DNA of 64,000 nt from Candidatus Kaiserbacteria bacterium. Its GTDB lineage: Bacteria > Patescibacteriota > Minisyncoccia > Phycocordibacterales > Phycocordibacteraceae. Location of the stretch: the NCBI GenBank assembly GCA_023264445.1, contig JAHFMN010000002.1, forward strand, positions 2,365 to 66,364, given 5' to 3'. The position numbers were made by a program, and so were the translations under genes. The notes below the pieces were generated by a model. That model saw only the letters and a program-made list of their open reading frames with translations, was not told where the DNA came from and searched no databases. Below, in pieces: positions 1 to 64,000 of the stretch (positions within the stretch are counted from its first letter, which is position 1; each line of letters starts with the position of its first letter).

Positions 1-169
1 GAAGCGCGTTGATGACCTGCGTAACGACGCGGCCAAGACCGACGCCGACGAGCCAGCCGACGATGAAGATGACGATTGCAACGACTAAATTAGGGATGAA
101 TGCCACCAGTCCGTAGAAAAGATTCTGGAAAGACTGGCTCAATACATCCGCCCAAGTGGTAAACACCAT
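1..169 (-). CDS. Partial CDS (N-terminal 56 aa; the gene continues beyond the window start). Hydrophobic N-terminus MVFTTWADVLSQSFQNLFYGLVAFIPNLVVAIVIFIVGWLVGVGL resembles a mechanosensitive-channel (MscS-family) or small membrane protein
   Basis: ATG at 169 on the minus strand; open frame to the window edge; a TM helix. No RBS was checked. Confidence 0.4.
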   Translation of the reverse strand, partial: MVFTTWADVLSQSFQNLFYGLVAFIPNLVVAIVIFIVGWLVGVGLGRVVTQVINAL

Positions 170-231
170 AATGAATAATGCTTTGTTTTATGCGGCTAAT
201 ATGCGAGCACCTGCCATAAATTGTAGCATTT

Positions 232-840
232 TTATAGCCCTATTTTGTCGATAAGAAGGCGGTGTGGATAATCAAAAACATCCCGTAACAAGCGATCATA
301 CACCCCGAATCGATAGCGGAAGTCGGCCGTCGAGAAAGATGCGTAGCGAATTTCGCGACCAAGCTCGGCTTCAAGGGCATGCACGACACTTGCAAGGGTG
401 CGTTCATCTAAATGGTCCCCCACGACAAGCAGATCAACCTGAGGTTCGAGGATGCCGGTGAAATGCCCGGAGAGCGCGACGAGTCGGAGCGTACCGGCAC
501 GCTTCAAGGCCGCGATGATATTGCGCGGTCGCACCGCAGTAGTTTCGCGGATGAAGGTATCGAGAGCGGCGAGGTGTTCAAAACTCGGATTGACCCGATA
601 CGTTGCCGCGGCGCGCGTTCCCTTCTTTCGGAGCAAACCCGCGGCGAGCAATTCGCTGACTTCGCGGCGTACTGCTTCCTTCCCAAGCTTCGTCCTGATA
701 GAAATCTCCGCGAGGGTAAGGGCTGATTCTTGGTTGAATACAAACAAACGGAGCATTTTCAGGCGAGCGGGTGATCCGAAGAGTCTTGAAAGCCGGTCCA
801 TGGATCCTGCCAGTGTAGACGCTTCTCCCGCCAAAAGCAA
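232..840 (-). CDS. Winged-helix (TrmB/MarR-like) DNA-binding protein, 202 aa
   Basis: N-terminal HTH segment LKMLRLFVFNQESALTLAEISIRTKLGKEAVRREVSELLAAGLL; full-length ORF. Confidence 0.6.
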   Translation of the reverse strand: MLLAGEASTLAGSMDRLSRLFGSPARLKMLRLFVFNQESALTLAEISIRTKLGKEAVRREVSELLAAGLLRKKGTRAAATYRVNPSFEHLAALDTFIRETTAVRPRNIIAALKRAGTLRLVALSGHFTGILEPQVDLLVVGDHLDERTLASVVHALEAELGREIRYASFSTADFRYRFGVYDRLLRDVFDYPHRLLIDKIGL

Positions 841-885
841 AACCGGCCTCCGCCAAGGGCGGAGGCCGGTTTTTGCGAGACTTTT

Positions 886-1308
886 TTACTTCAAGGTCAC
901 CTTCGCTCCAGCCGCTTCGAGTTTCTTTGCAAGCTCAGCAGCGTCTTCCTTCTTCATGCCTTGTTTCAGCATTGACGGGGCGCCGTCAACGAGATCCTTC
1001 GCCTCCTTAAGACCGAGAGCAAGTGCTTCCTTCACCGCCTTGATGACGGCAATCTTGCTCGCGCCCGCGTCCGTCAGTTCGACATCCGCAGTCGACTTCC
1101 CTTCTTCAGCCGGCGCACCGGCTGCTGCAGGACCTGCTACCGCGACGGCCGCAGCGCTCACACCAAACTTCTTTTCAAGCACCTTCACGAGCTCGGAAAG
1201 TTCGACGACCGTCATAGCCTCAACCTCCTCGACAAGCTTCTTGAATTTGCTCGGTACCTCGACCGGAGTCTCGGAACCTTCGACTGCTACTGTGTTGTTT
1301 TCATCCAT
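886..1308 (-). CDS. rplL: 50S ribosomal protein L7/L12
   Basis: 140 aa with an Ala-rich flexible hinge and a C-terminal [11 protein letters not shown]...GAKVTLK domain typical of bL12. Confidence 0.95.
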
Positions 1309-1310
1309 AA

Positions 1311-1802
1311 TTATTGCTTTTTCTTACTAATGTGATCCAGAGCGATGACCAATCCCTGTATCGGCGAATTGATGACATTGACGAACATACCTCGCAGGAC
1401 GGGCAGCGGCGGAATCGTCGCGATGCCAATCATCTGCTTTGCGTCGAGAAATGCTCCCTCAAATACGCCGCCAAGGAGCGCGAGCGCACCCTTTAGCTTC
1501 TTGCCGTATTCATGCACGCCGCGAGCGGGTGCTGTAATGTCGTCATTTGTCCACGCGATAGCAACTTCGCCAGGAAGCTCTGGGGCTTGACCTTCGTACC
1601 CGAGCTCCTTGAGCGCGAGGCGAAGCAGAGTCTTCTTCGCGACGTAGTATTTTACGCCAGCTTTCGAAAGCTCATTACGCATGCTTGATGCATCCTTCAC
1701 GGTAAGCTTATTGAAGCCAACAAACACGACCGAGGTCGCTTCTTTGAGCGCATCCGTGAGCTTCGCGAGTATCGCGCGCTTCTTATCTTTTGATATTGCC
1801 AT
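1311..1802 (-). CDS. rplJ: 50S ribosomal protein L10
   Basis: 163 aa matching uL10; immediately upstream of rplL. Confidence 0.95.
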
Positions 1803-1903
1803 ATGCTATTTCATACGAACGAAATAAAGGAGAGTTCGACCGTTATGTGGTCTCCCTGCGCCGGACTTATAATCGCCAGCGGTCTTCGGTTCGTACAAGG
1901 CGC

Positions 1904-1932
1904 ACTCTACCAGTTGCAGAGTCTCATCGCAA
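1904..1932 (-). promoter_or_regulatory. Putative sigma70-type promoter for rplJ-rplL: -35 TTGCGA, 17 nt spacer, -10 TAGAGT. It sits about 100 nt upstream of the rplJ ATG, giving an L10-leader-sized 5' UTR
   Basis: Hexamers read on the minus strand; an A-rich tract lies upstream. Confidence 0.4.
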
Positions 1933-2065
1933 GTTTTTTGTCTAACGCATCGCGGCGGAAGCGACGTGGAGCGTGAGGAGGGCCGCCGCAACGATGGCGG
2001 CAAATCCGGAAGAGAATTTTACGAATTCAATGAAAAAAGGAAGAGCTTTCCGTTCAGTATCGCGA

Positions 2066-4321
2066 TTATTTTTTTGATTGTGCATAGGTAGTGATGGCGG
2101 CAAGAAAGTTCTGGTCGGTCGCAAGCATCGTAGGATCTTCAGTCCGCAGTTTCTCGACAATCCGCAATGCGGCGGCTGGATCGCCAGCAAGATACGTTAC
2201 CTTTGCGAGATCATAGAGTGCATCGTAGTCGGAAGGATTCTCCGCAACCAGATCCGCAAGAAAAGGAACGGCATGTTTCCAATCCCCTATCGCAATATAA
2301 TACTTCACTGCTGGGCCGGCCGCCGCCGGATCCGAATTTTTGTATAGAGGGAAGGCACTATCGGCCCATTCTTTCGCAGCGACTCTGTCGCCGAGCTTGA
2401 AATACAGTGTCGCAAGAACGTACCTCGGCACAGGGAGCATGGGTTCTTTCTGCACGTATGTCTTGAGTACGGCTATTGCTTCTTCAAAATACGTTCCCTG
2501 CAGCGCACTGCCGAGTGGAAGACGATCAGCTTGCCGCAGATAAATATTCGCCGTCATGTACCATGCCTGGGCTCGTAGTGGCGACAATTCTAGGGCCCGC
2601 GTCAATACCTTCCTATCGAAGGTGTCATCCACGACGACTTCCGGCGGCGCCGTATCGATAACGTGTCCGAGATAGGTCGCGGTTCGTGCATCATACGGAT
2701 ATCGTTCGAAATTCGTCGTCAGCGTAGAAAGCGCGAAGTCATAAGCGGCCACGCGGTTCGCTCCCGTAAGCTGTACCACTTGATGGGCCGTAAACATATC
2801 ATACGCCTGATAGCCGTATTCCAGATTGGCATACGTATGGAGCGCAAGTCCTTTCGTAAAGAGTGTGTTCGCTCCATTCACATCAATGAGGTGCAGACGA
2901 TACCCCTTCGTCAGCAGGATATTCGCGTACAGCGGCATCAGAACGGCCGGCACGATAAGAAATGCAATAAGTAAGGAGACAATTCCTGCCGTTATAGGCG
3001 GTGCACGCTTCTGCGAAAGCGGAACGGGAGAATCATCGGAGAGGAGGACGACGAGAAGTGCGAAGAGTGCATACAAGAGCCATAGTGATGACGGTGTATC
3101 GAAAACGAAGAAGTTCTGAATTGCGTACGTAAGAATGAGCAGGGAGAAGAGGAGACCGACGTTCATGAGACCGCGTTCCTCGCGCCGATATAATCTCAAA
3201 GCGAAGGCACCAAATGCGCCGATAAGTGCCATATAGAGTGCCAAGCCGAACACGCCATATTGCACGAAATAGTCGAGGAAGGCGTTGTGCGAACGATCAA
3301 ACCATTGCTCAACGATTTTACCCGGGTCATAGACCTTGTCGAAGAGTCGTGCAATATGTTCCGCTCCATAGCCAGAAAGAGGATGCTGCAATGCTTCTTG
3401 CGTCAGGTGCGACCAGACGAACAGACGGCTACTGACGGTTCCGTCGGAGAGCGAAATGGAGGCGATGCGTTTTACAGGCTCAAAGGAGCTCTGCGCAAGT
3501 TCGCTGCGGAAGACGAAAAAAAGACCACCAAGAATGGCCAGGATAAGGAGTCCATACCGTGCGATACGCTGTATCTTCTCCTCCCCTTTCCATGCAGCAA
3601 AAACGAGAGCAACGACTCCCGCACCAAGGAGGGCGAGTATCGTACCGCGCGTTGCAGCAAGGACGATTGCGAGTACCGAGAGAACGGCCGCCGTCGCATA
3701 GAGACGACGCCACAGACCCTGCGAATCCCGTAGCACAATCAAAATGATGAAGAAAGACATGCCGAGATACCCTGCAAGAAACGCCGCATTCCCAAACGTA
3801 CTGCCGATACGGCCGGTAACCGGCGGTAAGAACCATGCCCTTCCACCAACGGCCGCTGTTATCCACTGAAGAACGGCTATGGCCGCGACGAGACCCGCGA
3901 CGACAGCGACCGTCTTTGCGAATCGCTCCAGAAAAGCACGGTCGGCAGAAAGCACGATGAGATAGAAGAAAATGGTGACGACCGTGGAGGTCAAGAGCCC
4001 ATCGCCGCGTTCAAAAATACCCCAGAAACTATGATAGAAATCGAAACCGAAGAACGAAGTGACATACGCGACGAGGAGCAAAAGCGCAGGAATCCACGTT
4101 GCGGGGGTTTTCAAACGCCCATAGAAGAAAGGCTCCCCAATAAGCTTCAGATAGGTGAAAATCGCGAGTGCCAGGATCCCAAAGCCCTGAAGCAGGAACG
4201 TTTTCGGCGCGACATACGGGTAAAGTATCCCTCCGATATAGACGAGCGGCAAAACGGCGGGTGCAAGGAGCACATACGGGAATAAGTGTTTCAAGCGGTA
4301 TCTCATGACTGCTGTTCCCAA
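2066..4321 (-). CDS. O-antigen ligase (Wzy_C/RfaL-like) family polytopic membrane protein with a C-terminal TPR-repeat domain, 751 aa
   Basis: About 12 TM segments in the N-terminal 430 aa, then TPR-like repeats (LGDRVAAKEWADSAF, YDALYDLAKVTYLAGD). Confidence 0.7.
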   Translation of the reverse strand: MGTAVMRYRLKHLFPYVLLAPAVLPLVYIGGILYPYVAPKTFLLQGFGILALAIFTYLKLIGEPFFYGRLKTPATWIPALLLLVAYVTSFFGFDFYHSFWGIFERGDGLLTSTVVTIFFYLIVLSADRAFLERFAKTVAVVAGLVAAIAVLQWITAAVGGRAWFLPPVTGRIGSTFGNAAFLAGYLGMSFFIILIVLRDSQGLWRRLYATAAVLSVLAIVLAATRGTILALLGAGVVALVFAAWKGEEKIQRIARYGLLILAILGGLFFVFRSELAQSSFEPVKRIASISLSDGTVSSRLFVWSHLTQEALQHPLSGYGAEHIARLFDKVYDPGKIVEQWFDRSHNAFLDYFVQYGVFGLALYMALIGAFGAFALRLYRREERGLMNVGLLFSLLILTYAIQNFFVFDTPSSLWLLYALFALLVVLLSDDSPVPLSQKRAPPITAGIVSLLIAFLIVPAVLMPLYANILLTKGYRLHLIDVNGANTLFTKGLALHTYANLEYGYQAYDMFTAHQVVQLTGANRVAAYDFALSTLTTNFERYPYDARTATYLGHVIDTAPPEVVVDDTFDRKVLTRALELSPLRAQAWYMTANIYLRQADRLPLGSALQGTYFEEAIAVLKTYVQKEPMLPVPRYVLATLYFKLGDRVAAKEWADSAFPLYKNSDPAAAGPAVKYYIAIGDWKHAVPFLADLVAENPSDYDALYDLAKVTYLAGDPAAALRIVEKLRTEDPTMLATDQNFLAAITTYAQSKK

Positions 4322-5010
4322 TCCGAGCGGAGTATGAGCACTTCCGAGTCTTGCCCGAGATTCTTAAGTGCAATCGTGAATGCTTTTTCTATAGCGGTTT
4401 TTTCATTCGGCACGTTTCTCACGAGAAATGAGAGATACGCGTATTGATATTGTTTCAGGAACGGTTGTACCAATGATGCCTTCTCATACGCTATCTGTGC
4501 AGTACGGAGAGCACCGAGCTTCTCCATAAGAACGCCGAGGTTATACCAAGGAAGACCAGCCGTCTCTCCGCCAGCTTGTACTGCTTTATTGAGGAAGGTG
4601 AACTCCTGCTTCCCGTCTCCAAGCAAATCGTACTGATTGGCGATGCTCACATAGAGGTTCATGTCGGGACTCACCCCTTTCCCGATGAGATCCGATAGGC
4701 GCGTAATCTCCTGATGTGCTTTCGAGATGAGCTCCGAAGTATCCGAATAGGCTCCTTTGAAATCCCAGGACACAATCTGATCTCCGGACGCAAGCGTAAG
4801 CGGTTGAGGATGCTTGGTTTCGAGTACTGGATTCGAAATTTGTATCGAAGGGGTTTCCTGTGCAGAAGAAGTCGCGCTTGTAATTTCAAAATCAGTCCCA
4901 GAAGGAACGGCGGGAGGCGTAGCGGGTGTGTACGACAGAGAAAGATAGAGACCGGCAGCAACGAGCACGATTCCAAGAGCCCCGGTTATATACAAACCCG
5001 TCCTATTCAT
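4303..5010 (-). CDS. Membrane-anchored hypothetical protein of about 235 aa; start taken at MNRTGLYITG
   Basis: Internal ATG at 5010 is followed by a TM helix. The longer listed ORF has an improbable Arg/Cys-rich leader. Confidence 0.55.
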   Translation of the reverse strand: MNRTGLYITGALGIVLVAAGLYLSLSYTPATPPAVPSGTDFEITSATSSAQETPSIQISNPVLETKHPQPLTLASGDQIVSWDFKGAYSDTSELISKAHQEITRLSDLIGKGVSPDMNLYVSIANQYDLLGDGKQEFTFLNKAVQAGGETAGLPWYNLGVLMEKLGALRTAQIAYEKASLVQPFLKQYQYAYLSFLVRNVPNEKTAIEKAFTIALKNLGQDSEVLILRSDWEQQS

Positions 5011-5129
5011 ATGGCGAAAGCATACCATAAAACGCAAAACCACCCTCGAAAGGGTGGTTTTGCTTGCTCGGACCGATTCTCCGAGCCGGAATCTCAAGCG
5101 CTTATGCGCAAGAGATCATGAACCTAGGC

Positions 5130-8100
5130 TTAGATAGACGCTGAACGCGTTCCGATCGTAAGCGGAAGATTCTTCACGAGGTAATCGCTTGCCCAGTCGG
5201 ACGTAGCCGTGCTGTGCACCGTCGAGATCGACGACTTGTCAGTCCAAGTGAAGGATGGGGTTGTGCCCGCATCAGTTCCGACCTGAGCTGCTGTAGCAGT
5301 CGTAGAAGCCGTGGTCTGCGGATTTGCGATCGACACATCGAGGACGTTCTGTCCTGACGTTGTCACACCAGCAATCGTGCCACGGAGTTCATACGTGAGG
5401 CTTGTGCCAGCCGGAACCGTCTGCTCCGAAGTCGGAGTGAAGACGAGGTTCAGGTTGCTTGCGCCTGCTGCCGCAGTAACCGGGAAGGATTCAAGAGCTG
5501 CACCGATCGTCGCAGCCGTTGTGGTTGCGAAGCTACCGCCGATAGAGTTGGAGCCCTGCCACAACTTCACCGTAGAGGTTGCGCCGATGGTAATCGCCGC
5601 AGTCTTGTTGATGTTGAAGGCAAGCTTTGCCCAACCGATATCACCAGCCGCGTCTGCCGTTACCTTGAAGCGACCGAGTACCTGGTTAGAACCACCGGTA
5701 AGGGCCGTGCTGTCAAGAGCAACTGCAGAGATTGTCGGGGCTGATTTGCGAACATAGAGCGTGCCTTTACCAGTCGTGCCCGCACCGTTAAGGTCGGCGC
5801 CCGCGATGGTAGTGCTTGCCGTGCCCGCAGAGTCAGTCGCGCGGAAGCCTTCGTTCCAGTCAAGAACCGAGGAGATCGCAGAACCGGACGTAGCGCCGGA
5901 TTCGATCGTCGGAACGCTGACATAGACATCAAGCTTCTTCGTGGTGTTCTTCGGGACGAAGAACGAGAGGCCAGTGAAGGTCGCCGTTGCATAGACTTGC
6001 GACGTTGACGGGAGAGCAAGAACTGCTGTCGATTCCGTCTGCGTGCCACTTGCGTTCGGGTAGCTCAAGATGACCGAAGTGACCGACGTTGCGGCACCAT
6101 TCGGAATCTTGATATTGACCTTATCAACCGTGAACGATGAGTACTGCGATGTGAAGTCGAACGAGCCGACTTTCACGTGCGTAGAACCAGCGACCACGAT
6201 TGTGTCATCCGGCGATACTCCGACTGCACCCGAAAGGGCGGCAGTACCGAGCGTAATCGTCTGAAGCGTTGCGGTTGTAGCGGTTGCATCACCGAAGGTT
6301 ACGGCGCTACCGGTAGAGGCACCAGTACCCGAACCATCGACGTTTGCTGCCCACGGACCAGCCTCGCTGCCGGACTTCACAGTTCCGTAGATGTTGATGA
6401 CCTTCGTTCCGGAAGCCGGAATGTTGAGGTTCACCGAGAACGAGTTGCCAGAGCTGCCGGAGGCCGGAGTGACTTTCGTTGTTCCGATCTGGGCACCCGT
6501 CGCATCGTCCTTCAGCATGAGGTCGGTCACAGACGCGGACTCATTTGCCGAAAGCGTAACGGAGATTGTGTTGACATTCACTCCTTCCGAAGCGCCGGCC
6601 GAGAGCGTAAACGCACCAAGGCGGGCATTTTGCGTACCTGCGATGATGGTCTGGTTGCCGTAGCCGGAGTACTTCGTCAGTGTGACCGCCGAGGACGAGA
6701 TCGTGATGGAATTACCCGTCACATTCGAACCCGGTACGTCGACAGTCGAGAGTGAGTTCTGTCCTTGGCCGTTCGCAGCTCCCGAAGTGTACGAGAGCTG
6801 TATCTGGGCCGAGTCACCATCGGCGTAGGAAGCGCCGGTCGTCGTCTTGGCATCTGCATAGATGTCAACGATGGCCGTCTGTCCTGCCTTCAGGATGAAG
6901 GATGAGCCGAAGGTGAAGTTCACGTTCGTAGCATCAGTGAGGTCCTTGGTAGAACCGACCTGGACACCGTTAAGGAAGACCTTACCGTTGTCGAGGCCGT
7001 GGTCAAGCGTCGTGAGCGCCTGGACGTCGAGGTTGTCAATTTTGACATCTTCGCCGGCCGCACGCATCTCGAAGGTTGCCCACTTCACGTTCGATGCACT
7101 GACTGCAACGTTCGAAGACGGAGAGCTTGCAGCCTTTGTGACCGAGACGGTTCCCGAAGAAATCGTCGCAGAGGTCGCTGCGCGAGCGGAGAACGTACCA
7201 GTCGAGCTGGAGCCGTTACCGGTTGCGAGGACTGGCTGATTAAGATCCGTATCGATCATCTGCGCGTCAGAAGCGCGTCGAAGCGAGAACTGGAACGTGT
7301 TGCCCGAACCGTTGACGATATCGCCAACGACCTTGACCACACGACCGCCCGTCTCAAGACGGACCGGTGCTGCAGAGAGGTCCCACGTTATCGTGCTGTC
7401 CTTTGCATCAAGCCCTGCGAGCGACGTTCCCACCTGTACACCGTCTACATAGAGGCGGTAGTTGATGATGTCCGTCGCGTCGATGGAACCGATGTTGCGG
7501 AGCTGGAACGACTTCATCGTTACCGCGCGCGTGCCGATCGTTACTGTGTTCTGCCAGACCGTATAGTCGTTCTGGGGAATCACAGACGAAGCGGACGGAA
7601 GCACGGATGTAGCGTACGCAACCGTTGCGAGTGTCGCAGCGGAGACCGTCTGGGTTGCTCCAGTGATTGGAAGCGCTACAGACGAATCAAGCGTACCGCT
7701 CGATGAGACCGACACAAGCTGCACGCCGATCTGCTGACCGGACGTGGAACCCGCGATATCGGCAAGGATGGAGATCGTGTAGGTCTGGCCTGCCGGAACC
7801 GTGAAGAGTCCCGTTGTGTCGTTGAAGTTGAACGCCGAGCTGCTCACGCCTGCCGAATCAGTGAGGCGCTTTGCCCCATTGTAAAGGTAGACGTTCGAGA
7901 TCGTCGAGTCGTTGCTGACGCCAATGCGCTTGAAACCAAGGCTTGTGACCTTGATGTCAGAACCGGTCGGGTTCGCGAAGGTGAACTTCGCAAGACCGCC
8001 GATCGCCTGGCCCTGCACGAGCGAGACATTGTTCGGAGAGTCAGAAGCGAGCATGACCTTAAGGCCGTTGCCCGTGCCTGCGCTCACCGGAGGTACTGTA

Positions 8101-8576
8101 GTACCGCCTGTCGTCGTACCACCGAATGCAGCGCGCGACTTAGGACCGAAGTAGCCGGCAGCAGGAGAAACACCTGCTGACGTCTGCCATGCGACTACAC
8201 CAGCCTTCGTGAGGGCACCGAAGTAGCCCGTCGCGTTTGCTGACATGTAACCGCCTGCTTTCAACGCATTCTGAAGGCAGGTGACATCTGCGCCCGTCGA
8301 GCCGACCGTAAGGTCTCTCGAGAACGAGCAGCTAGATGAAACCGAGCCGCCGCCAGTCGATACCGGAGTACCGCCTGTAAGCGATGCCTGTACGTTTGCG
8401 ATCGTCGATGCATCAGCACCGAACGAAGTAAGAAGCGAGAGAATCGACTGGACCTGTGCGTCGGTCAACGACGCCGCATGCGCCATAGGCGCAAGCGAGA
8501 GCATCGAAGTTGCCATCGCGAGTCCGGTCGCCACTGCTGCGACCTTCGCGATCGCTTTTGTAGTTACCGTTTGCAT
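5130..8576 (-). CDS. Very large secreted surface protein of about 1148 aa. It has a signal peptide, a peptidoglycan-binding (PG_binding_1-like) domain and many Thr/Ser/Gly-rich beta-sandwich (Ig-like) repeats
   Basis: Signal peptide AIAKVAAVATGLAMATSMLSLAPMAHA-AS; motif TCLQNALKAGGY...GYFGALTKAGVVAWQ; recurring domains of about 100 aa. Confidence 0.8.
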   Translation of the reverse strand: MQTVTTKAIAKVAAVATGLAMATSMLSLAPMAHAASLTDAQVQSILSLLTSFGADASTIANVQASLTGGTPVSTGGGSVSSSCSFSRDLTVGSTGADVTCLQNALKAGGYMSANATGYFGALTKAGVVAWQTSAGVSPAAGYFGPKSRAAFGGTTTGGTTVPPVSAGTGNGLKVMLASDSPNNVSLVQGQAIGGLAKFTFANPTGSDIKVTSLGFKRIGVSNDSTISNVYLYNGAKRLTDSAGVSSSAFNFNDTTGLFTVPAGQTYTISILADIAGSTSGQQIGVQLVSVSSSGTLDSSVALPITGATQTVSAATLATVAYATSVLPSASSVIPQNDYTVWQNTVTIGTRAVTMKSFQLRNIGSIDATDIINYRLYVDGVQVGTSLAGLDAKDSTITWDLSAAPVRLETGGRVVKVVGDIVNGSGNTFQFSLRRASDAQMIDTDLNQPVLATGNGSSSTGTFSARAATSATISSGTVSVTKAASSPSSNVAVSASNVKWATFEMRAAGEDVKIDNLDVQALTTLDHGLDNGKVFLNGVQVGSTKDLTDATNVNFTFGSSFILKAGQTAIVDIYADAKTTTGASYADGDSAQIQLSYTSGAANGQGQNSLSTVDVPGSNVTGNSITISSSAVTLTKYSGYGNQTIIAGTQNARLGAFTLSAGASEGVNVNTISVTLSANESASVTDLMLKDDATGAQIGTTKVTPASGSSGNSFSVNLNIPASGTKVINIYGTVKSGSEAGPWAANVDGSGTGASTGSAVTFGDATATTATLQTITLGTAALSGAVGVSPDDTIVVAGSTHVKVGSFDFTSQYSSFTVDKVNIKIPNGAATSVTSVILSYPNASGTQTESTAVLALPSTSQVYATATFTGLSFFVPKNTTKKLDVYVSVPTIESGATSGSAISSVLDWNEGFRATDSAGTASTTIAGADLNGAGTTGKGTLYVRKSAPTISAVALDSTALTGGSNQVLGRFKVTADAAGDIGWAKLAFNINKTAAITIGATSTVKLWQGSNSIGGSFATTTAATIGAALESFPVTAAAGASNLNLVFTPTSEQTVPAGTSLTYELRGTIAGVTTSGQNVLDVSIANPQTTASTTATAAQVGTDAGTTPSFTWTDKSSISTVHSTATSDWASDYLVKNLPLTIGTRSASI

Positions 8577-8974
8577 AACAATTGTTAATGATTTTAGACG
8601 CACGTGATAATCAATGTTGGTTTCGCACGAGTTTAGAGAACCTGACGCACGTTCACTTTTACACTACCCCACAGCGCACGGCATCGACCAGTACGCCATG
8701 GGTTAGTTGGCAAGGGTTGATGTCTCGTTGTGACGAGACTATTTAGTTATCAAAGTACGCCCAAGGGGAACAAAAGCGTCCCCGCAAGGACTAGGATTAG
8801 TATATAGCGGGTGAGCCTGTTCCTAGGGGCTCCATGTGGATAACGATAGAAAGTAAGAAACGGAAAAAAGACCGGAAAACGGCCTCTTTTTTCGCCCTTA
8901 TGTCCTAGTCGCCATCACGGGGAGTATAGTAGCAAATACGAGGTCCCAAGTCAAAATATTACAAAATCTGCGTA

Positions 8975-9820
8975 TCAGGCGATAGAATAAGTGCTCCAAC
9001 GACGCTCTCCTTTTTTCAGCACTTTCCCTGTGTTAATGAGAACCATAAGTTCGCGCTGGATAGTTTTTTCTGAGACACCGCGCACCAGTGTAGAAATGTC
9101 CTTTATGCTCGCTATACCTTTAGTCCCTATAACGGACAATATTGCCTGTTGTCTGTCCTTTACTCGTCCTTCAGGTGTCGGCTCTATGTCCTTTAAATGA
9201 CCTTTATAAACAGTCTTGATTTGGCGGTCTTGTTGTCGCCTCGGCGTGTGACTCGACTCCTCTCTCATCGTTTGCGAAAGCGTATTCTTTGCGATAACAG
9301 AGAGCGTCGGTGTCTCATCAAGAGAGAGCCTTGGTTCTTCATAGGAGGCGATTTCTTGCAGGAGCGCATGCGTCTCTCGGGTAATCAGCTCGGCATTCAT
9401 CGAAGAAAGCAAGTGACTCGTGCGCGCCAAAGAAAGGAAGCTCGAAAGGGCTAGGAGTTCATGGGAAAGCACGGCGCGAGCAGCACCGGGTGGAAGCATC
9501 GCCGCATCTATAAGTCCGATAGCAATGGCGTCAATACGATTCTTCAAGGACACTGAGCTCTCGAACGCCGGTGTAATAAGGTGAACTGCTTTTGCGAGTC
9601 GTTCAGCTTTCTTATATATAAAGACTCTACGTATGTCCTTTTCAAATATGTTATTAAATATATTCTTTTCTAGGACAATATCATCTATTTGCCCATGTCT
9701 TACACTTGTTTGTATTTTACGTATTTCAGTGCTTTGACCTTTATATGATTGTCCTTGTCTCATACTGTATCGGACAGTATACCCCGAGAGGTGTTCCCTG
9801 CAAGCCCAAACGAGCACCAA
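8975..9820 (-). CDS. Hypothetical protein with a C-terminal winged-helix HTH domain (DeoR/MarR-like); the start is uncertain
   Basis: C-terminus QQAILSVIGTKGIASIKDISTLVRGVSEKTIQRELMVLINTGKVLKKG. The 5' 250 nt is markedly AT-rich, so the true start may be internal. Confidence 0.5.
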   Translation of the reverse strand: MVLVWACREHLSGYTVRYSMRQGQSYKGQSTEIRKIQTSVRHGQIDDIVLEKNIFNNIFEKDIRRVFIYKKAERLAKAVHLITPAFESSVSLKNRIDAIAIGLIDAAMLPPGAARAVLSHELLALSSFLSLARTSHLLSSMNAELITRETHALLQEIASYEEPRLSLDETPTLSVIAKNTLSQTMREESSHTPRRQQDRQIKTVYKGHLKDIEPTPEGRVKDRQQAILSVIGTKGIASIKDISTLVRGVSEKTIQRELMVLINTGKVLKKGERRWSTYSIA

Positions 9821-9959
9821 AAGAAGACTCTGCAGCTAGTTTTGATGCATAGGAAACTTGGGAAATGAACAGTGGTCGTGAAATATCCTTCCGTAGAGAC
9901 CCGTACATGCCCTCTCCACCCTAGTTTTGCTAAGCTCTCGTATTAAGCGGTGATATACT

Positions 9960-12191
9960 GTGTGCATCATGAGTCGCGGCAATGGCAGAAACGGTAATGG
10001 CGCTAAGAGAGGGCGTGCGCGAGAGGAAGAAGTCAAGGAATACGATATGCTCATTCGCTATGCTTCGGCGATTGTACTCCTCGCTGCGGGTGTCTTGCTC
10101 ACTCTTTCCATATTCGGCGCTGCGGGTCCGGTCGGGACTATCGTATTCACTACCAGTTATGCCATCGTGGGGATCGGGGCGTTTCTCCTTCCTTTCGCTT
10201 TGATAGCAGTCGGTCTGTATGCGGGATTCGGACGTCCAGCGCTTGAGCCTCTTACTGCCTCCGGCCTTCTCATTACACTCGCCTCGATTCTCGCCTTTGC
10301 GGGCCTCTTTCCCGGTTCAGACTTTGGGGGGAAAGCCGGCTCGTGGGAAGGAGCTATGCTCGTCGGATTCTTCGGCTTCTGGGGAGCACTCGTCCTGCTT
10401 ATCGCTTCTATCGCCATCGGCGTCGCTATCGTGGCGGATCTCGAGGCGCTTGGAGTGCTTCTCGGCGAGAATGTACTCTCGCTGTGGCAGCGTATTCGGC
10501 CAGCACGCAGACAAGATGAAGAGGGGGAGTTGGAAGAAGAGTTTTCCGACGTCGTCGGCGTTCCAGAAGATGAGGAAGACGCATATGAAGAGGAACCGGG
10601 AGAAAATGATTCTTCAGCGGATACCGAGCCGACGATAACCGTCTTCAATCGTTCACAAGGTGCCCAAGGAACGGGCATAGCGAACTTTGATGCCGAGTAT
10701 GAGGCGCCGCCGCTCTCCATCCTCGGCGCTGATCGCGGACGCCCGGGCGTGGGAGACATAAAGGCGAATGCAAACATCATCAAGCGTACATTCCAGAACT
10801 TCGGCATTCACCTTGAAATGGATGAGGTCTCGGTCGGTCCGACTGTCACGCGATATGCAGTGAAGCCGGCTGAGGGTGTGCGTCTTTCCAAGATCGTATC
10901 GCTCGCGAATAATCTGGAGCTCGCGCTTGCGGCCCATCCGGTGCGCATTGAGGCGCCGATTCCTGGCAAATCACTCGTGGGTATCGAGGTACCAAACACA
11001 ACTAAGGCGATGGTCGGACTTGGCGGTCTTCTCTCTGCACCGGAATGGTCTGACAGCACGAAACCTCTGCTTGCCGCGCTTGGACGCGATATCACCGGCA
11101 CACCACACTATGTGAACATCGCGAAGATGCCGCACGGACTTGTCGCGGGAGCCACAGGCTCTGGAAAGTCCGTTGCTATCCATGCGCTCATTACGTCCCT
11201 CCTCTATCGGAACGGTCCGAATCAGCTGCGCTTTATCATGATTGACCCGAAGCGGGTAGAACTCACTGCCTATAACGGCATCCCGCATCTGCTTACACCA
11301 GTCATCACCGATCCAAAGAAAACCATCCTTTCCCTCAAGTGGGCGGCAAAGGAAATGGAACGTCGATACAATCTCCTTGAAGCAGAACACGTGCGCGACA
11401 TTGACTCCTATCATTCCTCCGTCTATGAGCCGGCAAAAAAGAGTCGGGCCGAAGAGATGCCTGAAGCCCTTCCCTTCATCGTCATCGTCATCGATGAGCT
11501 TGCTGACATCATGCATAGTTACCCGCGAGAGCTTGAAGCATCTATTGTGCGCCTCGCACAGATGTCGCGCGCTGTCGGCATCCATCTAGTGCTTTCGACC
11601 CAGCGTCCATCGGTCAACGTCATCACCGGCCTCATCAAGGCGAACGTGCCGACGCGCATGGCGCTCCAGGTCGCTTCACAGATCGATTCTCGCACCATTC
11701 TTGACGGCTCCGGCGCTGAGACTCTGCTTGGCGCCGGCGACATGCTCTACCTCTCAAGCGATATGCAGAAGCCAGTACGCATACAGACCGCATTCATCAG
11801 CGAAGGAGAAGTGAAAAAAGTGGTTAGTTACATCAAAAGCCACAATGTCGGCGACCTCTCAAGTATCGACCTAGGCGGATCCAGTACAAACGGAGACCAT
11901 ACCGACGTCATCGGGCTTACGCACGGTACCGGAGATGATGACGATATTGATGATGATTTGTATGAGGATGCACGGGTCGCAGTCGCAGAGGCAGGTCGCG
12001 CTTCGACTTCCTATCTGCAACGGAAACTGAAGATCGGATATTCGCGTGCCGCGCGACTAATGGATGTGCTTGAAGAACGTGGCATCATCGGCCCTGCCGA
12101 TGGCAGTAAGCCGCGCGAGGTGCTTCTACGCGGATCATCCCCTACAAGCGTCGCTTCCCAGAGCACGAAAGATGAGGAGGAATTCTTTTAG
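9960..12191 (+). CDS. ftsK: DNA translocase FtsK/SpoIIIE
   Basis: Four N-terminal TM helices, an acidic linker, Walker A GATGSGKS, Walker B VIVIDELAD, and a C-terminal gamma winged-helix domain. Confidence 0.9.
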   Translation: MCIMSRGNGRNGNGAKRGRAREEEVKEYDMLIRYASAIVLLAAGVLLTLSIFGAAGPVGTIVFTTSYAIVGIGAFLLPFALIAVGLYAGFGRPALEPLTASGLLITLASILAFAGLFPGSDFGGKAGSWEGAMLVGFFGFWGALVLLIASIAIGVAIVADLEALGVLLGENVLSLWQRIRPARRQDEEGELEEEFSDVVGVPEDEEDAYEEEPGENDSSADTEPTITVFNRSQGAQGTGIANFDAEYEAPPLSILGADRGRPGVGDIKANANIIKRTFQNFGIHLEMDEVSVGPTVTRYAVKPAEGVRLSKIVSLANNLELALAAHPVRIEAPIPGKSLVGIEVPNTTKAMVGLGGLLSAPEWSDSTKPLLAALGRDITGTPHYVNIAKMPHGLVAGATGSGKSVAIHALITSLLYRNGPNQLRFIMIDPKRVELTAYNGIPHLLTPVITDPKKTILSLKWAAKEMERRYNLLEAEHVRDIDSYHSSVYEPAKKSRAEEMPEALPFIVIVIDELADIMHSYPRELEASIVRLAQMSRAVGIHLVLSTQRPSVNVITGLIKANVPTRMALQVASQIDSRTILDGSGAETLLGAGDMLYLSSDMQKPVRIQTAFISEGEVKKVVSYIKSHNVGDLSSIDLGGSSTNGDHTDVIGLTHGTGDDDDIDDDLYEDARVAVAEAGRASTSYLQRKLKIGYSRAARLMDVLEERGIIGPADGSKPREVLLRGSSPTSVASQSTKDEEEFF

Positions 12192-12197
12192 GAGACG

Positions 12198-12533
12198 ATG
12201 ACCCAATATCTCATTGCTTTCGTTTTCATCGTTCTCATGGGATATGGACTTATCGAAGCATGGCCGCTTCTAGCGGGCCCTTCCCTCTCTATTTCCTCCC
12301 CGAAGAACGACACGCCATACCCGAGTGGAACTGTCAGCATCACCGGAGTAGCTGTACGCGCCGCAACGCTGACGCTCAATGGCGCGCCCCTTCTCCATGA
12401 GAAGAATGGACATTTCTCTTCAACGCTTACGTTTCCCCGCGGAGGGTCTATACTTACCTTCGTCGCTACCGACCGCTTTGGGCGGACGGTCATCGCGACT
12501 CGCTCTATTTTCGTACCAACCACAAACGAGTAG
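12198..12533 (+). CDS. Small membrane-anchored hypothetical protein, 111 aa, with a beta-rich ectodomain
   Basis: N-terminal TM helix; it starts 7 nt after the ftsK stop. Confidence 0.5.
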   Translation: MTQYLIAFVFIVLMGYGLIEAWPLLAGPSLSISSPKNDTPYPSGTVSITGVAVRAATLTLNGAPLLHEKNGHFSSTLTFPRGGSILTFVATDRFGRTVIATRSIFVPTTNE

Positions 12534-12553
12534 CAGCTAACCAATAACACATC

Positions 12554-13603
12554 ATGGCCTTCGGTAAACCAAAGAAAGAGAAAGTGCTTAAATCAATCAC
12601 GGCGACGAGTACGGATAAGGATGAGAAACAGAGATCTATTGAGCACGCGCTCAAGGAGATACGCACAAAATTCGGGGACGAGGCCATCACTACCTACGGT
12701 GCAGGCGCACCACAGAAGATACCGGTGATAGGAACAGGCTCTATCGGGCTTGATGCTGCTCTCGGCGTCGGCGGGCTTCCGCGCGGGCGCATCATCGAGA
12801 TATTCGGTCCGGAATCCTCCGGCAAAACAACGCTCGCACTTCATGTCATTGCCGAGGCACAAAGAACGGGTGGCATCGCCGCATTTGTCGACGCCGAACA
12901 TGCTCTTGATCCTGAATACGCTCGGCGCATCGGCGTAAAGCTTTCTGAACTCCTTATCTCCCAGCCGGACACTGGTGAACAGGCGCTCGACATCGTCGAG
13001 TCGCTCGTGCGTAGTGGTAACGTTGATGTCATCGTCATTGACTCCGTCGCAGCGCTCACGCCGAAAGATGAAATCGAGGGCGAGATGGGCCAGCAGCATG
13101 TCGGTAAGCAAGCCCGGCTCATGAGCCAGGCATTACGCAAACTGACCGCCATCGTCTCCCGTAGCAAGACCATCGTCATCTTCATCAATCAGATCCGTAT
13201 GCAGATTGGCGTCATGTTCGGCAACCCAGAGACGACGCCGGGCGGCAAGGCGCTCAAATTCTACACGTCCATACGCTTGGATATCCGCCGAATCGCATCC
13301 ATCAAGAAAGGCGAGGAAGTCGTCGGCGGCCGAGTGCGGGTGAAAGTGGTGAAGAATAAAGTTGCCGCGCCATTTAAGACGACCGAATTTGATCTCCTCT
13401 ACAACGAAGGGATTAGTCGCGAGGGCGAACTTATCGCGCTCGGTGAGAAATACGGCCTTGTTGCAAAATCGGGTTCTTCGTATGCCTTCGGGAAAACATC
13501 GCTTGGTCGCGGGTATGACGCATCACGCACCTTCCTGCACAGCAATAAGGACGTTTCAAAAGAACTGCTCAAGCAGATACGAGAAAAGCTCGCAGAAGGA
13601 TGA
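12554..13603 (+). CDS. recA: Recombinase RecA
   Basis: 349 aa; Walker [10 protein letters not shown]; conserved RecA core throughout. Confidence 0.97.
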
Positions 13604-13646
13604 TCGCTGCAACCTCTCCCTCCCCCATCTTGTTCTATAGACCAAG

Positions 13647-14516
13647 ATGAAGATTGGATTTATTGGGCAGGGATGGATTGGGAAGAACTATGCAGATGAT
13701 TTTCAGGCGCGCGGCTACGATGTTGTCCGGTATGCGCTCGAAGAACCATATGTCGCAAACAAAGGAAAGATTGCTCTTTGCGATATTGTGTTCATTGCCG
13801 TCCCGACGCCGACAACGCCCGATGGATTCGATTACTCGTCCATCCGCAATGTACTACCGCTCGTAGGCAAGGGGAAGACTGTTGTCATAAAATCAACGAT
13901 ACTCCCCGGCACGACTGAAGCGCTGCAAAAACTTTTCCCGAATCTTTTCATACTGCACAGTCCGGAATTCCTCGTCGAATCCTCCGCCGCCTATGATGCG
14001 GCACATCCTAATCGCAATATCATCGGTATCCCTATACAGGACGCCTTGTACCGCGAAAAAGCCGAGAAAGTGCTCCAAGTCCTCCCCGATGCGCCATACG
14101 CGAAGATCATGGCCGCACGAGACGCCGAGTTTGTGAAATATGCCGGCAACTGTTTCCTCTTTACTAAGGTCATGTTCATGAATCTGCTCCACGACGTTGT
14201 CATCGCGACAGGTTCTGATTGGGCGGGCGTACGCGAAGCGCTTATCCATGATCCGCGCATCGGGACGAGCCACACCGAGCCCGTGCATAAGAGCAGACAG
14301 GGGGCGAAAAGCGGGCGGGGAGCGGGCGGCCATTGTTTCATCAAGGACTTCGAAGTATTCCGAGAGATGTATCGTGCGAACGTGCCCGATGCATATGGAA
14401 ATGCCTTACTCGCTGCCCTAAAGGACAAGAACATCGAATTACTCGTAAACTCGAAAAAGGATATCGATCTGCTCGAAGGAGTATACGGTGATATTAGTGG
14501 TTATATGCACTCTTAG
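13647..14516 (+). CDS. Nucleotide-sugar dehydrogenase family protein (UDP-glucose/GDP-mannose dehydrogenase-like), short form of 289 aa
   Basis: N-terminal Rossmann motif MKIGFIGQGWIGKNYA and a catalytic-Cys motif GGHCFIKD. The C-terminal UDP-binding domain appears to be missing. Confidence 0.65.
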   Translation: MKIGFIGQGWIGKNYADDFQARGYDVVRYALEEPYVANKGKIALCDIVFIAVPTPTTPDGFDYSSIRNVLPLVGKGKTVVIKSTILPGTTEALQKLFPNLFILHSPEFLVESSAAYDAAHPNRNIIGIPIQDALYREKAEKVLQVLPDAPYAKIMAARDAEFVKYAGNCFLFTKVMFMNLLHDVVIATGSDWAGVREALIHDPRIGTSHTEPVHKSRQGAKSGRGAGGHCFIKDFEVFREMYRANVPDAYGNALLAALKDKNIELLVNSKKDIDLLEGVYGDISGYMHS

Positions 14517-14854
14517 GCGGCTTTTGCGGCGGAAATGAAGGCGAGCGCGCGAACAATCTCGCGGGCAACAAAGAAGAGCGCAGCGAGTGCCAACAGCACG
14601 AGTACCTGCACAAGCAGATGCGTATGCATGAATGCTGCGAGATAGAAACCGGGGAGATTGAGCACGTCCGTCGGGGCATTCTGCAGCACATGCGCTACCC
14701 ATACTTCCCTGCCGATGCCCCAGAGTGCGAGAAGTGATATGAGCGTAGAGAATACGCCGCTTGAAATAGCAAACCGGAGCGCGCGAATGAGGTGCACGCG
14801 CTGCATCACGATGCGTTCAATGTTTGTCTGTTCATTCATAGTGTTGTTCATCAT
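14513..14854 (-). CDS. Putative anti-sigma factor / small membrane protein, 113 aa
   Basis: Two TM helices; overlaps the 3' end of the upstream ECF sigma gene by about 23 nt and is co-directional. Confidence 0.45.
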   Translation of the reverse strand: MMNNTMNEQTNIERIVMQRVHLIRALRFAISSGVFSTLISLLALWGIGREVWVAHVLQNAPTDVLNLPGFYLAAFMHTHLLVQVLVLLALAALFFVAREIVRALAFISAAKAA

Positions 14855-15425
14855 ACGCCTGTTTGAAGAGTTTTTTAGCGCGATGCACGCGAGTTTTTAC
14901 CGCTGGAATCGAAAGCTGCTCCGCCTCTGCGATTTCCTCCTGACTTTTCCCTTCTATAAATTGCATCCGTAGGATTTTTGCTGCGGTTTCGGGAAGCTTC
15001 GCGAGTGCCGTGATAACCTCATTCCGTATCGAAAGGTCCTCGAGAAATTCCGCCCGTGCGTCTGGCAATGATTCATAGTGTTCGGGTTCGAGCTCCGCAC
15101 GCTTCCCCCGCTCGATGCTCTGTGCACGATATTTCGTGTACGCAACGCGATTCAGGATGGTGTACGCCCACGAGGAAAAGCTCGCCCCCTCCTGCGGATG
15201 GTACTTATCCGCGTAGAGGTACATCTTAGTGAAGGCATCTTGCACCACCTCCTCGGCATCTTCGGGACTCTTGAGGATGGTCCGGGCTCTCCGCAGAAGC
15301 GCTGCTTCGTAGCGGCGGACGAGTACCGCAAAGAGGTCTGGTTCCTTCTGGGAACGAGCTAATACCTCGGCATCGGGGAGATTCGAGAGTTCGGTGGTTG
15401 AAAAAGCCATTATGTCTGCTAGCAT
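14832..15425 (-). CDS. ECF-type RNA polymerase sigma factor (sigma-70 family regions 2 and 4)
   Basis: 197 aa. Region 2 DAEEVVQDAFTKMY; region 4 SQEEIAEAEQLSIPAVKTRVHRAKKLFK. Confidence 0.85.
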   Translation of the reverse strand: MLADIMAFSTTELSNLPDAEVLARSQKEPDLFAVLVRRYEAALLRRARTILKSPEDAEEVVQDAFTKMYLYADKYHPQEGASFSSWAYTILNRVAYTKYRAQSIERGKRAELEPEHYESLPDARAEFLEDLSIRNEVITALAKLPETAAKILRMQFIEGKSQEEIAEAEQLSIPAVKTRVHRAKKLFKQAYDEQHYE

Positions 15426-15491
15426 ACACGAATTCCCGTCCTGACGGGATACTTTTTATAACTCACTTTATCCAGCACTTGTTACAAGCAT

Positions 15492-16067
15492 ATGGCCGTC
15501 CTCTCATATAACGAAATACTTCCGAAGACCATCATCAACTACAACGACGAGCCGTATGAAGTGCTCTCGTCGCATATCTTCCGCATGCAAATGCGTAAGC
15601 CCGTGAACCAGACAAAATTGCGCCAACTTGTGGGTGGCAAGGTCATTGAAATATCGTTCCACCAGAATGAGACAGTTACTGAAGCAGAAACCGATAAGAT
15701 GCAGGCGCAGTATCTCTACTCTAACCGCGGCGAGAGCTGGTTTGCCGAGGAAGGGAATGCGAAGAATCGCTTTTCATTTCCTGAAAATCAGGTGCACGAC
15801 AAAGTGCAGTGGCTCGTACCAAACACTTCAGTCGAAGTGCTCACGTATGAAGAGAAGCCGATGGCCATCAAAATACCCGTAAAAGTAGACCTTGAAGTGA
15901 AGGACGCACCACCGGCCGTCAAAGGCAATACCGTTTCAGGAGGCTCGAAACTTGTCATTCTCGCAACGGGTGCAAAAGTAAATGTGCCGCTTTTCATCAA
16001 TACGGGCGACGTCGTGCGCATTAACACCGATACGGGCGAATACACTGAACGCGTTGAGAAAGCATAG
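15492..16067 (+). CDS. efp: Elongation factor P
   Basis: 191 aa with three OB/KOW-like domains matching the EF-P pattern. Confidence 0.88.
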   Translation: MAVLSYNEILPKTIINYNDEPYEVLSSHIFRMQMRKPVNQTKLRQLVGGKVIEISFHQNETVTEAETDKMQAQYLYSNRGESWFAEEGNAKNRFSFPENQVHDKVQWLVPNTSVEVLTYEEKPMAIKIPVKVDLEVKDAPPAVKGNTVSGGSKLVILATGAKVNVPLFINTGDVVRINTDTGEYTERVEKA

Positions 16068-16081
16068 CGACACAGAAAATT

Positions 16082-16125
16082 AAAAAGAGGGAGTAGGCCT
16101 GGGGCCCGGAGCGCTCCCTCTTTTT
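16082..16125. terminator. Bidirectional intrinsic terminator between efp (+) and rpsR (-): AAAAAGAGGGAG-loop-CTCCCTCTTTTT
   Basis: Perfect 12-nt inverted repeat flanked by A and T runs. Confidence 0.65.
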
Positions 16126-16144
16126 AATTTACCTGTGGATTCCT

Positions 16145-16351
16145 TTATGCGGCAACGTAGGGGAGGAGTGCCATATAGCGAGCGCGCTTTATGGCTTGTA
16201 CGATATCGCGCTGCTTCGCAGCCGGGATGCCAGTGCGTTTCTTGGAAAGAATTTTCGCGTGAGGATTTGTAAACAGTTTCAGATACGCGACATCCTTGTA
16301 GTCGATAAATTTCTTGATTTCTACTTCTTCGCGTTCAGCTTGATAGGCCAT
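16145..16351 (-). CDS. rpsR: 30S ribosomal protein S18
   Basis: 68 aa; IDYKDVAYLKLF...KQRDIVQAIKRARYMALLPY. Confidence 0.9.
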   Translation of the reverse strand: MAYQAEREEVEIKKFIDYKDVAYLKLFTNPHAKILSKKRTGIPAAKQRDIVQAIKRARYMALLPYVAA

Positions 16352-16382
16352 GTTGAATAATTGCTATTTAAACCTAAATAAA

Positions 16383-16832
16383 TTAGAAGGGAATATCTTC
16401 CGGATTAATCTCTTCATCGGGATATTTGATTGCTTCGGCATCGCTCGGAGCCGGCTGTTCCCCGTGAGAGTCTTGCCCTGCTCCGGAACCCCCGCCCTTG
16501 CCACCATCGGCACCGAACTGGAAGGTATCCACGACAATTTCAGTACGATAATTCTTCTTGCCGCTCTCCTTATCGTCCCACGAGCGAGTCTGGATCCGTC
16601 CCTCGACGAAGATGGGGCGCCCTTTCTTCATGTACTGCGCGATGACTTCCGCCGTGCGGCCGAAGGCGACGACGTTGTGAAATTCCGTTGCCTCCTGCTT
16701 AGCTCCGCTTTTGTCCTTAAAGGTACGGTTCGTCGCTATGCCGAAGTTCACGACCTGCCCTCCAGACGGAAGTGCTTTCAGCTCCGGATCGCGGGTGAGG
16801 TTACCGTAGAGAAATGCCTTGTTAAGATACAT
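16383..16832 (-). CDS. ssb: Single-stranded DNA-binding protein
   Basis: OB-fold core and acidic C-terminal tail ending DIPF; start taken at MYLNKAFLYGNL. Confidence 0.9.
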   Translation of the reverse strand: MYLNKAFLYGNLTRDPELKALPSGGQVVNFGIATNRTFKDKSGAKQEATEFHNVVAFGRTAEVIAQYMKKGRPIFVEGRIQTRSWDDKESGKKNYRTEIVVDTFQFGADGGKGGGSGAGQDSHGEQPAPSDAEAIKYPDEEINPEDIPF

Positions 16833-16839
16833 GATTGAA

Positions 16840-17331
16840 TTATACCGCAGCGTTCTCGAGAGCTGCGTCGAGCTCGGTGCCGAGAACCGCATCCACGTCT
16901 TCAGTGCGCTCCGAAGTCTTCAAGGAGAGTTCGCGCATTTCTACGGCATGACGAGCAGCATCTTTCGTCGTCAGGATATCGATGAAACGAATGATACGCT
17001 TATCGGCATGTGCCACAGAAAGAATCTCCGCATGTTCCGGCGCTACAGTTTCGTAGGCAATCCAGGAAAAATAAGCGGAGTCAAAATCGCGCCGGCCGGA
17101 GGTCTCTTGGCGGGAGATGGTGTAAGCGAGCTGCACCATGTGCGGCTCGCCCTCGGCGACGAGGGTGCCCTTCCCCGAAATGAGTTCGCGGACCGCCTGG
17201 TAGGCCTTCTTTACCTCCTCGCTCGGAAGCTCGGGGTCGAGATGGAAGCCAAGCTCATATACGCGGGGATCTCCACCCACGTCTTCAAACGATTCATCTA
17301 CGCGCATCTGCGCATCCTGTTCCTTCGCCAT
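16840..17331 (-). CDS. rpsF: 30S ribosomal protein S6 with an acidic C-terminal extension
   Basis: YELGFHLDPELPSEEVKKAYQAVRELI motif; canonical rpsF-ssb-rpsR arrangement. Confidence 0.85.
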   Translation of the reverse strand: MAKEQDAQMRVDESFEDVGGDPRVYELGFHLDPELPSEEVKKAYQAVRELISGKGTLVAEGEPHMVQLAYTISRQETSGRRDFDSAYFSWIAYETVAPEHAEILSVAHADKRIIRFIDILTTKDAARHAVEMRELSLKTSERTEDVDAVLGTELDAALENAAV

Positions 17332-17340
17332 AGTGGCGCT

Positions 17341-17369
17341 ATCCTAGCACGGGATTTTAGTGCTCGCAA
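17341..17369 (-). promoter_or_regulatory. Putative promoter for rpsF-ssb-rpsR: -35 TTGCGA, 17 nt spacer, -10 TAGGAT
   Basis: Read on the minus strand just upstream of rpsF; it overlaps the tatD 3' end. Confidence 0.3.
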
Positions 17370-17375
17370 GAACGA

Positions 17376-18194
17376 TTACGACGTCCTTGCACCAGGCATA
17401 TTGAACATGCGATATGCGTTTGAAAGAAGTGCTGCACGGACAGTCTCGAGGTCTTCGCCTCTGATGTCTGCAATCTTAGCCACAACGTCCTGCACGGCAA
17501 GCGGGTCGTTTCTCGAGCCGCGCGCTCGATTGGTCGGCGGCACATAGGGAGAGTCCGTCTCTGAGAGGACGCTCGAAAGCGGGATGGCTCTGATAACTTC
17601 ATCATAGTCGCGCGCAAAAGTTATAACCGCTGTGAAAGAAAGTGTGAAGTCGAGGGCAGCGAGTGCCTGCGCTTCAGGGATGCCACCAACAAAGAAATGA
17701 ATATCCCCTCGCAGATTCGGATGAATGCGCTTTGCTTCCGTCAGGATTGAAATCAAATCGTGATAGGCGTCCTGCGTGCCCTTGCTCGGGCGCGAGTGGA
17801 TGATGAGCGGCTTATCGAGCTCCGCAGCAAGTGCTATCTGGTCCTGCAGTATTGCCTTTTGTTTACGCTTCACTTCATCATTTACCTCTATTGGACGGAA
17901 GTAGTCTAATCCGCACTCCCCTATCGCAACGACTTTTGCGCTCTTCGCGAGCGTGCGGTACTGCTCGACCTCATACCATTCGTCGCCTTCTCGGTTCGGG
18001 TGGAGCCCGATCGAAGCGAACAGATGGTCATGCCTCTCGGCAAGCGCTACCGCACGCTTTGAAGATTCGAGATCGACGCCGACGACGATGCCGAGAACGC
18101 CTTCATGGCGCATTCGTTCAATAAGCTCCTCATCGTCTGATGCGTATTGGTCAAACTGGATATGGCAATGCACGTCGGCATACTTTGCTTGCAT
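17376..18194 (-). CDS. tatD: TatD-family metal-dependent hydrolase/DNase
   Basis: His-rich metal site MQAKYADVHCHIQFD and a GECGLDY motif; start taken at the internal ATG. Confidence 0.85.
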   Translation of the reverse strand: MQAKYADVHCHIQFDQYASDDEELIERMRHEGVLGIVVGVDLESSKRAVALAERHDHLFASIGLHPNREGDEWYEVEQYRTLAKSAKVVAIGECGLDYFRPIEVNDEVKRKQKAILQDQIALAAELDKPLIIHSRPSKGTQDAYHDLISILTEAKRIHPNLRGDIHFFVGGIPEAQALAALDFTLSFTAVITFARDYDEVIRAIPLSSVLSETDSPYVPPTNRARGSRNDPLAVQDVVAKIADIRGEDLETVRAALLSNAYRMFNMPGARTS

Positions 18195-18261
18195 GGGCGC
18201 ACGATAGCATAAAAACAAAAGGCGGCTCGATGCTCGAGCCGCCTGCCTGAACTTGAGATGC

Positions 18262-18735
18262 TTACTCCCCCTCCCCGATCCATCGACCCACCTTCTCGTT
18301 TGCCTTGTCGAAAAGGTAGAGAGCCCCGCCGACCGGTAACGCGCAAACCGTAAGGTACAAGAGCGTTTCCCTGAAAAGGCGCCTTCGTGCCCTGACGATT
18401 AACGCGGCCGCAAATGCGAACGCGATGCTGCACAGGGCACTGAAAATCGCAAGGACTGCCACCACATGGGTGAATAGCATGGATGTCGCAAAAAGCGACG
18501 ACATCGCGACTAAGACACCTATGTTGTCCCGGTAAATCAAAGCCGCGCATACCATGACGACGCTTGCCCATGTGGCAGCAACGACCAAGGCCGTCGGAAA
18601 CGAGTACCCATCCACGATGTTGTAGATGAGAACCCCGAAAATAACCTGGGGAGCCAAAATCCATGCCCCCCACTTCCCAAGAATTTCCATGAGACTCCCC
18701 CGATAGGTACGACTCACGCGGCGCGCGAGTTCCAA
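18262..18735 (-). CDS. Hypothetical polytopic membrane protein, about 157 aa
   Basis: Four predicted TM helices. Confidence 0.45.
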   Translation of the reverse strand: MELARRVSRTYRGSLMEILGKWGAWILAPQVIFGVLIYNIVDGYSFPTALVVAATWASVVMVCAALIYRDNIGVLVAMSSLFATSMLFTHVVAVLAIFSALCSIAFAFAAALIVRARRRLFRETLLYLTVCALPVGGALYLFDKANEKVGRWIGEGE

Positions 18736-18765
18736 GTTAAATTATGGGCTATAGATAACAATTTG

Positions 18766-20205
18766 TCAAATCCGCGGAAAGAGGTTCTCGGGTTTTTTAT
18801 GTATACGCACTGCCTCACTTATTTGTGCACTCGTGCTGGGCATGAAGGACTCAAGTTCAATGGAGGTTGCGTGCAACTCTCTTACCAATTTCTTGATGAT
18901 TGAAAGAGCTTTCTCGCGAATAGCACCATCATCGGATTTAACACCCGCAAAAGGCTTCTCGAGTGCAATAAGAGCATCATCATGTCCGATACGTTCCCAA
19001 ATACCATCCATCGCACGACCAAACTCAAAAACTTCCACATGAGCGGCAACTGAAACATCCGGCTCGGTCTCTCCGGTTATTTCTACTGGACCTTCAAGAT
19101 AGGCCACAGCCATTTGCATCACGCGAGCGACGAGATTGCCAAGGCCGTTAGTAAGATTTGCTGTGTACCATTCATCGAGCCGTTCCCAGGTAACATCCGA
19201 ATCCTCCATCGGATTCACATGCCGCAAAAGCAAATAGCGCGTTGCGTCGGTACCGTATTTTTTCACCAAATCGTATGGATTGATGACATTGCCGAGCGAT
19301 TTACTCATCTTCTGCCCTCCCGAGTTTATGAAACCATGATAGAAGACTCGGTCGGTATTCTTGATGCCTGCAGATATAAGCATGGCTTGCCAGATAAGCG
19401 ACTGGAATCGTACTTGATCCTTCCCCGCTACTTGGAGCGTCGTGCCCTCTTCCCAAAATTTCTTGAAGGTTCCTTCAGAATCGTTTGGCCAACCAAGTGT
19501 CGAAATATAGCCTGTCAGAGCATCAAACCACACATACATCACTTGAGAATCATCCCCAGGAACCGGAATACCCCAAGAAAGGCGTGCTTTCTCGCGGGAG
19601 ATGCTGAAATCTTCGAGACCGCCTTTCACGAACGCGATAGCTTCTTCGCGGCGCCAGTCAGGAATGATGCTATCCGGGCGAGACAAATGTGTAAGGAGCT
19701 GATCGGCATATTTTGAAAAGCGGAAGAAATAATTCTCTTCGGTTATCTCCTGCAGTTCGAGAGTTGTATGGATACTGCAGTGGCCGTCCACTATCTCTTT
19801 CTCCGTCTTGTATGATTCGCACCCGACGCAATAGAGGCCCGTGTACGACTTTTTATAGATGTCGCCTGACGCGTCGCAACGGCGCCACATCTCTTGTGCG
19901 GCACTGACGTGTTCCGGACTCGAAGTACGGATGAAATGCAGAGCATCAAGATTGAGGGATTCTTTCAGCTTCTTGAATTCGTTTGCGTAGTGATCAACAT
20001 AGGTGTGCACCTCCTGCCCGGCTTTCTCTGCAGCTTCAAGGATCTTCTGCCCATGCTCATCAGTACCGGTATTGAAAAATACTTCATCCCCTGCGGCGCG
20101 CCAGGTGCGTGCGAGCACATCGGCCTGCACGATTTCAACTGCAAATCCGATATGCGGATCGGCATTCACATACGGCAGCGTAGTAGTGATGTAGCGCGCA
20201 CTCAT
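18766..20205 (-). CDS. metG: Methionyl-tRNA synthetase, short form of 479 aa that lacks the C-terminal tRNA-binding domain
   Basis: HIGF (HIGH variant), CVGC zinc knuckle, KMSKS. Confidence 0.95.
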   Translation of the reverse strand: MSARYITTTLPYVNADPHIGFAVEIVQADVLARTWRAAGDEVFFNTGTDEHGQKILEAAEKAGQEVHTYVDHYANEFKKLKESLNLDALHFIRTSSPEHVSAAQEMWRRCDASGDIYKKSYTGLYCVGCESYKTEKEIVDGHCSIHTTLELQEITEENYFFRFSKYADQLLTHLSRPDSIIPDWRREEAIAFVKGGLEDFSISREKARLSWGIPVPGDDSQVMYVWFDALTGYISTLGWPNDSEGTFKKFWEEGTTLQVAGKDQVRFQSLIWQAMLISAGIKNTDRVFYHGFINSGGQKMSKSLGNVINPYDLVKKYGTDATRYLLLRHVNPMEDSDVTWERLDEWYTANLTNGLGNLVARVMQMAVAYLEGPVEITGETEPDVSVAAHVEVFEFGRAMDGIWERIGHDDALIALEKPFAGVKSDDGAIREKALSIIKKLVRELHATSIELESFMPSTSAQISEAVRIHKKPENLFPRI

Positions 20206-20211
20206 GCGAAA

Positions 20212-21273
20212 TCAGGCCGACGCGTTCCCTGCGCGGCGTTTCCGTTTGTCAAAGTCGGTGATGAACTCAAGCAAGACTGCTGCTGCCGGCACCGAAAGCA
20301 GTACGCCGAGGAAACCGGCAAGCGTGTAGCCGGCGATGAGTGCCACGATGACCAGCAAGGGCGGTACGCCGACGATCTTCTTCACGATAAGCGGATAGAT
20401 GAGATTCGATTCGAACTGATTGACGACGACATAGAGGCCGGCGACAATCGCAGCGATTGCTACGCCGCCATCGGCAAAACCGACGATGACCGCCACGACG
20501 CCAGAGAGAAGCGACCCGAACACAGGAATGATCTCTATCATGGCGGTAAAGACTGCCAGGAGAAGCGCGTACGGGACGCCGATGATAAGAAGCCCAAGAT
20601 ACACGAGTATGCCGACAATGACCGAGAGCAATATCTGTCCCTGCATCCATAGCCCTATTTTCTTCTGGGTCCGCTTCCAGAGGTCGACTGAATATTCTTC
20701 ATACTCGAGCGGCATCACCAGGCGGAGGAAATCATCGACTCCAGTGTCCTGAAGCGCGAAGTAGAAAGAGAGAACGATGACAAGCAGAGATGAGAAAATG
20801 CCCCCGAAGAACGCGACAAAAAGATGTAGGATGCCGCTTGAACTCGCAGTGAAAACAGATTGGAAAGAAAGGAGCGTTTGTATGAAAGACTGTACCCCTT
20901 CCTGTCCGCCGATAAGAGCGGTCGCGTCAGCAAGATTTGGAAGAGAAGAAGCTGCGTTTATATCATCGAGATATTGCGGCATCAGGGAGAGAAAACCTGT
21001 CGCATCCGCAATGATGGGCGGGAAGAAGAAGTACAGAAGTGCGAAAATCGAACCGAATACCAGAACGTAGACCAGAAGCGCAGCGATGAAGCGTGGAATT
21101 CGCCGCCGAATAAAGAACACGATTCCCGGCTCGATCGCCGAGGCGATGACGATGGCGGTGATAACTAGAAGGGCGAGGTCGCGAAGGAGCCAGAGCACAT
21201 AGGCCCCTACAATGATGAAGAGCGTAGTGACGATAGTGCCCGGCGTGATGGAGACATGGATGTCCTTGCCCAT
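20212..21273 (-). CDS. AI-2E family transporter (PerM/UPF0118)
   Basis: 353 aa with about 8 TM segments and the characteristic AI-2E topology. Confidence 0.8.
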   Translation of the reverse strand: MGKDIHVSITPGTIVTTLFIIVGAYVLWLLRDLALLVITAIVIASAIEPGIVFFIRRRIPRFIAALLVYVLVFGSIFALLYFFFPPIIADATGFLSLMPQYLDDINAASSLPNLADATALIGGQEGVQSFIQTLLSFQSVFTASSSGILHLFVAFFGGIFSSLLVIVLSFYFALQDTGVDDFLRLVMPLEYEEYSVDLWKRTQKKIGLWMQGQILLSVIVGILVYLGLLIIGVPYALLLAVFTAMIEIIPVFGSLLSGVVAVIVGFADGGVAIAAIVAGLYVVVNQFESNLIYPLIVKKIVGVPPLLVIVALIAGYTLAGFLGVLLSVPAAAVLLEFITDFDKRKRRAGNASA

Positions 21274-21547
21274 ACGGGCATCCTAGCACATTCTCTCTTT
21301 GAGTTTGTGCGCGTTCCCGTGGCGTACGCATTGCCATCTGCGCCACTGCCCATCGAGAATTCTCCGGGCTGAATCTGATTCGGGACATCGAAGTCCTCTA
21401 GCAATGCGTACCAACTATTTCATTTTTGTTTGAGAAACATCCAAACGCTCTCTCTCAAGCCGTGGCCGAAGAGATTCTGGTATTGCATGTTTCTCGAATC
21501 TTCCGCATAAGCCGTGGCCGCTGCGCCCAAAGATTCGAGTGTAAGTA

Positions 21548-21591
21548 TACAAAAAGAAAATCGGCCCAAGGATACAAGTATCCAAGGGCCG
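21548..21591 (-). terminator. Intrinsic terminator for gene 21611..22270: hairpin CGGCCCAAGGATAC-AA-GTATCCAAGGGCCG, then a T-run on the minus strand
   Basis: Two 6 bp stems with a 2-nt internal loop, followed by ATTTTCTTTTTG. Confidence 0.5.
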
Positions 21592-21610
21592 AGTTCAAAG
21601 CGCCAAAGCG

Positions 21611-22270
21611 CTAGTTGCGAGGGAACACCCGATAACCGGCGCTCCAGTAGTAGTCGTCGCGCCCCCCCGCGTTCACGAACCAGTAGCCACTGTCGGCAAG
21701 CCAGAACACGTACACGACGAAGCCGGGCACGTAGAAGAGGTTGGCGTATCCGTTGTTCAGGAGTTCGCCATCCCTCCCTCCCCACTGCTTCTCGATCATC
21801 TGCGCGATGCGCGCACAGAGTTCGGACGGGTCCCACTCATACCCTTCGGGAAGTTCCGCCGTGATTTGGCTGTCCTTTGCGTTTTTGCGAAGGTCATAGG
21901 ACTTGCCGGTGCAGGCGTCGAGCTTCTCGACCGACTTCACGTTCGCAAGAATGCGTTCGTTGAATTCGCCCCAGATGTAGAGGCCGTCACGCGTCTGATA
22001 GAACGCGTGCGGGTCGTGAGGTTTGTCGAGCGCCGGATACTCCACCTGTCCATTCGCGAGAGCAAGTAAGGCGGGTTTCGGAACCATGGGAACATCGCCC
22101 AGTTTCGGGCAACCGGCTTTGAGGTAGGCCGCGAGATTGCGGCGCGCTTCGCGGTTATCCGTCACCGCCAAGAGTTCGGTGGTGACACCCTCCTTCGCCA
22201 TGACCCGTACAAATTTCGCGGTCGTGTCGAGGACGTTACTGATGGTTTCGAGGTGAGCGATGTTCGACAT
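21611..22270 (-). CDS. Hypothetical protein of 219 aa (start MSNIAHLETISNV). It is monocistronic with its own strong promoter, leader hairpin and terminator
   Basis: AGGAGG sits 7 nt upstream of the ATG; there is no recognisable family motif. Confidence 0.6.
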   Translation of the reverse strand: MSNIAHLETISNVLDTTAKFVRVMAKEGVTTELLAVTDNREARRNLAAYLKAGCPKLGDVPMVPKPALLALANGQVEYPALDKPHDPHAFYQTRDGLYIWGEFNERILANVKSVEKLDACTGKSYDLRKNAKDSQITAELPEGYEWDPSELCARIAQMIEKQWGGRDGELLNNGYANLFYVPGFVVYVFWLADSGYWFVNAGGRDDYYWSAGYRVFPRN

Positions 22271-22300
22271 CGTGTGCCTCCTAAGTAAAGAGCAACCCAT

Positions 22301-22368
22301 CCTGAATACGGGAATCCCGCACTCATTAGGTTGTTTATATTATATACTCAAATGACCTATCCTGTCAA
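22301..22368 (-). promoter_or_regulatory. Promoter plus conserved 5' leader module, copy A: -35 TTGACA (22363-22368), 18 nt spacer, -10 TATAAT (22339-22344). A leader hairpin UGAGUGCGGG-AUU-CCCGUAUUCA lies at 22303-22326
   Basis: Consensus hexamers; the 23-nt palindrome/hairpin starts about 10 nt after the predicted TSS; a near-identical module sits at 39501-39570. Confidence 0.55.
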
Positions 22369-22421
22369 GTCACCAAATGATCCTGTAGACACGGCTCAAA
22401 ATAGAACAAGGTTGAACCTTG

Positions 22422-23792
22422 TTAGGAGATGGAAGAGCGGATGCGGGTGGCGACTTCAGCAACAGTAAGGCGCTCTTGCTCGCCAGAATCACGATGGCGA
22501 AGGGTGACGGTGTCCGTGAGATTCGGCGTCTCGCCCAAGGTATCGAAGTCGATGGTGACGCAGAACGGCGTACCGATCTCGTCCTGGCGGCGATAGCGCT
22601 TGCCGATATTGCCATTATCGTCCCATGCGATAGCTGGGTGTATCTTCTGCAGCTCTTTACGCACCTCCTGCGCTTTCGCGACGAGCTCGGGTTTGTTTTT
22701 CAAAAGCGGCGAAACCATCGCTTTCACCGGTGCGATCTTCGGCGCAAGGGCGAGGTAGGAGCGCACTTCTCCGCCCATGTCATCTTCGCGATATGAGCTG
22801 GTAAGAATCGCAAGAATCGTGCGGTCCACGCCAAGAGACGGTTCGATAACGTGCGGAATAAATTTCTCCTTCGTCTCTTCATCAAGATAGGAAAGCGGAG
22901 TTCCAGAACCTTTTTCATGTGCCGAGAGGTCGAAGTCGGTGCGATAGGCGAGACCCCAGAGCTCTTTGCGGCCAAATGGGTATTCAAATTCAAAATCAAT
23001 CGTGCGTTTAGAGTAATGTGCGCGCTCTTCAGCAGGCACTTCAAGCTCATGGAGTGCGCTCGATGGTATTCCAACCGCTTCGGCAAACAGGTGCATCGCC
23101 TTGCGCCATTCCTCAAAGGCCTGCTCCCATGTATCGGGCTTTACGAAATACTCGACTTCCATCTGTTCGAGTTCACGCAGACGGAAGACGAAATCACGCG
23201 GAGCAATTTCGTTGCGGAACGCCTTCCCTATCTGCGCAATACCGAATGGAAGCTTCGGATGAAGCGAGTCAACAACATTTTTAAAGTTAGCGAAGATGCC
23301 GCCAGCCGTTTCCGGACGCAGATAGACCGTAGCCGACTCGTCCTCGGTGGCTCCCGCATGTGTCTTAAACATCATGTTAAATTGCCGAACTTCTCCAAGA
23401 GTGCCTTCTTTACCGCACGAAGGACAGACTTTATTTTCATTCACTATTTTTCCATTCTCATCTTTTTCATATTTAACTGGCACATGATCAGATCGGAAAC
23501 GACCTTTGCAATTATTGCACTCAACGAGAGGATCGGAAAATCCGGCGACATGGCCGGACGCTTCCCATACTTTCGGATTCATGAGTATTGCAGCATCAAC
23601 GCCATACATGTCGTCACGCGAATCACGGAACATCTGCAACCAGAGGCGTTCCACATTTTCCTTCAAGACAACACCGAGGGGCCCGTAGTCATAGGTGCCG
23701 GCGAGGCCGCCGTAAATCTCGGAGCCAGGGAAGACGAAGCCGCGGCGCTTACAGAGCGAGACAATTTTCTCCATCAACTGCTGATTAGCCAT
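22422..23792 (-). CDS. glyQS: Glycyl-tRNA synthetase (class II, alpha2 type)
   Basis: 456 aa; class II motifs; C-terminal anticodon-binding domain. Confidence 0.95.
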   Translation of the reverse strand: MANQQLMEKIVSLCKRRGFVFPGSEIYGGLAGTYDYGPLGVVLKENVERLWLQMFRDSRDDMYGVDAAILMNPKVWEASGHVAGFSDPLVECNNCKGRFRSDHVPVKYEKDENGKIVNENKVCPSCGKEGTLGEVRQFNMMFKTHAGATEDESATVYLRPETAGGIFANFKNVVDSLHPKLPFGIAQIGKAFRNEIAPRDFVFRLRELEQMEVEYFVKPDTWEQAFEEWRKAMHLFAEAVGIPSSALHELEVPAEERAHYSKRTIDFEFEYPFGRKELWGLAYRTDFDLSAHEKGSGTPLSYLDEETKEKFIPHVIEPSLGVDRTILAILTSSYREDDMGGEVRSYLALAPKIAPVKAMVSPLLKNKPELVAKAQEVRKELQKIHPAIAWDDNGNIGKRYRRQDEIGTPFCVTIDFDTLGETPNLTDTVTLRHRDSGEQERLTVAEVATRIRSSIS

Positions 23793-23885
23793 AGAGCGAT
23801 ATTACTGCCAAGCGAGCCGAGTGGCAAAGCATGTCCCCATGATTTGTCCGAGGCAAGCGCAGGAAGAAAGCTCGGTCATACGAGC

Positions 23886-25772
23886 TTATTGAACAGTAGC
23901 GTTAGTCGGGACATATCCTGGATCTCCCTTCGTTTCGGTCGTCACTGGATCGGCCGTCTCTGCTATCTGCACGCCAGCGAAGCGATCGTATCCTGAAAAA
24001 GTGACCGCACCGGTAAGTGGCGGCGCAGAACCTTTCTGCGAGGTGGACGGAGTGAATGAGACCTGGAAAAGCCCTTGTGTGCTCCCCGCTTGTGCGAGGT
24101 CGCCGATATCCCATGAGACAGAACGAGAGGTTCCATCATACGAGAAAGAGCCGCTACCGCCTGTGAGACCGGTATAGGAAACGTAGCCGGGCAATACCGT
24201 CGAGACCCTTCCCCCGGCCACCGCGCTTCCTTTGTTTTGAGCAGTCAGGACAATACTATATGTCGTCGCTTGATTGGCTTTAGGAGGAATAGGGCCGCTG
24301 TTTCCTATAGCTCCCGAACTATGCAGCGCTGCTGCTGAAAGCATGACTGAGGTCGCGACCTTCACGGTCTTGGCTGCAGAAGCATTCACCAATTCCGGCA
24401 CATTACTCTGGCCCACGCGAGTACCAGAGACAGAGATAGTGAAGGTGATTGATGGTGTGGTGGGAAGCATACTCGCTGGAAGGGTTGCGAAAGAAAACGA
24501 ACCGAAACCAGAAGCACCAGGCGCAAGCGAGGCAAGAGAGGAATCGGTGTCCCTGCTGAACACGACGGTATGATCGGAGGAGCGGTAGAAACCATTTGTC
24601 GTCTGTATGCTGTCATAATCAACCGCCGAACCAGAGAGTGCGATAGAGATTGTCGCATTTGTCACACTCGTTGAGAGCGTATTCGTATAGGAAAGGCTGA
24701 CGTTCTGAGGGCTCCCAGCAGTGACGACGGTGTTCGTGCCTGTATCCCCGTTAAGGGCAAGCGTCGTATTAATAAAAGGCGCTCTGATGGTAACCGTCGC
24801 ATCTTGTGTCATATAGGAGACGACGGGCGTCTGGTTCGTCGGCGTATCCGCGGTCCCGACTGTAAAGTGGAAAACGCGCTGCTCTTTATCTTGTCCCAAG
24901 AGCGTTCCAACAAGCGTCACTTCCTTGCTCGCACCGGGCGCGATAGTGCCGAGCAGAAAACTGGAATTATTCAGCGGGCGTGACGACGAGGTGACCGAAA
25001 AGCCAAATGGGAGCGTGCTTGCGAGAACGACGTTCTCGAGCGGTACTGTTGCATTAGAACGGACGGTGAGTGTAAAAGCGAGCGGTTTGCCGGAAATCGT
25101 TTCAGAGAGCGTCTCGACCGAAAGCGAAAGCGGCGTAGAAGAGATCGTCAGTGGATAGGAAGTTTTCTTTACAAAACCCGCATTGGAGCCGGTCGTACCG
25201 TAGGAAAATGTGACTGGCAGAGTGAGCGTTTGTCCGGCTCCGCCGAATATGATTGCCTTCAACGAACGAGTTATCGTCGCACCGCTTGCGAGCATGCCAA
25301 GATTCTCGGTGTAGCGCGGGTAGGTCTGCGAGATATCATCTGCACTGCGCGTGCCGCTTGGGAATTCAATCCCAATCGTCGCATTTTCAAGAGCAACCGG
25401 ATTCTTATTCGTTATGGTGAGTGATAGGGGGACGGTATCTCCTCCTGCGATTGTCGTCGGGCCTTGTATATCGATGGTGATCTTGTCTACCGAGACGGTG
25501 TTGCCGCCGGCAAAGAAGAAATAGCCGGCGGCAACAAGTGAAACGAGAAAGAACAGGAATGCAATGGTGAAAAATATACCGGCGAAATGAACGTGTCGCT
25601 CCCCATTTCGCGAGAATTGCTGAAATGATTCTCGCCACGTATGAGGTAGAAGGCGTGGGCCAGACTGTGCAAGTGGAGGATTTCCTCCCGATGAGGGGGC
25701 AACGGGCTCGTAGAGACGCTTTCGCGCCCGTTCAAGCGAGCCAGTATCATCTTCAGGAAGCGGCGGCATCAC
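23886..25772 (-). CDS. Large membrane-anchored surface protein of 628 aa with repeated beta-sandwich (CARDB/Ig-like) domains
   Basis: Single TM helix IFFTIAFLFFLVSLVAAGYFFF followed by a 550-aa Thr/Ser-rich ectodomain. Confidence 0.7.
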   Translation of the reverse strand: MMPPLPEDDTGSLERARKRLYEPVAPSSGGNPPLAQSGPRLLPHTWRESFQQFSRNGERHVHFAGIFFTIAFLFFLVSLVAAGYFFFAGGNTVSVDKITIDIQGPTTIAGGDTVPLSLTITNKNPVALENATIGIEFPSGTRSADDISQTYPRYTENLGMLASGATITRSLKAIIFGGAGQTLTLPVTFSYGTTGSNAGFVKKTSYPLTISSTPLSLSVETLSETISGKPLAFTLTVRSNATVPLENVVLASTLPFGFSVTSSSRPLNNSSFLLGTIAPGASKEVTLVGTLLGQDKEQRVFHFTVGTADTPTNQTPVVSYMTQDATVTIRAPFINTTLALNGDTGTNTVVTAGSPQNVSLSYTNTLSTSVTNATISIALSGSAVDYDSIQTTNGFYRSSDHTVVFSRDTDSSLASLAPGASGFGSFSFATLPASMLPTTPSITFTISVSGTRVGQSNVPELVNASAAKTVKVATSVMLSAAALHSSGAIGNSGPIPPKANQATTYSIVLTAQNKGSAVAGGRVSTVLPGYVSYTGLTGGSGSFSYDGTSRSVSWDIGDLAQAGSTQGLFQVSFTPSTSQKGSAPPLTGAVTFSGYDRFAGVQIAETADPVTTETKGDPGYVPTNATVQ

Positions 25773-25790
25773 TCATTAGTATACAAGAAT

Positions 25791-26360
25791 TTAAAGGCCG
25801 GAAGTGGCAATGCCGTGATTGATGCGCGTAATGTATGCCGTGCGATCTTCTGCGACCGCAGCAAGTAGTGGAGGCGTGAACGCCGATGGTTCTCCTGGTA
25901 TGCCACCTACATCGAGCCCCAGTGCAGCAAGCGTGCGGAGTGCGGCGAGCATTTCAACGGCCTCGTGCTGCTCCTCAGGATGCTCCGAAAGCGCGGAAAA
26001 AAAGCCACTCATGATGGGAAAGAGTGTCGTGTCATGGGCTTCTCCGGCAACAAGGCGCAGCAAGAGTCCCGACACGCGCGCCGCCCGCTCTCGCGGCGGC
26101 GCGCTCTGCATGCGCTTGAACCAATTTTCTTCAAGCATGGCGCCGGCAAGCCGCCAGCCCTCCTTCCCGCGAACAAGCACGAGAGAACTTTCAGCAAAGG
26201 TAGTGAGAGCATGGGCGAGCTTCGCCCCGGAAGCCCGGAGGCCCTGCGCCCGAGCGCGCACGAGACCGAGCTCGGGCGTGAGCACCATGACAAATGCGTT
26301 CGCTTCTCCCAAAGGAGAACGGGAGAGCACGATACCGCGCGTCTCGTATTTATGGCGCAT
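25791..26360 (-). CDS. recO: DNA repair protein RecO
   Basis: N-terminal OB fold [28 protein letters not shown]. Confidence 0.75.
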
Positions 26361-29300
26361 TGCGAATGAGATTGAAGCGTACCGGACCGGTTGAGAGGGT
26401 CGCCGCATGCTTCCCTTCCGGAGCTATCTCCGTGCGCACCGTATCTCTGGGAGAGAATCCTTCGGCTTTGCGCGCATCCGCGACCGCGCGCGCCATCTCG
26501 CGCTCGTCTCCCTCCTTTATAAGCTCTGGCGTGAGAGCCGTGTCGAGCACAAGCTCTTTGCCTGCGATCACTTTTTTCACATTCATCTCTTCAGCGAGAA
26601 TGCCTGCCAGCTCGGTTGGCAGTTGCCCTGGAACCGTGAGCGAAGCGAGCGGTTGGCGCACCTTGATACCGGCCTTCTGCCGCAATTGGAGCGCTTCTGA
26701 TGCGAGCGCACGAACTTTCTTCATCTCTGCGAGCAGAGCTTCGTCTTTCCCTTTGCCGAACCAGCGCCGTTTTCGCTCCGGCCATGATGCAAGATGCACG
26801 CTCTCTGGAGCAGAAGCATCCTTTACCCTCGCGTACACATCCTCTGCAAGAAATGGCGCGAACGGAGCGAGAAGAAGCGCCGATGTATGAAGCGTGTCGC
26901 GGAGAGTCTCGAGAGCTGCTGCATCGCCTTCGCGCACGCGGTCGCGAATGCGCCGCACATACCATTGTGAAAGATCTTCAGTAAGCCCCGCAATCATACG
27001 CGTCGCCTCAAAGGGACGGTACCCGTCCATACTTTCGGTCATAACCGAGACAGCTTCCTGCACTCGCGCCCGCATCCATGTATCAATAACCGCCGGCTGC
27101 TTTTGCACAGGCGGAACATCTTTGAACAACTCATAGAACTTCGCGCTATTCTCGAGCCAAGAGAGCACTTTCGCCGCCTCCTTCACCGTTTTCTCGCCAT
27201 AATTCTTTGAGTCGCCCGGCTGGGTCACGCTATACATCCAGAACCGGAGCGTATCGACGCCCCACTTCTCCATCTCCACCCATGGGTCAACCACATTCCC
27301 TTTTGATTTGCTCATCTTCTGCCCTTCGGCATCGAGGAGGTGTCCGAGCGAAATCACATTTCTGAAAGAAGCGCCGCGGCCTGCAAGCGTTCCTACCGCG
27401 AGCAGCGTATAAAACCAGCCGCGCGTCTGGTCGATGGCCTCGCTGATGAAATCAGCCGGGTACGCGATCTTCTTCAGAAAGGCGCTCAGCGATTCGTTCC
27501 CGCGCTCGCGCGCCGCTTGTGCAAACGGCATTCCGCCGGAGTCAAACCATACGTCCATTACTTCCTTCACTCGGCGCAGTTTGGTCCCCTTTTCTGAAAC
27601 GAGCACCACATCATCGATATAGGGCCGATGCAGATCAAGCTCATAGTCCTCATTGTGTGGAAGAGGGAGGAAGTTAAGAGCGCGCTCCTCGGCAGGAGCA
27701 AGAGCGTCCCGTTCGATATGCCCGTGGCGCACGACCGCTTCGGGTATCGTCTCGCCAAGCGCGACTGACTGAAGCATGAAAGCGGGGGTCTCATGCGTCA
27801 CGAAGAGAATCTTCTCGCCCTGATACTGCTCCTCGCACTCGTACAGGAGCGCGCCGACACGGCGCTTGACCTCTACCCAGCTCTCACCTCCTTGTGGCGC
27901 AGACAAGCCTTTCGGCTGCGACGCTAAAAACCATTCATGATACGCGCGTATCGGTCCTTGATTGAAGATGCCGAGCCCAAGCTCTCGCAGGCGCGCATCA
28001 GCGGCTATGCTGTCGGACAGGCCACATTCTTGCGCGATAATCTCCGCCGTCCGGGTCGTCCGCCGCAAGGGCGAGTGGATGATGCGCGTGATGCCGAGAT
28101 GCTTAAGGCGCTTCGCAGTCGCTCGTGCATCATCCTCCCCTTTCTGGGTAAGATTTCCCGAAATCGAATCGTCGTCATTGAGTATCCTGCTTACGTTATT
28201 CTCCGTCTCTCCATGCCGCATCACGAAATACGCATTGCCGGATTTTTTCGTATGCTTTTTCAGGTCATCTATCGAATCAATAACGAGCTGTTCGCTTCCA
28301 TCAGTATTGCGCCAGATAGGTAGCGGCGTACCCCAATAGCGCTCGCGGCTTATCGCCCAGTCTTTCGCATTTGCGAGCCATTCGCCCATGCGCCCCTCGC
28401 GGATGTATTCCGGCTCCCAATGAATCTTCTTATTTTCAGAAACGAGCTTCACGCGCAGGTCGCTCATGCGGATGTACCACGAATCGCGCGCATAATAGAT
28501 GAGCCGCGTCTTGCACCGCCAGCAGAAGGGATAGGTGTGCGTATAGGATTCTTTCTTGAAAAGCAGATCGCGCGCCTGCAGGTCTTTCAGTATCTCAACC
28601 GACGTCTCCTCTTCAACGACAGACCTTCCGGCAAGAAAACCAGTTCCATCAATAAACTTCCCTTCAGGATTTACTAAATGCACTTTCGGCAGGCCAATAC
28701 TGTTCCCAAGTTCGAAATCTTCTTGGCCGTACATCATCGCGGTGTGTACGATGCCCGTACCATCTTCGGTCGTGACGAAATCCGCCGCATATACCTGAAA
28801 TGCTTTCTCAAACTTTGCCTTCTCGTTCTCTGACGCGAGATTCTTTGCAAAATCGTAGAGCGGCTTATATTTCTTGCCAACTAAATCTTTTCCTTTAACT
28901 TCTCTCTCGACACTAAAAGAAATCCCGGCATCGGAGAATCGTTCAAGAGCTGATTTTGCCAGAAGATACACACCAGAGTCAGCTTCATAATGGCCCGCAC
29001 CCGCCGCTTGTATTTGAGTCTTAAAAATTTTTGCTTTTACATAATCAATGTCCTTCCCCACTGCGAGTGCGATGTTGCCAGGAAGCGTCCATGGCGTCGT
29101 CGTCCACGCGAGCAGATAGGTACCCGGCTCATCTACGAGCTCAAACTTCGCAGTAATGGTGAGATCTTTGATGTCTTGGTATCCCTGCGCAAGCTCGTGC
29201 GAAGAGAGTGCCGTCCCGCAACGCGGACACCATGGCACGACCTTGTAATCCTTATAGAGCCGGCTGTCCTTTGCCGTCTGGGCAAAGAGGTGCCAGAGGA

Positions 29301-29769
29301 CTTCCATGTAGGAACTGTCAAAGGTGAAATACGCCTTAGTCTCATCGACCCAGTAGCCGATGCGCTTGGTAAACTTCGCCCATAAATCAATGTATGCAAA
29401 AACGCTCTCGCGGCACTTCTTATTGAAAGCGGCTATGCCGTATTTCTCGATGTCGGGCTTTCCTTTGAAACCAAGCTGTTTTTCGACTTCAAGCTCGACT
29501 GGAAGCCCGTGCGTGTCCCACCCCGCGCGGCGATTGACCCGATACCCGCGCATGGTCTTGTAGCGCGGAATGGCATCTTTAAATGCGCGTGCCTCAAGGT
29601 GGTGGATGCCCGGCTTTCCATTGGCCGTCGGCGGTCCTTCATAAAAGACGAATTCGCCTTTGGGGGACTTTTTCGTGAGTGATTTCTCAAAGATGCGCTC
29701 GCGCTCCCAAAACGCCAGAATCGCTTCTTCGCGCTTCGCCGCTTCTGACTTCTCTGGAACATCAGCCAT
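26350..29769 (-). CDS. ileS: Isoleucyl-tRNA synthetase of 1139 aa carrying an inserted histidine-phosphatase (PGAM-like) domain of about 200 aa between the WGTPLPIW and DVWFDSG segments
   Basis: HIGH-like [10 protein letters not shown]1 editing domain, KMSKS. The insert carries RHGETENN and LFVTHE motifs. Start taken at [12 protein letters not shown]. Confidence 0.93.
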
Positions 29770-29857
29770 ATCTCTCGTATCGTAGCGTTTACCGGGCAAA
29801 AATGGAAACGGCGGCCCAGGAGAGAATCCCTGTGACCGCCGTTGTGGCGTTGTGTCG

Positions 29858-30163
29858 CTATGCGACCCGGAGCGCCGGATGGAATCGCCGATATCGCTCA
29901 CGGTGCGAACGGGCGCGGATCGCCGTTCGACGGGCGATTGCCCGCTCGTATAGCCCCCTCGCATACTTCAGGACATAGTCCGGAATCTTGCGGAGATTCA
30001 CGACGACTTTCCGGACGATGTTCTCACCCCGCTGCATACGCAGAGCATTCTCGAAGCTGGTTGCTTCCTCGAACAATTCCTTGATTGTCCACGAGCGAAA
30101 GCGTGCAGCCCGATAGATGATCTCGATGTGAGAGGATGTCCTGCGACGGTTCTTATTTGCCAT
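29858..30163 (-). CDS. Small basic hypothetical protein of 101 aa with an Arg-rich C-terminal tail
   Basis: GGAGGA sits 3-4 nt upstream of the ATG; it lies between argS and ileS. Confidence 0.45.
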
Positions 30164-30327
30164 TACTCCTCCATAGCAGTCGCGACCGACGACATGTACG
30201 GTCTGCGAAAGAATCTAGCGCACTCTCAGCTTACCCGCAACCTACTGCCAAGCGAGCCGAGCGACAAATGAAGTCCCTACTTTATTTGTCCGAGGCAAGT
30301 ACAGAGAGAAAGCTTTGTCTTCAAAGC

Positions 30328-31974
30328 TTACATCCTTTCAGGCGTGGGGACACCGAGAAGCGTGAGACCGTTCGTCATGGTCTGCACGAACGCGCGGGCG
30401 ACAATCAGTTTATGCGCCTCGTGATCGCCGCCGATGATGCGTTCCTTCGCATAAAAAGAATTCCACTGTCCTGCAAGCTCGGTCAGATAGGTCACGAGGA
30501 GATTCGGGGTAAGCTCCCGTGCGGCGCGTGCGGCTACTTCAGGGAAATGCAACATGACTCGTTCTATATCGTACGGTTCGGCAGGTATATCACCCTTTCC
30601 CTTTTCTCCTGCTTGAGCGAGCACAGAGGCCGCCCGCACAAGCGCGTACTGGAGGTACGGTCCAGAATCACCCTCAAGCGAAAGTGACTTCTCTTCGTCA
30701 AAGACGATATCCGATCCCGGGGCCTGGCGCAGAATCATGTACTTGATCGCACCGATTGCCACCTGCTCGGCGATAAGCGGATCTGGATTCTTCTCACTGG
30801 CCCTTGTGATGATGTCTCGGATAAATTCGGCGGCGGCAATGACATTCCCTTCGCGCGAAGACATCTTCCCCGAGGCAAGCTTTAGAAAACCGGTAGAGAC
30901 ATGAACCGTTTTCTCGGCAAGAACTGGCGCGATGTCGGAAAGCGCTGCGAGTACGGTCCTGAAACGTCCTGTCTGTTCATTCCCAGTAATAACGACTGCC
31001 TGGTCTGACGGCCATCGCTCCTCCTTCAGGAATGCAAGTCCTATATCTTTTGCTTCATACGTCGGCGTATCATGCGAGGTGATGAATACCATCGTATGCA
31101 CGCCTTTCTTCTCTCCGTTGTAGATGATGGCACCATCGCTTTTTTCAAATATCCCTTTTTGCAACCCATCCATCACGATGCGCACGCCGGCTTCAGTCGT
31201 ATCGCTGTCAAAGAATTCAAAATCGAAATGCGTCCCGAGCAATTTCCAGATGCGGCGGAACTCTTCCATAGAAACGTCTCGTCCTTTCCGCCACAATTCC
31301 ATGAGTGCGTGGTCAGTACCCGCATACATCGCCTGATTGAGCGCGTCTATCTCTTCCTTCGCGTTCGGATCAGTCTCATAGGCGCGCGAACCTTCGGTAT
31401 ATGCCGCACCGATTTCTTGAGCGGTCGTCGGATCATCAATGCCGTTTTTTCGCAGTCCCCAGAGCGCCTTCGCGACGTTCGGACCGATATCTCCGCCGAA
31501 GGTATCGCGCGCCACCGTTGCACCGGAATTCTGTATGAGACGTGAGAGTGCCTCGCCTACGACCGTACCGACAAGATGACCGATATGCATCTCCTTGAAT
31601 GCATTCGGATTTGAATATTCGACGAGGATGCGTTTCGCGGTATTCCCGCCACCTTTCCCCCAGTCCGGTCCCTTCGCATCGGCCTCGGCAACCATAAAAT
31701 TGACCGCATCGCGCGCAAGCAGAATATTTATGAAGCCCGGTCCGGCGACTTCTATTCTTGAAACATGATCGCGAAGAGATTCTCGGAGTGCGTGCGCAAG
31801 CTCGTCAGCGAGCTCACGCGGATTCTTACCAAGTGATTTTGCTGCTGCAAGCGCGGCATTCGTCGCATAATCTCCATGTGCTATATCCCCGGGCCGTTCA
31901 ACGACGAACGCGACGGTATCGGCACCCATACGCACCAAAATATCCTTGATGGACTGCCGGATTTGCTCCTCCAT
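30328..31974 (-). CDS. argS: Arginyl-tRNA synthetase
   Basis: HIGH-like PNAFKEMHIGH and KMSS motifs; start taken at MEEQIRQSIKD. Confidence 0.93.
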   Translation of the reverse strand: MEEQIRQSIKDILVRMGADTVAFVVERPGDIAHGDYATNAALAAAKSLGKNPRELADELAHALRESLRDHVSRIEVAGPGFINILLARDAVNFMVAEADAKGPDWGKGGGNTAKRILVEYSNPNAFKEMHIGHLVGTVVGEALSRLIQNSGATVARDTFGGDIGPNVAKALWGLRKNGIDDPTTAQEIGAAYTEGSRAYETDPNAKEEIDALNQAMYAGTDHALMELWRKGRDVSMEEFRRIWKLLGTHFDFEFFDSDTTEAGVRIVMDGLQKGIFEKSDGAIIYNGEKKGVHTMVFITSHDTPTYEAKDIGLAFLKEERWPSDQAVVITGNEQTGRFRTVLAALSDIAPVLAEKTVHVSTGFLKLASGKMSSREGNVIAAAEFIRDIITRASEKNPDPLIAEQVAIGAIKYMILRQAPGSDIVFDEEKSLSLEGDSGPYLQYALVRAASVLAQAGEKGKGDIPAEPYDIERVMLHFPEVAARAARELTPNLLVTYLTELAGQWNSFYAKERIIGGDHEAHKLIVARAFVQTMTNGLTLLGVPTPERM

Positions 31975-32135
31975 ACGCGCGAGTATACCAATAAAATGAG
32001 GCCTGCCGGAGAGCGGTGGCAGGCCTCGGGAGCCAAGAAGGAGAAAGAAAAGACCCGGTACTTCAGGCATTGGGATTGGAATTCCTGGCCGGTTTCGGGT
32101 TTTTGGTTCCCTCTCCTTCGCGACTATGCCGAATG

Positions 32136-33419
32136 CTATATCTCCTTGAGAGATTCTGCAATAAATGACTCGGGGATAGGGTGTGCAAGCGCAAGTTTTT
32201 TTACCTCTTGCTTCGCATGTTCAACAGTTGCATCATCGCGCTTTGTGAGCACATCTACCATGAGTTCAGCCACTTGCGCAGACTCGGTTTCGCGAAATCC
32301 ACGCGTCGTCATCGCCGGCGTGCCGAAGCGGATGCCGGACGGGTCCATCGGTTTGCGTGTATCGTCTGCAATCGTATTTTTATTGAGCGTGATGCTCGCA
32401 CGATCAAGAAGTGTCTCTGCTTCGCCGCCGGAAATGCCGAATGATGCCCACGCATCAAGCAGGATGAGGTGATTGTCGGAACCGCCAGTGATCATGCGCG
32501 CGCCGTGCTTTTTAAATATCTGCTCCATCGCCTTTGTGTTCGCGAGAATCTGTTTTGCATACCGTTCAAAAGATGGATGCAATGCCTCTTTGAAAGCAAC
32601 TGCCTTTGCGGCTATCTGGTGCATATGCGGGCCGCCCTGTAGCCCCGGGAATACCGCCTTATCTATCTTCTTCGCGATTTCCTCGTCTTCGCGCGTGAGG
32701 ATCATGCCGCCGCGGGGGCCTCGGAGCGTCTTGTGGGTCGTGGTCGTCATGATGTCAAAGCCGTACTCAAACGGATTCTTCGCGGCCTTCCCCGCGATGA
32801 GCCCGGCAATGTGCGCAATATCCATCACGGCCAGTGCTCCGACTTCGCGTGCGATATCAACGAATTTTACATAGTCTAACTCGCGCGGATATGCCGAGAA
32901 ACCAGCGAGTACTATTTTCGGCTTCACTTCCTTCGCGACGCGACGCATGTCGTCGTAATCTATTTCGCCGGTCTCGATGTCTTTCATCTTGTACCGTACG
33001 AAATTAAAAATCTTCGTGAGATAGGTGACCGGATGCCCGTGCGTCAGATGCCCGCCATGCGAGAGATCCATGCCAAGCACCGTATCGCCCGGCTGAAGAA
33101 GGGCGAAATACATCGCGATGTTTGCATTCGCGCCACCAAGCGGCTGGACGTTCGCATAGGAGGCACCGAAGAGCTTTTTTGCTCGCTCAATCGCGAGCAT
33201 TTCTACAGCGTCGGTAAATTCTTGCCCGCCGTAGTATCGCTTTCCCGGATACCCTTCCGAGTATTTGTTCGTGAGCGATGACGCCATTGCCTCCTTCACG
33301 GCGCGCGAGACGTAATTTTCCGATGGGATGAGTTCCAATCCCTCCGCCTGCCGCTTCTCCTCCCCCGCAAGCGCCGCAAAGATTTCCGGGTCCTCTTTTT
33401 CGATAAAGGGAAATTCCAT
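32136..33419 (-). CDS. glyA: Serine hydroxymethyltransferase
   Basis: 427 aa; PLP site TTTTHKTLRGPRGG. Confidence 0.97.
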   Translation of the reverse strand: MEFPFIEKEDPEIFAALAGEEKRQAEGLELIPSENYVSRAVKEAMASSLTNKYSEGYPGKRYYGGQEFTDAVEMLAIERAKKLFGASYANVQPLGGANANIAMYFALLQPGDTVLGMDLSHGGHLTHGHPVTYLTKIFNFVRYKMKDIETGEIDYDDMRRVAKEVKPKIVLAGFSAYPRELDYVKFVDIAREVGALAVMDIAHIAGLIAGKAAKNPFEYGFDIMTTTTHKTLRGPRGGMILTREDEEIAKKIDKAVFPGLQGGPHMHQIAAKAVAFKEALHPSFERYAKQILANTKAMEQIFKKHGARMITGGSDNHLILLDAWASFGISGGEAETLLDRASITLNKNTIADDTRKPMDPSGIRFGTPAMTTRGFRETESAQVAELMVDVLTKRDDATVEHAKQEVKKLALAHPIPESFIAESLKEI

Positions 33420-33512
33420 AGCGGCACTCTAGCATGTTTGACTATTCCTCTACGCTCCGTATGATGCGGCAGGACAACAACTCAACGCAGTTCATTTTAG
33501 GAGGGGCATCGC

Positions 33513-34403
33513 ATGGAAAACATCTACAAACCGCTCGCAGAGCGGACGCCCGATCATCAGTATGTGGATCGGCTTAAATTCATTCTCGAGAACGGTGTCA
33601 TGGTGCGGGATACGCCGCAAGGTGTCGGCGCGCTCACCTGTTTCGGCACGCTCGCGCCGATGGTGTTCGATCTCGCAAACGGCGTTCCGCTCATCACCGA
33701 GCGCAAGCTTGGCTCATGGCGGTTCGCCATCGGCGAGAAGATCGCCTTCATCAACGGCGCACGCACGGTCGATGAGATCGAATCCTATGGCTGCGGCCCA
33801 CGATTCTGGGGCCAGTACCGAGGAGGAGGCACGGCGCTTGGTCTTACACCGGACGACATGGGTCCGGGTTCCTACGGCGCAGCGTTCCATGATTTCGAGG
33901 TGCCAGGTGGCGGAACGCTGAACCAATACGAGCAAGTCGTTGAGCAGATCCGGCTCTATCCGATGATGCGAACCCATCTCGTCACGCCATGGAAGCCGTA
34001 CTACACAGCGCGCGGCCCGAACCGGAAAGTCATCGTGGCGCCCTGCCACGGATGGGTGCATTTCCGCGTCGTCGATGGGAAGCTCCATATGCGCATGGAT
34101 CAGCGTTCTGCGGATATGCCAATCGGCGAGCCGCACAACATGATCCAATACGCAGCGCTTCTGCTCATGGTGTGCCAGGTGACCGGGTACCAGCCCGGCA
34201 ACTACATCCATAGCTTCGCCGACGCGCACATCTACGAGAATCAAATCAAGGATGTGCACGAGCTCGTGAAGCGTCCGCCACGCCCCTCCCCCGTGCTTCG
34301 GCTCGATCCGAGTGTGAAGAACTTGTTCGACTTCCGAGTCGAACATTTCACGCTTGAAGAGTACGATCCGCATCCGGCCATGAATATCTCCTTCAGTCCT
34401 TGA
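33513..34403 (+). CDS. thyA: Thymidylate synthase (ThyA type)
   Basis: 296 aa; catalytic APCHG motif. Confidence 0.93.
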   Translation: MENIYKPLAERTPDHQYVDRLKFILENGVMVRDTPQGVGALTCFGTLAPMVFDLANGVPLITERKLGSWRFAIGEKIAFINGARTVDEIESYGCGPRFWGQYRGGGTALGLTPDDMGPGSYGAAFHDFEVPGGGTLNQYEQVVEQIRLYPMMRTHLVTPWKPYYTARGPNRKVIVAPCHGWVHFRVVDGKLHMRMDQRSADMPIGEPHNMIQYAALLLMVCQVTGYQPGNYIHSFADAHIYENQIKDVHELVKRPPRPSPVLRLDPSVKNLFDFRVEHFTLEEYDPHPAMNISFSP

Positions 34404-34430
34404 ACGTCGGCCACGTTCACCCGCCTCCCC

Positions 34431-34458
34431 CGGAGGCGGTTCTTTTTTATCGGATGGC
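34431..34458 (+). terminator. Intrinsic terminator after thyA: CCGCCTCC-CCC-GGAGGCGG followed by TTCTTTTTT
   Basis: 8 bp GC-rich stem followed by a T-run. Confidence 0.65.
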
Positions 34459-34506
34459 GTGGTATAAGAGCGCCATGATCTTTATAGAAAGCAGGAGGAA
34501 TCACTC

Positions 34507-34983
34507 GTGAAGAAAGCTGGGAATTCGAGGCGGCAGCAAGTAGATGTCAGAAATGCGGAGGTCGTGAAGCGGGACGACTATGCAAAAACGCTCAAAGCCA
34601 TCATTGCGGGCGGGTTCTGTCCGTTCTGCGAAGAACATCTCTTCAGGCACCACTCACGGCCAATCGTGTACAAAAGTAAGCACTGGCTTGTGACGGAAAA
34701 CGCATGGCCGTATGAAGGTTCTCGACATCACTTTCTTTTTATCGCGCGGAAACACGTGGAGAACATCGAGGAATTGTCGGCCACTGCATGGACTGAGTTG
34801 CATGCGATGCATCGCTTTTTGGTGAAGCGGTGTGGATTGAAAGGCGCGACACTCTTCATTCGCTCTGGTGATACAAAATTCACCGGGGCATCCGTGAATC
34901 ACCTGCATGCACAAGTCATCGTCGGCGGGCCGCGAACCAAGAATCCAAGATTTATCAAAGCGCTCGTCGGCTTCAAGCGTTAG
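34507..34983 (+). CDS. HIT-family (histidine triad) nucleotide hydrolase/transferase-like protein
   Basis: HIT motif VNHLHAQVI and an N-terminal CPFC zinc motif. Confidence 0.65.
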   Translation: MKKAGNSRRQQVDVRNAEVVKRDDYAKTLKAIIAGGFCPFCEEHLFRHHSRPIVYKSKHWLVTENAWPYEGSRHHFLFIARKHVENIEELSATAWTELHAMHRFLVKRCGLKGATLFIRSGDTKFTGASVNHLHAQVIVGGPRTKNPRFIKALVGFKR

Positions 34984-34997
34984 AAGTGTTGAAGTTC

Positions 34998-35030
34998 AAC
35001 CGCCACCGGAAACGGGGCGGTTCGTTTTTT
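34998..35030 (+). terminator. Intrinsic terminator after the HIT gene: AACCGCC...GGCGGTT followed by TTCGTTTTTT
   Basis: Stem-loop followed by a T-run. Confidence 0.5.
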
Positions 35031-35067
35031 ATAAAAAGGACTCCCTCGGCCCGAAGGACGAGGGAGT
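35031..35067 (-). terminator. Intrinsic terminator for the convergent dCMP-deaminase gene: CTCCCTCG-GCCCGAAGGAC-GAGGGAG with a T-run on the minus strand
   Basis: 8 bp stem; AAAAA on the plus strand flank. Confidence 0.5.
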
Positions 35068-35081
35068 AATGCATGCAAACC

Positions 35082-35921
35082 TCACATCTGCACACGGATG
35101 ATCTCCACAGCCTTCGCCTGGAGCGTTTCGGCTCCGGCGACAAGCGAGTACCCATCCGCGTAGTAGAGGCGCTTGATGCCTGAAAAGGCCCAGATATTCG
35201 CACAGCCCGGACAAGGGAAGGTTGTAACGTACAGACTGCATCCTCTTGTACAGATCCCGCGGGACGCGGCCGTAGCGAGAAGCACTGCCTCGGCGTGCGC
35301 CGCATTCGAAAGGTCGATGCGCTGACCCGGCTCGAAATTGCTTCGCGGATCGCCCATGAGATACGCGCTCTGCTCGTGCGGCACGTGCTGATTGAAGCCG
35401 GCGAGCAACACGATGCCGTCTTTCACGAGAAGCGCGCCTATCTGCCGCCACCAGTCCGGACTCTGATGTGCCTCCCGGAATGCGGAGCGCATGAGCTCAC
35501 GATCGAGTTCATCGACCGAAACCACGCGTTCGCCTTCCGGCCGCCGGTTCTGGGTGGTGGTGGTCCAGTCCCAGCGAAGTCGCCAACGCCCATCGAACGT
35601 AACCGCCGCACCCGCGAAGTATTCCTTCGCAAGCGCACGCGACACGTCCTCATCCGGCATAACAACGCGCGACTGCCGCACGGTATCGAGCTCCGCCGAA
35701 GTGAGGATGCGAACGTCCGAAAAAATGCCGAGCGCCTGAATCATCTTCTGTGATTCTTGAGGCGCAACCCCCGGCAGATTCCGCACGAGCGGCTGAAACT
35801 TCCGCGTGAACTCCTCGCCGAGCACATACAGAATACTTCCTGCATATGCCCGGAAGAACTTCAGGTAGCCCGCATGCGGCGATGCGACGTATGCAACGAC
35901 GGTGTCATTACCCAATTTCAT
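35082..35921 (-). CDS. CMP/dCMP deaminase zinc-binding family protein with a 150-aa N-terminal extension of unknown function
   Basis: C-terminal HAE...PCPGC zinc motif. Confidence 0.7.
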   Translation of the reverse strand: MKLGNDTVVAYVASPHAGYLKFFRAYAGSILYVLGEEFTRKFQPLVRNLPGVAPQESQKMIQALGIFSDVRILTSAELDTVRQSRVVMPDEDVSRALAKEYFAGAAVTFDGRWRLRWDWTTTTQNRRPEGERVVSVDELDRELMRSAFREAHQSPDWWRQIGALLVKDGIVLLAGFNQHVPHEQSAYLMGDPRSNFEPGQRIDLSNAAHAEAVLLATAASRGICTRGCSLYVTTFPCPGCANIWAFSGIKRLYYADGYSLVAGAETLQAKAVEIIRVQM

Positions 35922-36588
35922 CGCGGACCTCCTTCAGTATAGCGATGAGCCTTCCTTCGATCTTCAGGAGAAGACTGGCGGCCCCATCGAAGGAGAGACG
36001 TCTGATGCGTGCCGTCGTGCTCGTTTCCGCTTGCGGCGGAAGATTCACGATATGCACGCACTGCTCCTGCATCATCGCGAGCCCCGGCAAGTCCTTGGTC
36101 GACTGGGAGATGATTCGCACATCATGCTTCACGACCTTGAACAGCTGGTCGGCTTCGTACTGCGGGGTGATGATATCTACCGACCGCAAATGTCTCAGCA
36201 CGCGAGCCCGTTCATCTTCCGGCACAATCGGCCGATCGGGACCCTTGCGCAACTTCGTGAAGGCATCGGTGTCGATACCGACGACCATGATGATGTATTC
36301 CGCGTCCGGGTAGAGTTTCCGTGCTTCCTCTTTCCCTTTCTCGATATAGTCACCATGACCGATGTGGAACAAGTCCCACACGCCGGTTGAGAATACGATG
36401 ATGCAGCCCATAGACCGCAACATCTCGATCATTTGCACCAATACCGCATGGTCTGCAACGAACCGTTCTTCGAACGGAATCGTGAAGGACGTCGTCGTCT
36501 TGAGAATACGCGAGACGCGCCTATTCAGCTGATTGATTTCAGCCGGAGACCGCTTCCCTTCGTACAGTTCAACAGATTCATTACCCAT
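35908..36588 (-). CDS. Cytidylyltransferase-like (nucleotidyltransferase HIGH-motif) protein, 226 aa
   Basis: GVWDLFHIGH motif typical of TagD/RfaE-II/ECT-type nucleotidyltransferases. Confidence 0.65.
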   Translation of the reverse strand: MGNESVELYEGKRSPAEINQLNRRVSRILKTTTSFTIPFEERFVADHAVLVQMIEMLRSMGCIIVFSTGVWDLFHIGHGDYIEKGKEEARKLYPDAEYIIMVVGIDTDAFTKLRKGPDRPIVPEDERARVLRHLRSVDIITPQYEADQLFKVVKHDVRIISQSTKDLPGLAMMQEQCVHIVNLPPQAETSTTARIRRLSFDGAASLLLKIEGRLIAILKEVRDEIG

Positions 36589-36763
36589 CTTCGAGTCCTC
36601 CGGTGGTTGAGTTTCGAGGTACTGTCCGGCCGTACTGTACGCGCGAAATGGGCATGGTGCAACCGTTGACGTTCTAGCCGCCTTGGGTGAGTATGCGGGC
36701 AGAAATCTGTACGAATGACTGTTTCAAATCGGCCTACCTATCCATCCTTTTGAGGAGAGCTCC

Positions 36764-37282
36764 ATGCAATCAGCCAGCGGTCTTTCGCTTATCGTCGCGA
36801 TGACGCCGGAGCGTGTTATCGGCAAGGACAACGCTCTGCCCTGGCGCATCCCAAGCGACCTGCGGCGATTCAAAGACATAACAACCGGACATCCGGTTAT
36901 TATGGGGCGCAAGAATTGGGAATCGATTCCGTTGAAGTTTCGTCCGCTTCCGGGAAGGACGAACATCGTGCTCACGCGCCAGCCGGGGTATGCGACACAC
37001 GGCGGGGTGGTTGTCGGTTCGATTGAAGATGCTCGCGCGATTGCCTTTCAATCCCCCGGCGCCGAAGAAGTGTTCGTCATCGGCGGCGAGGAAATCTATC
37101 GGGCATTCTTGCCGCAGATGCAGAAGGCATACGTCACGCTGATCGACGCTTTCGTTGCAGGCGATGTGCACTTCCCCGAAATGCCGTCATCCGAGTGGTT
37201 GCTCGTTTCCGAAACCGAAACGAAGAAGTGGAATGAGAACGACCAGCATCCCTACTCATTTCGCATCTACGAACGAAGATGA
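36764..37282 (+). CDS. folA: Dihydrofolate reductase
   Basis: 172 aa; IGKDNALPWRIPSDLRRFK and VIMGRKNWESIP motifs. Confidence 0.9.
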   Translation: MQSASGLSLIVAMTPERVIGKDNALPWRIPSDLRRFKDITTGHPVIMGRKNWESIPLKFRPLPGRTNIVLTRQPGYATHGGVVVGSIEDARAIAFQSPGAEEVFVIGGEEIYRAFLPQMQKAYVTLIDAFVAGDVHFPEMPSSEWLLVSETETKKWNENDQHPYSFRIYERR

Positions 37283-37300
37283 AAATGGAGAGGAGAAAGC

Positions 37301-37325
37301 AAAACGGCGCCTTCGGCGCCGTTTT
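37301..37325. terminator. Bidirectional terminator between folA (+) and rplK (-): AAAACGGCGCC-TTCG-GCGCCGTTTT
   Basis: Perfect 7 bp GC stem with a UUCG loop; A and T runs on both sides. Confidence 0.65.
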
Positions 37326-37428
37326 CATTTGTTCAAAAACCTACTTCACGTCGACCCACGCATACTTTTCTGCTGAAAAGTTGTGCGGGCCCGCCTCGGC
37401 TCGTCAGCCTCCGGCCGGTCGACGTTTC

Positions 37429-37848
37429 TTATTTCACGTCGACCCCCATTGAGCGAGCGGTGCCGGCGATGATGCGCGCGGCCGCTTCCGGAGAACTTGC
37501 ATTCAAGTCTGGCATTTTCTCTTCGACGATTGCCGCAATCTGCGCCTTCGTGATGGTACCGACCTTTGTCTCCTTCGCCTTGCCGGAGCCCTTCTCGAGA
37601 CCGAGCGCCTTGAGGATGAGGCGCGAGGCCGGCGGGTTCTTCATGATGAAGGTGAACGAGCGGTCGTCGTAGACCGAGAGCTCTATCGGGATGATCGTCC
37701 CACGTTTGTCCTTCGTCGCCTCATTAAACTGGGTCACGAATTGGCCGATATTCACGCCAGCAGGGCCAAGCGCGGTACCGACCGGAGGCGCCGGCGTCGC
37801 CGCGCCGCCCGGAATCTGGAGCTTTATCTTCTTAACAACGGTAGCCAT
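37429..37848 (-). CDS. rplK: 50S ribosomal protein L11
   Basis: 139 aa; [14 protein letters not shown] motif. Confidence 0.95.
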
Positions 37849-37866
37849 ATATAGAGCGACTGTACG

Positions 37867-38505
37867 CTAGAGTTTACGAATTTGCAAAAAGTCGAGTTCG
37901 ACCGGCGTTTCGCGCCCGAACATCGAGACCATGACCTTTACCTTGCCGCGGTCTTCATCGATCTCTCCCACCTTACCCTCAAGGTCCTTGAACGGGCCGT
38001 CGGCAATGACGATAGGATCGTCTTTCACGAGGTCGATGCGATGCTTCGGCGCCTCCGCCGTCATACGCTTCATGAGCGAGGCGACTTCGGATTCTTCCAT
38101 CGGAACTGGCGTATTGCCGGAGCCAACGAAGCCGGTTACTCTCGGTGTGTTGCGCACCACGAACCACGAGTCATCATCGACGATCATGCGCACGAGAATG
38201 TAGCCGGGATAGATTTTCTCTTCCTCGACAATGCGCTTGCCGCCCTTCACGCGGATCTTCTTCTCCGTCGGCACAATGACGTCAAATATCTTCCCTTCCA
38301 TACCGAGCGACTCGATGCGCTGCTTTAGATTGCGCTCCACGGCATTCTCGTAGCCAGCATAGGTGTGGATGGTGTACCAACGCGCATCTTCCTCGCGAGG
38401 AAGCGTCTCATCGCGCACTTCCTTGCGCACAGTCGGCGCGATGTCGGCCATGCCGATTTCCTCTGGCAAATCCGCTTCCCCGCTGTGCATGAGATTTTCG
38501 TCCAT
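37867..38505 (-). CDS. nusG: Transcription termination/antitermination factor NusG, with an acidic N-terminal extension
   Basis: NGN domain WYTIHTYAGYE and a C-terminal KOW domain. Confidence 0.9.
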   Translation of the reverse strand: MDENLMHSGEADLPEEIGMADIAPTVRKEVRDETLPREEDARWYTIHTYAGYENAVERNLKQRIESLGMEGKIFDVIVPTEKKIRVKGGKRIVEEEKIYPGYILVRMIVDDDSWFVVRNTPRVTGFVGSGNTPVPMEESEVASLMKRMTAEAPKHRIDLVKDDPIVIADGPFKDLEGKVGEIDEDRGKVKVMVSMFGRETPVELDFLQIRKL

Positions 38506-38515
38506 AGAGATACAA

Positions 38516-38701
38516 TTACGCGCTGGCAATCTGGCTCACTACCAAGCCGAAGAGGTAATCAAGAAGACCAACGAGAAGGGCGATAGCAATCGCGATGAAA
38601 ATGACGACAAGCGTATGCGAGAGTGCTGTCCGATTGCTCGGCCAGACAATGTGAGTGAACTCTTCGCGCACATGTTTCAGATAGCTGAATGGCGAGGTCA
38701 T
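38516..38701 (-). CDS. secE: Preprotein translocase subunit SecE, 61 aa
   Basis: Single TM helix; immediately upstream of nusG; start taken at MTSPFSYL. Confidence 0.75.
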   Translation of the reverse strand: MTSPFSYLKHVREEFTHIVWPSNRTALSHTLVVIFIAIAIALLVGLLDYLFGLVVSQIASA

Positions 38702-38723
38702 GACAGATGTCGCATTACTAAAT

Positions 38724-38780
38724 AAAAAAGCCCTGCGGGCTTCGATAGCGCCAGTATAGCAGAACGCCAAAACGCGTCAA
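38724..38780 (-). promoter_or_regulatory. Putative secE-nusG-rplK promoter: -35 TTGACG (38775-38780), 16 nt spacer, -10 TATACT (38753-38758). A terminator-like hairpin AAGCCC-GCA-GGGCUU plus U6 follows in the 5' UTR at 38724-38744
   Basis: Good hexamers; the hairpin with its U-run lies between the predicted TSS and the secE ATG. Confidence 0.4.
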
Positions 38781-38796
38781 CACCTTTACTCTAAAG

Positions 38797-38832
38797 TAAA
38801 CAAAAAGCCCCCAATGCCGAAGCAAAGGGGGT
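38797..38832 (-). terminator. Intrinsic terminator for gene 38884..39480: CCCCC-14 nt loop-GGGGG followed by CTTTTTGTTT
   Basis: GC stem followed by a T-run on the minus strand. Confidence 0.5.
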
Positions 38833-38883
38833 AGGCCGGGAGAGCCAAAGTTCCCAAGGGCCAAAGTGCAAAAATCCGAAGAC

Positions 38884-39480
38884 CTAAGCCCCAGAGACCT
38901 TGCGAACGGCGAGGAAGCGACAACCCACACTCCAGCCGCTGCCGAACCATAGGAGGTCGAGGTCACACTCGGAATCGCTCCGAGGGAGGTACGGCACGCT
39001 GCGATTGCCACGGACCTCCGCGACCGAGCCTAGGCCGATGATTGGGAACTTGCGCTGTTCGTCGGGGTATTTCTCCCCGAAGCAGAGCAGGTGCTCGATT
39101 CTTGCCGGTTCCCAGCCCGCTTTCTTCATCGCTTCAATCGCTTTCTCCGAGGAGATGTTGTGGTTGAAGTGGAAGTAGCGGCTCTCGAACTCCACCATGT
39201 CCTCCCCTTCGAGCGGGAAGCGCTTCGCTGTGATGTCGCTGTTCTTCCAGTCGTAGCGACCGGCGGCGATCATCTCTTCGAGGGAACGGTCGTAGTCGAT
39301 GGTGAGGGGGATGGTGAGGGGGAAGGTGTTGGGGGTGGGCGTGACGTGCTCAAATGGATTCTTCCGCTGATTGAATAGTGCGAGTTCGTCGAGAGTGATA
39401 CCTCCCTTGCGGATTTTGCATGCAAGGTCTTCCCACAATCCAGCCAAGCGTTCGCCCGGCAAAGTCACGGCGTTAGCCAT
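38884..39480 (-). CDS. Hypothetical protein of 198 aa, monocistronic, carrying the same promoter-leader module as gene 21611..22270
   Basis: Full-length ORF; CAGGAG Shine-Dalgarno sequence; own terminator. Confidence 0.6.
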   Translation of the reverse strand: MANAVTLPGERLAGLWEDLACKIRKGGITLDELALFNQRKNPFEHVTPTPNTFPLTIPLTIDYDRSLEEMIAAGRYDWKNSDITAKRFPLEGEDMVEFESRYFHFNHNISSEKAIEAMKKAGWEPARIEHLLCFGEKYPDEQRKFPIIGLGSVAEVRGNRSVPYLPRSDSECDLDLLWFGSGWSVGCRFLAVRKVSGA

Positions 39481-39500
39481 GTGTTTCTCCTGTAATGAGC

Positions 39501-39570
39501 TATCCTGAATGCGGGGAATCCCGCACTCATTAGCTTTTTCAATAATACACCTAATAACCTATATTGTCAA
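39501..39570 (-). promoter_or_regulatory. Promoter plus conserved 5' leader module, copy B: -35 TTGACA (39565-39570), 17 nt spacer, -10 TATTAT (39542-39547). Leader hairpin UGAGUGCGGG-AUU-CCCCGCAUUCA at 39505-39528. An extra partial half-site CCCGTGAATACGGG lies at 39583-39596
   Basis: About 34 nt of the leader are near-identical to copy A, with a compensatory-like U to C change in the stem. Confidence 0.55.
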
Positions 39571-39624
39571 TGGATAGAAAAGCCCGTGAATACGGGATTT
39601 TCTGACATTATTTCAAGACTCTCG

Positions 39625-40431
39625 CTAGCGAATTTCGTAGGTGATGGAGACCGAGGCGTTGTAGGTGTTCTCACCAGTCTGAATGTTCGGTGTTTCGGCT
39701 TTAGAAGCGACCATATCGCCACCCATGCCGTACGCATACATTGGATACGGGTAGCCGCCAGATGAGGCGCTGAAGTTTATAATCTTCCCGAGACGGACGC
39801 CGAGCTGGCTTGCGAGCAACTTCGCCTGTGATTTTGCCTTCGTAATTGCATCGGCACGAGCAGCATTGTACCCGGCAGTCGAATCGTCGAGCGCAAATGC
39901 CGGACCATTGAGGTTCTGTACCTCGAGTTTCCCGAGACCACCGAGCATCTCGCCGACCTTGGTAAGGTCGTGCACGGTGACCTGAATTGTCTCAGACACC
40001 TGGTAGCCAGTTACCTTCGGTGCGCGGGTATAGTCCGGACAAAGCATGCCAGGCACGCAGGGGTTCGGATAGGAATACTGTGGGGAGATGTTGTAAGAGA
40101 GCGTCTTTATATCTTTTTCGGCAATGCCCTGCTCTTTCACGAAATCAAGAGCCGCATTTGCTTGTTTGGTAGTCGATTCCTGTGCCGCAGCGACAGTCGC
40201 TGACACGTTCTCAACACTGAATGAAATGCGAGCAACATCCGGCGGCAGAGTCGCTTGTCCCTCACCCTGTACTGTAATCGTATCGGTTGCCGGGTTAGTT
40301 GAACGGCCGAAATTAGAGGTGAGCGTCAATGTTTCGGCGAGCAAGAAAAGCGAGAGAACGACGAGTGCGCCCGTGGCGGCCATGCGTATGCCCTTGTTTT
40401 CAAAAGCCTCGTGAAGGAAATTTTCGTTCAT
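39625..40431 (-). CDS. SIMPL/DUF541-family periplasmic protein (26 kDa periplasmic immunogenic protein-like)
   Basis: N-terminal TM/signal anchor; ITVQGEGQA...VARISFSVE pattern. Confidence 0.75.
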   Translation of the reverse strand: MNENFLHEAFENKGIRMAATGALVVLSLFLLAETLTLTSNFGRSTNPATDTITVQGEGQATLPPDVARISFSVENVSATVAAAQESTTKQANAALDFVKEQGIAEKDIKTLSYNISPQYSYPNPCVPGMLCPDYTRAPKVTGYQVSETIQVTVHDLTKVGEMLGGLGKLEVQNLNGPAFALDDSTAGYNAARADAITKAKSQAKLLASQLGVRLGKIINFSASSGGYPYPMYAYGMGGDMVASKAETPNIQTGENTYNASVSITYEIR

Positions 40432-40523
40432 ATGAATTAATGGTTATAGATTCAGTGCAATCCTACCAATAAGATACTCATTCTACAACGAAGGCGGGTG
40501 CGGCTAAGTACCGGCCCGCACCC

Positions 40524-41168
40524 CTACTCCCCCTGCAGGCCTATAAGAAGCTTACGGAGGGCAACAGCAGCAGGGAGTGTCGCCGTATCAAGACTCGGAT
40601 TGGTCCACTCCAATACGCCCCGGTCGATCGCGTCAAACCGCAGGACGTCGTTCCCGCGTGCAAGATAATATGCCGTATCCACGACTCCTTCGAAGCGCTC
40701 AATCAAGGCCACGGTAAAGCGGTGAGTGCCAAGTACCGTGGAAGAAAATGAAGTTGCGCTTACGGGCATGCCGGAGGCCCCGCCGATAGCCGTCTGCTGG
40801 ATGGTTGCAAGGGCGGTCGAGGACGCATTGATAGCATACCGACGAATGATGATACTCGCGGGTTCCGTCGAGGAAGATGTTCGCATCTCGTATGCGGCGA
40901 CACCCGATGCATCCGGAAGTTCCGCAGTAGTAAATCCTGCCGGTATCGCAAAGGCAATAGCGGCGTCTTTGAGCGAAATATTTGGCAACGAGCATTCTGG
41001 GAATGCGCAGGAGGAACCGGTACGCACGACTGAAGTACCATCGGGGCAGATACGCGCATCAACCGGGCAGGCGACTGGCTGATTCGGATGCTCCAGTGCA
41101 TTGCGGTACACCAATCCGCCGAAGCCGATAATGATAATGAGTAAAATACCAAGCAGTAAACTTTTCAT
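40524..41168 (-). CDS. Secreted hypothetical protein, 214 aa
   Basis: Signal peptide MKSLLLGILLIIIIGFGGLV and paired Cys residues. Confidence 0.55.
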   Translation of the reverse strand: MKSLLLGILLIIIIGFGGLVYRNALEHPNQPVACPVDARICPDGTSVVRTGSSCAFPECSLPNISLKDAAIAFAIPAGFTTAELPDASGVAAYEMRTSSSTEPASIIIRRYAINASSTALATIQQTAIGGASGMPVSATSFSSTVLGTHRFTVALIERFEGVVDTAYYLARGNDVLRFDAIDRGVLEWTNPSLDTATLPAAVALRKLLIGLQGE

Positions 41169-41358
41169 ACGCGCATACTATCACGAGTGAAAGAATCGGG
41201 GCGGCTATCGGGAATCGGCTACAACTCTCACCTCGCCGTCGCTTCGGTTCGGTCGCAGCCCCGCCTCACCATCTCGCCTGCTGGCTCGATATGGCTGTGG
41301 CATTCGATTCCCTGCCCGTGCATGCACGGGCTAGCTGCCAAAACGAGCTTGTGAGTTT

Positions 41359-41431
41359 GGGCGGCTATCGGGAATCGAACCCGAATTGAGAGCTCCACAA
41401 GCTCCAGTGTTAACCGTTACACCATAGCCGC
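41359..41431 (-). tRNA. tRNA-His (anticodon GUG) with an encoded G-1
   Basis: Manual cloverleaf: GCGGCUA acceptor with an extra 5' G opposite the C73 discriminator; anticodon loop UUGUGGA. Confidence 0.85.
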
Positions 41432-41472
41432 CATGCACAAGATTTTTATAACACAAATTCGTAAAATACGCC

Positions 41473-42015
41473 CTAATAGCGAGGGTTTTCTTCTTTGACG
41501 CCCGCAAGATGATTGACGAGGCGCGCAAGCGCAAAGAGGAGCGAAGAAAGGCGATTCATATATGCCTTGGTTGCGTCCGAGAGGAGGCGCACCTCCGCCT
41601 CGACGACAGCGACGAGGCGCCGCTCGGCTCTGCGCGAAAGCGTCCGCGCGACATCAAGGAGCGCGGAGAGTTCTGTCCCACCGGCGATGGAGAATCCTTT
41701 GATTGGAGGAATTTCTTTTTCAATACCATTGACGATATTCTCGATTTTTTTCACGACTTCATCACTTACCTTCTTATCGGCGCCAGCAACTTCCGCTTGA
41801 ATGATGAAAAGCGTTTCCTGTACATCCCGTACGATTTCAGCGACAAGCGGTTCCGCCAAACTGCGCATCTTCACAAAGCCGAGAAAGGCATTCAGTTCGT
41901 CCAGAGCGCCAAGTGCTTCCGGCAATTCAGAAGACTTTGATATCCGCTGTTGATCGCACCCGAAGACTTTTGTCGTCCCCCCATCCCCTTTACCTGTATA
42001 GAGCATAGAAAGCAT
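41473..42015 (-). CDS. ATP:cob(I)alamin adenosyltransferase, PduO-type (MMAB-like)
   Basis: N-terminus YTGKGDGGTTKVFGC and an ALDELNAFLG motif. Confidence 0.75.
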   Translation of the reverse strand: MLSMLYTGKGDGGTTKVFGCDQQRISKSSELPEALGALDELNAFLGFVKMRSLAEPLVAEIVRDVQETLFIIQAEVAGADKKVSDEVVKKIENIVNGIEKEIPPIKGFSIAGGTELSALLDVARTLSRRAERRLVAVVEAEVRLLSDATKAYMNRLSSLLFALARLVNHLAGVKEENPRY

Positions 42016-42040
42016 TATACACAGGCGTTCGGAGGGGGTA

Positions 42041-42091
42041 TTGACTTTTTATATCCACTATGATATAGTGGATATGGCTAAAACTAGGAGG
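42041..42091 (+). promoter_or_regulatory. Strong promoter: -35 TTGACT (42041-42046), 17 nt spacer, -10 TATAGT (42064-42069). A perfect 25-bp palindrome ATATCCACTAT-GA-TATAGTGGATAT at 42051-42075 overlaps the -10; AGGAGG Shine-Dalgarno at 42086-42091
   Basis: Consensus hexamers; palindrome with 11-bp arms. Confidence 0.5.
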
Positions 42092-42095
42092 GGCC

Positions 42096-42287
42096 ATGAC
42101 AGACGATTTACGTCATTTCCACCTGAGTTGGTCGGAACGGCTACTGAAGTGGCTGTCCGAATGCGGTGATTGGGCTGGTCGTTGGGCGGATAGCCCGTCA
42201 ATAGCAGGGCTTACTCGCGGGCAAGTCTTGCTTATTGCAATCCTTGCCGTAGCGATCACCGTCGATATCGGGGAACGGTTGACTTAG
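42096..42287 (+). CDS. Small protein of 63 aa with a C-terminal TM helix
   Basis: Strong promoter, Shine-Dalgarno sequence and downstream terminator. Confidence 0.45.
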   Translation: MTDDLRHFHLSWSERLLKWLSECGDWAGRWADSPSIAGLTRGQVLLIAILAVAITVDIGERLT

Positions 42288-42311
42288 GACCGATTCCTCG
42301 GACACCCCCTA

Positions 42312-42345
42312 AACCCGGAGCGCATGCGCTCCGGGTTTCTTGTTT
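42312..42345 (+). terminator. Intrinsic terminator: ACCCGGAGCGC-AT-GCGCTCCGGGT followed by TTCTTGTTTTGT
   Basis: Perfect 11 bp stem followed by a T-rich tract. Confidence 0.65.
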
Positions 42346-42499
42346 TGTGCGAAGGAGCTCGGTCAGGAATAATTTGCTCGCCGTCGCTCGCAAATTTTCA
42401 CGACCCTGCCTCGCGGTTTCGCCTGCTGACGAAACATCGCTCCGGCATTCGAGTCCTCTCACACAAAGCGCGCAGGCGCTTTGCTCTGCGTACAAAATG

Positions 42500-42523
42500 A
42501 AAAAGCGCCTTTCGGCGTTTTTT
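42500..42523 (-). terminator. Terminator-like hairpin downstream of tRNA-Leu(GAG); A and T runs on both sides
   Basis: AAAAAGCGCC-TTTC-GGCGTTTTTT. Confidence 0.45.
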
Positions 42524-42530
42524 CATTTTG

Positions 42531-42614
42531 TGCGCAGGAGAGGACTCGAACCTCCAATCCCTTGCGGGAGCTACCACCTCAAGGTAGTGCGTCTACCAAT
42601 TTCGCCACCTGCGC
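42531..42614 (-). tRNA. tRNA-Leu (anticodon GAG), type II with a long variable arm
   Basis: Manual cloverleaf, 84 nt, anticodon loop UUGAGGU. Confidence 0.85.
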
Positions 42615-42625
42615 AGGTGAGAACA

Positions 42626-43123
42626 CTATACTACCACTTCTTCTTTCTTTTCCTCGACAACTGGCGCGACTTCTTCAGCTATAGCTTCTGGAGCTATTTC
42701 CTCCGTCGCAATCGTCTCATCGCTCTTTATATTCAGCATGCGCGCGTTGCGGAGCTGACGGCGGACTGCCTTCGCCGCCTTCTCGCGAATGAAGTAGAGC
42801 TTCGCGCGGCGGACTTTAGAGCGCTTCACGATTTCGATGGAATCGATAACTGGAGAGTAGAGCGGGAAGGTCTTTTCAACGCCGACGCCAGAAAGCGTTG
42901 CGCGAACAGTGAACATCCCCCCTGCTTCCCTCCCATGCTTAGTGGAAAGGACGAGGCCCTCAAATACCTGCTTACGGGCATTCTTCACGGTCTTCTCTTT
43001 CTTGTCGGTGCCGCGACCCTTCTTGAGCTCGATGATGTTTTGAGTGACGCGCACCGTATCGCCCGCGCGAATACCAAGCTTCGCGCGCCCTTCGACATTG
43101 ACCGGTGTGATGACTTTCTGCAT
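42626..43123 (-). CDS. rplS: 50S ribosomal protein L19 with an acidic C-terminal extension
   Basis: VRVTQNIIE...GRAKLYFIR pattern. Confidence 0.9.
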   Translation of the reverse strand: MQKVITPVNVEGRAKLGIRAGDTVRVTQNIIELKKGRGTDKKEKTVKNARKQVFEGLVLSTKHGREAGGMFTVRATLSGVGVEKTFPLYSPVIDSIEIVKRSKVRRAKLYFIREKAAKAVRRQLRNARMLNIKSDETIATEEIAPEAIAEEVAPVVEEKKEEVVV

Positions 43124-43138
43124 GTGCCGCGCACTCTA

Positions 43139-43876
43139 TCACGCGTTTGGCGGAGGAGCAAATTTCGCTGCATCAGGAAAATGGGCAAACGCCGGAGCGA
43201 GATCATCGGGAATCGGTGCAATGATATGCGCGCGTTTCCCTGATGGAAGCGGGAGATCAAGCTCATAAGCATGCAAGCCGAGGCGAGTGACGCCGAGAGC
43301 CGGTTCGCGTTTTGGCGCATAGAGCGCGTCTCCCACGATAGGGTGATGAATTGCCTTGAGATGAACGCGAATCTGATGCGTCCTGCCGGTTTCCGGGCTC
43401 ATCTTCATGAGCGCATAGTCACCCGACTCGCCCACCACTTCATAGTGGGTGAGCGCTTCCCGCAAACGGCCTTTCGCTTTCGGCTGGGCGCTTCTCAAGC
43501 GGAAATCGCTTCGCGAGCGGCCGATGGAGAAATCGATGACGCCTTTTTTCTGCTTCGGCACGCCATAGACAAATGCCAGATAGGATTTCTTCACCTCCCT
43601 ATCGTGAAATGCTTTGCGTAAAAATTCATATGCCGCGGTATTTTTTGCGAATACCAATACCCCGGATGTATCTCTATCGAGCCGGTGCACGTACCCGGCG
43701 CCCTCGGGATATGTTTCTGTAAACCAATCCTCGGCGGTCGCTTCCTGCGTGCGGCCGTCAGAGTGCGTGATGAGTCCTGCGGGCTTCGCGACCGCAACGA
43801 CATCCGCATCCTCATATAAAATAGGAAGTCTTGCCCCGTTTGAACGCGAGTCTTCGAGCTTTCTAATGGGGTCCAT
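43139..43876 (-). CDS. RluA-family pseudouridine synthase
   Basis: HRLDRDTSG catalytic motif; start taken at MDPIRKLED. Confidence 0.85.
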   Translation of the reverse strand: MDPIRKLEDSRSNGARLPILYEDADVVAVAKPAGLITHSDGRTQEATAEDWFTETYPEGAGYVHRLDRDTSGVLVFAKNTAAYEFLRKAFHDREVKKSYLAFVYGVPKQKKGVIDFSIGRSRSDFRLRSAQPKAKGRLREALTHYEVVGESGDYALMKMSPETGRTHQIRVHLKAIHHPIVGDALYAPKREPALGVTRLGLHAYELDLPLPSGKRAHIIAPIPDDLAPAFAHFPDAAKFAPPPNA

Positions 43877-43898
43877 CACTTCACCGTAGCACGTCCAC

Positions 43899-44591
43899 TT
43901 ACTTCCCGCGGCGCCGCTCGCGAGATGCGAATTCCGAGAGGATGTCGTCAAGATGCTTCTCCGTAAATGCCGGCCACTTCGTGTCGGTAAAGAAAAATTC
44001 GCTGTACGCGGCCTGCCAGAGGAGGAAATTGGAAAGACGCTCTTCTCCGCTTGTACGAATGATGACGTCAGGATCCGGCATCTCGGCACTCCAGAAATGA
44101 GCATGCAAGGATTCTTCGGTGATGGGTTCGCCTGTCGCCGCAGCGGTTGCTGCTGCAGCGGTGATTTCCGCACGACTGCCGTAGGATAAACACACCCATA
44201 ATGTGTATTCATGCGCGGCACTCTCTCGCTCTAGACGTTCTATGAGTTCAAGCACGTCCGGTGCGAAACGGTCGCGAGTACCGATGAAGCGTATGCGAAT
44301 ATTCTCCTTCGCGAGTTCCTGCAGCCCTTTCTGCGCCGCCTCGCGCAACAAGTTCATGAGATACGACACTTCTTCGACTTCCCTGTTCCAATTCTCGGTT
44401 GAGAACGCATAGACGACGAGATGTCGTATGCCGCGATCGCGCACCCAGCGCGCGCAATCCAGAAGACGTTCATATCCACGGCGATGGCCTTCTAGTTTTG
44501 GCATTCCCTGTTCCTTCGCCCAGCGGCGGTTGCCATCCATGATGATGCCGATGCAAGATGGTGCATCGGCTCCTATGGCGCGTTCATTCAT
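43899..44591 (-). CDS. uppS: Undecaprenyl diphosphate synthase
   Basis: IMDGNRRWA motif. Confidence 0.92.
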   Translation of the reverse strand: MNERAIGADAPSCIGIIMDGNRRWAKEQGMPKLEGHRRGYERLLDCARWVRDRGIRHLVVYAFSTENWNREVEEVSYLMNLLREAAQKGLQELAKENIRIRFIGTRDRFAPDVLELIERLERESAAHEYTLWVCLSYGSRAEITAAAATAAATGEPITEESLHAHFWSAEMPDPDVIIRTSGEERLSNFLLWQAAYSEFFFTDTKWPAFTEKHLDDILSEFASRERRRGK

Positions 44592-44630
44592 ATACGTATC
44601 AACCTGTATAACATGAATTTTAGTTTCAAG

Positions 44631-44703
44631 TGCACCCTGAGGGGCTCGAACCCCCGACCTTCGCAGTGTAAATGCGCTGCTCTACCAACTGAGCTAAGGG
44701 TGC
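44631..44703 (-). tRNA. tRNA-Val (anticodon UAC)
   Basis: Manual cloverleaf, 73 nt, anticodon loop UUUACAC; one G-A mismatch at positions 27-43. Confidence 0.8.
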
Positions 44704-44724
44704 ATCATTCCATTATCGCACTTG

Positions 44725-44806
44725 TGGGCATGGGGAGACTCGAACTCCCAAGTCTTGCGACATACGCTTCTGAGACGTACGCGTATACCAATTCCGCCAC
44801 ATGCCC
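44725..44806 (-). tRNA. tRNA-Leu (anticodon CAG), type II
   Basis: Manual cloverleaf, 82 nt, anticodon loop CUCAGAA. Confidence 0.85.
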
Positions 44807-44901
44807 TTCGCTAAGACCATACTATATGAAGGGGTGCCAAACACAAACAGCATTGTATTTCAGGTATATTCTGTTAGCGTGGCCCGAGAAAGGAGGTTCA
44901 C

Positions 44902-45099
44902 ATGTTCCCGAAAGCGACAGATATCATAGCGGCGAGCGTGTTCGCGCTGATAGCATCATGCATCTTCGGCTTCGTCATCGCGGCCATCATTCAGCCATGG
45001 GTTGGCTTGAAGACCGGTTGGATCGTTTCATTTCTCGTGCTTCTCTGTATATCTGAATTGCCAATCATCGGCATATGGGTACGGGATCGGTTTTTCTAG
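44902..45099 (+). CDS. Small membrane protein, 65 aa, two TM helices
   Basis: AGGAGG Shine-Dalgarno 5 nt upstream; hydrophobic. Confidence 0.45.
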   Translation: MFPKATDIIAASVFALIASCIFGFVIAAIIQPWVGLKTGWIVSFLVLLCISELPIIGIWVRDRFF

Positions 45100-45136
45100 C
45101 GGCGCATACTTCTGCAAGTATGCGCCGCTTCACTAT

Positions 45137-45310
45137 AGTGCACCGTATCGAGGCACATCTCGAACTTTTCCTAAGAGAGCCAAGAGGTGCGTCCATAAAC
45201 AAGTGGGGAGAGCTTGCTCTGAGTGCATGAGCTATCGCGGCCTGGCGAAGAAGATCATGCGTGGTCTGGATGAGAACCATGATGAAAATACCCAGCTTGA
45301 CTGAATAATT
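45137..45310. repeat. Repeat R1 copy a, about 150-170 bp. The first 75 nt are about 96% identical to copy b at 45836-45990, and the 5' edge resembles the tRNA-Arg 3' end (tGGTGCaCCG)
   Basis: Pairwise alignment by eye. Confidence 0.7.
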
Positions 45311-45357
45311 ATGGGTTGTAAGGTGCAGAGAGAAGTTCCCCACGCCACAACCTAAGG

Positions 45358-45636
45358 GTGAATCACATGGACAAAGAAGATAAAGAGTTGGTACTGGAGT
45401 TCTGTCGTGAAATGAAGGAGTTGATGGCAACAAAAACGGATCTCGGAGCACTGGCGAAGAAAGAGGACATAAGAAGCCTGGGCGCCACTCTGGATCGCAT
45501 GATGTTGGAGAGGCATATAACAATAAGACGTATGCCTCCCGAAAATCCACCTACCGCGTGGCCGTCGAATCCATGGAGAAATGACGTGTTTCGCGCAGTA
45601 CGAGCTGGTTCAGTATCAGGCCCGCGCTACCGCTAA
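45358..45636 (+). CDS. Cassette ORF X1, about 90 aa, with a coiled-coil-like N-terminus (start GTG 45358 or ATG 45367)
   Basis: Followed by a strong terminator; unique sequence flanked by conserved blocks. Confidence 0.4.
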   Translation: MNHMDKEDKELVLEFCREMKELMATKTDLGALAKKEDIRSLGATLDRMMLERHITIRRMPPENPPTAWPSNPWRNDVFRAVRAGSVSGPRYR

Positions 45637-45658
45637 TGAGAAAGTTGAAAATGAGCCT

Positions 45659-45688
45659 GAAGGCCACGAATGTGGCCTTTGCTTTTCG
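45659..45688 (+). terminator. Intrinsic terminator: AAGGCCACG-AA-TGTGGCCTT followed by TGCTTTTC
   Basis: 9 bp stem. Confidence 0.6.
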
Positions 45689-45689
45689 C

Positions 45690-45835
45690 AAGAGTTCGAT
45701 TCCTGTGCGGGTTGAGCTCATCCGTGTCTCGTCTGGCAGGATGTCACGTCATTTGGAGAAAAGGAAAACGGCTCGTAGGTAAGCCGTTTTCCTTTGGATG
45801 TGGGGGAAATGTGCCTGTGTGGCACGTTTCCACTC
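45690..45835. repeat. Repeat R3 copy a, about 150 bp. It is homologous to 46425-46576 and contains an 11-bp inverted repeat GGAAAACGGCT/AGCCGTTTTCC and a GTGCC...GGCAC hairpin
   Basis: Alignment by eye; a 1-nt indel argues for a noncoding function. Confidence 0.7.
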
Positions 45836-45990
45836 CTGGTGCACCGTATCGAGGCACAACTCGAACTTTTCCTAAGAGAGCTAAGAGGTGCGTCCATAAA
45901 CAAGTGAGGAGAGCGTGCCCTCGTTGCGCGAATTACCGCGGCTTGGCGAAAGAGATCATACATGGCCTCGGCGACTTGACTGAAGAGGCA
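45836..45990. repeat. Repeat R1 copy b; begins cctGGTGCACCG
   Basis: See R1a. Confidence 0.7.
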
Positions 45991-46083
45991 GGAGTTGTAG
46001 AGTAGTGAAAGAACCCCTTTCTTTCCTTGTCAGCAAGAAGTCCGCATATCCGATGTGAATTTCTACTGATGAAGGAGACAGGC

Positions 46084-46377
46084 ATGGGTGCAACGGAAGT
46101 AAAAAACGAGTCATCGACTGTACCGCGATATGTCGTGGAGAATCCCCGAGTGCGGTTTGGAACTCTTCAAGAACCCGTCTTGTTCAAACTTTGCAATCCA
46201 AGCCGCAACGAGAATGGGAGGATTTATCTGAAGTTCTGGAGGGGGCGTTGGCCGATGGGTGTATGTTTGGGAGAGGATGGTAACCCTGTCCAATCTTGTT
46301 CATCGAATGACGGGACTCTCATAGCGCCAACACCCCTCACCTGGGTAGTTGTCGTTAAGAAGCACACCGTGGAATAA
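46084..46377 (+). CDS. Cassette ORF X2, 97 aa (MGATEVKNESS...), a beta-rich small protein
   Basis: AAGGAGA Shine-Dalgarno 6 nt upstream; followed by a strong terminator. Confidence 0.45.
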   Translation: MGATEVKNESSTVPRYVVENPRVRFGTLQEPVLFKLCNPSRNENGRIYLKFWRGRWPMGVCLGEDGNPVQSCSSNDGTLIAPTPLTWVVVVKKHTVE

Positions 46378-46397
46378 CTGGGGCACGCTGTGAATCT

Positions 46398-46424
46398 GAG
46401 GCCACGAACGTGGCCTCTTTTCTA
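46398..46424 (+). terminator. Intrinsic terminator: GAGGCCACG-AA-CGTGGCCTC followed by TTTTCTATTC
   Basis: Perfect 9 bp stem. Confidence 0.6.
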
Positions 46425-46576
46425 TTCAAAAAGTTCGATTCCTGTGTGGGTTGAGCTCATCCATGTCTCGCCTGGCACGATTTCGTACCACTGGAGAAAG
46501 GAAAAGTGGCTTACAGGTAAGGCGCTTTTCCTCTTGATGACGTGAGAATGTGCCTACCTGGCACATTCTCTAATCC
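46425..46576. repeat. Repeat R3 copy b, directly abutting the 3' end of tRNA-Arg(TCT)
   Basis: See R3a; stems preserved with U-G / C-G substitutions. Confidence 0.7.
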
Positions 46577-46651
46577 TGGTGCCCCGAGCTGGAATCGAAC
46601 CAACATCAACGGCTTAGAAGTCCGCTGCACTATCCATTGTGCTATCGGGGC
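46577..46651 (-). tRNA. tRNA-Arg (anticodon UCU) with an encoded CCA
   Basis: Manual cloverleaf, 75 nt; anticodon loop CUUCUAA; A31-G39 mismatch. Confidence 0.8.
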
Positions 46652-46685
46652 GATGTCACTCCCTCTACCCTAACTCATTGCGAGG

Positions 46686-46994
46686 TCATTGCGAAGGGTC
46701 GGTGAAGCGATACACGCCCGTCTCGTATTTTGCTTCTTCGGTTGCATGATTAAGGAAAACAGTACGGATTTCTTCGAGGGAGGAGTCAGTGAGGGACGCT
46801 CCTGTTCTGGCTGACGGCGTACCGATAATCCCTCCACCCGCAACCGTGTCAAATGCCCATATATTCCACACAATGATGCCAGCAAGCGCTATGGCCCCGA
46901 GCGTCAGTAGGATGAGCCAGTCGCGCACCGGATCAAGCTCCGTATCAATATGTACACGCTTCAGGAAAGAATTGAGGAAATTAGAGGTGGGCAT
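46686..46994 (-). CDS. Hypothetical membrane protein of 102 aa, the last gene of the pilMNO operon (possible PilP analogue)
   Basis: One TM helix; co-directional with pilO and overlapping its stop. Confidence 0.45.
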   Translation of the reverse strand: MPTSNFLNSFLKRVHIDTELDPVRDWLILLTLGAIALAGIIVWNIWAFDTVAGGGIIGTPSARTGASLTDSSLEEIRTVFLNHATEEAKYETGVYRFTDPSQ

Positions 46995-47553
46995 GGTGAA
47001 GAAGTGAAAGGATGATGGTGCTTGACTCTCTCGCCGACGAACGCGCAGCCGGAACGGAACCGACGAGCAGCTTTATGTCAGCATGCCAGCTTCGTTTATC
47101 GCCCTGTGAGAGTGAGAGCGCCGACACTGAAAGGTCGTAAGGAGCATATTCGATTGAACCGACGGTGCGCATGACCGCATCGAATGTCCCTTCGATAGTG
47201 AACGCAAAGGCGATCGTGGGTTGCGCCGGCGTGCCAGCTGTGGCGACTGACGAGACACTTACCGCAGCTCCATGTACTTTTCCTTTCTTTTCAAGCACAT
47301 CGATGAAAGCGACCACTCCGCTCTCCGGAACGAAGAAATTCTGTACGGTCGCCTCATCGCCTGCGATGCCAGCAAGCGTTGCGCGTGCCGCAGTGATGCG
47401 GTGTGCGGTTTCGGTCTTCGCATCGATTTGGTTCTGGAGGTCTGCTACCACTGCACTTTTGGCGGTAATGGCTCCATACCATATCCCATAGCCGACCAGT
47501 ACGACTATGCAGACGATGAGCGCGCTGACCAGATGCCAAAAAGTAGATTTCAT
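46981..47553 (-). CDS. pilO: Type IV pilus assembly protein PilO-like
   Basis: N-terminal TM helix, coiled coil LQNQIDAKTETAHRITAARATL, and operon context. Confidence 0.6.
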   Translation of the reverse strand: MKSTFWHLVSALIVCIVVLVGYGIWYGAITAKSAVVADLQNQIDAKTETAHRITAARATLAGIAGDEATVQNFFVPESGVVAFIDVLEKKGKVHGAAVSVSSVATAGTPAQPTIAFAFTIEGTFDAVMRTVGSIEYAPYDLSVSALSLSQGDKRSWHADIKLLVGSVPAARSSARESSTIILSLLHHAHL

Positions 47554-48104
47554 GATGCAAGGGTCACGATGATGGTAAAGGAGATGTTGGTGTCTTTCGC
47601 GTACGTAGAGACCGGTAGATCAGCCGATGCGGCGAATGGCGCGCTTGAGAGTGCAATCTGATAGCCGCGCAGCACATCGCGCGTCGCAGCATTGCCGGAG
47701 ATTTTGAGTGTCGCTGGGACCTTCGGCGCAGCCGGCGTATAGGTGAACCCCGAGAGAGTCACGCCCGTGTGGGCGACGGCGAGTGCATTGCGAATAGTCG
47801 CGCTTGCAGAAGGAGTCTTGCCAAGTGCAATCAGGAGCGCCGCATCCCCCGAAAGCGCGGCGAGGCGAGCGGAGAGTGCTTTTTCTTCTGCCGAAGAAAA
47901 AGCGGATTCTATGTGTGCAAGATGTTTTTCCTTTGTGTCCATACTCTTCGCGAGGAACATATAGGTCGGAATCGACAAGAGAATCGCTGCAAACACAAGC
48001 ACGGTCAAAAGTATCGCCGTAATCACCCCGAGACGCATGAGGTAATCGCGCGAAAGCGCGCGTTGTCGTTCCGGAGGAAGCAGATTGGTACGTTCGTTAT
48101 GCAT
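47550..48104 (-). CDS. pilN: Type IV pilus assembly protein PilN-like
   Basis: N-terminus TNLLPPERQ then a TM helix; start taken at MHNERTNLLPP. Confidence 0.65.
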   Translation of the reverse strand: MHNERTNLLPPERQRALSRDYLMRLGVITAILLTVLVFAAILLSIPTYMFLAKSMDTKEKHLAHIESAFSSAEEKALSARLAALSGDAALLIALGKTPSASATIRNALAVAHTGVTLSGFTYTPAAPKVPATLKISGNAATRDVLRGYQIALSSAPFAASADLPVSTYAKDTNISFTIIVTLAS

Positions 48105-49191
48105 ACGAGTGGACGTGATCGCGTAGTGCGAGGCCGATTGCAGTGGCGTAGGAAAGCGATTCGGTGTAATCAAGTGTCGGAATCCACGTGTCACGTGAGG
48201 CGAGATTCGTGAAGACATCGCCGGCAGACACTGGGACCTGTAGTGCACCTTCGAGATATTCGGGAAGGCCGCGCACTGAAGCGTTGCCGCCGGCAAGAAT
48301 CACGCGCTCGACCGGCACATGTCCGGGAAGCGTCGCCTTGCTTTGCCAATACTCGAGCCGTCGTGCAATCTCATCACGAATAGCGGAAACGGTTGAGAGC
48401 ATGGCGGCAAGATAATCTTCGTTCCCGGGAGTCGGTACGATGCCTCGTTCCGCTTTTACTGTGCGGGCTTCGGCTTCCGTCACGCCGAAATGTTTCTGTA
48501 CCGCGAGCGTAAGCGCGTGGCCACCGATACCGATCGTCGCGGCGAAACGCGGTATCCGCTCTGTAACGATGGCAAGTTTCGTCGTCGTCTTTCCTACATC
48601 GATAAGAAGCGCAGTCGATGTATCTCCTCTAGGAAGCAGCGCGCGTGCCATCGCGAATGTCTCTCCCTCGAGCACACGCACTCCGATACCCGCTTCATCA
48701 AATACAGAGAGGGTGTCGTCGACGATTCTTCGGGCGAAACCGATACCCGCGATGCGCACCTCGCCTTGCGCACCCTGCCCCACCTCGACAAGATCGAAAG
48801 AGGTTTCCGGCGGCGGGAGCGGTATGAGCTCATCGAGATGCTGTTCGACCGCCACGCGCCACTCTTCTTTCTTCGTGCCAGTAGCCGTCGTCTCAAAAAG
48901 ATACGATTTCGATTCCGGCAATGAGACTACTGCAGTGGAAATGCCGGCTGTCCGCGCGGCGGTGGTGAGCGCTTCTATGATTGCTGTACGATTTACAATC
49001 TCTCCGTCGGTGAAGACACCGAGCGGCAACCGCACTTGCGAGTATCGTTCGAGAGTGAGGCCATGAGCCCCTTCTGCCAGGCGTGCTATCTTGACGCCGC
49101 TTGTTGAAATATCAATACCAGAGAGCGGTGGCACCAGATATCGCGGCGGCGCGAAGATGGCACGCGTACGCTCACCGAAAACGGATGACAT
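48097..49191 (-). CDS. pilM: Type IV pilus assembly protein PilM (actin-like ATPase fold)
   Basis: 364 aa with PilM/FtsA-like motifs. Confidence 0.8.
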   Translation of the reverse strand: MSSVFGERTRAIFAPPRYLVPPLSGIDISTSGVKIARLAEGAHGLTLERYSQVRLPLGVFTDGEIVNRTAIIEALTTAARTAGISTAVVSLPESKSYLFETTATGTKKEEWRVAVEQHLDELIPLPPPETSFDLVEVGQGAQGEVRIAGIGFARRIVDDTLSVFDEAGIGVRVLEGETFAMARALLPRGDTSTALLIDVGKTTTKLAIVTERIPRFAATIGIGGHALTLAVQKHFGVTEAEARTVKAERGIVPTPGNEDYLAAMLSTVSAIRDEIARRLEYWQSKATLPGHVPVERVILAGGNASVRGLPEYLEGALQVPVSAGDVFTNLASRDTWIPTLDYTESLSYATAIGLALRDHVHSYA

Positions 49192-49227
49192 GCACCAAGT
49201 ATAGCGCGTGCGAAGCGGCTTCGTATC

Positions 49228-49572
49228 CTAATGTGCACTGGTTCCGGGCGGTATGTCTCTATCCGGTGTCAGGAATGCGAACGTCTCATCCGTACCGACT
49301 GCAAAAAGCATGCCATTACTCTCGAATCCGCGTATGGTACGCGGCTCGAGATTCGTGACAAATGCAAGCTGGCGACCAATAAGCGACTCTGGCTCAGAAA
49401 CATACGCAGCAATACCGGAAATAATTTGTCGTGGACCCGTTTCCTCCCCGAAATCGACCATCAGGCGCAGAAGCTTATCGGTCTCGGGCACGCGTTCGGC
49501 ACTTCGTACCGTACCGACCCGCACCTCTATTTTCCCGAATTCGTCAATTGAAATGCGTGGTTTATTGTCCAT
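49228..49572 (-). CDS. Standalone tRNA-binding domain protein (CsaA/Trbp111-like, homologous to the MetRS C-terminal domain)
   Basis: GKIEVRVGTV...KLLRLMVDFGEE...LAFVTNLEP OB-fold motifs; start taken at MDNKPRISIDEF. Confidence 0.75.
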   Translation of the reverse strand: MDNKPRISIDEFGKIEVRVGTVRSAERVPETDKLLRLMVDFGEETGPRQIISGIAAYVSEPESLIGRQLAFVTNLEPRTIRGFESNGMLFAVGTDETFAFLTPDRDIPPGTSAH

Positions 49573-49978
49573 GATTGGTATGCGAAAGGTAGCTCGTAAG
49601 TATGAGCGCGGCAGCGGAAGCATCCACATCCGCGTGGGGCTTCGCCGCGCGTGATTTCATCTCTTTTCCCGGGGCACGGCGGGCTTCGGCGGTGGTAAAC
49701 ACTTCTGATTCGTAAAACACGGGTACACCCGCACGCTCGCCGAGCTGCTCGCCGAGCGTGCGGGCGCCTTTCACTATCGGATTCTCACCGCCCGCGAGCG
49801 TACGCGATTCTCCGATGACCACTGCGCCAATATTCTCCTTTGCGATAAGCGCGCACAGCTCATCCACGAGGCGTGGAGTGTTCGCCACGATGTTGTGCGG
49901 AAAACCCATCGTGCCTGCCTCGTCCGAGAGTGCAAGACCCACCTTCTTATGACCATAATCCACGCCGAGATACCGCAT
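49562..49978 (-). CDS. ruvX: Putative pre-16S rRNA nuclease / Holliday-junction resolvase-like YqgF (RuvX)
   Basis: MRYLGVDYGHKKVGLALSD N-terminus. Confidence 0.85.
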   Translation of the reverse strand: MRYLGVDYGHKKVGLALSDEAGTMGFPHNIVANTPRLVDELCALIAKENIGAVVIGESRTLAGGENPIVKGARTLGEQLGERAGVPVFYESEVFTTAEARRAPGKEMKSRAAKPHADVDASAAALILTSYLSHTNHGQ

Positions 49979-50007
49979 GTGACCAGTGTATGGTATAATG
50001 AGCTTCT

Positions 50008-50283
50008 ATGCACGACTACTCGCCGTTTTATTCTCCCTTCGCTCCTGCACTTCTCGGGGCGCTCATTCCGCTTCTTGTCGTTGTCGCGGCCTGGACCGTC
50101 ATTATCAAAGGATATGCTCTCTGGCACGCCGCACGCAACAGCCAGAAAGGCTGGTTCATCGCCCTCCTCATCGTCAACACGCTCGGCATCCTTGAAGTCG
50201 TCTATCTCATTTGGTTCCGCCCAGATGCTTCAAACATTATCGGTTCGCAGACGCCTGCGAAAGAATCATCACCGCAGGCGTAG
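50008..50283 (+). CDS. Small membrane protein, 91 aa, two TM helices
   Basis: Extended -10 TGGTATAAT at 49992-49999 with an 8-nt leader. Confidence 0.5.
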   Translation: MHDYSPFYSPFAPALLGALIPLLVVVAAWTVIIKGYALWHAARNSQKGWFIALLIVNTLGILEVVYLIWFRPDASNIIGSQTPAKESSPQA

Positions 50284-50290
50284 TAACGAA

Positions 50291-50380
50291 GGAAGGGTGG
50301 CAGAGCGGTCTAATGCACCGGTCTTGAAAACCGGAGTCTCCTTACGGGGACCGTGAGTTCGAATCTCACCCCTTCCGCCA
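50291..50380 (+). tRNA. tRNA-Ser (anticodon UGA), type II, with an encoded CCA
   Basis: Manual cloverleaf, 90 nt; G73 discriminator; long variable arm. Confidence 0.85.
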
Positions 50381-50404
50381 TATTTCTGGTGCTATACTTT
50401 TCCA

Positions 50405-50878
50405 ATGAATCGCGCGGTCCTTTTAGAATGGGAAGGGAGAGAATACGACCATAATCCGAAGCATAGCGACTGGTATTGGGCGCTTGGCATCATCGCAGTC
50501 GCCGGTGCGCTTGCCGCAATACTCTTCGGGAATTACCTCCTTGCTGTGCTCATCATCATCGCGACTGGCGCGCTCGCTCTCCACGCCGCCAAAGAGCCAC
50601 CTTTGCATCGCTTTAGTCTGGTTGAGCAGGGTATCGTCATCGGGGACGAATTACATCCATTTGAACGGATGATTTCATTCTCTGTCCTTGAAGATGTCGA
50701 GGGAGCCCTTGCGCCCATGCTCTCTATCAAGACTGAAAGCTGGTTCTCACCACATCTCATCATCCCGCTTGAGGGCGTTGACCCCGACACCGTGTACGCA
50801 TATTTTCTCCAGCGTGTTGATGAAGATGAACACCATCACACGTTCGTTGACTTGGTGGCGGCGTGGCTCGGGTTCTGA
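50405..50878 (+). CDS. Hypothetical membrane protein, 157 aa
   Basis: Two TM helices then a soluble domain. Confidence 0.5.
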   Translation: MNRAVLLEWEGREYDHNPKHSDWYWALGIIAVAGALAAILFGNYLLAVLIIIATGALALHAAKEPPLHRFSLVEQGIVIGDELHPFERMISFSVLEDVEGALAPMLSIKTESWFSPHLIIPLEGVDPDTVYAYFLQRVDEDEHHHTFVDLVAAWLGF

Positions 50879-50973
50879 TATACATTCAGTATTGCTCCCG
50901 TATCTTCTCGGATTCGATACGTGAGCTCGTTCGGAGAGTTAAGAATCCGAGGATGCACCTACTTCCTCACTAC

Positions 50974-51045
50974 GCTCTCGTCGTTCAACGGATAGGACAC
51001 CGGCTTGCGGAGCCGGCAATAGAGGTTCGATTCCTCTCGAGAGCA
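50974..51045 (+). tRNA. tRNA-Arg (anticodon GCG), with no encoded CCA
   Basis: Manual cloverleaf, 72 nt; the acceptor and D-arm are near-identical to the adjacent tRNA-Arg(CCG); anticodon loop UUGCGGA. Confidence 0.7.
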
Positions 51046-51079
51046 CTGAATTCGTTTTAGAGTTAGGATTGAAAAGTTC

Positions 51080-51154
51080 GCTCTCGTCGTTCAATGGATA
51101 GGACACCTCCCTCCGAAGGAGGAGATACAGGTTCGATTCCTGTTGAGAGCACCA
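51080..51154 (+). tRNA. tRNA-Arg (anticodon CCG) with an encoded CCA
   Basis: Manual cloverleaf, 75 nt, anticodon loop CUCCGAA. Confidence 0.85.
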
Positions 51155-51174
51155 AATGTATGACAAAGTCATAC

Positions 51175-51206
51175 AGAGAAAACGGCTCTTACGAGCTGTT
51201 TTCTCT
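51175..51206. terminator. Intrinsic terminator after the tRNA-Arg pair: AGAGAAAACGGCTC-TTAC-GAGCTGTTTTCTCT
   Basis: 14 bp stem (one G-U pair) followed by a T-run. Confidence 0.6.
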
Positions 51207-51341
51207 TTGGCAATTTTTGAATGCCTGGCACACCCCAAGAGGACATCGAACTTCTCTACGATGCACTTACTAGTTTTATTGTTTGGTTAAAAGAAAGAGC
51301 ATCCCGGAGGATGCTCTGCGATGTTCATTCTGCACGCGACA

Positions 51342-51509
51342 TCAGGCAGTTGTGCCTGTCGTGCCCTGCTCAGCGTTGTGGTTTGCCACGACCTTCTCGA
51401 TGGCATCGGCCAATATCTCGGCCGCACCGGCGATAGCTTTCTCGCTCGTGCCCGGCGGGACCAGCTCCCTGATATCGTCAGTGACTTTCTGCAAAAGCTC
51501 CGGATTCAT
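51342..51509 (-). CDS. Small hypothetical protein of about 55 aa (MNPELLQKVTDDIRELVPPGTSEKAIAGAAEILADAIEKVV...)
   Basis: GGAGGA directly upstream of the ATG; below the ORF-track size cutoff. Confidence 0.35.
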   Translation of the reverse strand: MNPELLQKVTDDIRELVPPGTSEKAIAGAAEILADAIEKVVANHNAEQGTTGTTA

Positions 51510-51670
51510 ATGTCCTCCAATCGTTATAGAAGCCTGGGGTTGAACCTCTCCCCATACAGTACTATCTCAAAACGAGTGGTCAAGAGGACGCATGCGCAGC
51601 TACAAGAATGTGCGCCCCACGCACATTTACCCGCCGTGCGCTCCTCGGCATCAGGAGCGACACTCTTTGC

Positions 51671-51844
51671 ATGACATGTCGTGTCGCATTCACCATATCG
51701 TTGCCACCCGACTTGGCGAGGAAGCTAGCTGAGGGCATGGATCGGGAGCACCGCACCCGGTCGGAGTTCGTGCGGGAGGCCATTCGCCAATATCTTTCCT
51801 CCCATGAGGAAAGATATTCCAAAGATATCGCCCCTCGTTCGTGA
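51671..51844 (+). CDS. Ribbon-helix-helix (CopG/Arc/MetJ family) DNA-binding protein, 57 aa
   Basis: Beta-strand VAFTISLPPDLARKL followed by helices EHRTRSEFVREAIRQYL. Confidence 0.65.
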   Translation: MTCRVAFTISLPPDLARKLAEGMDREHRTRSEFVREAIRQYLSSHEERYSKDIAPRS

Positions 51845-51848
51845 GCTC

Positions 51849-51989
51849 ATGCCAGGAGCAACAGAGGAAGAGTTGCAAGAGGCAACTGAGAACCTGCGTG
51901 CCTACCTAGCGGTGGCCTACAGGATCTTCAGGAGGCTGGAAGCTGAAAAAAGCGGAACGAACGAGGATAGCGATTTGGACGGCGTGTAG
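51849..51989 (+). CDS. Small ORF of 46 aa starting 4 nt after the RHH stop (MPGATEEELQEATENLRAYLAVAYRIFRRLEAEK...)
   Basis: Tight coupling to the RHH gene; helical propensity; weak support. Confidence 0.3.
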   Translation: MPGATEEELQEATENLRAYLAVAYRIFRRLEAEKSGTNEDSDLDGV

Positions 51990-52182
51990 CAGGTGCTACA
52001 TCCTGAGAGAGTTCGGCAGCATCGGCCGGGCGCTCTTTGTCTATGACCGCATCATAAATCTTCTCTACGAACTTGCGACGTTTACACTGTTTAGTTCGAG
52101 GTCTGTCCCGAAACGGTGCACAAATTGATTGACTTTCCCGGATGCTAAAGTTGGAGAGGAATCCTTACCTAGGAGACGAGTC

Positions 52183-52434
52183 ATGGACGATCCTGTCCTT
52201 GTTTCCGCAGAGCGTTGGTGGAAGAAACTCCACAACCCTCTCGGCGCAACATTCCGCATCACCTTTGCTGGGCGTCCGAAGCCAGTCATCCCGTCGGATC
52301 GGGAGATTGTGCAGAGCGTCGTCGCAACGGTCGCATCAGATGAAGTGAGTCTTCATCAAGGTCACTTCATCACCGAAGACGATGTCGCGAAGCTTAGGGC
52401 CGAAGTTCTCGCACACGATTTTCAACGGAAGTAA
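52183..52434 (+). CDS. Hypothetical protein of 83 aa (start MDDPVLVSAERWW)
   Basis: AGGAGA Shine-Dalgarno 6 nt upstream of the internal ATG. Confidence 0.45.
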   Translation: MDDPVLVSAERWWKKLHNPLGATFRITFAGRPKPVIPSDREIVQSVVATVASDEVSLHQGHFITEDDVAKLRAEVLAHDFQRK

Positions 52435-52454
52435 GGGAAAGATCCCGACAACAG

Positions 52455-52476
52455 AGGAGCACCCACGGGTGCTCCT
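52455..52476. terminator. Bidirectional terminator between gene 52183..52434 and rpsT: GGAGCACCC-ACG-GGTGCTCC
   Basis: 8 bp stem with flanking T/A-rich tracts. Confidence 0.55.
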
Positions 52477-52490
52477 TCTTACTTTAGGGA

Positions 52491-52757
52491 TTAACCCTGA
52501 GCGCGTTTGAGAGCGGCGGCGAGGCGCGCTTTCTTGCGGTCGGCGGTGTTGCCCTTGATGACGCCGCGCTTCATCGCCTTGTCGATTGCCTTGTAGGCCG
52601 CGGGGAGGAGCTTTTCAGCACCTTTTACGTCCTTAGTGGCAAGCGCCTTCATGAACGACTTGGTCGTATCGTAGAGTGCGTCCTTGCGGCGCAGATTGAA
52701 AACATGCTTCCGTGCCGCAGAGCGGATCGCTTTCTTTGCCGAACTAGTAATAGCCAT
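52491..52757 (-). CDS. rpsT: 30S ribosomal protein S20
   Basis: 88 aa; basic helical protein matching bS20. Confidence 0.9.
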   Translation of the reverse strand: MAITSSAKKAIRSAARKHVFNLRRKDALYDTTKSFMKALATKDVKGAEKLLPAAYKAIDKAMKRGVIKGNTADRKKARLAAALKRAQG

Positions 52758-52815
52758 AGGTACTCCATATATACGTCATCTCCCCAATGAGTGCAAATGG
52801 TAGTACGATAGCAGC

Positions 52816-53358
52816 ATGATTCGGCAGATACGCGGGAAGGTACTCTCTGTGGGGCCTGTGCATGCGATCATCGAAGTCGCTGGATTCGGAATTGAGGTAC
52901 GCATGTGTGCGCCTGACACTCTTTCTATCGGCAGCGAGGCAACTCTTGCGACGCATCTCGCCGTCAAACAAGACGGGATGGATCTCTACGGCTTCCTCGA
53001 TGCGGCTGACCGTGATTTCTTTGAGCGCATCATCTCCGTTTCGGGTATAGGGCCGAAAACTGCACTCTCAGTATTGCGCAAAGCACCTCGTGAGGCGCTT
53101 GAAGGCGCTATCGGTAAGCGTGATCTCAGCTACCTGACCAAGGTCGTCGGGCTCGGCAAGAAAAGCGCAGAGAAAATGCTTGCGGAACTTGCAGACAAGA
53201 TCGGTCCTCATTCGCATGACGGCGCGGACGGTGAAGTGTTTGATACGCTCGTTGCGCTCGGTTATACCGAACGTGAGGCACGCCGGGCACTTCAAGATAT
53301 TCCGAAAGAGGCCGTTGGTAAGGAGGCGCGGTTGAAGGCCGCGCTTTCCCGCTCATAA
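52816..53358 (+). CDS. ruvA: Holliday junction branch migration protein RuvA
   Basis: HhH motifs ISVSGIGPKTA and VVGLGKKSAEKM. Confidence 0.9.
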   Translation: MIRQIRGKVLSVGPVHAIIEVAGFGIEVRMCAPDTLSIGSEATLATHLAVKQDGMDLYGFLDAADRDFFERIISVSGIGPKTALSVLRKAPREALEGAIGKRDLSYLTKVVGLGKKSAEKMLAELADKIGPHSHDGADGEVFDTLVALGYTEREARRALQDIPKEAVGKEARLKAALSRS

Positions 53359-53366
53359 GACATTGC

Positions 53367-54644
53367 ATGTACGAATTGGTTAATCGTTTTGTTCGCGTAT
53401 TAAAGAAAATCCTGCCGGGGTGGGTTGTACGGCCATTTCTACCTCTTTACCATGGTGCGCTTGCCTTTCTCTTAGCTCTCTCCTATGGCTTCCCTGCCCG
53501 CTCACTCACCGTCATCGGCATCACGGGGACCAAAGGGAAATCGACTACCGCTGAAATGGTCTTTTCAATCCTACGTAAAGCCGGGCACCGAACGGCACTC
53601 CTTTCTACTATCCGATTCGCGATTGAAGACCATTCAGAGCCAAATCTTTTCAAGATGACGCTCGCGGGGCGCGGATTCGCGCAGGCATTCATGCGCCGTG
53701 CGCTTGATGCGGGATGTACGCATCTTGTTGTTGAAATAACGTCTGAAAGCGTCCTACAGTACCGGCACTGGTTCTTAAATCTTGATGGGCTCATTGTGAC
53801 AAATGTGCAGCGTGAACACATAGAACGACATGGCTCATTTGCACATTATGTCGCGGCCAAACGCATCATCGTGGATACGCTTGCGCGCTCACCCAAGCGC
53901 AAACGCGTACTGATTGCAAACGATGACATCCCTGAAAGCCATGCGTTTCTCGCACGACGTGGACTGACAGCGATCGGATTTAGTGCACAAGAGCTTGCAC
54001 ATCTGTCTGCAGACGATCAGAGTATCCGTTTTGAGTACAGTGGTGTGCACTTCGTTGTCCCTCTACCGGGCACTTTTTCTGCAATGAACGCGCTTGCTGC
54101 AATAAAACTCTGCGAAGCGTTCGGCGTCCCGCTTACTATTGCCGCAGCAGCACTTGCCGCTCTGCCGATTGTACGCGGCCGCATGGAACGCATTGAAGCG
54201 GGTCAAAACTTTCTTGTCATCGTTGATTACGCTCATACACCGGATTCGCTCCGGGCGCTCTATAGCGCCTTTCCAAAACAGCGGAAGATTTGTGTCCTTG
54301 GGAATACCGGAGGGGGACGCGACGCATGGAAACGACCGGAGATGGGCAACATTGCTGACGAAGCATGTGAAAAAGTCATCCTCACAAATGAAGACCCGTA
54401 CGACGAAGACCCTCGCGCAATTCTCGACGCAATGACACGCGATATGAAACGCGCTCCTACTATCGTCCTCGATCGGCGCGAAGCTATTCGCGCCGCGCTT
54501 GCCTCAGCGAGCGCGGGCGATGCTGTTCTCATTTCCGGAAAAGGCACCGACCCATTCATCATGTCCGCAAACGGAACGAAGATACCGTGGAGTGATGCAC
54601 AGGTCGCCCGCGAGGAACTTGAACGGCTTCTCCCAGAAGTTTGA
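53367..54644 (+). CDS. murE: Mur ligase family protein, most likely UDP-MurNAc-tripeptide synthetase MurE
   Basis: GITGTKGKST P-loop; Mur ligase middle and C-terminal domains. Confidence 0.8.
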   Translation: MYELVNRFVRVLKKILPGWVVRPFLPLYHGALAFLLALSYGFPARSLTVIGITGTKGKSTTAEMVFSILRKAGHRTALLSTIRFAIEDHSEPNLFKMTLAGRGFAQAFMRRALDAGCTHLVVEITSESVLQYRHWFLNLDGLIVTNVQREHIERHGSFAHYVAAKRIIVDTLARSPKRKRVLIANDDIPESHAFLARRGLTAIGFSAQELAHLSADDQSIRFEYSGVHFVVPLPGTFSAMNALAAIKLCEAFGVPLTIAAAALAALPIVRGRMERIEAGQNFLVIVDYAHTPDSLRALYSAFPKQRKICVLGNTGGGRDAWKRPEMGNIADEACEKVILTNEDPYDEDPRAILDAMTRDMKRAPTIVLDRREAIRAALASASAGDAVLISGKGTDPFIMSANGTKIPWSDAQVAREELERLLPEV

Positions 54645-54656
54645 TACTATTGCCAT

Positions 54657-55607
54657 ATGGAGCATGATGCATGGTTTTTCATAGGCGTTTTCGTCTTCAT
54701 ATTCCTCATGTGGATCGCGACTGGTGGACCCCTTCACCCCATCGCATTTACCGGACCATCGCTTGCAGAGCCGCAGGAGCTCGGCGGCGGTACCTATCTC
54801 CAGCTTCCTCGAGCGCCATTTGGCATCGGTGGTACGAATATTTCCTTGCCGGGTTCCTCAAGTGGTGGTGGCGCGGTTACTAATTCAGGAGCATCTCTTC
54901 CCACATTGACGGGGGGCACCTTCGGCACGCTCTCCCCCTATCGTGGCATCGTTCGGATGAATCACTATGTATCGAGCGCCGGCGCCACAGATCCCAAAAA
55001 CGAATATGTAGAAATTTCCGTCGCTCAAGATGCCCGGGTGCCGATTAATCTTTCCGGGTGGAGGCTGCAGAGCGATGCGAGCGGCAAGACGGTTGCTATT
55101 CCGAAAGGGACCGAGCTTCCGATCGGCGGGACGATAAATGAAGCGCAAGACATCGTGCTTGTGCCCGGCGCGCGTGCAATCATTGTTTCCGGCCGTTCTC
55201 CAATCGGCGCTTCCTTCCGGGAAAATAAATGCATCGGTTATTTCGGTACGTTCCAGACGTTTTATCCACCTCTTCCACAGAACTGCCCAGCGCCCTCGGA
55301 TGAACTTTCTTCTTTCTATGGGCCTGGGTACATCAGCGATGCCGCTTGCATAGAATACGTGCGCACGATTCCCCGCTGCCAAGTCACACTTACTCCCCCC
55401 GCGAATGCTTCGGGTGCGTGCCAGAATTTCATAGTAAAATACTTCAACTACAACGGCTGCATCGATGCACATAAGAATGATGCTGCCTTCGAAGGCGACA
55501 CATGGCGTATCTACCTTGGCCGCACCACGTCCTTATGGCTCGCCAGATATGAAATCGTGAAGCTGCTCGACGGCAATGGCAAAACGGTAGACGCGTTCAG
55601 CTACTAA
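54657..55607 (+). CDS. Membrane-anchored protein with a lamin-tail domain (LTD) and a Cys-rich C-terminal region
   Basis: TM helix; NEYVEISVAQDARVPINLSGWRLQS is typical of LTD. Confidence 0.65.
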   Translation: MEHDAWFFIGVFVFIFLMWIATGGPLHPIAFTGPSLAEPQELGGGTYLQLPRAPFGIGGTNISLPGSSSGGGAVTNSGASLPTLTGGTFGTLSPYRGIVRMNHYVSSAGATDPKNEYVEISVAQDARVPINLSGWRLQSDASGKTVAIPKGTELPIGGTINEAQDIVLVPGARAIIVSGRSPIGASFRENKCIGYFGTFQTFYPPLPQNCPAPSDELSSFYGPGYISDAACIEYVRTIPRCQVTLTPPANASGACQNFIVKYFNYNGCIDAHKNDAAFEGDTWRIYLGRTTSLWLARYEIVKLLDGNGKTVDAFSY

Positions 55608-55617
55608 TCTAAAGGGG

Positions 55618-55690
55618 TGCGCCCAGATGGATTCGAACCATCGACCAACGGCTTAAAAGGCCGCTGCTCTACCAACTGAGCTATGGGCGC
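55618..55690 (-). tRNA. tRNA-Lys (anticodon UUU)
   Basis: Manual cloverleaf, 73 nt, anticodon loop CUUUUAA. Confidence 0.85.
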
Positions 55691-55791
55691 GAACTGAGGA
55701 AGAATGAATGCATCCTCGGATTCTTTCTCTCCAAACGAGCGCTCATATCGATCCGGGAAGATATGGGCGCGATTTTTATAACGTACTCTTT

Positions 55792-56478
55792 TTAAAGAGA
55801 AAGCGCAAAACGTTCAAGGGAAAGAGACAGGTCAAGACCACCGCGACGAGAGTCTTGAAGAAGTTTGATAAGAGCAAGCGAGAGTTGCCGCGATTCTTCT
55901 TGCTTCCACACGCGACTCCCCTTCTCCATAAGATCGCGCGCCTTCCAGTGCAAAAGTCCATGCAGCATCTCTGGCGCATCGCCCGCGGCGAGCGCTTGAT
56001 TGACTTCAAGCCAGAGCTTCTCACGGCTGCGCGCGGCAAGTGCATTCACTAGGTTTGTATTGAATCCGCGTGCGGCCTCGCGTGGAATAGCTGCATCAAA
56101 CGTATACGTCATTTTCGCCTTCGCCGCTATCTTCTTCGCCTTTGCTGCAAGCAGTTTCGGCGCAAGGATAACTATTGCGTTATCGGAAGCGGCAAGCTGA
56201 TCGAGATGTTCCTCGAGAATCCCCGTAGCATCTTCATCACTCCCTTCGTCTTCTGCTGCTGTCCGTTTAGACGGAAATGGGTCATCTATCAGTATGAGGA
56301 GGCGTTGTACAAAAAGGCCTCCCGAAAGCGCTGCATCCTCGAGCGCGGCGTGCGAGAGCTCCTCGCGCGCAAGCCGCACGTATGCAAGGTTTGGCTCTTT
56401 CATGCGGGCTTTTGCTACCCATTCAAAGGCCTTGGTGCGCACCTTCTCAACTTCAGAACCGTGGAAAAGATATATCAT
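55792..56478 (-). CDS. holA: DNA polymerase III delta subunit (HolA-like), short form
   Basis: MIYLFHGSE N-terminus; overlaps polA by 4 nt. Confidence 0.65.
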   Translation of the reverse strand: MIYLFHGSEVEKVRTKAFEWVAKARMKEPNLAYVRLAREELSHAALEDAALSGGLFVQRLLILIDDPFPSKRTAAEDEGSDEDATGILEEHLDQLAASDNAIVILAPKLLAAKAKKIAAKAKMTYTFDAAIPREAARGFNTNLVNALAARSREKLWLEVNQALAAGDAPEMLHGLLHWKARDLMEKGSRVWKQEESRQLSLALIKLLQDSRRGGLDLSLSLERFALSL

Positions 56479-58871
56479 ACGGGACGCATCTCACCCCAAT
56501 TCGGACCAGTCTTCATTGCTGTGATAACTGGCACTCCATTCGTCTCTGCGCTCGTCAAAACCGATTCCATTATTTCTTTTATTTTTGAACCAAGTTCTTC
56601 GATACGAGTGGAACGAATCTCATACACCAATTCGTCGTGCACCTGAAGCAGCAAGTATGCATCTTCAAGCGCATGTTCTTTCTCTAACATCTCATCCACG
56701 CGCACCATCGCAAGCTTGATGATGTCGGCCTGCGTACCCTGCAAAGGTGCATTGATAGCCATACGCTCGGCCTGCGCGCGCACATACGGCAATGTCGACT
56801 TCATCTCGGGGAATTGGCGGCGGCGACCGAATAAGGTCTCCGTGTAGCCATGTTTTCTTGCAAACCCGCGTGTGCTCTCCAGATATTCGGCAAGCGTCTT
56901 GAATGTCGCGAAGTATTCTTCGAGATACTGATGCGCTTCAGCGGTAGTCGAGCCGAGCTGGGTACGAAGCGCATTCACGCCCATCCCGTAGAGAATGCCG
57001 AAATTGATGACTTTCGCACGCCGGCGCATCTCTTGATCCACCGCTTCCGGAGCGACGTGGAATACTTGCGCCGCGACCTCTTGATGGACGTCACGACCGC
57101 TCTTGAATATGTCGCAGAGTTTCTTGTCGCCCGAGAGGATAGCGGCGAGACGCAGTTCTATCTGCGAATAGTCGAGTGAAACGAGTGTAAATCCTTTCGG
57201 TGCGGTGAAGGCATGGCGGATTGCCCGACCGCGTGCAGAGTGAATCGGGATGTTCTGAAGGTTCGGATTCTGACTTGCCATGCGTCCTGTTACCGCCCCA
57301 GTCTGGATGAACTCGGCATGCAGGCGATGTTCCGTATCGAGGAGGGGTGGCAGATTCTCGATGTAGGTCGAAAGGAGTTTTTTCACTTCGCGATATTCCA
57401 AAATATCGCTGATGATCGGATGCTCCATGCGAATTTTCTCCAATTCGCTCTCGCGGGTTGAGCGTTGGCCGCCTGCAGTTTTCTTTTGCCGTTCAGGAAT
57501 GATTTTCAGCTCGTCGAAGAGCACTTCGCCGAGCTGTTTCGGCGAGCTCACGTTAAACTCGCGCCCCGCGGCCTTATAGATGCGTTTCTCAATTGCATGC
57601 AGTTCGACACTATACGTGGAAGAAAGATCTTTGAGCACGTCGGTATCGATGAGGACGCCGCGCGATTCCATTCTCCGTATGACGGGAATGAGCGGCTTTT
57701 CAATATGTTCATAGACCTCGCGCACCTTACCGAGAGCGGCTAGTTGCTTCCCAAGCGCTGCATATGCAGCCGCAAATGTGCGCTGCTTCGTGAAAGCGAG
57801 GACATCATCGACCGATGGATTCGTGAATTCTGACGAAATGAGCCAGAGCATCGCCTGCGCTTCGGAAAGTGCAGTTGGTTCCACTTCTTCAGGAGTCGGT
57901 TCCGGTTCGACGGTGTCTTCCGCACTAGTGCTCGACTGGTTGAAAACGGCTTTTACCCTCTCTCGAAGAGAACGAAAACCGAATGTATCGAATAATTCCA
58001 ATACCTTCGTGGTCACTACTCCTTCTTTCCAAGGTTTTTCGGGGAGTACGAATGCAATCGGCGCATCGGTGCGTATCGTGGCAAGCGCCTTTGAAAAATA
58101 GGCAGCCTCCTCATTATCGAGGACGAGCTGTAGGTAACGCTTCTGTATGCCCGTTTCTTTTGCAATCGGTTCAACGCCTTTCTTCTTGAGGATCTTGTAG
58201 ATGGCATCGAGATCGCCATACTTCTGGATGAGTTTCAGCGCGCTCCCCTCGCCGACGCCAGGCACTCCCTTTATATTGTCGGACGGATCGCCCATGATGC
58301 CTTTCAGATCGCGGATGAGGAGCGGCTTGAAGCCAAATCGTTCTTCCACCTTCTCTTCGTCATACAAGATAGTGTCATTTAGCCCGCGCTTGAGTGTAAA
58401 GACGCGCACGCGCTCATCATCCACCAACTGCAGCATATCCATATCGCCCGATGCAATGATGACGTCGATATTTTTCTCCACCGCAAGCGTGTGTGCGATG
58501 GTCCCGAGTAGGTCATCGGCCTCGAACCCTTTTCGTTCATATACGGGAATAGAGAATGCTTCAAATATTTCCCGCGAACGTTCAATCTGCATCGAGAGTG
58601 CATCTTCCATCTTCGCGCGCGTGCCTTTATACGCTTCGTACGCTTCGTGACGAACGGTCGGTCCGGGAAGGTCATAGCAGGCGGCCATGTAGTCCGGCTT
58701 CAGATCATTAATTATCTTTAAGAGCATCGCAACGAGGCCATAGAGTGCGCCGGTTGGCTCTCCCGATGGACCAGTCAATTCTGCGGCAGATAATGCATGG
58801 TAGGCACGGTGAATAATTGCGTGCGTATCAAGAAGCACAATACGTTTCCTCTCAGAAAGTTTTTTACCCAT
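56475..58871 (-). CDS. polA: DNA polymerase I (5'-3' exonuclease plus polymerase domains)
   Basis: 798 aa; 5' nuclease motifs and a palm domain (LLQVHDELV). The size suggests a reduced 3'-5' exonuclease domain. Confidence 0.93.
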   Translation of the reverse strand: MGKKLSERKRIVLLDTHAIIHRAYHALSAAELTGPSGEPTGALYGLVAMLLKIINDLKPDYMAACYDLPGPTVRHEAYEAYKGTRAKMEDALSMQIERSREIFEAFSIPVYERKGFEADDLLGTIAHTLAVEKNIDVIIASGDMDMLQLVDDERVRVFTLKRGLNDTILYDEEKVEERFGFKPLLIRDLKGIMGDPSDNIKGVPGVGEGSALKLIQKYGDLDAIYKILKKKGVEPIAKETGIQKRYLQLVLDNEEAAYFSKALATIRTDAPIAFVLPEKPWKEGVVTTKVLELFDTFGFRSLRERVKAVFNQSSTSAEDTVEPEPTPEEVEPTALSEAQAMLWLISSEFTNPSVDDVLAFTKQRTFAAAYAALGKQLAALGKVREVYEHIEKPLIPVIRRMESRGVLIDTDVLKDLSSTYSVELHAIEKRIYKAAGREFNVSSPKQLGEVLFDELKIIPERQKKTAGGQRSTRESELEKIRMEHPIISDILEYREVKKLLSTYIENLPPLLDTEHRLHAEFIQTGAVTGRMASQNPNLQNIPIHSARGRAIRHAFTAPKGFTLVSLDYSQIELRLAAILSGDKKLCDIFKSGRDVHQEVAAQVFHVAPEAVDQEMRRRAKVINFGILYGMGVNALRTQLGSTTAEAHQYLEEYFATFKTLAEYLESTRGFARKHGYTETLFGRRRQFPEMKSTLPYVRAQAERMAINAPLQGTQADIIKLAMVRVDEMLEKEHALEDAYLLLQVHDELVYEIRSTRIEELGSKIKEIMESVLTSAETNGVPVITAMKTGPNWGEMRPV

Positions 58872-59307
58872 ACAAAATCGAAATAGTGCGCGAATCCTCG
58901 GATTCTACTGTCAGGATAATTTGTATTGTTGGCGATGGGAGCGCGTCTACCACTTTCTCCGGCCACTCAAGAAAAATAAGATTGGTGGGATCGCGCATGA
59001 GTTCATCAAAACCGAGCGAAGCGAGATCGCTTCCCTGTTCCAAGCGATACGCGTCGATATGGACAAGCCGCTTGAATGGCTTTCCTTCTGGAAGCAGGTA
59101 GATTTTTTCAAGCACAAAGGTCGGACTCGTCACGGTTTCCTCGACGCCGAGCGCTCTCGCGGCCGTCTGTGTGAAGGTGGTCTTCCCTGCTCCAAGCTCT
59201 CCCGAAAGCGTTACCAGGGTTGCTCCTTTTTCGCTCGGCGAGAGGAGGGAGGAGAACCGTACAGCCTCCATTTCAAATTCTGCAAGCGTGTTGACCGTTT
59301 TCCCCAT
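58864..59307 (-). CDS. tsaE: tRNA threonylcarbamoyladenosine biosynthesis protein TsaE
   Basis: P-loop LSGELGAGKTTF. Confidence 0.85.
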   Translation of the reverse strand: MGKTVNTLAEFEMEAVRFSSLLSPSEKGATLVTLSGELGAGKTTFTQTAARALGVEETVTSPTFVLEKIYLLPEGKPFKRLVHIDAYRLEQGSDLASLGFDELMRDPTNLIFLEWPEKVVDALPSPTIQIILTVESEDSRTISILYG

Positions 59308-59381
59308 GAGGAAGATTGTACCGCTGAATAGGAAAGTGCGCCTGCCGGGTAGACAGGCGCACGTGACTAAGTCGCCCCTCC

Positions 59382-59654
59382 CTAGCGACCGTAGTAGAAA
59401 ATCCAGTTGGATGGGGACATCACCCGCGGCGGGTAGTAATACACGAGTGGCGGAAGCTGCATGTACATATACAGTGACGGGGACAGAGCACCATTCAGTA
59501 CGTACGGGGCCGGTGAATACAGGTAGCCTGCCGACTGCTGAATAGGTGTCCCTTCCACGTATATGATACGCACCGGCACAATGCCACAGCCGGAGAGCAT
59601 CACCGCAATTGCTATGAAAAGAACGGGAAGCGCAACCCTCATGGCTGTCTCCAT
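59382..59654 (-). CDS. Small Tyr/Pro-rich lipoprotein-like protein
   Basis: Signal peptide with lipobox LSGC. Confidence 0.45.
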   Translation of the reverse strand: METAMRVALPVLFIAIAVMLSGCGIVPVRIIYVEGTPIQQSAGYLYSPAPYVLNGALSPSLYMYMQLPPLVYYYPPRVMSPSNWIFYYGR

Positions 59655-59745
59655 GGTTAATCAGACAAAAAATAATATACTACAATATAGCACCTTATGT
59701 CAAGGCTTTCCATTACGGACTTTGTCCGAGTGGTATTATGGGCCG

Positions 59746-61404
59746 ATGGTTTCTCATTTTGATACTGAAAGCGAAGATACGAAGCTCGCCGACGTGCGAG
59801 CACGCGAAGAAGAAGACGTCACACACATCCTCTCCGAGAAATACGGCATGACCTATGCCGATCTGACATTGAAGGAAATCGATAACGAGGCACTCCGTGT
59901 CATTCCCGAGGAGACCGCGCGGCTTGTTGAGGCGGCGGCCTTTTTGAAAACAGGAAAAACACTTTCACTCGCGATTCACAATCCAAATAATTCGGCACTT
60001 GAAAAACTACTTGCCGAACTGACCGGTCGTGGATTTCAGCTCCAGAAATATCTAGTATCAAAAAAGAGTCTCGATAAGATCCTCGGACGCTATACCGGCC
60101 TCTCGTTTGCAACTGAATCAAGAGCGGGTGTACTTACCATTTCTCCTGCAGTACATGGGACGTTGAATGGAAGGGGTGCATTCCAAAGTGCGCTTGATGC
60201 CGCAACCGCACTGAAGTCGCTCGAACGCGTTTCCCAGGTTCTCGAAATAATTCTTGCCGGTGCCTTCGCGCTTCGCGCTTCCGACATTCATCTCGAGCCG
60301 GAAGAGTCAAAGACGCTCCTGCGCCTGCGCATCGATGGTCTCCTTTCTGACACATACTCCTTCGACCCAGATATATCTCTCCAGCTTAACTCGCGCATCA
60401 AGCTCCTCTCGGGCGCGAAGCTTAATATCGCTAATCGAGCGCAAGATGGACGTTTTACTATCGAAAAAGGTACGAGTGAAATCGAAATTCGTTCTTCTTT
60501 CATTCCAGGCAACTATGGTGAATCTATCGTGTTGCGTATCCTTGACCCCGAGACGACTGCTGTCTCATACAAAGAGCTTGGTATTCATTCGAAGCTACTT
60601 GCGCGTCTTGAGAAAGAGATCCGCCGACCTAACGGCATGCTCCTCACTACTGGACCCACCGGAAGCGGTAAGACGACGACACTCTATGCCTTTCTCCGTG
60701 AGATAAATGCCCCGGAAATAAAGGTCATCACGATTGAAGACCCCATCGAATACCACCTCGCAGGAATCGTACAGACGCAGGTTGAAGGAAATAAATACAC
60801 ATTCGCAGAAGGACTCAAGTCCATCGTGCGCCAGGACCCCGACATCATCATGGTCGGCGAAATACGGGATGGAGAGACCGCCAACATTGCGATTCAAGCG
60901 GCACTCACTGGTCATTTTGTCTTCTCGACGCTCCACACGAATGATGCTGCTGGCACTTTCCCACGCCTCGCTGACCTCGGCGCGGACCCGAAATCATTTG
61001 GCTCGGCAATCAGCGTGTCGATGGCGCAGCGCCTCGTACGTAGACTTGACCCAAAAAAGAAAAGAGAGCGCCCGCTTACGGCCGACGAGAAAAAGATGGT
61101 TCATAGCGTGTTGGAGTCGCTTACCGACAAAGCTCTTGTACCAGAAAAGATAGACACCGTGTGGGAGCCTGCTCCGGAAAACGATGAGGAGACAGGGTAC
61201 AAGGGGCGTGTCGGTTTATATGAAGCTATTTTTATGGACGATGAGCTCGCACATTTCCTCCGCGACAATCCACCAGAAAATGAAATTGCGAAACTAGTAC
61301 AAAAACAGGGATACCTCACGATGGCGCAGGACGGCATCTTGAAGGCACTTGCCGGTATTACCTCCCTCTCCGAAATCGCCGCCGCTGTCGATCTCCCACG
61401 ATGA
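59746..61404 (+). CDS. pilB: Type IV pilus assembly / type II secretion ATPase (PilB/GspE family)
   Basis: Walker A GPTGSGKTT, Asp box, Walker B, His box; start taken at MVSHFDTE. Confidence 0.9.
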   Translation: MVSHFDTESEDTKLADVRAREEEDVTHILSEKYGMTYADLTLKEIDNEALRVIPEETARLVEAAAFLKTGKTLSLAIHNPNNSALEKLLAELTGRGFQLQKYLVSKKSLDKILGRYTGLSFATESRAGVLTISPAVHGTLNGRGAFQSALDAATALKSLERVSQVLEIILAGAFALRASDIHLEPEESKTLLRLRIDGLLSDTYSFDPDISLQLNSRIKLLSGAKLNIANRAQDGRFTIEKGTSEIEIRSSFIPGNYGESIVLRILDPETTAVSYKELGIHSKLLARLEKEIRRPNGMLLTTGPTGSGKTTTLYAFLREINAPEIKVITIEDPIEYHLAGIVQTQVEGNKYTFAEGLKSIVRQDPDIIMVGEIRDGETANIAIQAALTGHFVFSTLHTNDAAGTFPRLADLGADPKSFGSAISVSMAQRLVRRLDPKKKRERPLTADEKKMVHSVLESLTDKALVPEKIDTVWEPAPENDEETGYKGRVGLYEAIFMDDELAHFLRDNPPENEIAKLVQKQGYLTMAQDGILKALAGITSLSEIAAAVDLPR

Positions 61405-61808
61405 AAAAGAAACTCGCAAAACACTCCGGCTCATGTCAGTGTGGCGCAATACGATTCTCCTTTGGCGGCGTGCTAGACGACATTTGGTTCTGTCACTGCA
61501 CACAGTGCCGAAAGAATTATGGAATGTATGGTGCGTTTGTAGGAACGCTACGAGAAAATTTTACTATAAACAAAACAAGGAAGTTGCGTTCATATAAATC
61601 CTCCGCAGATATTAGGAGAACTTTTTGCGGCACCTGTGGCTCGCCGATTACGTGGGACCGGAAGGGTTACACACGCATCTATGTACTCGCGGGTTTATTG
61701 GACGGAAAAGTGAAAATTACCCACGGCAAACACATTTTTACGAAAAATAAAGGCGGCTACTATCAAATTTGCGATTCTTTACCTCAATACAAAACCGTTC
61801 CTAAATAA
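61401..61808 (+). CDS. GFA-family (CENP-V / glutathione-dependent formaldehyde-activating-like) zinc protein
   Basis: CQCGAIRF...CHCTQC...CGTCG cysteine pattern; a locally AT-rich gene. Confidence 0.65.
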   Translation: MKKKLAKHSGSCQCGAIRFSFGGVLDDIWFCHCTQCRKNYGMYGAFVGTLRENFTINKTRKLRSYKSSADIRRTFCGTCGSPITWDRKGYTRIYVLAGLLDGKVKITHGKHIFTKNKGGYYQICDSLPQYKTVPK

Positions 61809-62085
61809 ATCCCGTCCATATGTAAGCATATGCACGGTCGTTCGGCGCAGAAGGATATGAGAGTACTCACATCCTTCTGACCTCTCTTCCCGTCCATAGT
61901 CCTCAAGGCAAAACCCGCAATAAATCGCGGGGAAGACGAGACACCTGAGGAGATTCGCAGTGCCAGCACCGAAGTACCGGACCACAAAGTCCTTGGGGAA
62001 ACGCCTAAAGCCGTCAAGCCTTGCCTAGAGGAGTATGAACAGGATCAAAAAAACTATGATAGAATGCTAGCATCATATAAATTTT

Positions 62086-63087
62086 ATGTCAAGTCCTTTG
62101 AAGAATCTCACGTCCATACCTTCATCGCTTGATGCCGCTCTACGCCCGTCTCACTGGGACGAATATGTGGGTCAGAAGCAAGTAAAAGCAAACGTGCGTA
62201 TCAATATCGACGCAGCGAAGAAGCGCGGGGGCATGCCGGAACATATCCTCTTCTATGGTCCGCCCGGCGTCGGGAAGACGACGCTCGCCCACCTCATCGC
62301 TACGACGCTTGAATCCCCTCTCAAGAGTACTTCCGGAGTCGCCATCGAGCGCGCAGGCGACCTTGCAGCTATTCTTACCAATCTTGAGCCGCATACCGTC
62401 CTTTTCATTGATGAGATTCATCGCCTATCACGCAAGATAGAAGAACTTCTCTACCCCGCGCTTGAATCGGGGCACCTCGACATCGTGCTGGGGAAAGGTC
62501 CTTCGGCACGCACGGTTGAGCTCTCTCTTCCCCCGTTTATGCTCGTGGGGGCGACGACGCGGGTTGCGGAATTATCCGGACCGCTTCGCTCACGGTTTGG
62601 CGGCGGTGTGTTTCAGCTTGATTTCTATAATGATGATGATTTGCGCGATATCATCCGCCGCTCGGCACTCTTGCTTAATCTTGCAGCGCCGGAAGAAGTT
62701 ATTGAGCGCATTGCCGCAAGAAGCCGTGCAACCCCACGAGTCGCAAATGCACTCTTAAAGCGCGTCCGTGACTTTTCTGAAGTGCATGAGCGTGCACTCT
62801 CCGCCGCGCTCTGCGATGAGGCGTGCACACTCTTCGGTATTGATGCACATGGCCTGACCAAAGATGACCGCCGATACCTCGAAACTCTTCTTAAGAGTTT
62901 TCGAGGGGGCCCGGCAGGAGTAGGGGCGCTTGCAGCCGCTCTCCATGAGGACGTCGATACGGTTGAACATGTGTATGAACCATATCTGCTGCGTCTTGGT
63001 TTTATTGAGCGCTCGCCGCGAGGCCGTATCCTCACCTCAAGCGGCCGTTTGTATTTGAGCGGCGGAAATGATGGTGATATGTTCTAA
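62086..63087 (+). CDS. ruvB: Holliday junction DNA helicase RuvB
   Basis: AAA+ motifs GPPGVGKTTLA and LFIDEIHRL. Confidence 0.95.
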   Translation: MSSPLKNLTSIPSSLDAALRPSHWDEYVGQKQVKANVRINIDAAKKRGGMPEHILFYGPPGVGKTTLAHLIATTLESPLKSTSGVAIERAGDLAAILTNLEPHTVLFIDEIHRLSRKIEELLYPALESGHLDIVLGKGPSARTVELSLPPFMLVGATTRVAELSGPLRSRFGGGVFQLDFYNDDDLRDIIRRSALLLNLAAPEEVIERIAARSRATPRVANALLKRVRDFSEVHERALSAALCDEACTLFGIDAHGLTKDDRRYLETLLKSFRGGPAGVGALAAALHEDVDTVEHVYEPYLLRLGFIERSPRGRILTSSGRLYLSGGNDGDMF

Positions 63088-63089
63088 AG

Positions 63090-63641
63090 ATGTCCGGGCA
63101 CAGTAAATGGTCACAAATCAAGCGACAGAAATCGGTAACTGATGCGGCAAAGAGTCGTACATTCTCGCGTTTTGCGCGCCTTATCACGCTTGAGTCGAAA
63201 AAGGCAGGAGGGGTGATGAGTACTCCCAGTCTTTCAACCGCTATCGCGCGGGCAAAAGCCGCCAATATGCCGAAAGAAAATATCGAGCGTGCAATCGCGA
63301 AAGGCACCTCAAAAGATTCGGGGAATCTCGAACAGATTCTATACGAAGCATACGGCCCAGGCGGCGTCGCTATCCTTATCGATGCACTGACCGACAATAA
63401 GAATCGCACGACACAGGAAGTGAAACATCTCCTTTCCTTACAAGGGGTAGAACTCGCCGCTCCAGGAGCAGCGAGCTGGGCATTTAAAAAAGCTGGTGCG
63501 GTATATGAAGCAAATGGACTTTTAATTGAGGTCGCCGGAACCGACGAAGAACATCTCTCTACCATTCTTGACGCACTTGATGAACATGAAGATGTACAGC
63601 GGGTATTCACGAACGCAGTCGGTTATGAAGACACCGAATAA
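63090..63641 (+). CDS. yebC: YebC/PmpR-family transcriptional regulator, short form of 183 aa
   Basis: MSGHSKWSQIKRQK N-terminus. Confidence 0.85.
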   Translation: MSGHSKWSQIKRQKSVTDAAKSRTFSRFARLITLESKKAGGVMSTPSLSTAIARAKAANMPKENIERAIAKGTSKDSGNLEQILYEAYGPGGVAILIDALTDNKNRTTQEVKHLLSLQGVELAAPGAASWAFKKAGAVYEANGLLIEVAGTDEEHLSTILDALDEHEDVQRVFTNAVGYEDTE

Positions 63642-63654
63642 ACATCCTCCTAGG

Positions 63655-64000
63655 GTGCTGGCGATTGATCCTGGATACGACCGCCTCGGCATCGCGGTCA
63701 TCGAGGGAAATCCATCGCGCCCGACGCTCGTTATGAGCGACTGTGTGCTACCCGAGAAAGGGGCTCGTGAAGAACGCTTGTCTTATGTATCAAAAGCAGT
63801 GCATGCTGCAATTAAAAGGTACGCGCCCGATGCACTTGCTATCGAAACTCTTTTCTTCAGCGTCAATAAGAAAACAGCTCTCGGCGTCGCTGAAGCGCGC
63901 GGTGCGGTCCTTGCCGCGGCAGGAAATGCTTCTCTCCCGGTCATCGAATGTTCTCCTCAACAAGTGAAGTTGGCAGTTACCGGCTACGGCGGTGCCGATA
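63655..64000 (+). CDS. ruvC: Crossover junction endodeoxyribonuclease RuvC (partial, running off the window end); putative GTG start
   Basis: LAIDPGYDRLGIAVIEG N-terminus; ruvB-yebC-ruvC context. Confidence 0.75.
   Translation, partial: MLAIDPGYDRLGIAVIEGNPSRPTLVMSDCVLPEKGAREERLSYVSKAVHAAIKRYAPDALAIETLFFSVNKKTALGVAEARGAVLAAAGNASLPVIECSPQQVKLAVTGYGGAD

Follow-up and report, generated by a model that had tools for sequence, protein, structure and literature searches.

A conserved 5′ leader stem-loop before genes of two DGR variable-protein families in Patescibacteria

INTRODUCTION

Several bacterial mRNAs carry a stabilising stem-loop at their very 5′ end, the classical cases being the 5′ UTR hairpin of Escherichia coli ompA and the leaders of Bacillus subtilis aprE and ermC. 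Diversity-generating retroelements (DGRs), for their part, are abundant in CPR/Patescibacteria, and the variable proteins found there are small and signal-peptide-less. Structured RNAs have also been met with in the neighbourhood of retroelement genes: the RNA motifs RT-1 to RT-19 lie near reverse-transcriptase genes and are held in Rfam (Weinberg et al. 2017, PMC5737381).

The locus described here touches on all of these. It lies in a 64-kb stretch of DNA, the whole of which was analysed and is called the window, and it consists of two nearly identical promoter-plus-leader modules, copies A and B, heading genes that are called A and B after them. By its homologs the window is placed in Patescibacteria, near Candidatus Kaiserbacteria, and so belongs to an uncultivated, ultra-small bacterium. 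A structured 5′ leader is of a well-known general kind; the short motif of the window, a long counterpart of it in relatives and the exclusive association of both with DGR variable-protein genes seem to be new to the literature. In the papers that we consulted nothing relevant was found on leader RNAs before DGR targets or on CPR-specific RNA motifs.

TWO COPIES OF A PROMOTER-LEADER MODULE

The starting point was a sequence-only reading of this DNA, in which a promoter plus 5′ leader hairpin was seen to recur 17 kb away, each copy before a monocistronic gene. The two copies are as described, and both are on the minus strand (Table 1). The likeness between them begins with the −35 hexamer and ends at the ribosome-binding site, ~100 nt in all; outside it, flanks and coding sequences are unrelated. 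Their common core is CTAATGAGTGCGGGATT(C)CCCG(Y)ATTCAGGAT, with one inserted C and one T/C change being the differences. The promoter had been called a textbook one, which holds in every position for copy A (TTGACA-18-TATAAT, 12/12), with copy B deviating a little from it (11/12, 17-nt spacer, TATTAT). The 23-nt palindrome placed about 10 nt after the transcription start is likewise real, but the structure is larger than the palindrome: an outer stem of 5–7 bp encloses it, and the whole starts at about +1. Terminators of their own had been ascribed to both genes, and terminator-like hairpins are there for A as for B, that of gene A having escaped a simple terminator scanner because its stem has an internal mismatch.

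The element is not a dispersed repeat. The exact 16-mer core occurs at two sites only in the window, and a scan of the entire window with covariance model R1, its filters switched off, recovers just these two (59.2 bits for copy B and 53.2 for copy A), the next match being at 12 bits; the count rises to six, and no further, when the search is widened to 504 kb. Nor do the two genes belong to one duplicated segment: the flanks do not align and the proteins are without similarity, which speaks against a segmental duplication. The window holds, besides, another pair of intergenic modules, ~81% identical to each other.

The U-rich box of copy A, between hairpin and Shine-Dalgarno, is present also in leaders of homologs, those of the short and of the long type alike. 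In copy B the corresponding box, GCUCAUU, overlaps the 3′ arm of the outer stem. An in-frame upstream ATG at 22300 was considered as the start of gene A and set aside, as it is out of frame in an ortholog (L203) and a Shine-Dalgarno precedes 22270.

Table 1. Features of the two modules and their genes in the 64-kb window (positions counted from its first nucleotide)
Feature	Coordinates	Strand	Details
Gene A	21611..22270	(-)	219 aa; assigned to a Patescibacteria DGR variable-protein family; variable region ~21613-21733
Gene B	38884..39480	(-)	198 aa; assigned to a large Patescibacteria DGR variable-protein family; variable region ~38902-39030
Copy A promoter	22339..22368	(-)	-35 TTGACA 22368-22363; 18-nt spacer; -10 TATAAT 22344-22339; consensus scan 12/12
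Copy B promoter	39542..39570	(-)	-35 TTGACA 39570-39565; 17-nt spacer; -10 TATTAT 39547-39542; consensus scan 11/12
Copy A predicted transcription start	~22332	(-)	predicted, as the position 7 nt past the -10 hexamer
Copy B predicted transcription start	~39535	(-)	predicted
Copy A leader stem-loop	22293..22333	(-)	outer stem CAACCUA/UGGGUUG; internal loop A(U)/(A)GGA; inner stem UGAGUGCGGG/CCCGUAUUCA; loop AUU
Copy B leader stem-loop	39498..39535	(-)	outer stem AGCUA/UAGCU; internal loop A(U)/(A)GGA; inner stem UGAGUGCGGG/CCCGCAUUCA; loop AUUC
Copy A match to model R1	22293-22335	(-)	
Copy B match to model R1	39496-39539	(-)	
Copy A box, Shine-Dalgarno and start	22277..22293	(-)	U-rich box GCUCUUU 22293-22287; AGGAGG 22282-22277; ATG 22270; from the sequence
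Copy B box, Shine-Dalgarno and start	39487..39500	(-)	box GCUCAUU 39500-39494; AGGAG 39491-39487; ATG 39480; from the sequence
Gene A terminator-like hairpin	21551..21590	(-)	imperfect, GGCCCTTGGATAC..GTATCCTTGGGCC, then a T-run; read from the sequence
Gene B terminator-like hairpins	38807..38895	(-)	38895-38875 and 38823-38807, a T-run after each; terminator scan

THE DOWNSTREAM GENES AS DGR TARGETS

The two genes had been regarded as unrelated and hypothetical. Proteins A and B are indeed devoid of sequence similarity to each other, and neither has a Pfam family match, yet comparison with their homologs tells us that both belong to DGR variable-protein families. The alignments of the two families have hypervariable C-termini in which conserved and hypervariable positions alternate in the manner typical of DGR variable regions. 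The loci of homologs yielded eight VR/TR pairs, most with a reverse transcriptase (RT) and/or Avd adjoining. In the six that were measured, the mismatches at TR adenines number 21/21 (L116), 16/16 (L117), 25/25 (L121) and 21/21 (L178) for the B family and 22/23 (L202) and 19/21 (L199) for the A family. In L116 and L117 a 129-nt repeat of the B homolog's own 3′ end is followed by an RT gene, with bAvd also there in L117. For the A family, VR, TR, bAvd and RT are together in L202, and VR and TR in L199. In 33 homolog loci an RT follows ~1.4 kb after the start of the target, and the target genes in full DGR cassettes have a terminator-like hairpin of their own.

The window genes themselves can be set against the TRs of relatives. 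The VR of gene A differs from the heterologous TR of L199 at 17/32 A sites (53%) as against 13/89 other sites (15%), and the VR of gene B differs from the heterologous TR of L117 at 20/31 A sites (65%) as against 15/98 others (15%). Structure predictions give weak, consistent C-type-lectin/FGE-like matches, the Treponema variable protein TvpA being among those for A. Some members of the A and B families have an N-terminal module in common.

RT, Avd and TR were all searched for in the 64-kb window and none was found, nor was any paralog of gene A or B. A comparison is offered by L166, where the syntenic SIMPL...nusG interval reads leader-B-TR-RT. The same interval of the window has leader-B only, with RT absent between gene B and nusG. 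Since the window has neither RT nor Avd nor TR, and the syntenic interval of L166 has a TR-RT, genes A and B are here stand-alone DGR targets, and would be either fossils or dependent on an element in another part of the genome.

Why should genes without similarity have the same leader? The reason, we suggest, is that both have the role of a DGR variable-protein gene.

SHORT AND LONG LEADERS IN RELATIVES

The upstream regions were read in 80 metagenomic loci with B homologs and in assembly loci for A and B homologs. Most homolog loci have a longer leader, the short architecture of the window being in the minority. Short leaders are present in L203, before an A ortholog of 65% identity (CCCUAAUGGAUGCGGGUUCCCGUAUUCAGGAUAGG), in L120/L121, before a B ortholog of 65% identity (GGCUAAUAAACGCAGAGUUCCUGCGUUUAGGAUAGCU), and in L133 and L178 (GCUGAUGGG...CCUCAGGACAGCU). 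In 504 kb, including the window and ~440 kb of flanking DNA of relatives, model R1 picks out the six known copies only, and all six short leaders are directly upstream of A- or B-family genes. Complete, active-looking DGR cassettes are also headed by short leaders, as in L121 and L178, each with a VR/TR pair and an RT adjoining.

The long leader has the same type of promoter and, near +1, a GYUCWUU(G)A box, followed by a conserved 20-bp hairpin, UCGCCAYAGC...GCURUGGCGA, and by other segments that are conserved as well. Applied to 33 sequences (alignment A8), RNAalifold gives compensatory changes in 12/20 pairs of this hairpin. A model of it, R2, has ~55 sense-strand matches in the 504 kb. Those whose position was checked all immediately precede an A- or B-family gene, and in the tandem pair of L197 there is a match before both genes. 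Model R1 detects none of the long leaders, and in the window the long type is absent both by regex and by model R2. What short and long leaders have in common is the promoter type, the GYUCWUU(G)A box and the gene families downstream, each type occurring before both families. What separates them is the hairpin, which in the long type has 20 bp and follows the box, and in the short type is smaller, different and before the box. In some long leaders there is an additional small hairpin, CGGAUWCCCG, similar to the apex of the hairpin in the window, CGGGAUUCCCG. A third leader variant is seen in L129, L141 and L164, and a leader type with a Shine-Dalgarno-sequestering hairpin in L126, L149 and L182. 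The notion of a regulon peculiar to one genome thus gives way to a broader picture, the short leader being one of at least two leader architectures before these families across Patescibacteria.

How did two genes of one genome come to have nearly the same stem? That in copies A and B and in L203 it is near-identical is best explained, from the sequences compared, by recent common ancestry of the cassette in this lineage. A metagenome scan for TGAGTGCGGGATTCCCN{2,3}ATTCA gave no matches, so that the exact stem sequence appears confined to close relatives. A looser pattern, GAGTGCGGGAN{1,5}CCCGYAYTC, when scanned against a genome collection found 111 stretches; these come from unrelated phyla, are chance GC-rich palindromes without the conserved flanks, and were discarded. 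Gene conversion, looked for as similarity of promoter spacers, was likewise dropped, identities being 7–12/18 for all pairs with no excess for A versus B.

A FOLD CONSERVED IN RNA

The short leader is predicted to form an extended stem-loop of ~40 nt, with an outer stem of 5–7 bp, an inner stem of 8–10 bp and a loop of 3–6 nt; in the two window copies the inner stem has 9–10 bp and the loop 3–4 nt. Between the stems is an asymmetric and conserved internal loop, 5′ AU / 3′ AGGA, and 3′ of the hairpin come in order a U-rich box GCUCWUU, the Shine-Dalgarno and the start codon. Minimum free energies are −26.4 kcal/mol for copy A (z = −3.7 versus shuffles) and −22.3 kcal/mol for copy B (z = −3.8). 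Already these two differ within their stems, a C-G pair of the outer stem being swapped for G-C and a G·U of the inner stem being G-C in the other copy.

Alignment A7 takes this further with six leaders, namely the two of the window and one each from four other assemblies (L203, L120, L133 and L178). In it 96.2% of cells pair, 8/13 pairs have two-sided changes and G·U accounts for 11/78 cells. The covariation score of 0.687 is to be compared with 0.299 in shuffles, 0/500 of which reach the observed value, and with at most 0.22 for slid partners. The six leaders represent only ~4–5 lineages, and as three of them (copies A and B and L203) have nearly the same stem sequence, independent compensatory events are fewer than the counts of cells suggest. 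Across lineages the inner stem is fully rewritten; what stays constant is AU and AGGA, both unpaired, together with the closing pairs GCUr/yAGC. In 6/6 leaders the outer stem begins 7–8 nt past the −10 hexamer, which is +1/+2 of the predicted transcript. As DNA the palindrome of the window is imperfect because two of its pairs are G·U, and model R1 distinguishes the strands, giving copy B 59.2 bits in the sense and 10.9 bits in the antisense direction.

Comparative analysis thus shows the predicted fold of the short leader to be conserved at the RNA level and to be strand-specific. On these grounds the element is one that acts as RNA and not as a DNA operator. The sequence-only reading had offered a small co-regulated set with either an operator or a riboregulatory leader. 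It is the latter option that is strengthened, covariation, G·U pairs and strand specificity all pointing to RNA, and the common operator that falls away, stem sequences changing completely between lineages with pairing kept.

Foldings give no clear sign that the hairpin sequesters or frees the Shine-Dalgarno. Three further candidates were tried and rejected. The GYUCWUU box was considered as an anti-Shine-Dalgarno element, and such pairing is predicted in 5/23 long leaders and not at all in window copy B. A leader peptide from the AUG in CUAAUGAG would have A and B frames diverging after 6 codons, L120 is without an AUG there, and no Shine-Dalgarno precedes it. As to a kink-turn, the strand opposite AGGA in the internal loop offers only AU, so there are no tandem G·A pairs.

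WHAT THE LEADER MAY DO

The mechanism to which we give slightly more credence than doubt, largely by analogy, combines a sigma-70-type promoter with a structured leader whose 5′-terminal stem-loop would protect the mRNA, dock a trans-acting factor and co-regulate variable-protein genes. Going by the predicted start, the first base of the stem-loop would be nucleotide 1 or 2 of the transcript. There the stem-loop may shield the 5′ end from 5′-end-dependent decay in the way of the ompA, aprE and ermC leaders, and genes for RNase J are present in relatives. The purine-rich AU/AGGA internal loop, near the ribosome-binding site, would be the place where a trans-acting RNA-binding factor docks. By way of that factor otherwise unrelated variable-protein genes could be co-regulated post-transcriptionally, at the level of stability or of translation. 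Docking is added to protection because a generic stabiliser would have no need of an invariant loop and invariant closing pairs, nor of confinement to two families. Protection of the 5′ end cannot be the function common to both leader types, since the long leaders begin not with a 5′ hairpin but with an apparently single-stranded box. A bolder proposal, put forward tentatively and with a good deal more doubt than conviction, is that short and long leaders together constitute a dedicated RNA-sensor system, responsive to a ligand or a protein, for timing variable-protein production by the DGR targets of Patescibacteria.

Several other readings deserve to be weighed against docking and co-regulation. 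The hairpin might be just a generic 5′ stabiliser, or a neutral passenger copied along with a strong promoter between variable-protein genes, with no trans factor and no regulation. Recent copying would fit a stem that is near-identical in window A, window B and L203 and entirely different in L120, L133 and L178, and the second, ~81% identical pair of intergenic modules in the window suggests that duplication of promoter regions is not unusual. What makes this reading rather unlikely to us is that the AU/AGGA loop and the GCUr/yAGC closing pairs have been kept across lineages with fully covaried stems, and that the motif is limited to two DGR-target families despite the ~440 kb of relatives' flanking DNA that was searched. 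The conserved internal loop could alternatively be that of a very small riboswitch, binding a metabolite or ion and shifting the balance between the outer stem and a pairing in which the U-rich box engages the Shine-Dalgarno. In B-type copies the GCUCWUU box does overlap the outer stem in its 3′ arm, and a weak pairing of box and Shine-Dalgarno appears in the minimum-free-energy folds of L203, L133, L178 and window A. But that pairing is missing from window B and from all except those few long leaders noted above, and the conserved unpaired nucleotides number just ~6, with no pseudoknot or multi-stem junction. Neither Rfam, where no family matches even at E = 10, nor the downstream genes, which give no metabolic clue, lend the idea anything, and we consider it improbable.

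A GGA-binding dimer of the CsrA/RsmA type, repressing by spanning the internal-loop AGGA and, 14–24 nt downstream, the Shine-Dalgarno GGA, would be a more specific version of a trans-acting protein. The second GGA in the Shine-Dalgarno is at a spacing inside the known working range, and UUCAGGAUG of copy A matches the core of the CsrA SELEX consensus. It is nonetheless very unlikely, as no CsrA homolog was found in the 64-kb window, the GGA occupies an internal and not a hairpin loop, and the variants of L129, L141 and L164 lack AGGA at this position. Hairpin and U-rich box may also call to mind a weak intrinsic terminator with regulated read-through, that is, a transcription attenuator, all the more as in window A (UUGCUCUUUACUU) and L203 (CUCUUUCUUU) the hairpin runs straight into U-rich sequence, and a scanner picks out, at 22312-22296, a sub-hairpin that looks like a terminator. 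The main hairpin itself, however, drew no such call; the base of its stem is AU-rich, and the same box stands at the 5′ end of long leaders, far from any hairpin. Since copy B has no U-tract, its tail being U-poor (CAUUACAGG), the short leader is not a terminator, and attenuation strikes us as highly improbable. Scarcely tenable at all is a DNA operator, in which a dimeric repressor at a palindrome just downstream of the promoter would block RNA polymerase. A 23-nt near-palindrome at +7 to +30 is in a typical operator position and is common to both genes, but its mismatches, two in copy A and one in copy B, are G·U in the RNA and A·C on the other strand, and its conserved nucleotides are asymmetric, AU facing AGGA. 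The stems of L120, L133 and L178 are unlike those of the window with pairing kept, the reverse of what would be expected of a protein-DNA site. The operator reading fails because it is pairing and not sequence that is conserved, with 11/78 cells being G·U and the antisense strand scoring 11 bits against 59 for the sense.

IMPLICATIONS

A leader that stands before two sequence-unrelated families of variable proteins, and before nothing else in the 504 kb searched, points to a shared layer of post-transcriptional control. For annotation, the immediate consequence is that two 'hypothetical' genes of the window can be reclassified as DGR targets. More widely, models R1 and R2 provide motifs with which variable-protein genes can be catalogued. 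Among these would be the stand-alone targets, which DGR finders miss because there is no reverse transcriptase nearby. In addition, work with reporters, probing or pull-downs can start from a defined element, the leader. Should the proposal of a dedicated RNA-sensor system turn out to be true, it would give a first regulatory handle on the role of hypervariable proteins in ultra-small symbiotic bacteria.

COMPARISON WITH KNOWN SYSTEMS

One close parallel is with the ompA, aprE and ermC stabilisers. As in these, a stable stem-loop is at the (predicted) 5′ end with almost no unpaired nucleotides before it, and is separate from, and upstream of, the Shine-Dalgarno. The short leader departs from them in its conserved internal loop and closing pairs, in its restriction to two families, and in having as an alternative a long leader without an initial hairpin. 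The MS2 coat-protein operator, ribosomal-protein leaders and the GGA sites of CsrA resemble it in another respect, that of a small hairpin with conserved unpaired purines near the ribosome-binding site in a set of genes. They differ from it in that the short-leader hairpin contains neither Shine-Dalgarno nor start codon, and there is no CsrA gene in the window.

With RT-1 to RT-19 the leaders have in common that they are candidate structured RNAs near retroelement genes, found by comparative genomics; the difference is that neither leader type matches anything in Rfam 15. At the gathering threshold of that release the window yields only tRNAs, and three long-leader loci (L114, L116 and L117) nothing. 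With E up to 10 both leader types give noise only.

It is the cis elements of DGRs themselves, namely the IMH, the hairpin/cruciform downstream of the VR and the TR-spacer RNA bound by RT-Avd, that match the short leader in being specific to DGR target genes. Those elements are at the 3′ end of the target or beside the TR and act in retrohoming. The short leader, by contrast, is in the 5′ UTR, ~500–550 nt upstream of the VR, and unlike them it persists on targets that, as in the window, have no TR or RT close by.

Leader types before A- and B-family genes

Some 55 genes of the A and B families, the variable-protein targets of diversity-generating retroelements (DGRs) to which genes A and B belong, are headed in relatives by what we term the long-type leader RNA, and where placement was checked within the 504 kb searched it headed no other genes. 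The box GYUCWUU(G)A is followed by a 20-bp hairpin, UCGCCAYAGC...GCURUGGCGA, 12 pairs of which covary, and the leader has further conserved segments, AAGGUAGCCCUCUAGCA being one of them. Rfam 15 holds no family for it. Besides this leader and the short type, the architecture with an AU/AGGA internal loop found in the window, B-family genes are headed by two more types. One, at L126, L149 and L182, is a long hairpin with the Shine-Dalgarno sequence within its 3' arm (CCUCGGUUGCUG...CAGCAACGGAGG); the other, at L129, L141 and L164, is a short-type variant that has the apex GGGAUACYC and lacks the AGGA loop.

Start codon of gene A

The internal loop of the copy A leader (AGGAUGG) contains an ATG in frame with gene A, and the longer open reading frame obtained mechanically is a result of it. 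As a start codon this ATG was rejected: it is without a Shine-Dalgarno sequence and the matching upstream ATG of the L203 ortholog is out of frame, for which reasons translation of gene A likely begins at 22270.

Other repeats and modules in the window

The terminator of the SIMPL gene (CCCGTATTCACGGG), just upstream of copy B, has a 10-mer, CCCGTATTCA, in common with the 3' arm of the copy A leader hairpin; this could be chance, or in read-through transcripts the 10-mer could serve as an alternative partner for pairing. The window also has another pair of intergenic modules that resemble each other (81% identity over ~110 nt), each with a terminator hairpin and a promoter-like region; one precedes the glycyl-tRNA synthetase gene and the other a 1204-aa gene. 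Two copies of a 53-nt repeat (74% identity) adjoin two tRNA genes; the repeat may represent a flanking sequence that the tRNAs have in common, or an element for their processing. Elsewhere an ORF-poor stretch between tRNA genes comprises two tandem units of ~700 nt each, 85-89% identical over the initial ~170 nt and the final ~140 nt with middles that are unlike, the conserved 3' part including a segment resembling a tRNA 3' half (GAGTTCGATTCCTGTGCGGGTTGA). Rfam returned nothing there beyond the neighbouring tRNA, and the units may be remains of integrated elements.

Positions of features in the window and at homologue loci (L)
Feature	Position	Strand
Long-type leader, examples among L114-L206	L175:4649-4761; L117:9880-9984; L202:1854-1962	
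ATG in copy A leader	22298-22300	
Mechanical ORF of gene A	21611-22300	
SIMPL gene terminator	39583-39596	-
Intergenic module pair	23780-23910 and 30220-30350	-
1204-aa gene	26350-29964	
53-nt repeat	41259-41311; 42404-42456	
tRNA gene	41360-41431	-
tRNA gene	42531-42614	-
Tandem units	45065-46650	
SIMPL-B-nusG, TR and RT	L166:5561-7743	
SIMPL-B-nusG, window	38530-38884	
RT remnant	L200:6578-6766	
Glycyl-tRNA synthetase site	L154:160-342; 22405-22423; upstream flanks of L119, L206, L123	

Retroelement loss and cassette exchange

At the SIMPL-B-nusG locus of L166 a template repeat (TR) and reverse transcriptase (RT) stand between gene B and nusG, whereas the syntenic interval of the window has neither; at L200 just a 63-aa RT remnant is kept after the A-family gene. 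Loss of the retroelement while target gene and leader stay seems common. The target genes themselves appear to be cassettes exchangeable at fixed sites: in relatives the glycyl-tRNA synthetase gene, with its AACAAGGTTSAACCTTG terminator, is followed immediately by a B-family gene with the long leader, and the window, at the same position, has instead an A-family gene with the short one.

What the first reader, a model, noticed from the sequence alone, without database searches (positions are those of the whole stretch)
26350..29769. Isoleucyl-tRNA synthetase with an inserted histidine-phosphatase (phosphoglycerate-mutase-like) domain
Between the conserved IleRS segments WGTPLPIW and DVWFDSG the ORF contains about 200 extra residues, encoded at roughly 27657-28257. 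They carry the branch-1 histidine phosphatase signature RHGETENN, a [11 protein letters not shown] loop and a second catalytic-His motif LFVTHE. Both IleRS flanks are intact and in frame, so this is a domain insertion and not an assembly artefact or an intein. I do not know of such a fusion in aaRS.
Basis: partly seen in the sequence, partly recalled or inferred. Interest (0 to 1): 0.7.

Follow-up and report, generated by a model that had tools for sequence, protein, structure and literature searches.

The report
Isoleucyl-tRNA synthetase carrying a nested phosphatase
The enzyme that loads isoleucine onto its tRNA in this tiny uncultured (CPR/Patescibacteria) bacterium has a complete, apparently active histidine phosphatase built into one of its surface loops, a design shared by over a hundred related species (and by their valine enzyme) that I could not find described in the literature.

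Summary
The minus-strand CDS 26350-29769 (1139 aa) is a bona fide type-2 isoleucyl-tRNA synthetase: TIGR00392 scores 804 bits against a cutoff of 621. KMSKS and the editing motifs are intact, and the signature motif is the non-canonical GIHH. Residues 509-701 (27667-28245) are a full branch-1 histidine phosphatase domain (Pfam His_Phos_1, E=5e-30). It is nested in the CP2 zinc-knuckle hairpin, where the P. megaterium IleRS2 structure has a single residue. It is neither an artefact nor an intein. At least 114 GTDB species and more than 115 protein clusters share the architecture in one reading frame. The catalytic residues R-H-N-R-E-H are almost invariant in about 260-280 copies. The domain resembles the PhoE/GpmB/CobC phosphatases and is not a true phosphoglycerate mutase. 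It evolves much faster than the synthetase body (about 39% versus 77% identity). It was cleanly lost in two syntenic orthologues, so aminoacylation does not need it. Other IleRSs carry two or three copies at different sites, and ValRSs carry up to four. Near relatives are fused to ATP sulfurylase and QueC. My best reading is a bifunctional protein with an autonomous small-molecule phosphatase tethered to adenylate-forming enzymes. The substrate is unknown, and PPi or nucleotide phosphates are only a speculative lead. I found no literature on it.

The parts
26350..29769 (-). ileS coding sequence: 1139 aa plus stop, a type-2 isoleucyl-tRNA synthetase with a nested phosphatase.
   Evidence: ORF. 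TIGR00392 ileS scores 804 bits against a cutoff of 621.4. The best solved relatives are P. megaterium IleRS2 8C8W (700 bits) and T. thermophilus 1ILE. Foldseek gives TM 0.75 to 8C8W. An exact match exists as P0121.
28246..29769 (-). IleRS N-terminal part, aa 1-508. It holds the first half of the HUP catalytic core, CP1 with the editing domain, and the first half of the CP2 hairpin, ending '...[12 protein letters not shown]'.
   Evidence: Pfam tRNA-synt_1 covers aa 17-510. It aligns to PmIleRS2 residues 5-478. Coordinates were verified.
29599..29610 (-). Class I signature motif in its non-canonical form G54-I-H-H57 (GXHH in place of HXGH).
   Evidence: Sequence confirmed. It is the consensus in homologues. 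The motif is described in PMC10485003.
29086..29103 (-). CP1 editing-domain threonine-rich motif TTTPWT, aa 223-228.
   Evidence: WTTTPWT is present in 74 of 80 related loci.
27667..28245 (-). Nested histidine phosphatase domain (His_Phos_1), aa 509-701.
   Evidence: Pfam PF00300 E=5e-30. A PDB profile search gives PhoE 1EBB/1H2E as the best match at E=6e-32. The boundaries come from the insert-less orthologues P0229 and P0232 and from the PmIleRS2 alignment. AlphaFold2 pLDDT is 85-97 across aa 511-700.
28210..28218 (-). R518-H519-G520: the catalytic arginine and the nucleophilic histidine of the phosphatase.
   Evidence: Among homologues, R is kept in 255 of 255 and H in 254 of 255.
27793..27795 (-). 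H659, the second catalytic histidine (motif FVTHE). The other core residues are N525 (28195-28197), R570 (28060-28062), E596 (27982-27984) and R637 (27859-27861).
   Evidence: Conservation among homologues: H 282 of 282, R570 262 of 262, E596 as 261 E plus 7 D, N525 236 of 255, R637 279 of 281.
26353..27666 (-). IleRS C-terminal part, aa 702-1139. It holds the second half of CP2 ([20 protein letters not shown]), the second half of the HUP core ([20 protein letters not shown]), the anticodon-binding domain and the type-2 C-terminal domains.
   Evidence: Pfam Anticodon_1 covers aa 896-1041, and DUF5915 gives a weak hit. It aligns to PmIleRS2 residues 480-846.
27304..27318 (-). KMSKS loop, aa 818-822.
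   Evidence: Present in 65 of 80 loci, including the KLSKS variant; the remaining loci are mostly truncated.

Best explanation
**What it is (shown).** The gene encodes the housekeeping type-2 isoleucyl-tRNA synthetase of a Patescibacteria (Parcubacteria/Paceibacteria-type) bacterium. A complete histidine phosphatase domain of about 193 residues is nested at the tip of the CP2 zinc-knuckle hairpin, between WGTPLPIW and DLHRPYID...DVWFDSG.

**What I infer about how it works.**
- The protein is bifunctional. The IleRS part activates isoleucine, edits and charges tRNA-Ile in the usual way.
- The nested domain independently removes a terminal phosphoryl group through a phospho-His519 intermediate. 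R518, N525, R570 and H659 hold the phosphate, and E596 acts as the acid.
- The phosphatase is not part of the aminoacylation chemistry. It can be lost cleanly, it evolves about 2.5 times faster than the host, and only its phosphate-binding core is conserved.
- It is an autonomous small-molecule phosphatase of the PhoE/GpmB/CobC kind, kept physically attached to adenylate-forming enzymes.

**The mechanism I commit to (speculative, probability about 0.25-0.3).** The domain clears a small anionic phospho-compound made or used at the synthetase. My leading candidate is pyrophosphate or a nucleotide-type phosphate, which would pull amino-acid activation forward.

**The close second (about 0.3).** It is a general broad-specificity phosphatase that is merely co-expressed with the synthetase.
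For: **Identity**
- ileS equivalog scores 804 bits against a cutoff of 621; His_Phos_1 scores 105 bits against 21.7.
- The IleRS halves align to PmIleRS2 5-478 and 480-846. Foldseek gives TM 0.75 to 8C8W.
- In the AlphaFold2 model the insert and both junctions have pLDDT 85-97.

**Real and ancient**
Host and insert share one frame in 80 of 80 loci.
- More than 115 full-length clusters of 1086-1152 aa share the architecture.

**Likely active**
- R, H, R and H are conserved in 254-282 of 255-282 copies. The acid residue is 261 E plus 7 D.
- Every copy in the multi-copy proteins examined keeps the R, H, R and H residues; the acid, Asn and a further Arg are each replaced in at most one copy.

**Phosphatase, not mutase**
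- The best solved relative is the broad-specificity phosphatase PhoE at E=6e-32, followed by iPSP1 and CobC.
- All dPGM, CobC, PspA and SixA models fall far below their cutoffs.

**Not needed for charging**
- The insert-less orthologues P0229 and P0232 have the same gene order (argS, small ORF, ileS, recO, a 626-aa gene, glyS). They are 80-81% identical in the synthetase body and nest inside the insert-bearing clade.

**Weak surface constraint**
- Identity to the window protein averages 77% in the body and 39% in the insert.
- The cap region is variable and is deleted in some copies.

**Argues for linkage to adenylate-forming enzymes**
- Other IleRSs carry the domain at other sites: A' (after the second Cys pair of the zinc knuckle), B (after DxWFESG) and C (after KMSKS). 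They have two or three copies.
- ValRSs carry it mostly at the homologous site, with up to four copies.
- The embedded lineages are old and distinct from each other.
- Near relatives are fused to ATP sulfurylase and QueC. By textbook enzymology these are also ATP alpha-beta-cleaving, PPi-releasing enzymes.

**Biochemical precedent**
- Yeast branch-1 members remove phosphate from ATP, DNA ends and 3-PGA (PMC2737285).
Against: - There is no biochemical evidence of any kind, and the substrate is unassigned. I know of no branch-1 histidine phosphatase shown to be an inorganic pyrophosphatase.
- The ATP-sulfurylase and QueC fusions are two small clusters (three and two members). In the sulfurylase fusion the acid residue is replaced by Gln.
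- Clean loss in close relatives fits a hitch-hiker as well as a helper.
- The insertion sites are scattered over the enzyme. That argues against a precise geometric relation to the active site.
- I could not examine the position of the phosphatase pocket relative to the synthetic site, because the structure tool returns no coordinates.
- I could not test whether insert-bearing genomes lack ppa/hppA or a stand-alone PhoE-like gene.
Confidence: 0.55

Rival explanations
1. Uncoupled hitch-hiker. The domain is an ordinary broad-specificity or metabolic phosphatase that landed in a permissive surface loop of an essential, constitutively expressed gene. It is retained only because the fusion guarantees expression in a streamlined genome. 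It has no functional relation to aminoacylation.
For: - It is lost cleanly in syntenic orthologues.
- It evolves fast, at 39-44% identity against 75-77% for the body.
- Only the generic catalytic core is conserved.
- Stand-alone proteins of 170-215 aa are as similar to the window insert (31-39%) as embedded copies from distant IleRSs are.
- No conserved partner gene sits nearby.
Against: This does not easily explain several findings. The same domain type sits at four or more IleRS sites and at several ValRS sites. Up to four active copies occur per protein. The only other fusion partners among the best 150 hits are ATP sulfurylase and QueC.
Confidence: 0.3
2. tRNA-end healing. The phosphatase removes a 3'- (or 5'-) phosphate from damaged tRNA so that the synthetase can charge it.
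For: - Its hosts are tRNA-binding enzymes.
- Yeast branch-1 members can dephosphorylate DNA ends.
- It is closely tethered to the catalytic domain.
Against: - The embedded domains are strongly acidic. Mean net charge is -7.5, 89% are negative, and the window copy is -10.
- No conserved basic surface or cap residues appear.
- The relatives fused to ATP sulfurylase and QueC do not handle tRNA.
- A general repair function would not be expected on only one or two synthetases.
Confidence: 0.06
3. Regulatory or protein phosphatase. The domain dephosphorylates the synthetase itself, for instance countering a HipA-like toxin kinase that targets aaRS. Alternatively it acts as a phospho-His switch that senses a metabolite.
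For: From general knowledge: branch-1 members include protein phosphatases (SixA, PGAM5, Sts-1), and HipA/HipT kinases inactivate GltX and TrpS. Fast surface evolution could reflect an arms race.
Against: - No kinase or toxin gene lies in the conserved neighbourhood of the 80 loci.
- The SixA model scores 34.7 bits against a cutoff of 74.5.
- Nothing points to a phosphorylated site on IleRS.
- Multiple copies at scattered sites are hard to rationalise under this idea.
Confidence: 0.08
4. It is the cell's glycolytic cofactor-dependent phosphoglycerate mutase, parked inside IleRS.
For: It belongs to the same superfamily. The best NCBIfam phosphatase-type hits carry 'phosphoglycerate mutase' names, GpmB and dPGM_arch.
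Against: - Scores are 87 and 82 bits against cutoffs of 261 and 225. The classical GpmA-type models score 16-22 bits against 316-320.
- The profile spans about 170 positions where dPGM chains need about 203, so the mutase-specific segment is missing.
- After the catalytic Glu the sequence reads LGLGIF. From memory, mutases have the substrate-binding R-x-Y there.
- The closest solved protein, PhoE, is a phosphatase and not a mutase.
Confidence: 0.04
5. Artefact, intein or dead spacer. The insert is a chimeric assembly, a self-splicing element or an inactive structural filler.
For: None beyond the unusual length of the protein.
Against: - The same protein is found on two independent assemblies.
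- Hundreds of homologues from many projects keep it in frame.
- There is no Hint or endonuclease domain.
- The catalytic residues are essentially invariant.
Confidence: 0.02

Closest known systems
Type-2 (eukaryote-like) bacterial IleRS, e.g. Priestia megaterium IleRS2 (PDB 8C8U/8C8V/8C8W) and Thermus thermophilus IleRS (1ILE)
   Same: - The domain order matches throughout: HUP core, CP1 with the editing domain, CP2, anticodon-binding domain and type-2 C-terminal domains.
- Scores are 700 and 677 bits, and Foldseek TM is 0.75-0.85 normalised to the target.
- KMSKS and the editing motifs are present.
- The GXHH signature is the natural variant that PMC10485003 links to mupirocin hyper-resistance.
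   Different: - About 193-197 extra residues sit where PmIleRS2 has one residue (478-480), inside the CP2 zinc finger.
- The four zinc-knuckle cysteines that flank this point in PmIleRS2, and in 30 of 80 related loci, are lost here and in 45 of 80 loci.
PhoE of Geobacillus stearothermophilus (PDB 1EBB/1H2E), a broad-specificity branch-1 histidine phosphatase; also GpmB, CobC and iPSP1
   Same: It is the best solved relative of the insert, at E=6e-32 over about 160 residues. It has the same catalytic residue set (R, H, N, R, E, H) and the same compact size without the dPGM-specific segment.
   Different: PhoE and its kin are free-standing proteins of about 200 aa. Here the domain is nested inside another enzyme. 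It reaches no curated equivalog cutoff, so its substrate cannot be transferred by homology.
NCBIfam NF040702 'isoleucine--tRNA ligase, N-acetyltransferase domain-containing' (ileS_w_GNAT)
   Same: It is a precedent for an IleRS that carries an extra enzymatic domain. I know it only from the model's name.
   Different: The extra domain is different (GNAT, not a phosphatase). The window protein scores 286 bits against a cutoff of 1999, so it is not a member. I did not determine where the GNAT sits.
Bifunctional RNase H / acid phosphatase (NF005567, PRK07238; Rv2228c type)
   Same: A CobC/PhoE-like histidine phosphatase is fused to a nucleic-acid enzyme. The insert matches the phosphatase half of the model at 72-76 bits.
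   Different: That fusion is end-to-end and not a nested insertion. The partner is different, and the score is below the cutoff of 326.

Membership tests
Isoleucine--tRNA ligase (TIGR00392 equivalog) | Whole-protein score above the curated cutoff. | tested here: met
   804 bits against 621.4, in two stretches split by the insert.
Isoleucine--tRNA ligase (TIGR00392 equivalog) | Class I signature motifs (HIGH-type and KMSKS). | tested here: met
   KMSKS is at aa 818-822. The HIGH position reads GIHH, the non-canonical G/AXHH form documented for functional IleRS2.
Isoleucine--tRNA ligase (TIGR00392 equivalog) | CP1 editing domain with the threonine-rich motif. | tested here: met
   WTTTPWT is at aa 222-228 and GTGIVHTA is present. 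The region has high pLDDT.
Isoleucine--tRNA ligase (TIGR00392 equivalog) | Aminoacylation of tRNA-Ile. | not testable with these tools
   Needs an enzyme assay. Synteny with the insert-less orthologue suggests that this is the housekeeping copy.
Type-2 IleRS (IleRS2) | Type-2 C-terminal organisation without the C-terminal zinc-binding domain of IleRS1, and closest to IleRS2 structures. | tested here: met
   The best PDB hits are PmIleRS2 and TtIleRS at 700 and 677 bits, against 261-276 for IleRS1. DUF5915 gives a weak hit at 25.7 against 27 here and clear hits in homologues. Foldseek matches 8C8W over the full length.
Histidine phosphatase superfamily, branch 1 (Pfam PF00300) | Score above the gathering threshold. 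| tested here: met
   105-109 bits against 21.7.
Histidine phosphatase superfamily, branch 1 (Pfam PF00300) | RHG motif with the nucleophilic His, plus the second Arg, the acid Glu and the second His. | tested here: met
   R518, H519, R570, E596 and H659 are all present and nearly invariant in homologues.
Histidine phosphatase superfamily, branch 1 (Pfam PF00300) | The alpha/beta fold of the family. | tested here: met
   A profile search hits 96 solved family members, the best at E=6e-32. AlphaFold2 gives alternating strands and helices at pLDDT 85-97. No domain-only structural superposition was run.
Histidine phosphatase superfamily, branch 1 (Pfam PF00300) | Phosphatase activity through a phospho-histidine intermediate. 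| not testable with these tools
   Needs an enzyme assay and an H519A control.
Cofactor-dependent phosphoglycerate mutase (dPGM) | Reaches a curated dPGM equivalog cutoff and has the mutase-specific extra segment. | tested here: not met
   GpmB 87 against 261, dPGM_arch 82 against 225, PRK01295 22 against 316, PRK01112 16 against 320. About 170 profile positions align to about 203 residues of dPGM chains.
Alpha-ribazole phosphatase CobC / phosphoserine phosphatase PspA / phosphohistidine phosphatase SixA | Reaches the curated equivalog cutoff. | tested here: not met
   TIGR03162 64-68 against 162.9, PspA 50-53 against 350, SixA 35-37 against 74.5.
Intein | Hint splicing domain (with or without a homing endonuclease) in the insert. 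| tested here: not met
   Pfam finds only His_Phos_1 in the insert. The insert is bounded by ...HTK|KSGN and ...NFL|PLP.
Mupirocin-resistance IleRS MupA/MupB | Reaches the curated exception-model cutoff. | tested here: not met
   659-687 bits against 1900. It is related as an IleRS2 but is not these proteins.

The most novel reading that the evidence does not exclude
Histidine phosphatase modules have been recruited repeatedly into class Ia synthetases because they serve adenylate-forming enzymes. The recruitment covers four or more sites in IleRS and several sites in ValRS, with up to four active copies per protein, mostly in CPR bacteria. One possible role is a phospho-histidine-based pyrophosphatase or nucleotide phosphatase that pulls amino-acid activation forward in cells that keep PPi high. 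If so, this would be a new functional class of aaRS accessory domain and a new activity for branch-1 histidine phosphatases.
Probability: 0.22. Interest if true: 0.85.

Novelty: new variant of a known kind. Interest (0 to 1): 0.62.

Why it matters
Aminoacyl-tRNA synthetases are among the most studied enzymes. Domains added to them have repeatedly revealed new biology, such as editing, signalling and antibiotic resistance. From my own knowledge, such additions are known mainly from eukaryotes.

Here a catalytically intact phosphatase is nested inside the catalytic domain of a bacterial IleRS. The trait has been kept across a whole class-level lineage of CPR bacteria. It has been multiplied and re-inserted at other sites, and it also occurs in ValRS.

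If the phosphatase acts on a product or ligand of the synthetase, it would show a new way of driving or regulating amino-acid activation in organisms with minimal metabolism. If it does not, it is still a clear natural example of tolerated domain nesting in an essential enzyme. The CP2 hairpin would then be a ready-made permissive site for engineering. The insert also explains why NCBI labels these essential genes only 'class I tRNA ligase family protein'.

Tried and rejected
- **Assembly chimera.** Rejected. The same protein sits on two assemblies, and hundreds of homologues keep it in frame.
- **Intein.** Rejected, as there is no Hint domain.
- **True dPGM, CobC, PspA or SixA.** Rejected as family assignments, because all fall below their cutoffs.
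- **tRNA-binding role.** Made unlikely by the acidic charge of the domain.
- **Conserved partner gene.** I looked for a kinase, toxin or transporter across 80 loci. Only the housekeeping synteny appeared: SHMT, ArgRS, IleRS, RecO, a 630-aa protein and GlyRS.
- **Second phosphatase in the window.** A search for a second His_Phos gene, or for a ValRS, in the 64-kb window found none.
- **Recent tandem duplication in multi-copy proteins.** Rejected. Copies within one protein are 22-31% identical, while same-site copies in different proteins are 32-56% identical.
- **Literature.** Six searches pairing aaRS or IleRS terms with phosphatase, phosphoglycerate-mutase or CPR terms found nothing relevant. 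A search for Parcubacteria plus pyrophosphatase gave no usable information on PPase in these genomes. The original PhoE paper (PMC2253200) is not held.
- **Taxonomy of the two-domain IleRS P0261.** I could not name it. The cluster look-ups returned no names.
- **Domain geometry.** I could not obtain inter-domain geometry from the AlphaFold2 model, because only summary statistics are returned.
- **NJ tree.** The tree that places the insert-less proteins has no bootstrap support values.


Full report
**1. The observation**

A single open reading frame runs on the minus strand from 29964 to 26350. Homologues all begin at the methionine encoded at 29769 ('[15 protein letters not shown]'). The coding sequence is therefore 26350-29769 and encodes 1139 residues.

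The IleRS motifs WGTPLPIW (aa 479-486) and DVWFDSG (aa 739-745) are 252 residues apart.

- Pfam splits tRNA-synt_1 into two stretches and places His_Phos_1 (PF00300) at aa 515-675. The score is E=5e-30, or 105 bits against a gathering score of 21.7. Anticodon_1 lies at aa 896-1041.
- NCBIfam's ileS equivalog scores 804 bits against a cutoff of 621.
- Base composition shows no break at the junctions.

**2. Exact boundaries and location in the IleRS fold**

- Against solved structures the best match is Priestia megaterium IleRS2 (8C8W, 700 bits), followed by Thermus thermophilus IleRS (1ILE, 677 bits). IleRS1 structures score only 261-276 bits.
- Query residues 5-507 align to PmIleRS2 5-478, and query residues 705-1066 align to 480-846. 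About 197 residues therefore replace one residue.
- In the nomenclature of Brkic et al. (PMC10485003), the HUP catalytic core of PmIleRS2 is residues 40-168 and 513-632, with CP1, the editing domain and CP2 in between. The insertion point lies in CP2.
- More precisely, it sits between the two cysteine pairs of a zinc knuckle. PmIleRS2 reads 'WECEGCQ...ELQKHA | HYVDDSIELHKPYVDDVQLTCPVCSG'. Most distant homologues keep these cysteines on either side of the insert.
- The window protein has lost all four cysteines, as have 45 of 80 related loci.
- AlphaFold2 on a 72-sequence alignment gives mean pLDDT 84.9 and pTM 0.75. Blocks covering aa 501-730, including both junctions, score 85-97. The nested domain is therefore predicted to be folded and firmly attached.
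- Foldseek places the whole model on PmIleRS2, with TM 0.75 normalised to the target.

**3. It is real and widespread**

- The identical 1139-aa protein occurs on two independently assembled contigs of 212.8 kb (ENA) and 242.6 kb (NCBI).
- A search with the full protein returned more than 115 clusters of 1086-1152 aa at 65-76% identity. All carry PF00133 plus PF00300. Their names are 'class I tRNA ligase family protein' or 'isoleucyl-tRNA synthetase'. Their sources are Patescibacteria, Paceibacterota, Kaiserbacteria, Parcubacteria and Minisyncoccia.
- A search with the insert plus its flanks returned dozens more at 38-54% identity, from Uhr-, Niyogi-, Nealson-, Sung- and Colwellbacteria.
- In all 80 loci kept, RHG and the IleRS motif DLHRPYID lie in the same frame. 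Complete reading frames are 1088-1339 codons from stop to stop. The one exception is a shorter frame of 752 codons in L033.

**4. The phosphatase looks active and is a phosphatase, not a mutase**

Across about 290 embedded copies the catalytic set is almost invariant:

| Residue in the window protein | Conservation in homologues |
|---|---|
| R518 | 255 of 255 |
| H519 | 254 of 255 |
| N525 | 236 of 255 |
| R570 | 262 of 262 |
| E596 | 261 E plus 7 D |
| R637 | 279 of 281 |
| H659 | 282 of 282 |

- A profile of the insert finds the broad-specificity phosphatase PhoE (1EBB/1H2E) as its best solved relative, at E=6e-32. Next come phosphoserine phosphatase iPSP1 and CobC. True dPGMs are weaker, and they need about 30 more residues over the same profile span.
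- Every curated equivalog (GpmB, archaeal dPGM, CobC, PspA, SixA, GpmA types) falls far below its cutoff.
- Outside the phosphate-binding core nothing is strongly conserved. The cap region is variable and is deleted in some copies.
- The embedded domains are acidic, with mean net charge -7.5. The window copy is -10.

**5. Relation to the host enzyme**

- Among the close homologues, two proteins lack the insert: P0229 (934 aa) and P0232 (940 aa). They are 80-81% identical to the window IleRS in the shared body.
- P0229 lies in the same gene order as the window gene: ArgRS, a small ORF, IleRS, RecO, a 626-aa protein and GlyRS.
- In a neighbour-joining tree of the body columns, both insert-less proteins nest inside the insert-bearing clade next to the window protein. 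The tree has no bootstrap support.
- The simplest reading is a clean secondary loss, so aminoacylation does not need the domain.
- The insert evolves far faster than the body. Identity to the window protein is 39% against 77%. Over all pairs it is 44% against 75.5%.
- The host is otherwise a complete IleRS. KMSKS, the editing motif WTTTPWT and the first zinc site are all present.
- Its signature motif is GIHH. This is the natural G/AXHH variant that Brkic et al. showed to be catalytically competent in IleRS2 and to raise the mupirocin Ki by up to a thousand-fold.

**6. Beyond the finding: several sites, several copies, and ValRS**

I searched 1.84 billion representative proteins with the insert alone. 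There were 464 hits at E<=1e-10. Most of the best 150 are IleRS. The rest are stand-alone proteins of 170-215 aa at 31-39% identity and a few other architectures.

*IleRS with other sites and more copies.*
- P0261 is 1419 aa and scores 816 bits on the ileS model. Its cluster has six members on contigs of up to 1.06 Mb, and the gene is intact on locus L083. Its CP2 knuckle is uninterrupted. It carries one phosphatase after DCWFESGSMPYAS (site B) and another after KMSKS, just before the anticodon-binding helix (site C).
- P0270 has copies at site A' (after the second cysteine pair) and at site B, plus the start of one at site C.
- P0328 and P0379 (the latter from Candidatus Peribacteria) have copies at sites A and A'.

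*ValRS.*
- P0241 is a valyl-tRNA synthetase with four phosphatase domains.
- About 30 further ValRS fragments carry the domain. They come from Gracilibacteria, Doudnabacteria, Colwellbacteria and other Patescibacteria. In most the domain sits immediately upstream of D..DTWFSS, the site homologous to the IleRS one.

*What the copies have in common.*
- All copies examined keep the R, H, R and H residues. The acid, the Asn and a further Arg are each replaced in at most one copy.
- Copies at different sites of one protein are only 22-31% identical. Same-site copies in different proteins are 32-56% identical.
- IleRS-embedded and ValRS-embedded domains form separate groups. These are old, separate lineages and not recent duplications.

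*Other fusion partners.* The only other partners seen are ATP sulfurylase (P0342) and QueC (P0347).

**7. Mechanism**

*Shown:*
- The protein is a complete IleRS2 with a nested, complete histidine phosphatase domain.
- The catalytic residues of that domain are under strong purifying selection.
- The host does not need the domain.

*Inferred:*
- The protein is bifunctional, and the phosphatase works autonomously through phospho-His519.
- The substrate is small. Only the phosphoryl-binding core is conserved, and the surface is acidic.
- The repeated capture by IleRS and ValRS, the multiple copies, and the fusions of relatives to ATP sulfurylase and QueC suggest that attachment to these enzymes is itself selected. 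By textbook enzymology, all four partners cleave ATP between the alpha and beta phosphates and release pyrophosphate.

*Speculative:* My leading specific idea is local hydrolysis of PPi or of a nucleotide-type phosphate. Yeast branch-1 enzymes remove phosphate from ATP, DNA ends and 3-PGA (PMC2737285), so cleavage of a terminal phosphoanhydride has precedent. I rate this idea at only about 0.25-0.3.

The uncoupled hitch-hiker explanation is about equally likely. tRNA-end repair, a protein-phosphatase or regulatory role, a glycolytic mutase and an inactive spacer are each less likely, for the reasons given under the rival explanations.

**8. Comparison with what is known, and novelty**

- The host is a member of IleRS2.
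- The insert is a member of His_Phos_1 branch 1, closest to PhoE/GpmB/CobC, but it belongs to no curated functional subfamily.
- Precedents for extra catalytic domains exist. NCBIfam has an 'ileS with GNAT domain' model, and there is a bifunctional RNase H/acid phosphatase.
- I found no description of a histidine phosphatase in any aaRS.
- The 2026 preprint that annotated the domain architectures of 96,219 IleRSs contains none of the words 'phosphatase', 'Patescibacteria' or 'CPR' in its main text.
- The architecture is visible in public databases, through precomputed Pfam hits and generic NCBI names. It is therefore an unreported variant of known parts and not a new kind of system. I rate it 'new variant of a known kind', with interest 0.62.

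Noticed in passing
window 29599-29610 (aa 54-57): The class I signature motif is the non-canonical GIHH (G/AXHH instead of HXGH). Brkic et al. 2023 (PMC10485003) link this variant to mupirocin hyper-resistance in IleRS2. In 35 of the 36 related loci where my pattern found the motif, it is also G/AXHH.
   Followed up: partly
window ~28290-28311 and ~27580-27600 (aa ~487-495 and ~724-730): The four cysteines of the CP2 zinc knuckle that flank the insertion point are absent. They are present in PmIleRS2 and in 30 of 80 related loci. They are missing here, in 45 of 80 loci, and in the insert-less orthologues.
   Followed up: partly
P0261 / L083:6001-10260; P0270; P0328; P0379: Other IleRSs carry two or three histidine phosphatase domains at different sites: after the second Cys pair, after DxWFESG, and after KMSKS. 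Every copy keeps the R, H, R and H residues, and nearly all keep the acid and Asn as well. P0261 (1419 aa) is seen in six assemblies, on contigs of up to 1.06 Mb.
   Followed up: yes
P0241, P0388-P0411 (not in the window): Valyl-tRNA synthetases of Gracilibacteria, Doudnabacteria, Colwellbacteria and other Patescibacteria also carry nested His_Phos_1 domains. Most sit at the homologous CP zinc-knuckle site. P0241 has four copies.
   Followed up: partly
P0342 and P0347 (not in the window): Near relatives of the insert are fused to ATP sulfurylase (with PUA_2; the acid Glu is replaced by Gln) and to QueC. Both are also ATP-dependent, PPi-releasing enzymes.
   Followed up: partly
L082:10001-12805 (VFSW01003942.1, GCA_009712145.1): This is a syntenic orthologue of the window gene that lacks the phosphatase precisely (934 aa, with 'HLK-PGAG-LPKNE' at the junction). 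It is about 81% identical in the synthetase body.
   Followed up: yes
window ~18766-33419: A conserved cluster rich in aaRS genes: SHMT, ArgRS, a small ORF, IleRS, RecO, a 628-aa CLIPPER-like protein, GlyRS, then MetRS. ArgRS, RecO, the ~630-aa protein and GlyRS are kept next to ileS in 45-58 of 80 species, and SHMT in 30; MetRS conservation was not tallied.
   Followed up: partly
window 29858-30163 (-): A 101-aa arginine-rich ORF lies between argS and ileS and has no Pfam hit. A 97-aa counterpart sits at the same place in L082.
   Followed up: no
window ~28984-29043 (aa ~243-262): The window protein has an extra segment of about 15-20 residues in the CP1/editing region ('[21 protein letters not shown]'). 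Its closest relatives lack it. pLDDT is below 50 at aa 255-260.
   Followed up: no
window 26350-26408: The 3' end of ileS overlaps the start of the downstream recO gene. The overlap is 11 nt in the gene calls for L081 and L082, which suggests translational coupling.
   Followed up: no
L083 (ENA ERZ25074195 ctg43262): The contig carrying the two-phosphatase IleRS P0261 also encodes adenylosuccinate synthase, DAHP synthase and a 1123-aa SLH-domain protein. This is unexpected for a minimal CPR genome. Its taxon could not be named.
   Followed up: partly
model m9ca72391db19, aa 37-87: AlphaFold2 gives pLDDT below 50 for the highly conserved HIGH-motif region of the catalytic core, while the rest is confident. 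This is probably an effect of the shallow alignment rich in fragments.
   Followed up: no

Follow-up and report, generated by a model that had tools for sequence, protein, structure and literature searches.

Stem-loops at the 5′-end of the transcript that stabilise mRNA are known from the 5′ UTR of E. coli ompA and from the aprE and ermC leaders of B. subtilis. DGRs are most abundant in uncultured ultra-small bacteria, and to our knowledge almost nothing is known about the expression of DGR variable proteins, least of all in these organisms. Among cis elements of DGRs, the IMH and a hairpin/cruciform located 3′ of the VR have been described (PMC3240598), as has an RT-10/spacer RNA that lies between TR and RT (PMC5737381). 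In the literature searched, no leader RNA for DGR target genes was described, only the RT-10 motif between TR and RT.

Here, two minus-strand genes of the window (the whole stretch of DNA that was analysed, 64 kb in length) were compared with these systems: gene A (21611..22270, 219 aa) and gene B (38884..39480, 198 aa), each preceded by a copy of the same promoter-leader module, copy A and copy B, respectively. By analogy, the two leaders would resemble those of ompA, aprE and ermC in having a stable hairpin within 1-2 nt of the predicted start, a strong promoter and an accessible Shine-Dalgarno sequence (SD), the position of the window hairpin being given relative to an inferred transcription start site (TSS). 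They differ in that the window hairpin is common to two genes only, contains an internal loop and an outer helix, and belongs to an uncultured Patescibacterium. With the IMH/cruciform and the RT-10 RNA they have in common that nucleic-acid structures occur at DGR loci; however, those elements lie 3′ of the target or near the RT and serve retrohoming, whereas the window element lies 5′ of the target and is found without TR or RT.

In copy B the −35 element TTGACA (39570-39565) and the −10 element TATTAT (39547-39542) are separated by a 17-nt spacer and match the consensus at 11 of 12 positions. After a further 6 nt the hairpin follows, and then GGAUAGCUCAUUAC, the SD AGGAG (39491-39487), which is preceded by GCUCAUUAC (39500-39492), and the ATG at 39480. 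The inner stem is formed by UGAGUGCGGG (39529-39520) and CCCGCAUUCA (39515-39506) around the loop AUUC (39519-39516), and the outer helix by AGCUA (39535-39531) and UAGCU (39502-39498), the extended hairpin thus covering 39498..39535 on the minus strand. Copy A, likewise on the minus strand, consists of TTGACA (22368-22363), an 18-nt spacer and TATAAT (22344-22339), i.e. 12 of 12 consensus positions, followed by an inner stem (22325-22316 and 22312-22303) with the loop AUU and an outer helix AACCUA/UGGGUU, which together make up an extended leader hairpin at 22294..22332. The SD AGGAGG and the ATG at 22270 are located downstream of it. An in-frame ATG at 22300 was considered as the start of gene A and was ruled out, as homologues and the SD support 22270. 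The loop of copy B contains one additional C relative to copy A.

The initial annotation had assigned the same arrangement to both copies. The duplicated promoter-leader module with its stable hairpin was confirmed, but the details given for copy A had to be corrected, its spacer being 18 nt instead of 17 nt and its −10 element TATAAT instead of TATTAT. The 20-mer CTAATGAGTGCGGGATTCCC (22329-22310 in copy A) occurs exactly twice in the 64-kb window, compared to 0 occurrences expected from shuffles. Over about 40 nt the copies are ~95% identical; by region, identity amounts to ~95% in the hairpin core, 80% in the extended hairpin and 77% in the promoter, and drops to background or random levels in the flank upstream, near the SD and in the coding sequence. 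Both modules have the spacer sequence ATAGGTYATT in common, which is missing from the promoters of relatives; the GGTG in front of the −10 element of copy B resembles the promoters of relatives. When sigma-70-type promoters with a spacing of 16-18 nt were searched, copies A and B were the two best matches within the window. Judged by these comparisons, the two are paralogous promoter plus hairpin modules at two unlinked genes, with predicted near-consensus sigma-70-type promoters.

The TSS was predicted in both copies from the distance to the −10 element. At 7 nt after this element, it would be located at ~39535 in copy B and at 22332 in copy A, which in each case is the first nucleotide of the outer helix. 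Folded from this predicted +1, the extended hairpins of copies B and A reach −22.3 and −23.4 kcal/mol with z-scores of −3.8 and −2.6. For the core hairpins z-scores of −6.4 and −5.5 were obtained, and none of 200 shuffles was as good. Among the leaders behind the 10 best promoters of the window these two are the most structured (−22 versus −13 or weaker). Both leaders display the same architecture, namely a 10-bp stem, an internal loop with A opposite GGA, and an outer helix of 5-6 bp.

All 30 pair cells in the two copies are standard pairs, and each of the four helix substitutions keeps the pairing. The pair changes consist of one two-sided swap (G-C to C-G in the outer helix) and two one-sided changes, one of which, a U-A to U.G change, also lies in the outer helix. 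The only insertion or deletion, of 1 nt, is located in the loop, and one G.U position is kept in both hairpins. Since only two sequences can be compared, and 241 of 500 shuffles do as well, these pair-preserving differences carry no statistical weight. The U-to-C change reported earlier is real, with G.U in copy A and G-C in copy B, but it is one-sided only. The outer helix with its two-sided swap is absent from the earlier description.

The window is part of a metagenomic contig of Patescibacteria origin (Kaiserbacteria/Paceibacteria-like). No Pfam domain was found in the products of genes A and B, and no similarity was found between the two proteins. Homologues were obtained for both (253 for gene B and 45 for gene A), and those of gene B that carry a source name are all labelled as Patescibacteria lineages. 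In two relatives, L085 and L087, the 3′-end of the gene B homologue recurs downstream of the gene as a 129-nt repeat, behind which Avd and RT genes are located, and the VR/TR mismatches fall on adenines of the TR, i.e. the downstream copy, in 21 of 21 and 16 of 16 cases, respectively. For gene A, the homologue in L091 is accompanied by Avd and RT; its VR and TR extend over 118 nt and differ at 23 positions, 22 of which are TR adenines. Because the mismatches of relatives lie at TR adenines and Avd and RT genes adjoin, the sequence comparison identifies genes A and B as homologues of two unrelated DGR variable-protein families, with the VR-equivalent of gene B at 38902-39030. The DGR-bearing relatives are 52-66% identical to the window proteins, and in 41 of the 91 fetched loci an RT is located 0.9-1.3 kb downstream. 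The structural model of gene B (pLDDT 65.9) gave top PDB matches that are all C-type lectin domains, these matches being weak (E 0.02-0.2, TM 0.3-0.45); by sequence, gene B matched no solved structure.

Within the 64-kb window no repeat of either 3′-end that could represent a TR, no DGR RT (tblastn with two DGR RTs) and no further paralogue of genes A or B were found; therefore, both genes are orphan targets, at least locally. Gene A is flanked by glyS and a gene for an AI-2E transporter, and gene B by SIMPL, secE and nusG. The syntenic ortholog in L086 (SIMPL, gene, secE, nusG) likewise has no RT nearby. On the minus strand a terminator-like hairpin (38875..38895) overlaps the gene B stop codon; another such hairpin (38823-38807) and then the secE promoter (38780-38753) follow. 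In L092, a 63-aa fragment resembling a DGR reverse transcriptase (3078-3266) was observed downstream of a gene A homologue, which suggests that orphan targets may arise through decay of the RT. Two genes annotated as 'hypothetical' can be re-annotated as homologues of DGR targets of the orphan type.

Other repeats of the window were inspected as well. Two tandem units of ~720 nt share a 130-nt repeat (45138-45267 and 45839-45968, 85%) and a 56-nt repeat (45690-45745 and 46429-46484, 89%), the latter resembling the T-arm and 3′-end of a tRNA (TTCGATTCC). These units adjoin tRNA-Arg (46577-46651), contain small ORFs without Pfam domains and may be what is left of elements that had inserted at this tRNA. 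As no RT is present, a DGR was ruled out for the 130-nt repeat (45138/45839). Furthermore, ~85 nt at 23803-23888 and 30243-30330 are paralogous (79-86%), include a terminator-like hairpin and are placed immediately downstream of two large genes of the minus strand (23886-25772 and 30328-32070).

The relatives of both families carry a different leader. A promoter of the form TTGACA...GTGTAtAaT is directly followed by the motif AGYTCWTTGA and then by a long hairpin, the ancestral form of which is UCGCCAUAGC-nGAAAG-nGGCU...GGCC-UUUCU-GCUAUGGCGA, also denoted CGCCAUAGC...GCUAUGGCG; small hairpins and the SD come after it. In an alignment of 37 such ancestral leaders, compensatory double changes were seen in 13 of the 20 consensus pairs. 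R1, a covariance model derived from this alignment, matches 46 loci (e.g. L086:2390-2471, L008:2672-2761, L091:1860-1947 and L092:2364-2453, among L005-L095), all of them directly upstream of the target gene and on the coding strand, with no match elsewhere in the flanks. True members score between 29 and 87 bits. The 5′ motif AGYTCWTTGA is likewise specific to leaders of DGR targets. Conservation in relatives, the lack of which would refute the initial annotation, is strongly evident when any structured leader ahead of these genes is counted. The leaders of relatives matched no family in Rfam at the gathering or E-value thresholds. In viral contigs R1 gave 0 matches, and 12 exact-arm matches were all due to chance.

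A further observation concerns the 5′ motif of the ancestral leaders. In the MFE folds of 8 of ~30 leaders (L014, L018, L046, L059, L086, L089 and L091 being among those with this pairing), the purine-rich SD region is the pairing partner of this motif (UUCUUU or CUCUUU), so that the whole leader is closed by it, and these predicted folds suggest that the 5′ motif may have an anti-SD role.

When R1 was run on the window with filters off, the best match (E 0.3) was located away from the locus, and near copy B the E-value was 7.8. With Rfam only tRNAs were found in the window at the gathering threshold, the best matches at the locus having E ~6. In L094 and L095, where the proteins closest to those of the window are encoded (68% and 66% identity), direct reading shows the ancestral leader and not the module. 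The syntenic ortholog L086 matches R1. Because the closest relatives of both proteins keep the ancestral leader and the window is without an R1 match, both leaders have changed, and by this comparison both window genes appear to have exchanged the ancestral leader for the short hairpin. The window hairpin is like the R1 leader in being placed between promoter and SD of the same two gene families; it is unlike it in that it starts at +1 versus ~+25 and in that the long CGCCAUAGC...GCUAUGGCG hairpin is missing. Some fragments of the window resemble parts of the ancestral leader, namely GCUCAUUAC/GCUCUUUAC beside the SD, which is similar to AGCUCAUU/AGUUCUUUGA, CGGGAUUCCCGU, similar to CGGAUUCCCGU of L087, and UUCAGGAU, similar to UUCAGCAU. 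It may be speculated that the short leader arose via an internal deletion of the big hairpin.

Further copies of the module were searched at several levels. The window contains no third copy beyond A and B. A search of 80 loci from the genomes of relatives, tolerating as many as 4-5 mismatches, gave no copy outside the same strain. A metagenome collection yielded 0 matches to a strict degenerate pattern and 45 matches to a looser pattern, all of the latter being unrelated high-GC coding sequence. Another run provided contigs of this strain, but these are 100% identical and hence offer no population variation that could be used. Compared with ENA contig k141_7718876, the window shows a single G/A difference at position 37359 over 6.6 kb and reaches ~8.1 kb past the start of this contig; by sequence, the window is evidently a different assembly of the same strain.

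With moderate confidence we propose that the hairpin acts in the mRNA, as a 5′ stem-loop which would either set stability or be read by a common factor and by which genes A and B would be co-regulated. One of the two module loci would have been copied to, or converted by, the other within the genome, the module thereby taking the place of the ancestral leader with its AGYTCWTTGA motif and long covarying hairpin. The stem-loop is predicted to begin at or beside the first transcribed nucleotide, and the SD of gene B would stay free of it. The gene B unit would be self-contained, being composed of an upstream terminator, a near-consensus promoter, the 5′-terminal hairpin, SD, ORF and a terminator. 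For the shared post-transcriptional setting of both genes, protection of the 5′-end from decay or a common RNA-binding factor appears most plausible.

A function of the same sequence as DNA would be the most serious alternative, albeit one we consider unlikely. According to this explanation, the imperfect palindrome TGAGTGCGGGA / TGAATRCGGGR at ~+7 to +30 would bind a dimeric repressor co-regulating both genes, and a third TGAATACGGGA at ~−52 to −62 of copy B would be an auxiliary site. As in repressor operators, an imperfect dyad is located just past the −10 element, a placement suited to a roadblock, and the 5 exact matches to TGARTRCGGG in the window are all found in the hairpin arms and the third element. 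However, the spacing of the half-sites is 3 nt in copy A versus 4 nt in copy B, which a dimeric DNA-binding protein would be expected to tolerate poorly, and the half-sites differ at the position that is the conserved G.U in the RNA. Moreover, the two-sided swap in the outer helix is located outside the dyad and matters for pairing only, and no regulator gene adjoining locus A or locus B was found. The choice between RNA structure and a palindromic DNA half-site, which had been left open in the initial annotation, thus leans towards RNA: all helix changes keep the pairing, the indel is confined to the loop, the G.U is kept, and a covarying hairpin occupies the same place in the relatives.

For the third site itself, in front of copy B, the preferred interpretation is an intrinsic terminator belonging to the SIMPL gene upstream. 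The partial element CCCGTGAATACGGG noted previously is present at 39583-39596, but its anatomy is that of a terminator instead of a half-site. On the minus strand a hairpin with the core CCCGUAUUCACGGG (39596-39583) and A-run and U-run flanks spans 39577..39603. Of the 5 bp in its stem 4 are G-C, the loop measures 4 nt, the tail reads CUUUUCU, and the SIMPL stop codon lies 22 nt upstream; with pairing of the A-run and U-run the hairpin reaches −12.2 kcal/mol (z −4.6) and is terminator-like on both strands. Since this hairpin with its A/U runs follows a stop codon, a terminator explains the third site. In favour of the auxiliary site, the third element is located close to copy B, and the element (39584-39594) and the right arm of copy A (22303-22313) share the 11-mer TCCCGTATTCA on the minus strand (shuffle p ~0.001); yet an identity of 11 nt exceeds the need of a half-site, and copy A has no significant upstream counterpart of the element. 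The shared 11-mer, which neither the terminator nor the RNA hairpin explains, might have been left behind by a tandem copy or by the copying event. The leader hairpin was also considered as a plus-strand terminator, which was ruled out because there is no plus-strand gene to terminate.

It is rather improbable, in our view, that the hairpin has no function of its own and that only the promoter was recently copied (through duplication, through gene conversion or within a small mobile or REP-like element), the palindrome being a by-product, e.g. of a deletion that removed the ancestral big hairpin. The absence of copies outside the strain and the 11-nt repeat upstream are compatible with this explanation, as is the high identity of the two copies, which a simple recent copying event could produce; two sequences cannot demonstrate selection. 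In addition, the window leader is similar in its 5′ part to the 5′ leader of L085 and in its 3′ part to the small hairpin of L087 (CGGATTCCCGT), and these resemblances fit a deletion between GGTTCGCC and GGATTCCC. On the other hand, the hairpin core is ~95% identical versus 50-77% in the rest of the module, which argues for purifying selection on the hairpin rather than for a uniformly recent copy. Every change keeps the pairing, and the ancestral leader that was replaced is clearly constrained. Were the hairpin a mere by-product of promoter copying, the finding would be an ordinary one.

Returning to the hairpin as an element of the mRNA, its 5′ nucleotides had been suggested to permit translational control through pairing with the SD or its immediate surroundings. 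Such pairings can be drawn: in copy B CUAAUGAG at the 5′-end can pair with GCUCAUUA, 1 nt upstream of the SD, and copy A offers CCUAA and, overlapping the SD, its complement UUAGG. Taken further, the leader would be a translational switch in which CUAAUGAG alternates between the hairpin and the pyrimidine-rich neighbour of the SD (GCUCAUUAC or GCUCUUUAC), gating ribosome access, this pyrimidine-rich segment being an anti-SD-like relic of the ancestral 5′ motif. The pairing of UAAUGAGU with GCUCAUUA over 8 bp in copy B, a CUCUU segment that is paired to the SD AGGAG when copy A adopts its MFE fold, and the contacts of UUCUUU with the SD region in relatives would fit such a switch. We nevertheless judge it very improbable. 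In both copies the pairings compete with the far more stable hairpin; for the same 76-nt leader of copy B the alternative pairing reaches −15.5 kcal/mol versus −30.2 kcal/mol for the MFE fold, and it leaves the SD uncovered. The SD of copy B is predicted to be 84-98% unpaired, and the pairings are unlike between copies A and B. Translational control by the 5′ leader nucleotides, as originally suggested, was hence not upheld, and the pairing of the 5′ motif with the SD region in relatives is a lead for the ancestral leader and not for the window leader.

Least probable, with only a slight chance of being correct, is a leader RNA bound by a factor dedicated to DGR biology (RNA polymerase as an antiterminator, or an Avd-like protein), by which the variable protein would be regulated in its expression, or transcription would be allowed to continue into the TR-avd-RT genes. 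In its favour, only DGR targets, of two unrelated families, carry the ancestral leader, an operon-like order of target, TR and RT lies behind the leader in 41 loci, and both targets here changed their leader together; against it, L086 and L089 keep the ancestral leader with no RT nearby, and in the window read-through would reach no RT.

A broader proposal can be made only tentatively, namely that in Patescibacteria the DGR-target genes and target-TR-avd-RT operons possess a dedicated class of leader RNA with a shared trans factor, and that in this genome the leaders were swapped in concert. The covarying leader of DGR targets, without a match in Rfam, is a more interesting by-product of this analysis than the module itself. 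One leader design spans two unrelated DGR-target families in many Patescibacteria, and one genome appears to have switched both. If the broader proposal is true, DGR targets would form a co-regulated set, the expression and perhaps the diversification of which would be under control at the RNA level. For the regulation of DGR targets the analysis provides a handle, consisting of a defined RNA element, a covariance model and a natural swap for comparison.
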